A stretch of DNA of 50,054 bases, counting the filler, from Bipalium vagum (taxonomy: Eukaryota): NCBI GenBank assembly GCA_037834085.1. It is 2 parts of 2 records of this genome, joined end to end, with 100 filler letters (N's around TTAATTAATTAA, not from the genome) between each part and the next. Parts side by side here need not be neighbours in the genome. Positions count along the whole stretch, not along the records: positions 1 to 17,992 come from JBBMKC010044530.1; 1 more part is not named here. One strand, written 5' to 3'. The notes under the pieces were generated by a model. That model did not search any database. It had not been told where the DNA came from and saw only the letters and a program-made list of their open reading frames with translations. Of the stretch, positions 1 to 50,054 are shown one piece after another (the first letter of the stretch is position 1; each line of letters begins with the position of its first letter). Made by a program: the position numbers and the translations under genes.

Positions 1-180
1 ATTGATTTGTAATTTGATATCGATCTGAATATACGTATTAAACAAAAAATCGTTTTCTCAGTGAATTTTAATTAAAAAGCGAACACGTATAAAAGCAACC
101 TTCAACCGTTAAGACCTGAGAGATATTTAGGCTCCGAACTTTAACATCCTTTTTATCCATCAAACTCCAGGATCTTAACA
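1..180 (+). mobile_element. 3' end of an LTR (solo or 3' LTR), related to the LTR at ~10914-11650
   Basis: Shares colinear blocks with the reverse complement of 10914-11090: tttgtaattt, gttttctcagt, gcaaccttcaa..gttaagacct, gctcc, tatccatc, ggatcttaa(c/g)a. Ends in canonical ...TTAACA at 180 and is not followed by a PBS. Confidence 0.7.
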
Positions 181-429
181 TAGCAATTTTAGGTACAGAC
201 TACCTAAGTGCTTATATATAAAGGAAATGTTATTAATTAATATTTATGTTATGAAATAAATTTATATTTCATTTAGTGTCAGAAAAAATTTTTACTTAAA
301 AAATTTAAAATATTATATAAAGAAATCTTCGAAATGTAAATATTTATAAAGTATATTATTAGCAAGCAAAAAGTATAAATATCAACAAAATTCAAAAATA
401 TATAGTATTTTATCATTTATCACAAAAAT

Positions 430-1146
430 TGCAAGTATCAGAAAAAATTTTCCACCACTATAATTCTCTACATGCTGGGGTGAACGCCTGTTTCAGGATT
501 CACAAAGTTATATTTATGACAGACTGTTTTGTGGTTATATATTCCCGTTTTGGTTATACTTCCATATACTTTCGCTTCATCACTATGAATAATAACAACA
601 TTTTCGATTATTGGGATAATTGTTGACATTGTTTTTGTCAGCTCACATTGTTGCAAACCCCCGAGGCCGGTTTGGTTGATGTGTCTTCAATATAAAAACA
701 TCATACCAAGTCAACGATGTGATTTCATATTATGATTTAGTCTAGTTTCAAATACCAACACTATTACGTTGGGCCCTCCAAGTTTAATTTGATTTTACCA
801 ATTAAAAATTTTCTTAATCTGATATAAGCCGGTGCAGATATTTTACCTGCCTTCTCAGTTTGTGCAAAATTCTTATTTCCGGATCATAAAATAATTGCTT
901 TCACTTTTATTTTTAGATGAATCTTAAAATTTGACACCAATGACCCTGTACGAATACTAAGTGTTGTATTATCTTTGAAACATCTCCATTTGAGCCATCA
1001 GATGTGCTTTTATCTGGTAACCTATGAATAAAATGTTTGCATTTTAAGCATTTCACGGACTCCTTTAACAATCCATGTTTGATAAGCCATTGAATAAGTT
1101 CCAAAGAATTGAAATATGAGAGTACATCATTAAAATCATAATCCAT
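430..1146 (-). mobile_element. Degenerate Merlin (IS1016/ISXO2-like DDE) transposase remnant
   Basis: Frameshifted minus-strand pieces: WLIKHGLLKESVKCLKC..SDG (Zn ribbon), KLGGPNVIV, and IIPIIENVVIIHSDEAKVY..HKTVCHKYNFVNPETGVH, typical of DDE_Tnp_IS1595/Merlin. Confidence 0.8.
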
Positions 1147-2221
1147 ATTCTAAAAAAAGATTAATTAAAATACGAAATTTATATATCTTTTAAATATATA
1201 TCATGACGGAATGATTAGAGTTAGTAAAATTTTGTTTAAGTATTTTGGAGTGTCAGAAAAAGTTTTTAAAATTCATTATGTTCTTGCATTTTTTATGCGA
1301 CAGGAGCCAACGATAGCTCCTACACTATTAGGGTGTTATGAGAGTACCGAATCTGGCTCATCAAACAATCCTAAAACCCATTGTCTTTTTTAAAATGTGA
1401 TTTTTTCCTTTTTTTGTTTTTATTTTTAAATTAACATTTATCTGATTAACTATTAGCATTTGATTAAACTTTTAATGATATTTTACTTGATTGTTTTGAT
1501 TCTCATTTCTATTTTATTGATCCTGATGATTTCAGACATTTTCCATTGTAGATTGTGTTATTGTCTGATACGTTTGTATAATTGTTGTAGAAGATTAAAA
1601 TTTTATTGTAGTTGTTTGATTCAATTATTTTCAAACACGACCTAAGTGTTACGTATAGTTTCAGATTAATATAAAGCGCAACATTATCATTGTAATTTGT
1701 TATAGTAATATTATTTTCTGTTATTTTTACTGATGAGATTTTAAATTGATAAACTGTTCTTAAATGTTTGTTTTAAATGAGAATTTATATAAGTAATTAC
1801 ATTCACAAAAAGTTTGAAATCTTATAGTAAAATTATTATAAAATAAGTCATTATGAATATGAGGACGCTAATCAGACCTGGGGAATTTTTTAATTATTTT
1901 AAAATATTAAAAAAGTATGAGTGAAATTTCCAGGTCTGAGAAAATTTGTTTAAATCTTATTTGTTTTATCACTTAATAAATCTTTTCAAAAAAACACTTA
2001 TAATTCTGATTATAAACCGATTGATATTAACAATGAAAAAAACATTCTTAAAAAGTAAAAACGTTTTAATAACTTACATTCATCAAAATAGCATTCTTAC
2101 ACATTTCCGGTGATATTTTAGCTCCCTCTTCAAGCTCCATTTTCTTCGATTGCATGTGCCAGATCTTTTCAGTTCTTTATTTTTCTTATTTACCTTTGTC
2201 TTTATAATTTGTATACATATA

Positions 2222-2487
2222 CACTCTTTGACAAAATTATTTGCCCATCACATATATCTGTATATTATATGTATTATTGTAATTGATTAAATTTTGATGT
2301 TAATGAAGGTCGATATTTCAGTCAAATGGAGATGCATTGGAATGTTCGTAATGTCATAATGTATATTTGATTAAATAAAGTATTTTTGTGTTAAATATCC
2401 TTGTTTTATTATGACGCATAATGATGACAAAATATAAAGTAATATTCATTCTAATATACAATGGGCAAATAATTTTGTCAAAGAGTG
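2222..2487. mobile_element. Tc1/mariner-type MITE, 266 bp
   Basis: Perfect 27-bp TIRs cactctttgacaaaattatttgcccat (2222-2248) and atgggcaaataattttgtcaaagagtg (2461-2487), TA on both flanks, no ORF. Confidence 0.9.
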
Positions 2488-4211
2488 TATATCAAAATTA
2501 TCTGTAGTATTTTAATTTAATATATTGACAAAGTTATTTACTTACATCATTATTTGTTTATCAATATAACAATTAAAAATCAAAATGACTGGTTTTTCTA
2601 TCTTGTTAGTCAGTCTGTCGTCCGTTGTCAAGGATGAAGGTGTACAATGGTTAACTTAACTTATCCCTTCATTTTCAAGGAGAGACAATTATTCATCTCA
2701 AACAGTTTCCCAATAATCTTCACCATGTTTTCTTTTAAAATACCCACTTTTAATGCTGTTTTCTGACCAAAATAATCTCCATTTTATATTATGCTTGTGA
2801 TGATCGCCTACAAATATCACGAAAATTCTCAATGCCAAATAATTTCATAATGATCACGAAAAAAACGAACCTCGTGCATTCATTTCATTTAAGTAGTAAA
2901 AAAAATTTTACGGATCGATTATAAAATAATTTTTAAAGGTTATTACTTAAAGAAAGTAATTCTAGTTTCTCTTAGTTTTATTCGGCCAGTATTTCCAAGT
3001 TCTAAGACTCTCTTTTAATATGATTTTAATTGCTTTAGAAGTTTGTGGTGGAGCATTGCATTTGATTAAAAAAAATTTACTATGATTTTTGGCGCGTTAT
3101 GGAAGTTTAGCATTTAAACATTGGTTCAGTCGGAATAATTGGTTTTGATAGCGCTCAAATTTAACAGGTTCACTTAGTTTAAGAAGACATTGAATCTTTT
3201 GAATCCTATCAGAAGATTTCTTTTCAAAATGATCTGTTTTTACAGTCCATTTTGACTTTTAACCTAGGTTAACCAATTATTTCGAGCGTTTGGGATTTTC
3301 AAATAAAATCTTTCAAATCTCACTAACTATTCTTCGATTTTTTCAGTTATCTTTCGTCTAACTGATAAGGCATTTATTTTCATTTCTTAAAATCTTTCCC
3401 ATGTCCTGTAATAACCTTAAATAATGGCAATGAATAATAAATAACCTTATTTTATGGAAAGTTATTTTTTATGTTAATATTCATCTAATACATTTTCTAA
3501 ATCTTAATTTTGAAGTAAGTACTTAAAGTAGATTTAAGTAAATCAACGCTCACATGATCATAGGATTCTAAATATTTTCCATAAATTTCACAAAGTATTT
3601 GGTAGCTTTCTGCAGCACTTTTTTTCATCATAAAAAAAATTAATAAGAAAATCTCACAAATGATCTTTGTCTGGCATAATTTTTGAAATTTTTAGATATA
3701 AAAATTCATAATGTTAACATCTTATGAATATTTGAATAATTACTCTAGTAAATAACGATTGTTAAAACAAAATTCAAAATATATTATCATGTCAGTGAAT
3801 CAATAAAAATTAAGCCAAATTATTTATCTGAACACCTAGTATAATTAAATGAATGTATTTAAAACAGTACTTTCATAAATAGAAATGGGAGAATTCTCTT
3901 ATTGGTTAACAAGGCTTCCTAGATTAGTTCTGAGAATATTTTTTTCAACATTATTTCTAAACAATTAAAGCAAATTATTCATTTATTTTACAAAATTTGA
4001 TCAAATATATTTGATAATTTTATTTGTTCAGTTTATTTTTTAGTGATGTGTTGATTTTGAAAAACTGGTTTTTATGGAAAATAGTTCATTATTAATATAA
4101 AAAAATTAACTCAATACAGATTTTATATTTCTAAAAAATAAAATAGTGTAATACTTTCAAGTGCACAAATAATTGTGAAAAAGAAATTCTAACCAATGTG
4201 AATTCCTAATT

Positions 4212-7200
4212 TTAGGTAGTGTCAATCTGACAGTTTTGTTTTCTAGACATTCTTTTAAGACTTTTCTTTTGTAAAGACATTTTGAAACTTGAAACAGTAT
4301 ATCGTGACTTGTGGTAACTTAAGTTACAAAACATAAAAAACAGTTCTACAATTGTAATCAAAGACACTCCAATCCATAATCCTAATATACCTCCAAAATC
4401 ACTGAGTAAATTTCCTAACAGATAAGCTTCATATTCTCTAATAATTTCCTTTCGTGGAGACTCAAATTGTACTGTTAATAAAGAAAAGCAATTCCAAACT
4501 GATTTTGAAAATCGAATTCCTTCTTCGATACAGTTTTTAGCCTTTACTAGCGAGGCATGTTCAGTTATTGATGGTAGTTTTATGATTTCATTATAATGTT
4601 TCATAAATTTTTCATGAACAAATGATATCTCATTTATCATAGTATTTTCGAACCATGGCAATGAATAGGAATGTATTGAATATTGAACCTGTTCACATAA
4701 TCCAGGACAGAGATTAATAATATTTTCGTTAAATTCTTTATCTTGGTCTAATTGATTGAGACACTTCATGTTATTTATGATACTCTGAACAGTCGAGTTT
4801 GATTTCTTTTCGTTACAAAATCCCAATGGTTGTTTTCCATTTCTAATAGCTTCGGTAAATAAAGGTAGGTTTTGGTTAATGCAGTTACACGTTTTTATAC
4901 AATTCAATTGGGTGTGATATTGTCGACATAAAACAGCATTGTATTTATATGGAATTGAGTATGTTAATGAACCATCATATTCAAAATCCTTTTGTATGTA
5001 TAATACTGTATCTTTATCGACTAAGCAAGGTGCCCGTAGCTTATTAACAGAGTTACTGCCTAGTTGTTTTATTCTAAATATTGTTTGAGAACCGCTTTGA
5101 AAATTTTCAAAAGATTTTTCTGTCCCGGGAAAAACAAAAGCTTCATTAATGGTAACCTCTCCACCATAAAATGTAATTATCGACTTAAAATCAGAAACAA
5201 ATCGCTTAAAATCACTATCGACAAAAACTCCGACAACTAATTTATCAGGAACAGCTTTCTGTTCCGTTTCGTTATATTGAAATCGAAAACAGCGTTTATT
5301 TATGGGATGATCTATCTCAATAAAATCTTTATAAGAGCAATCTCTATTGTTGATTTCACAGAAAAATATCATTTCATAATTTCTACGATCAAAGGTAACA
5401 TTCATATATCTTTGGCTTCTGTAAAGACTGGTTTCAGCTTCATCCCAATATCTACCAATATTTGTGCTGCTATTGATATCTTCATTTAGCTCCATAAATA
5501 CATTTTTCCAAAATTCGACATTCTAAAACATGAATATTTAAAATTATTTAAGAGGATGCCTTCTAAATTATTATTATTCAGATTAATATCATTATCATGC
5601 TTATTAATATTAGGTTGTAAAAAAATCATGGTTTGATTATTTTTTGGTTTTGCTATACAATATCAACACAAATATATTTGAGAAATCTTTTGCTAGGTTA
5701 AAAGGTAAAGTAAATATTTTGTATTTTCATTTAAATTTAGCAGCTTTGAAATGAAGTCCCAAGTTTATGAAAACTACAATTTTGGCCACCTATTGCTGTT
5801 TTATTTTAATTTAAATCAGAAAGTTCCAATACGTATGGAACATATTTTCACCTGAACTACTTCAAAAATTATTACTAGAAATTAAAAAATGACAAATTCA
5901 ACCTTCAAGACACAGGAAATATGGGTAGGCCGTCCAATTCGATAATAAACAGTTGATTGCACTCTTGAAAAAGGACGGCTATTAAATATACAGAGATTTG
6001 TCTCATATGACTAGTAGCAATCCATTGACAGTCTTTTGCCACCTAAAATCAAAAACTGTGTGCTTGTTTTCCATAATGATTGTACGAAAAATATCAAAGA
6101 AATTCGTTAAAAAATTGCAGTTCAAAATTTTACCCGATAACAAAATATTTGAACCATAAGAAATAATTTCTTCATCAAACAATCACTGTAGATGAGAGAT
6201 AGTATTTGTTTACAAACTTGAAAAACAAGAGAGGTAATTAGATTCTATTTGGAAATCAACACCCAGATTTAAACAAGATGTGCATCCAAAGAAAATTATA
6301 ATTTCTGTTTAATGAAATTGGGCCGGCCTCATACATTGGGAAATGATCCAGTTAGACTAGACTATAGAAAAGCATCTATAATATAAATCAATTGTTTCGA
6401 GTTAAAGGGCAAGAGAAAAGACAGAATAAACGAGTCAAAATGATTCTTCTTCATCATATCGTGAAACCGTATACAAGAAATACCCTCAAACCACTCATCA
6501 AAGTTCTAGGAGACTCTTCAACACCTTCCGTATTTCCCAGACCTTGTGCTAACAGATTTCTATATTTTCTGCTCGCTTTCAAACCATAACCATTACTTTA
6601 GTGAAGAAAGATGACTATAAAAAGATATTGACCAATTTCTTTCTCAATAAATGTAGAGATTTCTGGAATAAAGATTGCAAAAAACTGGAAATATATGAGA
6701 AAATAATAATGAAAAGTGCATTATCAATTGATTTCATTATTTGTAAAAAAAATTTTTATTTCTTATAAATTTGATAATTAAATAATTATTCAAAACCATG
6801 AAAAATTGTTACAACCTAATATTATGAATATGATTATTTTATTATTATTATTTTTTTTTTTTTTTATTTTTATTATTATTATGAATTTTTTTAAATTAAA
6901 TTTTTATTTCATTACTAATTAACTTTTGGCATAGAAGTTTTAAAAAAAAATTTTAATTAAATTTTGATTTTTATAGAATTTTCAATGTTTTAAGTAATTT
7001 CTAAAAATTATTTTTCCTACAGGTATTTTCCTACATACCAACATGTATTGAAGAATATCTTTAATAAAAAAATTTTAATTAATAAAATTATAATAATATT
7101 GTTACAAATAAACTAACTTCAGTAATAAGTTCGTTGATATTAGAATTGTTAAATTTTTTCTGTGGAACTTTTTTATTTTTCTCAAATTTTTCAATATTTA

Positions 7201-7501
7201 TAAATTTGGTAGGGCAAATAGTCAATGCTGGAAAAGGATCGAAATTAACAGAAGATACTATATCTATTGTTGTCGGTAAACCTGCAAATCTCTGAATGAT
7301 TAAATAAAGATGGGCAACAAAACCTATAAAACATGTGCTTATACAAATAGACCAACTGATTTTATTGACCATATTTTTATGATTATATGTTTGAATTATC
7401 CCATGAAAAGAAGTTGTTCTTAAAAAATCCGAAATAGCCTTTTTCTCTTTCTCTTGAAAAATGTTGACATTTTTGAGGGTACGTTGAATTTTTTCGTTCA
7501 T
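4212..7501 (-). CDS. DEG/ENaC (ASIC/FaNaC superfamily) channel subunit, ~564 aa; complement(join(4212..5522,7118..7501))
   Basis: Exon 1 has the TTSFHGI (HG) motif, TM1 and PFPALTIC. Phase-0 intron GAA|gttagt...ttttag|AAT. Exon 2 has the Cys-rich thumb and LLSDFGGILGLWIGVSLITIVE (TM2 with GxS filter). An acceptor (cag) just before the ATG and a donor gtaaga near 7620 imply an upstream, probably UTR, exon. Confidence 0.92.
5610..6819 (+). mobile_element. Full-length but decayed mariner (1.2 kb) in the ENaC intron
   Basis: Imperfect TIRs ttaggttgtaaaaaaaatcatggtttg / caaaaccatgaaaaattgttacaacctaa with TA flanks. Residual motifs ITVDER, ILLHHIVKPY (HDNA-like), PYFPDLV (YSPDL-like). Confidence 0.85.
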
Positions 7502-7935
7502 TCTGAAAAAAGAAAACTAAATTCATGATCAAACAATTTTGTCATTAATTTTCTTCAAAAATTCAATATTAGACATGAAGTCATTTTAGTTATATAAAAA
7601 TATTTGTAGAATTATCTTACTTTTCAATTTATAAAATAGTGTTTTGATTTTAAAAAGTATATGAATTATTTCTTTTATGTTAACATTAAGTTTTTAAATA
7701 TATTTATAACAATAATAGGCTTAAGCGTGCAATGACAATATCCGCCCAATTGAAACATAATCTTTTCTACAATAATGATTTTCCACCAAATCTTAAGAAA
7801 TAAGTTTGCAATTTAAGGAGTATGATCGTAACTGTTAAACAGATTTATTTTATCCGGTAAACATATCAACATTTATTATTAATTACTTTTTTAACAACAT
7901 TTATACTGTATAAAATAAATATATTATATATTATA

Positions 7936-8017
7936 TTAGGTGTATTAGTTTGATTCCGGCTTTTACACAAATGAGTTAAAATTTGTGGTTCAATGAATAA
8001 ATTAAATTGGTACCATA
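7936..8017 (+). mobile_element. Mariner left end (TIR plus ~55 bp), same family as the copy at 21684
   Basis: ttaggtgtattagtttgattccggcttttacacaaatgagtt...aattggtaccat closely matches 21684-21765 (ttaggtgcattaatatgattcagacttttacaaaaatgagtt...aattggtatcat). Preceded by TA. Confidence 0.8.
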
Positions 8018-8644
8018 CGATTTACTATGGCTAACGTGGCTTGTGTGGTGAGGTTACTACTATTAATGAATTTTTCTGATGGTTCAAAGATCACTTCTTG
8101 TCCATTAGATAAATTTTTAGCCAACAGGCATATCTGTTCGTGTCGTGTGGGTATGATGGCTTGATATAGTACAACAGCTATGCGATCTTCGTTTCTTAGC
8201 GCATTCTTGCATCCTCGAGGGTGTACAAATTTTAATTGTTGGGTAGAGAAATCAAGGAATAAACCTGGGATTTTTGATAGGATATCCATGCCAATTATAC
8301 ACTCAAGTTCATTATTTTTACATTATTTTTAATGTATGATCTATGTCTATTAATTTGATTGATACATTCAATGAAACATCACATGCAGGGGTTATGAGAA
8401 GTGGTCTATGTCCAAAAGTATTTTCATGGTTGAGAACCCATTTGAAAGTATTTTTTATGATTTCGATTAATTCAAGTGCCACTGATGAGTTTCCTTTTAA
8501 GATTGCATTATGTAACGGGGTATCACCATACTTATCTGGGACTGTGAATAATGCTGGTATTTTTCGAGCCATTTCGTTAAATGTCTCTTCCCTGGAAAAG
8601 CCAAATGCAAAGTAATGTGCTATTTTAGAATTGTCGTAAAGCAT
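8002..8644 (-). pseudogene. Ankyrin-repeat coding segment inside the retroelement, followed by an unassigned ORF (8002-8289)
   Basis: DKYGDTPLHNAILKGNSSVALELI is a canonical ANK repeat; NTFGHRPLLI is a second, degenerate repeat. Intronless and on the same strand as gag. Confidence 0.8.
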
Positions 8645-9559
8645 TTGTTTTTAAATTCGAATTTGCTGTGGCGGGTATAGGTGCAACTGTCATTACAGGT
8701 TTTTCTATTCCTCGTATTATTTGACAGATAAAATATATACCAGAGAATCTCCCCAAATATATGTAATAACACTCTTTGCGGCATGAATATAATGATCTGC
8801 TCCGAATAATAGATTATAATCCATTTTACCTTGTTGGGCATTGTAAATTTTTGTAATCATCTCTATTATCAATCTCTTGTGCCCGAGGTAAGAGTATTAC
8901 TTTCCTGGCCTGGTATATATCTTCAGGGGAGTATATTCCTCCTTCATTAATGGATGGTAATGGTTTAAATTCGACCATATTTTGCATTTCTATTGCCTCT
9001 GTTGTTTAAACTTTTTCTATTGGCGGTTTCCTTTCTGGTAACGATATCGATTACCCGCCGATCTTATATAGAGGGTATATAATAGGACCACATATGGCTA
9101 TTTGAGATTATACGTTTACTTTTAGTATTATTCGGGTTAATGGGGATACAAATTGTAATAAAATAATAAATAAATAACATGTGAATCACTAGTACATTCT
9201 TTATATTTTGCTAATGGGACATTTAGTTTCTCACATTTGTATGTATCACTAATTTTACGATCAAAAACGCCATCCTGAATTAATAAGGGTGAGGTGAGTT
9301 TGGGGTTATTAATGACAAGGAGTAACCGATTTTTTAATATTTCAAGTCCTAAAACGTTAGCATTTCTTACGCCTATTGCTTTATCGGAAATGATGGTGAT
9401 ATGATTAGATGTTTCTTGTTCAGCTTCACCTAGTCGTTCTACTTTTGCGTATTCCTCCATCAACAGTGACCTTTCAACCTTTCAATGTGTGACATGCATG
9501 TCTCAATTGTGTCGTTATTTTCCTCATTGTCATTTACAATATTTATTTTAGGTGTTAAT

Positions 9560-10867
9560 GAGGGACAACTTCTCTGTAAATGTCCAAATTTTCGAGAAAT
9601 AAAACATTTAACTTTTTCCTCAACATTCACTTGTTAATGTTAGGATGAATTAAAATTTATGCCTTGTGGTGGATTACAATTTATACTTCTGCACATACCT
9701 TTTACATGTCATCTTTTTAAGCATTGTAAACATTGCAAATTTTGCGCTCTACATTCGTTTGCGTTATGGTTTAATCGTGCACTTTTGGTACATTGTTTAT
9801 TATTATTATTTCCATTATTATAGTCAAATTGTTTATTTCCATAATTATTATTATACTCAAATGGTTTATTCCCACTGTTATAATTATTTATATTTGGGTA
9901 CTGATTCATTGGGGCTCTCATTTGGTTACGTTGGTTACTTCCATCTAAAACATTATAAGGTTTAGTGGACTATTCGTTAAATCGGACTCTTTTGTTTATC
10001 AGACATTCTCTGGCTCCATGACCCATTTCATTACACTTATAACATTGAATTTGATTATTATTATTTACTTTAATTGGTGATTTTGGCCTTAACCCGAGGG
10101 ACTGCGGACTCTTATTTATTATACTTACTGTTTTCATTTCAACAGCAATTTCGGCTAATTTTGCCTTCTGAATTTTTTGGTCAAACGCTTCATGTCTATA
10201 TAGCAGTATAGCTGCTTTAATTTCATATCGTAATCCTGACCATCATTGGTCTTTTACTATTACTTTTGTATTTTCGTCCCACTTATCTTGTAAACCGAAA
10301 GCTCTCTGGGCTAAGGTCCTTAAATTATGTGTATATTCTGATACTGTTTCATTCATTTTTTGGTTTAAGCTATAAAATTACTGCCTGAATAACTGATGCC
10401 CAAGTATCATCTTTTCCTTTGGCTACTAAATTTAAATATGTGTCTCTTGCTGCATCTTTTAAGTAAATGTGGAGTTGGTTCATCATTACTTTTTCATTAA
10501 AACCATATGCGCGCATTATTATATAATAATTTGATAAGAAATCGGGTAATTCGGCCGGGTTTCCAGTATAGGTATTCATTTTAATATAACCAGTATACGT
10601 GTTACCATTGTCATCGTGCTCACTTTCAGTCATTTTAGTTAATTTATTTTTATTAATATTTTCAGTAAAACAAGGACGAGTTTGGGAACAAGTTATTATA
10701 GGTTTTTCAACTATTAAACTTTGTTTTTTAACCTTTTTTACTTTAACTTTTTCGATTTGACTGTTAGATTGGGATTCAGAATTAATGGTTGTTACGTTTG
10801 GAAAATTATTATTATCTTCAGAATCGAAATTATCATTATCAATATCAAGATTATTATTATTAGCCGT
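9560..10867 (-). pseudogene. Decayed gag of an LTR retrotransposon with four CCHC-type zinc knuckles
   Basis: The frame is open from an ACG at 10865-10867 (probable mutated ATG) through ATG 10633. Retrotrans_gag-like motifs YTGNPAELPDFL, LKDAARDTY, ETVSEYTHNLRTLAQRAF. Knuckles: CYKCNEMGHGAREC (10003-10044), CTKSARLNHNANEC, CLQCLKR*HVKGMC, CFISRKFGHLQRSC. Contains stops and frameshifts. Confidence 0.88.
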
Positions 10868-10893
10868 TTTATTTTAAAAGGCTCCGAACGTTT

Positions 10894-10911
10894 ATCACGG
10901 CGGGATCACCA
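10894..10911 (-). promoter_or_regulatory. Primer-binding site complementary to tRNA-Trp
   Basis: Minus strand reads TGGTGATCCCGCCGTGAT, 16/18 identical to the tRNA-Trp PBS TGGTGACCCCGACGTGAT. Lies 2 nt from the LTR end and just upstream of gag. Confidence 0.85.
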
Positions 10912-10913
10912 AA

Positions 10914-11650
10914 TCTTAAGATCCTAAAAGATGGATAGATTTTAAAGAGTGGAGCTTATTGTGTTTAGGTCTTAACTTTGAAGGTTGCTGGATTACATGT
11001 TTGTTATTATAATTTAAAGTGACTGAGAAAACAATTTGATTTTTAAAACTTTTATTTGTATTAAAATAAAGTATTAAATTACAAAAGAGTGATATCGTCC
11101 CTGATTGATTAAATAAGTTATTAATTATAATTATTATTATGAAAAATCCTCTCGCTCTTAGGCTCAGAGGTCCTCGATAAAGAAGAACAATTTATCTCAC
11201 CGCCGTACTTAGCGTGTGAAATAACAAAAAAAGAGAAAAAAAGTAAAAGGGACAGAAAATGAAAAAATTATATAATCCTGATATATATAAACCTGAGTAC
11301 TTATTTATTTAATAATAACAAACTGTGTCTTGTCTAACAAGACACGCCTGCTTTAATTAATATAAATAAATAATAATAAATATCAAAAATCAAGTATTAT
11401 AATAATCAAGTTTCAATAGATTTTATAGATCGATTACTAGTCTTGAATACTCTTGGTTTCAAGCCGGTTAAAGTGATTTTAGTGAATTTTTGAAAATAAG
11501 TAATACTTTATTAAACCAATGTAATAAGTAAAAGATATAAAGTTACAAATTTTACTTTAGTAATTAAGGTTAGCATATAAAGGTCTCTGTTTGGTTGTTT
11601 TTCTTTTTCTTTTTCTCTCGTGAAGAACTGTTATAGTATTGTAAATAGTT
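10914..11650 (-). mobile_element. 5' LTR of the ankyrin-bearing retroelement (outer boundary uncertain, ~11547 or ~11652)
   Basis: Abuts the PBS and ends ...GGATCTTAAGA (the sister LTR ends ...GGATCTTAACA). Homologous to 1-180. Internal hairpin gtgtcttg-tctaa-caagacac at ~11325-11345. Confidence 0.65.
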
Positions 11651-11684
11651 ACTTAGAAGGTGCAAACTGATAAGTCTAATTTAT

Positions 11685-11745
11685 TAAATATTACTCCTTC
11701 GGATTTCCATTTGTTCCGCTTGATACAATACGCGCTTTCAATAAA
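11685..11745 (+). mobile_element. Mariner transposase C-terminal fragment
   Basis: NITPSDFHLFRLIQYAL matches the (Y)SPDLAPSDFHLF motif. The DNA ctccttcggatttccatttgttc is also present at ~22318-22340. Confidence 0.75.
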
Positions 11746-26400: not shown

Positions 26401-26988
26401 AGATTAGAGAAATGCATGCATTTAACACATTTGGATATGGATTTTAGTTAACTTATATAGAATCTATCAATTGACTCTTTTTATTTGTCATTAATGTGCT
26501 AAAATAGTTTGGATATAAGAACGAAATGTTTACACTAATTCTGCTGTAGTTTAGAATGTGATTCTTTTATCTATAGCCTTCAAATTTTCATTCATGTCTA
26601 CATCGGACTAATTTTCTAAGTCAAAGTTACCAGAAGTGAATTCCGCAACCTAACGACTAATGGCGCTTTGATTAGACACAAAATCTTACATATTCCGACT
26701 GTTCGGACTGTGGTGGATCTTCTACGGAACTCATTTTCTATAAAAATGAGAATTTTTGATTTTCCCATTATCTGAATACCATAACTTACAAAATATTTTT
26801 AAAAATTGTGCGTCTTTAACAAATTATTAAAACAAGAATGATTAGTTTACAATAAAAATTCACAGAGATAATCAAGTTAAAAATGACCAGATAAAATTAT
26901 GCTTTTCATACATTACCACCGCATACGTATATTCTTTTCAATTGTTCATATATATGTTTAGTTTTTATTTTTATAATAATTTTGATCA

Positions 26989-28380
26989 ATGTTATCTTTT
27001 ATTTCAATTAATTATATTTTACTTCCCACCTATATAGTATCAAGATCAATGCAACATGTCATGTGTGTTTCGTGGACGTACTTAGACACAATACTTTGCA
27101 ATGTAATAATATTACATCTTTTGGGCTGCAGTCTCGATTCCTATCTACGCCTGCGACATCCATCTCGATACGTCGACTCAACAAAACAGCTTTTTACCTG
27201 CCTTAAATTGTCGGCTCCCTGGACATTAAGTTTTGTTCAATCAACAGCTTTCATGGCAATCGCTCAGATTTCTGAGTCCACAATACACGATGGCGTTTGT
27301 TCTATTTCGGATCCGAATTTTCTTATTTTACGCTCTGTTATGTGTTTTGGATTTCCCATCTCAATTAGTTCAGTATTGGTTTTTCTTTCGGCCAAAAGTC
27401 TTTCGAAATTTAACAGCAAAAGGCATATAAACTATATAACGAAGAAATCGAAAGAGGAGGCAACACCCAACGAGGCAGAATCGTTTCAATTACTTTCCAC
27501 AAATCCAAACATTATTAACCGAGATGAAACACAAGAGACCATTGTAAGAACAACCGATGAACAGGTTTATTTGCCATCTTCGTCTACATTTGACTGCAAC
27601 AATTCATTGGAATTTTATCAGCACCAGTGTCCCCAACATGGAATATTGGCAATTCCTATAGACAGATCAGTACTTGCTTATCCGGTTTCTCTCAGCTCAC
27701 CAAAATATGATCCCCTGTTGATAAGTAATAATTCTCGTGATTTATTATATCAGTGTTGTTCAACACAAACCATAGGGAAAGATCCACTGAACATTTCTGA
27801 AAGTTGCTACCCTCCTAATTTCATTTGTTCCACTGCAAGCCAGCAGCACTGTCCTGACGTTGTACCGACAATTCAGTCATCCGCCGACGTATCGATGCAA
27901 AACTGTTCGCCAAACGATTCTGAATTGAGAAACTCAAACTTACACCAGTCTCGATCGTTAGGAGACATATTAGATACTCATTCGCGATATTGCACGTTTC
28001 CTGCTAGTCAATCGTTAGATTTGCAACGAATCTCCGAAAATGCCGTTATTCCAGAAATGTATTCCATATCATGTAGAATGAATGATAAGCCGATACCGGC
28101 CGCTAAAAGACCACTAAATCGCATAAAATCCCACGAACGTACAACAATAGCCATCAACCTATCGCTCTGTATCATTTCAATTCTGTTTTGGGGTCCCTTC
28201 ATAATTGGCTCTCTGATCCAAGGGGTCTGTAAGCCGCCGCTCTGTATTTTGCCCATTTCCAATCCTCGACTAAATGAATTTAAGTGGCTCTCATATATCT
28301 TGTGTATCATTTATCCTTTAGTCATACTCATCATTGATGCTGATATTCGCGGTGTAATCAAATCTTCCTTGAATTGTTAA
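26989..28380 (+). CDS. Class A GPCR, aminergic-like but atypical; large terminal exon covering TM3-TM7 (probable acceptor at 27037; TM1-2 exons not located)
   Basis: CVSWTYLDTILCNVIILHLLGCSLDSYLRLRHP (TM3 with D3.32), TM4 PW, ECL2 Cys, TM5 FGFP, ~240-aa ICL3, HERTT, TM6 FWGPF, TM7 WLSY..IYP. Confidence 0.85.
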   Translation: MLSFISINYILLPTYIVSRSMQHVMCVSWTYLDTILCNVIILHLLGCSLDSYLRLRHPSRYVDSTKQLFTCLKLSAPWTLSFVQSTAFMAIAQISESTIHDGVCSISDPNFLILRSVMCFGFPISISSVLVFLSAKSLSKFNSKRHINYITKKSKEEATPNEAESFQLLSTNPNIINRDETQETIVRTTDEQVYLPSSSTFDCNNSLEFYQHQCPQHGILAIPIDRSVLAYPVSLSSPKYDPLLISNNSRDLLYQCCSTQTIGKDPLNISESCYPPNFICSTASQQHCPDVVPTIQSSADVSMQNCSPNDSELRNSNLHQSRSLGDILDTHSRYCTFPASQSLDLQRISENAVIPEMYSISCRMNDKPIPAAKRPLNRIKSHERTTIAINLSLCIISILFWGPFIIGSLIQGVCKPPLCILPISNPRLNEFKWLSYILCIIYPLVILIIDADIRGVIKSSLNC

Positions 28381-28914
28381 AATATTCACTAGCAGTTTTA
28401 CAATAAAAATAATTTGTATTTTTCATTTTTCATTTTTCCAATGGATTTTCCAATGACATTATTTTCCGATAATAATTGCAACATTTTTTTTGTTGATGAA
28501 TAAAATACAAAAAATTATTCGTAAAAATTTCTTAATTAACAAATCACCTGAAAAAGGAAATTATTCCTTTCATGAATTGTGGGGTAAAAAGAAAATTAAT
28601 TACGTTTTCACTGCTCATCTGATCTTTAACAAATTCAACTTTGTTTCGAAAACCTTTGATATCAGAAGAAATTGTATATCTGTTTTCCTCTTTCGTGAAG
28701 GTTTCTGAGATACGATTGGCGGAGGTTTCGATTTTTAATTTTGAAAAATTAAATTAAAATGAATCGATTTTATTCCTCTCTCAGAATTTTCAATTTTTCA
28801 ATTTAAAATTTTAAACAAATTTTTATTTTGTAAATAATAAATAAATAATATTTTTAGACAGTTTTTTGCTCGAGATCTCTTAATTGATAATAATAAAAAT
28901 ATTTGCAATTATAA

Positions 28915-29066
28915 NNNNNNNNNNNNNNNNNNNNNNNNNNNNNNNNNNNNNNNNNNNNNNNNNNNNNNNNNNNNNNNNNNNNNNNNNNNNNNNNNNNNNN
29001 NNNNNNNNNNNNNNNNNNNNNNNNNNNNNNNNNNNNNNNNNNNNNNNNNNNNNNNNNNNNNNNNNA
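28915..29066. other. Assembly gap
   Basis: Run of N. Confidence 0.99.
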
Positions 29067-29594
29067 TATATATTGCTGTTATTATTTATTTAATTTCCAT
29101 ATAGAAGATTAGTTATCAGATATTATTTTTTCGAATATCTAAGTACACGAATTAATTTTTAAAAAATATTTTATTTTTTTCTTTTTTATTAGGATTTTTT
29201 TCTGAGATGATTGCAGAGCTAAAAGGCTTTGTGATATATAAAATAAATATTTGTACCAATTTGAAAAATTGCATTCTCAGAACCATTGTAACACGCACTT
29301 ATGATTGACAATGTTTTAATTCATCAATTAATCATAATTAATAATATATTATTAAAAAAACGTCAAAATTCATTTCTTATCTAAAGCATAACTGTAAATT
29401 TAATCCAGATAATTTATTGAAAACGGGAAAATATTTTCGTGATATGAATTTTTTGCCCTATTATTTTTGGTAATTTTTTTAAAAAAATTTTCAAATTATT
29501 CATTTCTGTTGCTATTTTATTAATGTCTTGAATTTTTATTTTGTTTTAATCTTCTTAATTTAATGATTTTTTGGTATATTGCTTCACATTAGTA

Positions 29595-29982
29595 TTAGGA
29601 TGGTCGGAAAGTCTATAGAATAATTTATGGTTAATTCTAAAACTTCATTAAATATATAAAACATGTTTTTAAGTATAGTTCATTGTGCTCAATAGTATTC
29701 TGAAATATTTCCGCAAGCTGATTGATTCTCCTGGCTTACCATATGCTGTCTTTTCAAGCCTAACTGGAACTCGTACAGCAAATTATCACGAATTACATAA
29801 TTTTTAGTTTTCATTTCCTATATGAAAAATATAAAAATATAAGAATCAATATATTGTTTGATTCTGTAAAACAAATCTTTTAATTTGATATATAACACTT
29901 ATTAATAATTTGTTAATGCAAAAATAAAAATTAGCAAAACAAAGTTATCAATAAATAGTCTAAAGCATTTTCGACCACCTTA
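29595..29982 (-). mobile_element. Short internally deleted mariner derivative
   Basis: Imperfect TIRs ttaggatggtcggaaag / cattttcgaccaccttaa, with a mariner C-terminal-like remnant (INQLAEIFQNTIEHNELY) on the minus strand. Confidence 0.55.
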
Positions 29983-32015
29983 ACAATAAATTTTTTTCTG
30001 AATTTTTGAAAGTTCCAGACATTAACCATATTAATGGTAGTAATAAAATCATGGTTTTAAAATAGTTCCAAATTAATTAATTAATTAATTAAAAATTAAT
30101 AGTTCCTTTTACTAAAAAGATTTTTATTATTTTTTTTCTTTATATTTTTTCTATTATATTTATTTTCTATTCATTACTTTTAATTTTCAAAAGCATAATT
30201 CTGTTGTAAATAATCGAAGACTAAAAATAAAAATATTAATTAAAAGTGACCAGCTTAAAAAAATTACAATTCTTTAATCGAAACATGTATTGTCCTTCTT
30301 CTGGAAAACGTAATGAAAAAGATTCGATTCCAACCCGATAAATGCTACCATTTTAAGTGAAGCCTAAGCTTCTTATTTCAGCTTGCGTTCCGTGACTAAA
30401 ACACCTGCTCTGAAAACTGGTCAATACTACAATCCTGGAAATATCGACAACTCGGAACGTGATTAAGATCAGTTTAGTCAGATTGTGGGAAACATAAAAC
30501 CACCAACATATCAAAATTAATGGGAAATTCATTTCTTTTTCTTATTATTACATAAAAAACAGTTCTTTCCCTTTATTTGTTAACATGTGAATTTCATATA
30601 AATTTATAATGATTTTTTTATATTGGTTGCATTGATAATACTCGATTGAAATTTTCACAAAATTCCTACGGTTTCACTGAAGAATTCAGAAAAAATTATA
30701 TTTTATTCATTATAAATAATATTTTGAAAAAATAATTCAAGAAATATATAAAAAATTATTTAACAATATAATAATTTTAAAAAATTATAATATAATAAAA
30801 TATATTAATATATTAATATATTAATAATAAATATAAAAATAACAAAAATCAATTGGTTGATTTTATTCTGTTTAATATAAAATGGAAAATGAGAATTATA
30901 TTTCTCTTGAAATTATTTATTTTTGGTTTTCCCTGGTGGACGTAAGTACAAAGGTCAAATAATTATCCATATTGAAGTCAGATGCAATTAGGAAAACTTA
31001 TTACATCCACTTTAACAAATCGGCAATATATTCTAATTTTTGTCGGGATTTTTCAATATCCTCAAAACTCTAAATTGTTGTTCGACATTGGAAATGGTTA
31101 TATAAACTAATATTGGGAAATATAATTTAATTAAAATAATTCCCAATATTTATAATATGACTTGACTTTTTTACTTTCGATTTTGTTTTAATAAAATAAA
31201 ATAAATATAAATATTTATAATTTTGAATAATGTCTCAATTCAAAATATTATTGGTCTGATTTATTTTTGTATTATTAAATATTATTAATTTGACTTAACA
31301 TTAATTTTATTCACAAAAGAGAAAAATTTGATTTATCATTATTTTATCTAGAAAAAAATTTGAAAATATTTACATCCCTTGTTGACAAAATATACGAAAT
31401 ATTTTCCTTCAATCTGATTAAATTAAGCTTGCCTTATTTTATAATTTTTTTGATGATTGAATAAATAACAAAGAGAGTTAAGCCAAATTGGGTTAAATAT
31501 TTCTCGTGTAATTATATGAGAGAAATTAATTTACATATTCGAGCAATATTGACTATTTGGAGATTTAATATTTATTCATTTGATTATTAAAAAACTTTTC
31601 GATGCTTTTTAAAACAATCCAGATTTTTAGTGTTACCAGAAAATATTATGGAACCATTACTTTTTTTTAAATTTTTAACATATTTTTTTGATTTTACTGG
31701 AATTATTATCATCATCATGGTACTGATTCTGTTACAATCATTCAAACAAACAAAAAATGAAAATATTTTCTAAGTTTTGACAAATAAGAAACATAATTAG
31801 TCGAATATGTCATCGTCAAAAAATGAACATTAATAAACTGAAGCCATTTGAATAATTTAAAAATGACAATAATGCATCAAATAATAAAAAATAACGAAAT
31901 TTATTTTTTTTCTCTAGTTTTTGTTTAATTCAGCATTGTTATCATTATTAATACTTACAATATAATATTTAAATAAATTTTATATTATTAATACTATTAT
32001 AATACATGTATTATA

Positions 32016-33313
32016 CAGTAGAAGCGGAATTAATCGGGACACCATAATTTTTGTATCATCTTAATACATTTAAAAATACAATCAACATTATTTACAAACA
32101 CCTAGCATATAAATGTGTAATGTTTTTGATAATGTTTATAAGAAGTATGACGACCTTTAGCACTCATTAAAGCTTTGATTCGACTGGAATTCTTTTGACA
32201 ATTAACTTTTTACAAAAATCACCATTTTCAGGATCTGTCTTTCAAACTTTGAGAACAGAAGTTATTAATTCATTTTTTGTTGTAGAATTACAGATCTTTT
32301 TCTTTAGAATGGACTACATATTCTGGATGGGATTCATGTCAGGTGATGATGCAGCTCAAGCTAAGAGTAATTATTTTATTAAGACATGTTATTGTGGTTT
32401 TTGCAGTATGAGAGGGTACGCTATCTTGTTGAAAAATCCACTGCCCATCACCATACCAATTTTTATCTTGATCAATCAACTGATAGTTTATATTTTCGCA
32501 ATACTGATCTGCATTCATTGTACCTTCTACTACATATATACAGCCAGGACCATAATACGACATGCAAGATCAAAACAACTTTCAAAGGAAATTTGAAAGT
32601 TATTATTACATGCTAGTTAGTAATTAGCTCATTTGTTGAATTTTGATTGAGACCCTTTTTGTTTCAAAGATTCATTACAATGCACGTCTCATCAGAAAAA
32701 ATGACTCTTCCATAACCTAGTACCGTCCAATCTTTAAATTGTTGTCTCCAATTCTTGCTCTGCAAAATTTGATTACATCATAAAAATTGTTTATGAAAGC
32801 CTTTCATGCATTAATGATCTTTAATTAATAAGTCACTCATGCATCTCTTAGATAATGATGGACAACTCTCAATTATTAGCTATAATTTTTTAACTGTCCC
32901 TAAGGATTTGCTTTGGTATCGCAAATTACTTTTCTAATGTCTGGTCTGAAAATTATTGGTTTCCTTCTTTTTTTCCCAATTCTTCGAGTTTTTATTGACC
33001 CAGTTTGCTTATAAAATATATTACCAAGCGATTTATGTTTAATAGAGACATTTTTAAATGACGTTGAATATCCCTTTCTAATAAGCATGCATTAAAAAGC
33101 TTTCACTTCACCACGGTCTTCTGTGGTAGTATCCACTTACAAAGAGATTTAAGATTACTAGCTCTAAAATTTAAAAAATTATTTCAATCAAAGATTTTTA
33201 AAAATACAATTACTTAAATAAAACAAGAAATATAAACAAATATTGAAATACCTGATAAAGAAATAATAAAAACCAATGTAATTATAGTGTCTCGATTAAT
33301 TCTGCCTCTACAG
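32016..33313 (-). mobile_element. Full-length decayed Tc1-like element (~1.3 kb)
   Basis: TIRs cagtagaagcggaattaatcgggacaccataatt / aattatagtgtctcgattaattctgcctctacag, TA on the left. Motifs IFSDET, GTMNADQY, FQQDSVPSH and SPDMNPIQN. Confidence 0.9.
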
Positions 33314-33317
33314 AATA

Positions 33318-34440
33318 CACTACGGTCCAAAAAAGTTAAAACCTTAAAATTTTCAATAATTTTTTTATTTAAACTGCTATAAAATTAACAATTATAAAGA
33401 TAATCAGAAACAGTTTGTGGCATATCGTAGAACATTAGTAACAAAAGACAGTACACAAATTTAAAATTTAATTTCATGTAGAATAGTATTGAGATACAAC
33501 TTTTAAGTGAAGGTGTTTGTTTTTTATTTAGTTGTCCGCAGGAATAATCATATTACTTTAAGTATTTCTTAAAAGTTACTTAAGTTTTTAGATGAAATAT
33601 AATTGAAATAAGTTTAATAATGTTGTTTAATCATACTTCAAAATGAAATTCGTTCAAAATTCATATTATTTGGTTTGAAATTTGCAAATTCAAAATTTTG
33701 ACATTTTTATTTTTATAATACTGAAGTAAGATATTGTTAAAATTCACCATAAAGTATCTTTATCTTATAGTTAAGAAATACACATTAATGAATTCCACAC
33801 GTGACTGTCAATTATCAAATGAAAACCTTTCAAAGGTATGCAAAATCCGCGACTCAATGTTTTCCGATAGACAGATAAGTAGTATGATGTTGGAAAAATA
33901 TCTGTTATCTGTTTCCATATTGCTGTTCGGTAAATTATTTTAAAAGAATTTACAATTGGAACTGTAAGCAGAACAAAAGATTGTCGTAGTCCATAAAAAC
34001 GACGTCAATGGATGGTTATAGGTGTCAACATAAGCAAAACGAAAATTTCTCGTCGATTGCAGACTTCTTGATTTAGGTACCATCGATGCCGCTGCAAACC
34101 AAAGTTATCTCCTGCTAATATTCACTAAAGATTGGCATGGTCTAAGAAATATGAAAATTAAACATTTGAGTATTGAAGGTCAGTGATTTGGTCTGACAAA
34201 TCTAGGTTTTGTTTATTGTCAAATGAAGCCTTCCTACCGGAATTTCTTGTAAAAACATCGAAATTTAATGATGGGATTATGGTCTGGGTCCGTTTCAGTC
34301 ATAAAGGTGTGAGAGTGCTGGTAAATTTCCCAGACAAAAAGTTAAATGTCGTATGTTACCAAGAGATTTTGAACAATGGTTTGCTTCGATTTATTTCTAG
34401 ACTGCATCCAGATGATGAATTAGAGTTGTCATATAAAATC
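33318..34440 (+). mobile_element. Truncated Tc1-like element
   Basis: TA plus a cactacggtccaaaaaagtt terminus; KPKLS..RLAW, VIWSDKSRFCL, GIMVW..FSHKGV, YQEILNNGL. Confidence 0.8.
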
Positions 34441-35749
34441 AACTTTTCATCGGAATTACCATATACTTATTATTCCATAAAGTTTTTATTAAAAACGATT
34501 TATTTAATGTTTATTTGTGTATTCCAATAAAGCGAAATTATTTTGATTGGCGAATTGATGAAAATCTATTTATTTATTATTTGAAGCTCGTTAAATTTCG
34601 AAAAACAATCTTTAATTATATATTTTGTTATTTTTGTTATTAGATTGATTTTCTCTATATTTAAGAAATACAAAAACAATTTTTTCAAATTTTTACAATT
34701 ATGAAAATTCATTTCAGAATTTTTTTTCATGTCTAAATTTTAATGAATAATTTCTGCTTACAGTTTCCCCATGTTATTCTCCTGATTTAACTATATTAGA
34801 AATGAGTTTTTTTGTTTTTGAAATAATCTTTATATTTTTTTTATTATGACTAGAAAATAATTCATAAATTTTTATTTTTGTAATTTTCTGTTTCTTACAA
34901 TTGTGAAGTTTGTTTAGGTCTATACTGAAATTGAACATAAAAAATTTATTATTAAAATTTTAGAAATTAGTAAAACAAAAAAAACCAAAAATATAGAAAA
35001 ATATTCAAAAAAATATTTTTCAACAAATTTTAAACATTATTTAATAGGAAAAGTAATTGCCAAATCGAAAATTGATGCATGGTCACATTATTATTTCTAT
35101 AATTATTTCATTTTATTGAATATTAATTGTTTTAATTGAAATCGGGTCATAGTAGTAGTACTTGAATCATTTGAACGAATTGAATTTGGCTACAAAATTT
35201 TATTAATAATCTAAACTTTTTCTGTATATAATTCCGAGTTTTAAAATTTTATTTGAAATATAAAACAAAAAAGACATCTTTGAGTAACAAATCCGGAACA
35301 TAATTAATAAAATCGAATTATTATAATCAAAATTAAAATAAAAAAACCTATACGATATAATATCTTAATTTATACACAATTTTTTTTTAATTTTGCATTA
35401 ATTGACAAATGAATAGTTTTTGCGGGAAAAAAAATGGCTTTCATTACAAAGCAATTTTTAACGATGACCTTCGTCACCCCTCTAAACAACGATTGAATTC
35501 CAAAAAACAACTGTGGGTCTTTAAAAAAATTTTTTCTCAAGATATTGAAGGATATTCAACAAAAATTCAGACAACTATGACTATATAGAGTGTAGACTAA
35601 ATGATAATCCCAAGAACTAACTTTTTTGTGAATTATGATGTGATCAGGAAATGCTTCTTCAAAGTATTTATTAACCACCGAATGAGCAGGTGGTCTATGC
35701 TTTTGCGCTGTATTTATTTGGTTGAACATTTACCTATTCTGATCTTTAT

Positions 35750-36440
35750 TTGAACGAATTATTTGCAATCGAAAACGCTCAGTAGTTAATTGGTTTCATC
35801 AGATTTAGAGATTTATGAATTGCTGAAAAGGATTATGATTATGATTGCATGTCGCGTACACAAGTTTATGCATGGTTTACACGATTTAAAAATGGTCGTA
35901 ATAAGTTAAATGACGATGGAAAGTCTGGACGTCCGGATGCTGAAAATCGTTCGCATTTGGTGGTAAAAGTACGTGAAATCATTTCTTCTGATGGTAAAAT
36001 GACTGTGAGAATGTTAGCAGAAGAATTAAATACAATTTACCATGTGAACAATTTTAACTAAAGATTTTGGTAAAAGAAAGATTTGTGCCAAGTTTGTTTC
36101 TCATGCATAAAATGAAGACCAAAAATCAACTCGTGTTGCATATTGTAAAGATCTCCTCAACATTGTTGAAAACAATCTAGATTATATTGACTCAATTATG
36201 ACTGGTGATGAGACGTGGTGTTTCAAATATGATCCACAAATGAAGCGTCAAAGTAGTGAAACCCAAAAAATTTCGTTTTCAAAAATCAAGAATTAAGACA
36301 ATGCTTATTACTTTTAATGATTCAAAGGTATAGCCCATAAGAAAATTGTTCTAAAATGTCAAACTGTTAATGGGGTATGTTATTTAAATGTTTTACATCG
36401 CTTGTGTTCAAGAATTGTTCAAGTTAGGCCGGAATACAAA
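35750..36440 (+). mobile_element. Decayed mariner transposase
   Basis: MSRTQVYAWFTRFKNGR..SGRP, KICAKFVSH (WVPH-like), IMTGDETWCFKYDP. Confidence 0.9.
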
Positions 36441-37889
36441 ATACATAAAATTTATTAATGAAGATTTCAAATTCTGTCTATAATACCAATGGATGTTATG
36501 ACCTCTGAACTTTGATAATATATAGAAAATATGAAAATATTTTGTTATCTTTGAGCAATACATATCGTTTCTAATTTTTTGTACACTTATTTCATCACAT
36601 ATGTCAACAATTAAAAAAAATTACTATTTTAACTTAATTTCTTCAATTACTGAATAGACTAATGTGGTGGTATAAAACTTTTATAAAGATAAAGAAGACG
36701 CATAACGTTGGATTATGTCTTCAAAATCAAAATGATTTTAATATTCATAATAAAACTGTAAAAAAATACACCCATAATTTGTACTAAATTATTAATTAAT
36801 TCGAGAAACATGAAATCTTCCACACCAAAAACGACTATCCCTATAACACCATATTTTTATTAAGATTTGAATTCAAAAATTGTTATCAAATAAGTGACAG
36901 ATTTTTTTTTAGTTATATTAATTTATATTTGAAGAAATAAAAATATTTTATATTTTCAATATTAATTTTTCAATATTATATTTTCAATAAAACGTTAAAT
37001 TAAATCATAATAATTTTGGAAATTAATGGCCAATGACAATTGCCACTTGCATATTTTCCTTTGAAACAAAAAAATAAATGAACTAAGAAAAGAAATTCAG
37101 ACACCCAACTAATAAGTCCTGGAGATTTCAGATCCCATGGCGTTTCACATTCTGTTATTTTCGTTTACTTAAATTACACCTTTAAAATTTCAAGTTAATA
37201 ATTAAATAAATACTGTTTCATTAATTTTTTCTATTAAACATTGGCAGAAAAAATTAGAAACATTTCATTAATTATTGGTTTTTATTTTTTAAAAAATAAT
37301 AATTACTTTTCTTTTTCTTTTTGACGTCATTTTTTTCAATTTTTATAAAAATCTGTTTATTTTTTTAAATAATTATTTAACATAAGCCCATACAATTCAT
37401 TCACATTCTTGTAATTATACAAAAGAAAAGTCAAGTATCTTTCAATGAAACTAATTGATAAATCGTTCTTTAGAAACACTCAGAAAATGAGCATTTCTTG
37501 TTATGGAAAACCTGATAACCACTGGGAGGGATAATTAATTTGAGAATAAATATAGAAATGTTTAGCCCATTGAAACCAATCAAAGATTTAATGTTTGATG
37601 AAATGCGCTTCAGCAGAAAAATAATTAACTAGAAATTTTTATGTTTAAAGGATCGCCTCTTGGTAAAGTCTCTATCCCAGCGGACCTAATGAAAATATTG
37701 AATTATGGTAATTGAGAGTTTATCAAGTAGACCCATTAAATTATTAAGTTATGGATCAGAATACACAATTATGCAGAAATAAATTCATTTCAGGTTTTCA
37801 GAAATTCGGGTGAATTTAAATATATTTAAAACAGAACAACAATATTCAAGAAATGGGTTTAAATTGTTGAAAGAATATTACTTAGTCTA

Positions 37890-38560
37890 ATGGGTTGTTG
37901 GATTGGAAATGTCGATAACATTAATTCTGATATTTCGATTATAAAAATATCTTATCTATTGTTTTAATATTCATTTTGAAAGACAATATCTGGTAATTCT
38001 TTTGTTATAATATGTCAATATTTAATTGATTTTTAAAATTTAATAAATATTTTAGATATGATCGAGCAAATATATCGTATACAGATGTGTCTCATATATC
38101 ACTATAAACAAGAAAAAAAGAACTTCCTGACATCCAATGTTCCAACCTTACTTCAGTCTCAGCGATGAAATCATGGAACATTGAATATGTAAGAACGTCG
38201 GGAAGTCGTCAATTATGAGGAATCGAAGGTTGCTATTGAGTTGGACCAAACGTAAACTGGTCGTCAATTGACGGAGAGACTTGGTTGTCATTATTCCATC
38301 ATTAGATTACACTTACATCCAATTGGAAAAATGACTAGTGCGGAAAATGGATGCTACATCAACTCAGCGATGCAAACAAGGCCTCACGCGTCACTTTCCG
38401 GAATTCTTCTCCACAGTAACAAAAATAACGGTTTTTTCGTAAAAAGAAATTACTTTGAGTGTTTTGGAACAGTAGCTGATTGATGTACTTTAAGGTGCTG
38501 AAATCGAACTCTATTCGGATCTCTATTCATAACAACTGACCCGCTTATACTATGTAAACA
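37890..38560 (+). mobile_element. Highly decayed mariner
   Basis: TIR-like tgggttgttggattggaaatgtcg; RQLTERLGCHYSIIRLHLHPIGK (second HTH) followed by a frameshifted KWMLHQLS. Confidence 0.65.
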
Positions 38561-40064
38561 TTTTCAGTTACAATGTTATTGAAATTATCTTTAAATTATT
38601 TTGTAAAAATATTTATGATTCGGATTATTTTTCATCTTTCCTGTATATTTATTTGTGGTTAATTTCTGAAAATGATTTTTTAGGATTTAAGTCAGATAAA
38701 TAACTTAACACAGATTATCGTATGCGTTTCAGGAGGATTTACTTGCAGGTAATGTTTGGAGGATGATTAAATTTTTGAAATACCAAGAATCAATATTTAA
38801 AGTAAACTCAAGTTGATATTAAGCAATACATTGATAAAAGCCACAACACTAAATCGAATAAAACTAAAATCAAAGCTTTTAATGAATTGATTGACTGAGA
38901 TAAATCGTTTTTACAAAAATGTTTCTTTTCAAACTTTTTACAATTCTTATTTAAGAAATGATCAGGTTTATAAAGAGAGATCGCCCTTCCGTATCTTGCT
39001 CTTAAGAACCTTCTGTAATAGTTTCTGTTTTCCGTAAATGATATAAAGTAAAAAAGAGAGTTAAATTATTTGATTCTAAAAATGTTGGAAAATGTATGGA
39101 AACCTTTATCATTTATTTAATTTAATTAATTAAACACTAAAACAGATAAAATGTGATCTTTGATTTACTTTTTATTATACAGTCAGTTCATCAAAAGTCT
39201 AGCTGTATCTTTTTAACATAAAAGTTTTCGAATGTACAATAATAATTAAATTTTGGCAGAATGAGGGAGATTTAATACTTCATAAAAGTCACAAAGTGAC
39301 ATGTTAAAGTTTGGCATCAAATGAAGTTATCATGCAATTCCACATGAATTATTTAGCCAAAGTTGTCGAATTCACATAAATAATAATTTTAAAATAATTT
39401 AATTAAATATTTAACCTAAACATTACAATGTCGAACGAGTGTCGTACGTTATTGATTATAATTTTCTTGTATTTATATTTTATCACAAATCTAATAATAA
39501 AATCTTCCGGACTAAGATTCATAAAAAATATTCAAAAACAATGTTTATAATTGTATAAACTTATATATTTTGTTTTTTATAATGTTTATAAAGTTAGATT
39601 AAACATTAATCAATAATTCACATATCATATTTTTATTATTGAAAATTATTGATAATATTATTTTTTGTTACAATTTGTTTGTTTAAATGAAATAAAAATA
39701 AAATTCTCGACATAAAATTATCATCAAAATTAAGAGTAGAATTTCAATTAATAAATTTTAAGTAAATAAATAATTGTATAATTGTGTAAATTATTATTTA
39801 AATTATCACTAATTATAATATATTTTTATTTTGTCCTATATTACATATGTAAAACTTTTTTACCTCTTAAAATTTTATTAAAAATGATTATATTTTCATA
39901 CTTTGATAATTTTTTATTTTCCTAATTTTATATTCGATATTTTCAAAATTATTTAACTTATTTTTTTTAATAATTTAATAATTAATTTTTATTTAATAAT
40001 AAAATAGTTTTTTCTTTAAAAAAGTTTGTTTAATATAAAACTTTGAATTTTTGAAATATAATTC

Positions 40065-40500
40065 TGAAGGATTCCCTTCGTCGATCAAATGAACCACATA
40101 GAATTCTACCACCAAGACAATGCACCAATCCATACTGAAAAATTTACAAGAGATTGGTTCGATGATCATGGCTTACCTCTTCTGCTGTGGCCAACAACCA
40201 GTCCCAATGCTAACCCCATCGAAAATGGGTGGGGGCGCATGAAACACCAGCTTAATCATATGCTTACTACTACTAATACTTACTACTAAAACTACATCTG
40301 TTTAGCAAGTGTCAGGATTTGTGAACCACTATCATGAAAGAAGAGAATTACCGGTACAGCCATGTAGGTTCTATGGAGGCTTTCCGCAATAATGAATGAG
40401 CTGTAGGATATACCAAATATTAACAATATATTGTTTTCTGTATATAAATATAATATACATATATTATGAATGTTTAAATTTTTTACTGGACAATTTAATG
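40065..40500 (+). mobile_element. Tc1-like transposase C-terminal remnant
   Basis: FYHQDNAPIH..WPTTSPNANPIENGW, i.e. the D..E part of DD34E. Confidence 0.88.

Positions 40501-50054: not shown

Follow-up and report, generated by a model that had tools for sequence, protein, structure and literature searches.

Between positions 7932 and 11739 of the window (the whole stretch of DNA analysed, 50,054 nucleotides from the Bipalium vagum assembly GCA_037834085.1), two halves of a mariner transposon enclose a 3.6-kb piece (954 codons) of an LTR retroelement. Read on the minus strand, its domains follow one another in the order gag, env, ankyrin (ANK), protease (PR) and dUTPase-like, the last two being only probable. 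From right to left, the features are:

11637..11739, plus strand: right-hand half of the mariner, from the 3' part of its transposase gene (72% identity to the mariner at 22248-22363, 116 nt aligned)
10914..11636, minus strand: 5' LTR, of which at most about 720 nt are left (11085-10913 and window 6-181, plus strand, share 69-72% identity)
10894..10911, minus strand: primer-binding site (PBS)
10120..10873, minus strand: gag N-terminus and capsid domain (HMM of three relatives; the frame changes near 10378, and the second piece has one stop)
9565..10044, minus strand: nucleocapsid, four CCHC-type knuckles with Asn-rich spacers (motif scan; Pfam zf-CCHC, E 1e-4)
9385..9564, minus strand: post-knuckle tail of gag, ending at a presumed gag/env deletion junction near 9385
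9153..9384, minus strand: probable upstream continuation of env, holding VLGLEIL (from its position and motifs of chuvirus-type glycoproteins)
8874..9152, minus strand: env fragment, viral fusion glycoprotein of Monjiviricetes type (PF24664), with three stops
8651..8873, minus strand: decayed linker with several frame changes, probably from the C-terminal and transmembrane part of env
8321..8650, minus strand: ankyrin segment (Pfam Ank families, PDB ankyrin proteins), the 3' end of which may already be protease-derived
8200..8322, minus strand: probable C-terminal half of a retropepsin protease, without its catalytic half (motif at 8298-8248; the frame changes at about 8322)
8018..8199, minus strand: probable dUTPase-like linker preceding RT, cut at the mariner junction (a weak lead)
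7932..8017, plus strand: left end of the mariner, TA and terminal region, left-hand half (86% identity over 86 nt to 21680-21764)

The mariner halves flank the retroelement piece exactly, with 483 nt of mariner absent between them; the mariner at 22248-22363 is recognized by Pfam as Transposase_1 (E 7e-20). This arrangement suggests that the retroelement copy inserted antisense into a mariner transposon, and a 3.6-kb piece lying inside a gapped mariner would explain why pol and the 3' LTR are lost. The first-pass annotation had taken the missing pol as a feature of the element's design; mariner sequence on both sides points instead to deletion after insertion. The 3' end of the LTR, at 10914, is backed by the second LTR end at the left of the window, which terminates in TTAACA and has no PBS after it, while the 5' end is undefined, possibly truncated, and bounded by the mariner junction at 11636. 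The PBS begins at 10911, 2 nt past the LTR end, and is the sole match in the window against 0.002 expected, a post hoc expectation as the pattern was picked after the site had been seen. An LTR followed by a PBS, as first proposed, therefore stands. The PBS is putatively of the tRNA-Trp type; the window has no tRNA gene. No 3' LTR in the same orientation was found in the window, the copy stopping at the mariner junction, and paired LTRs with a target-site duplication were not seen for this copy. A search of 7000-13000 against Rfam gave no match.

Gag is decayed but clear. The HMM built from three relatives matches 10861-10379 (iE 1.7e-18) and 10395-10120 (iE 5e-23), and in the C-terminal half of the capsid 36 of 86 residues are identical to relative P0008 and 32 of 86 to P0003. 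The window's capsid piece has no Pfam match of its own; relative P0006 matches Retrotrans_gag (E 5e-6). The knuckles lie at 10044-10003 (intact), 9792-9751, 9732-9691 (with an internal stop) and 9606-9565, the two others each showing a Cys to Ser change. They are all the motifs of this kind in the six frames of the window; when the gag region was shuffled 2000 times, one knuckle appeared in 12 cases and two in none. Knuckles 2-4 are colinear with those of P0003 and P0031. The annotation of a decayed gag with four knuckles was thus well founded. Beyond them, with ranges set by eye, 9481-9371 aligns to the post-knuckle stretch of P0006 with a score reached in 3 of 3000 shuffles, and to P0003 with one reached in 694 of 3000.

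Downstream of gag, some 200 codons had been left unassigned at first. Part of this segment, 9152-8874, belongs to a family of viral fusion glycoproteins, PF24664 (E 4.8e-9, 35.2 bits against a cut-off of 27, profile positions 410-498 of 653); Monjiviricetes includes Mononegavirales. The other five frames over 8600-9500 matched no family. The stretch immediately upstream, 9153-9384, presumably carries motifs of chuvirus-type glycoproteins; it found no support in Pfam, NCBIfam or the ESM Atlas, where a search with 9140-9481 returned nothing. Its VLGLEIL had been read as weakly protease-like, a reading that we abandon: 8002-9500 contains no D[TS]G motif and VLGLEIL is unlike stored proteases. The linker that follows env matches no family and is at best moderately hydrophobic in places (KD19 no higher than 1.5).

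In the ankyrin segment, a full repeat starts at 8527 (GDTPLH), and 38 residues further, at 8413, another begins (GHRPL). Of the two repeats originally announced, one is therefore clear, the other being present as a start. The Pfam Ank families score between E 0.002 and 0.04, every one under its curated cut-off, and a PDB search retrieved 206 sequences at E of 1 or less, the best at 2e-9. NF-kB p100 is among the natural PDB matches (E 3e-6), and since MIB1 ranks above it, likeness to IkB is a lead only. The single-sequence AlphaFold model of 8321-8650 is too poor for use (pLDDT 43.6).

The last open reading frame (8002-8322), first considered unassigned, probably derives from pol: as far as its sequence tells, it would join the C-terminal half of a protease to a dUTPase-like linker. 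An hhG.D.L...hDF motif is unique in the window and absent from 3000 shuffles, the pattern being post hoc; the ESM Atlas leads from 8005-8322 to an aspartyl-protease cluster (score 0.88, rank 26), and residues 51-104 match a dUTPase in the PDB weakly (E 0.77). With PR probably here, the protease would sit after ANK, another reason not to look for it in VLGLEIL. Comparison of this piece with P0027 was not significant (1072 of 3000 shuffles), and BLASTP, local alignment, hhalign and anchored global alignment with P0027, P0023 and P0045 were equally non-significant; the AlphaFold single-sequence model of 8005-8322 is unusable (pLDDT 38.5). A PDB match of the same region to a TAL effector (E 0.004) was set aside as the sum of weak repeat matches. 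As had been noted from the outset, reverse transcriptase, RNase H and integrase are missing: none was found in the 66 N-free ORFs among the 68 of at least 70 aa. The sole match of tBLASTn with pol probes, weak (E 0.02) and at 9603-9493, overlies the fourth knuckle and was rejected.

What do the relatives of this gag look like? The capsid C-halves of P0003, P0031, P0006, P0008 and P0025 are 30-42% identical to the window's, and these proteins run for hundreds of residues past the knuckles into domains that this copy lacks, none of the stored sequences extending to env, ANK or PR. P0003 and P0031 have four knuckles and a ubiquitin-like extension, common to them and to P0025 (P0031 against P0025 and P0003 against P0031, 0 of 3000 shuffles each, ranges by eye). 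Besides gag, P0025 carries two regions that score below cut-off, one ubiquitin-like (Pfam, E 0.005) and one, at the C-terminus, Bcl-2-like (TIGR00865, E 0.013); it is the gag match with the clearest Burro-type domains, and it falls outside the window's capsid clade, the support of which is only 87/86. None of the 49 gag matches aligns to 8002-9360, and the families listed for each, five at most, include no ankyrin family. Word-index protein searches with longer proteins, of up to 2000 aa, gave 127 candidates for the PR/dUTPase-like piece, 42 for the ANK frame and 103 for the env frame, none being a relative that spans env, ANK or PR; as full Burro polyproteins exceed 2000 aa, these empty results are weak evidence. 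NCBIfam had no match for four pieces of the window, and a scan of prokaryotic genome contigs with the three-sequence gag alignment produced 109 pattern matches, none of them confirmed.

Taken together, these data are likely to describe a Burro-like retroelement of gypsy (Metaviridae-type) affinity, of which the locus holds a dead copy that has lost internal parts and its 3' end. An even GC content of about 32% through the env, ANK and PR stretches, and the fact that the three strongest AT skews of 50 intervals fall in 8001-11000, are what would be expected if this region were one unit. Decay is heavy, with 5 stops in 305 gag codons and at least five frame changes. The proposal of a retrotransposon bearing ankyrin repeats thus survives in its core, a gypsy-type LTR element with an ANK module on one strand; it had missed env and misplaced the protease. 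The idea of a single ancestral frame of some 950 codons finds no support, because env and PR are both internally truncated. The ankyrin module is real, yet most likely no new discovery, as giant elements with ankyrin repeats and a virus-like envelope gene are already known from flatworms.

The intact ancestor would have been transcribed from its LTR, with reverse transcription primed by a host tRNA at the PBS. Its single long polyprotein would have comprised, in this order, Gag, accessory domains, Env, ANK, PR, a dUTPase-like domain, RT, RNase H and IN, cut by its own protease; by analogy, ANK may have been a protein-binding accessory module acting on a host pathway. A copy would have landed antisense in the mariner. 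Internal deletions would have taken out the catalytic half of PR and everything from the gag tail to mid-env, with at least about 330 env positions and whatever accessory domains there were; another deletion would account for the loss of the 3' LTR, the missing mariner sequence and what was left of pol.

The gag/env and ANK/PR deletions might instead predate amplification, only the mariner-side deletion being specific to this copy, though we think this unlikely. The element would then be a compact, non-autonomous Burro-like derivative with a short LTR, in which Gag is joined to a partial Env and to ANK, and it would have relied on the enzymes of autonomous copies to spread. The frame 9481-9140 is open for 114 codons over the presumed gag/env junction, which places the junction in frame (a one in three chance), gag comes directly after the PBS, and little of the LTR remains, all as such a derivative would have it. 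It is harder to see the use of an env deprived of most of its N-terminal half, or of a protease without its catalytic motif; the copy is heavily decayed, and no second internal copy of the element is present in the 50 kb. Still more doubtful would be an undescribed compact family related to Burro, spreading in short or non-autonomous form, with short LTRs, a four-knuckle Gag and an IkB-like ANK set directly between the membrane anchor of a Monjiviricetes-type fusion protein and the protease, where ANK would be an innate-immunity (NF-kB) decoy paralleling that of the planarian nidovirus PSCNV.

Top gag identities of only about 40%, and the capture of chuvirus-type glycoproteins by other LTR elements (PMC7642597), might suggest a gypsy lineage independent of the Burro clade, perhaps not even planarian, with its own gain of a Monjiviricetes-type glycoprotein, as happened in Anakin, and of an ankyrin module. 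Such a lineage would have had to converge with Burro in four respects at once: several knuckles in gag, an env placed between gag and pol, the presence of ANK, and a dUTPase-like domain following PR. Close gag relatives have a ubiquitin-like extension, and the window has more than 70% A+T, as in planarian genomes; we hold this reading to be slightly less probable again. Least credible, indeed very improbable, is an origin of ANK from a host gene or processed pseudogene, or a chance stacking of unrelated insertions, in which a host ANK exon would have come to lie beside a gag relic and a solo viral glycoprotein EVE. ANK does score under the Pfam cut-offs, and word-index searches and gag matches disclosed no retroelement protein with a matching ANK; nevertheless, the pieces are contiguous, on one strand, of even composition and in a Burro-like order, ANK lies between the env fragment and the protease-like motif, and the whole block is contained within one mariner.

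For a degraded, Burro-like copy, the consequences are modest. That giant gypsy elements of planarians contain ankyrin repeats was published as early as 2007 (PMC6431247), and this copy is dead, so that it matters little in itself. What it adds is the placement of an env remnant in a specific family, PF24664, and a local order of env, ANK and probable PR in which ANK would follow the env anchor and lie on the cytoplasmic side.

Among known systems, Anakin elements are BEL/Pao retroelements of mosquitoes with a chuvirus-derived glycoprotein (PMC7642597). They resemble the present copy as LTR retroelements with a glycoprotein of the Monjiviricetes class, and probably differ by superfamily, the gag found here being nearest to gypsy-type Retrotrans_gag or Burro-like proteins; the word ankyrin is absent from the main text of that article, and a motif search of its supplement returned no glycoprotein sequences. 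The ANK domain of the planarian nidovirus PSCNV, like the IkB-mimic ankyrins of viruses, offers a short array in a virus-like polyprotein near membrane-protein domains, but PSCNV is an RNA virus, not a retroelement, and is likened by description only (PMC6211748).

The closest parallel is with GYPSM1/Burro1 and its kin, to which the first-pass annotation aptly pointed, ankyrin repeats having already been published there, by Jurka (2007) for GYPSM1/Burro1 and by Grohme (2018) for Burro-2, -3 and -4, according to PMC6431247. The env of Burro matches mononegavirus fusion glycoproteins, in frame between gag and pol, and is followed by PR and a probable dUTPase-like domain; gag has three knuckles in S. 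mediterranea and two in D. tigrina; multi-kb LTRs are implied, and decaying fragments with stops and frameshifts occur in Dugesia japonica (PMC6431247). The present copy shares a Retrotrans_gag-type capsid with several CCHC knuckles (four here), a fusion-glycoprotein env between gag and PR (a fragment only), and ankyrin repeats in the polyprotein. A dUTPase-like piece after PR would be a further likeness, its position being that of Burro and its PDB match weak. It differs in size (3.6 kb against more than 30 kb, with an ORF of about 4,900-5,100 aa), in an LTR remnant far from the long LTRs of Burro and in lacking RT, RNase H and IN; MATH, BIR, BCL2-like, SUMO/ubiquitin-like and Smc domains are absent from 8002-10873. 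As the giant size is not seen here, and the comparison is by description rather than by sequence, we name the element Burro-like without filing it as Burro. The BIR/RING region of Burro1 reportedly prevents the apoptosis of stem cells (Lee et al. 2026, cited in PMC13465017); an ANK with a host target would match such functional accessory domains, and it is intact Burro copies, not this relic, that would suit a test.

Between two pieces of a mariner element lies a block of minus-strand retroelement DNA (8018-11636), and the locus is most likely, in our rather confident reading, a dead and internally deleted Burro-like relic nested in that mariner. Its main features and the flanking mariner pieces are as follows.

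7932-8017, plus strand: left end of the mariner, 86% identical to 21680-21764
8650-8321, minus strand: ankyrin ORF, from Pfam and PDB matches
10044, 9792, 9732 and 9606, minus strand: CCHC-type knuckles of gag, from a motif search
11637-11739, plus strand: 3' part of the mariner transposase gene, 72% identical to 22248-22363

The retroelement piece occupies the place of 483 nt of the reference mariner copy, which is recognized by the Transposase_1 family (E 7e-20). In the simplest history, the retroelement would have inserted antisense into the mariner, and a later deletion would have removed some of the mariner along with the 3' LTR and the remaining pol; the missing pol would thus be explained by deletion after insertion. 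The first-pass annotation had seen no reverse transcriptase, RNase H or integrase, and this was borne out: none was found in the 66 ORFs covered of the 68 of at least 70 aa, and tBLASTn of the window with two stored pol proteins gave nothing except one weak match over the fourth knuckle. Other plus-strand Tc1/mariner remnants accompany the reference copy (21680-22400) at 35819-36061 and 40068-40289, with HTH domains and a DDE_3 match (E 1e-10).

The LTR, followed on the minus strand by a primer-binding site as originally proposed, ends at 10914 (its 3' end). Its final 170 nt (11085-10913) are 69-72% identical to window positions 6-181 on the plus strand, a second LTR end which terminates in TTAACA with no primer-binding site after it; it belongs to a solo LTR or a 3' LTR that the start of the window truncates. 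The primer-binding site, presumably of the tRNA-Trp type, starts at 10911; for a pattern chosen after seeing the site, this is the one occurrence in the whole window, with 0.002 expected. An imperfect 75-nt hairpin with no Rfam match is present in the LTR region (11298-11372).

The four-knuckle Gag is well founded. A profile of three relatives matches it at 10861-10379 (iE 1.7e-18) and, past a frame change, at 10395-10120 (iE 5e-23); the four knuckles are all such motifs in the window, and more than one knuckle was seen in none of 2000 shuffles. With ranges chosen by eye, the gag tail resembles the relative P0006 as far as about 9385 (3 of 3000 shuffles), while its similarity to another relative, P0003, was not significant in a shuffle test, also with ranges by eye.

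Downstream, the "~200 unassigned codons" of the first reading turn out to contain what, from its sequence, is a fragment of env, a fusion glycoprotein: the Pfam family Monjiviricetes_fusion (PF24664) is recovered at 9152-8874 on the minus strand once the three stops are read as X (E 4.8e-9, 35.2 bits for a cut-off of 27; profile positions 410-497 of 653). The remaining two minus frames and the three plus frames of 8600-9500 gave no family match. As the gag tail reaches about 9385, at most some 78 codons are left for the 409 upstream profile positions, and at least about 330 positions of env would be absent. The VLGLEIL stretch, once read as weakly protease-like, falls in this gap between gag tail and PF24664 match, and no D[TS]G motif occurs anywhere in 8002-9500; that reading must be abandoned. 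Two ankyrin repeats had also been announced: one is clear, and of the second only the beginning is present, 38 residues on. The ORF matches Pfam at E 0.002-0.04, under the cut-offs, and 206 PDB sequences at E<=1.

The last ORF (8002-8322, minus strand) opens with a motif that we take to be characteristic of retropepsins in their C-terminal half, unique in the window and met in none of 3000 shuffles. An Atlas lead points to an aspartyl-protease cluster (0.88), and a weak dUTPase match (E 0.77) lies farther along. Pairwise comparison with gypsy proteases from the database gave no significant result in any test, and the predicted structure model was too poor for use, so that the assignment, the C-terminal half of a protease (PR) followed by a dUTPase-like region (dUT), is only probable.

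Searched in full with HMMER, the gag frame 10377-9463 retrieved 49 proteins at E<=0.001. None aligns to 8002-9360, and for none is an ankyrin family listed, at up to five families per hit; word-index protein searches with the env, ankyrin and PR pieces found no relatives, and a prokaryotic genome scan gave no confirmed match. In a tree of the capsid C-terminal half, comprising the window and 22 of the 49 hits (the others were left out for want of this region or because of too low a score), nine hits, P0003, P0006 and P0008 among them, form a group with the window (support 87/86, not starred); P0025 falls outside this group. In that protein gag is accompanied by a stretch resembling ubiquitin (E 0.005) and, at the end, one resembling Bcl-2 (E 0.013), both under cut-off. 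Its helical and ubiquitin-like extension recurs in P0031 and P0003, both with four knuckles (none of 3000 shuffles for P0031 against P0025, nor for P0003 against P0031, ranges by eye); by BLASTP this similarity was not significant. These three proteins seem to come from additional Burro-type elements present in public contigs.

A compact non-autonomous family is an unlikely account of the locus, and an independent lineage a still less likely one. That a host ankyrin sequence, or a chance stack of features, lies here is very improbable: 8001-11000 holds the three strongest AT skews among 50 windows, and GC is even over env, ankyrin and PR, both consistent with one unit. The internally deleted relic is the reading we retain.

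The window is AT-rich (GC mostly 20-30%), and planarian genomes exceed 70% A/T, according to PMC11410931; composition and gene content fit animal DNA compatible with planarians. An ENaC/ASC-family channel gene (4212-7516, minus; Pfam ASC E 5e-27 and 1e-14; top PDB match FaNaC, E 5e-9) has its start roughly 400 nt downstream of where the mariner ends, and shares the LTR's strand. A rhodopsin-family GPCR (26986-28380, plus; 7tm_1 E 1e-10) is one 464-codon ORF with a long intracellular loop, and exons of an FHA-domain gene (15010-16300, plus; Pfam FHA E 0.026) presumably resemble MCRS1/MSP58. There are also a 276-nt MITE-like element with perfect 32-nt terminal inverted repeats (2217-2492) and a pair of short ORFs (468-1149, minus), with no Pfam match at E<=0.01, which we take for ISXO2/Merlin-type transposase fragments. 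The N runs (17993-18092 and 28915-29065) are distant from the retroelement piece.

An ankyrin in an LTR retroelement is not new. Among the literature checked, PMC6431247 is the sole paper confirmed to describe one; according to it, Burro1/GYPSM1 and Burro-2 to -4 carry ankyrin repeats, gag has two or three knuckles, and accessory domains include ubiquitin/SUMO-like and BCL2-like ones. Env, placed there between BCL2 and PR, matches mononegavirus fusion glycoproteins (Mononegavirales are part of Monjiviricetes, by taxonomy look-up), a dUTPase-like domain stands between PR and RT, and Burro fragments in decay are reported from Dugesia japonica. In contrast with Burro, the window copy does not display the giant size, long LTRs or other accessory domains, and since, moreover, the likeness is by description rather than direct sequence comparison, we call it Burro-like, not Burro. 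Its order of gag, env, ankyrin, probable PR and probable dUT fits Burro, the text of PMC6431247 leaving the position of the ankyrin unstated; in its workings the element resembles the Burro type, from which it is probably descended.
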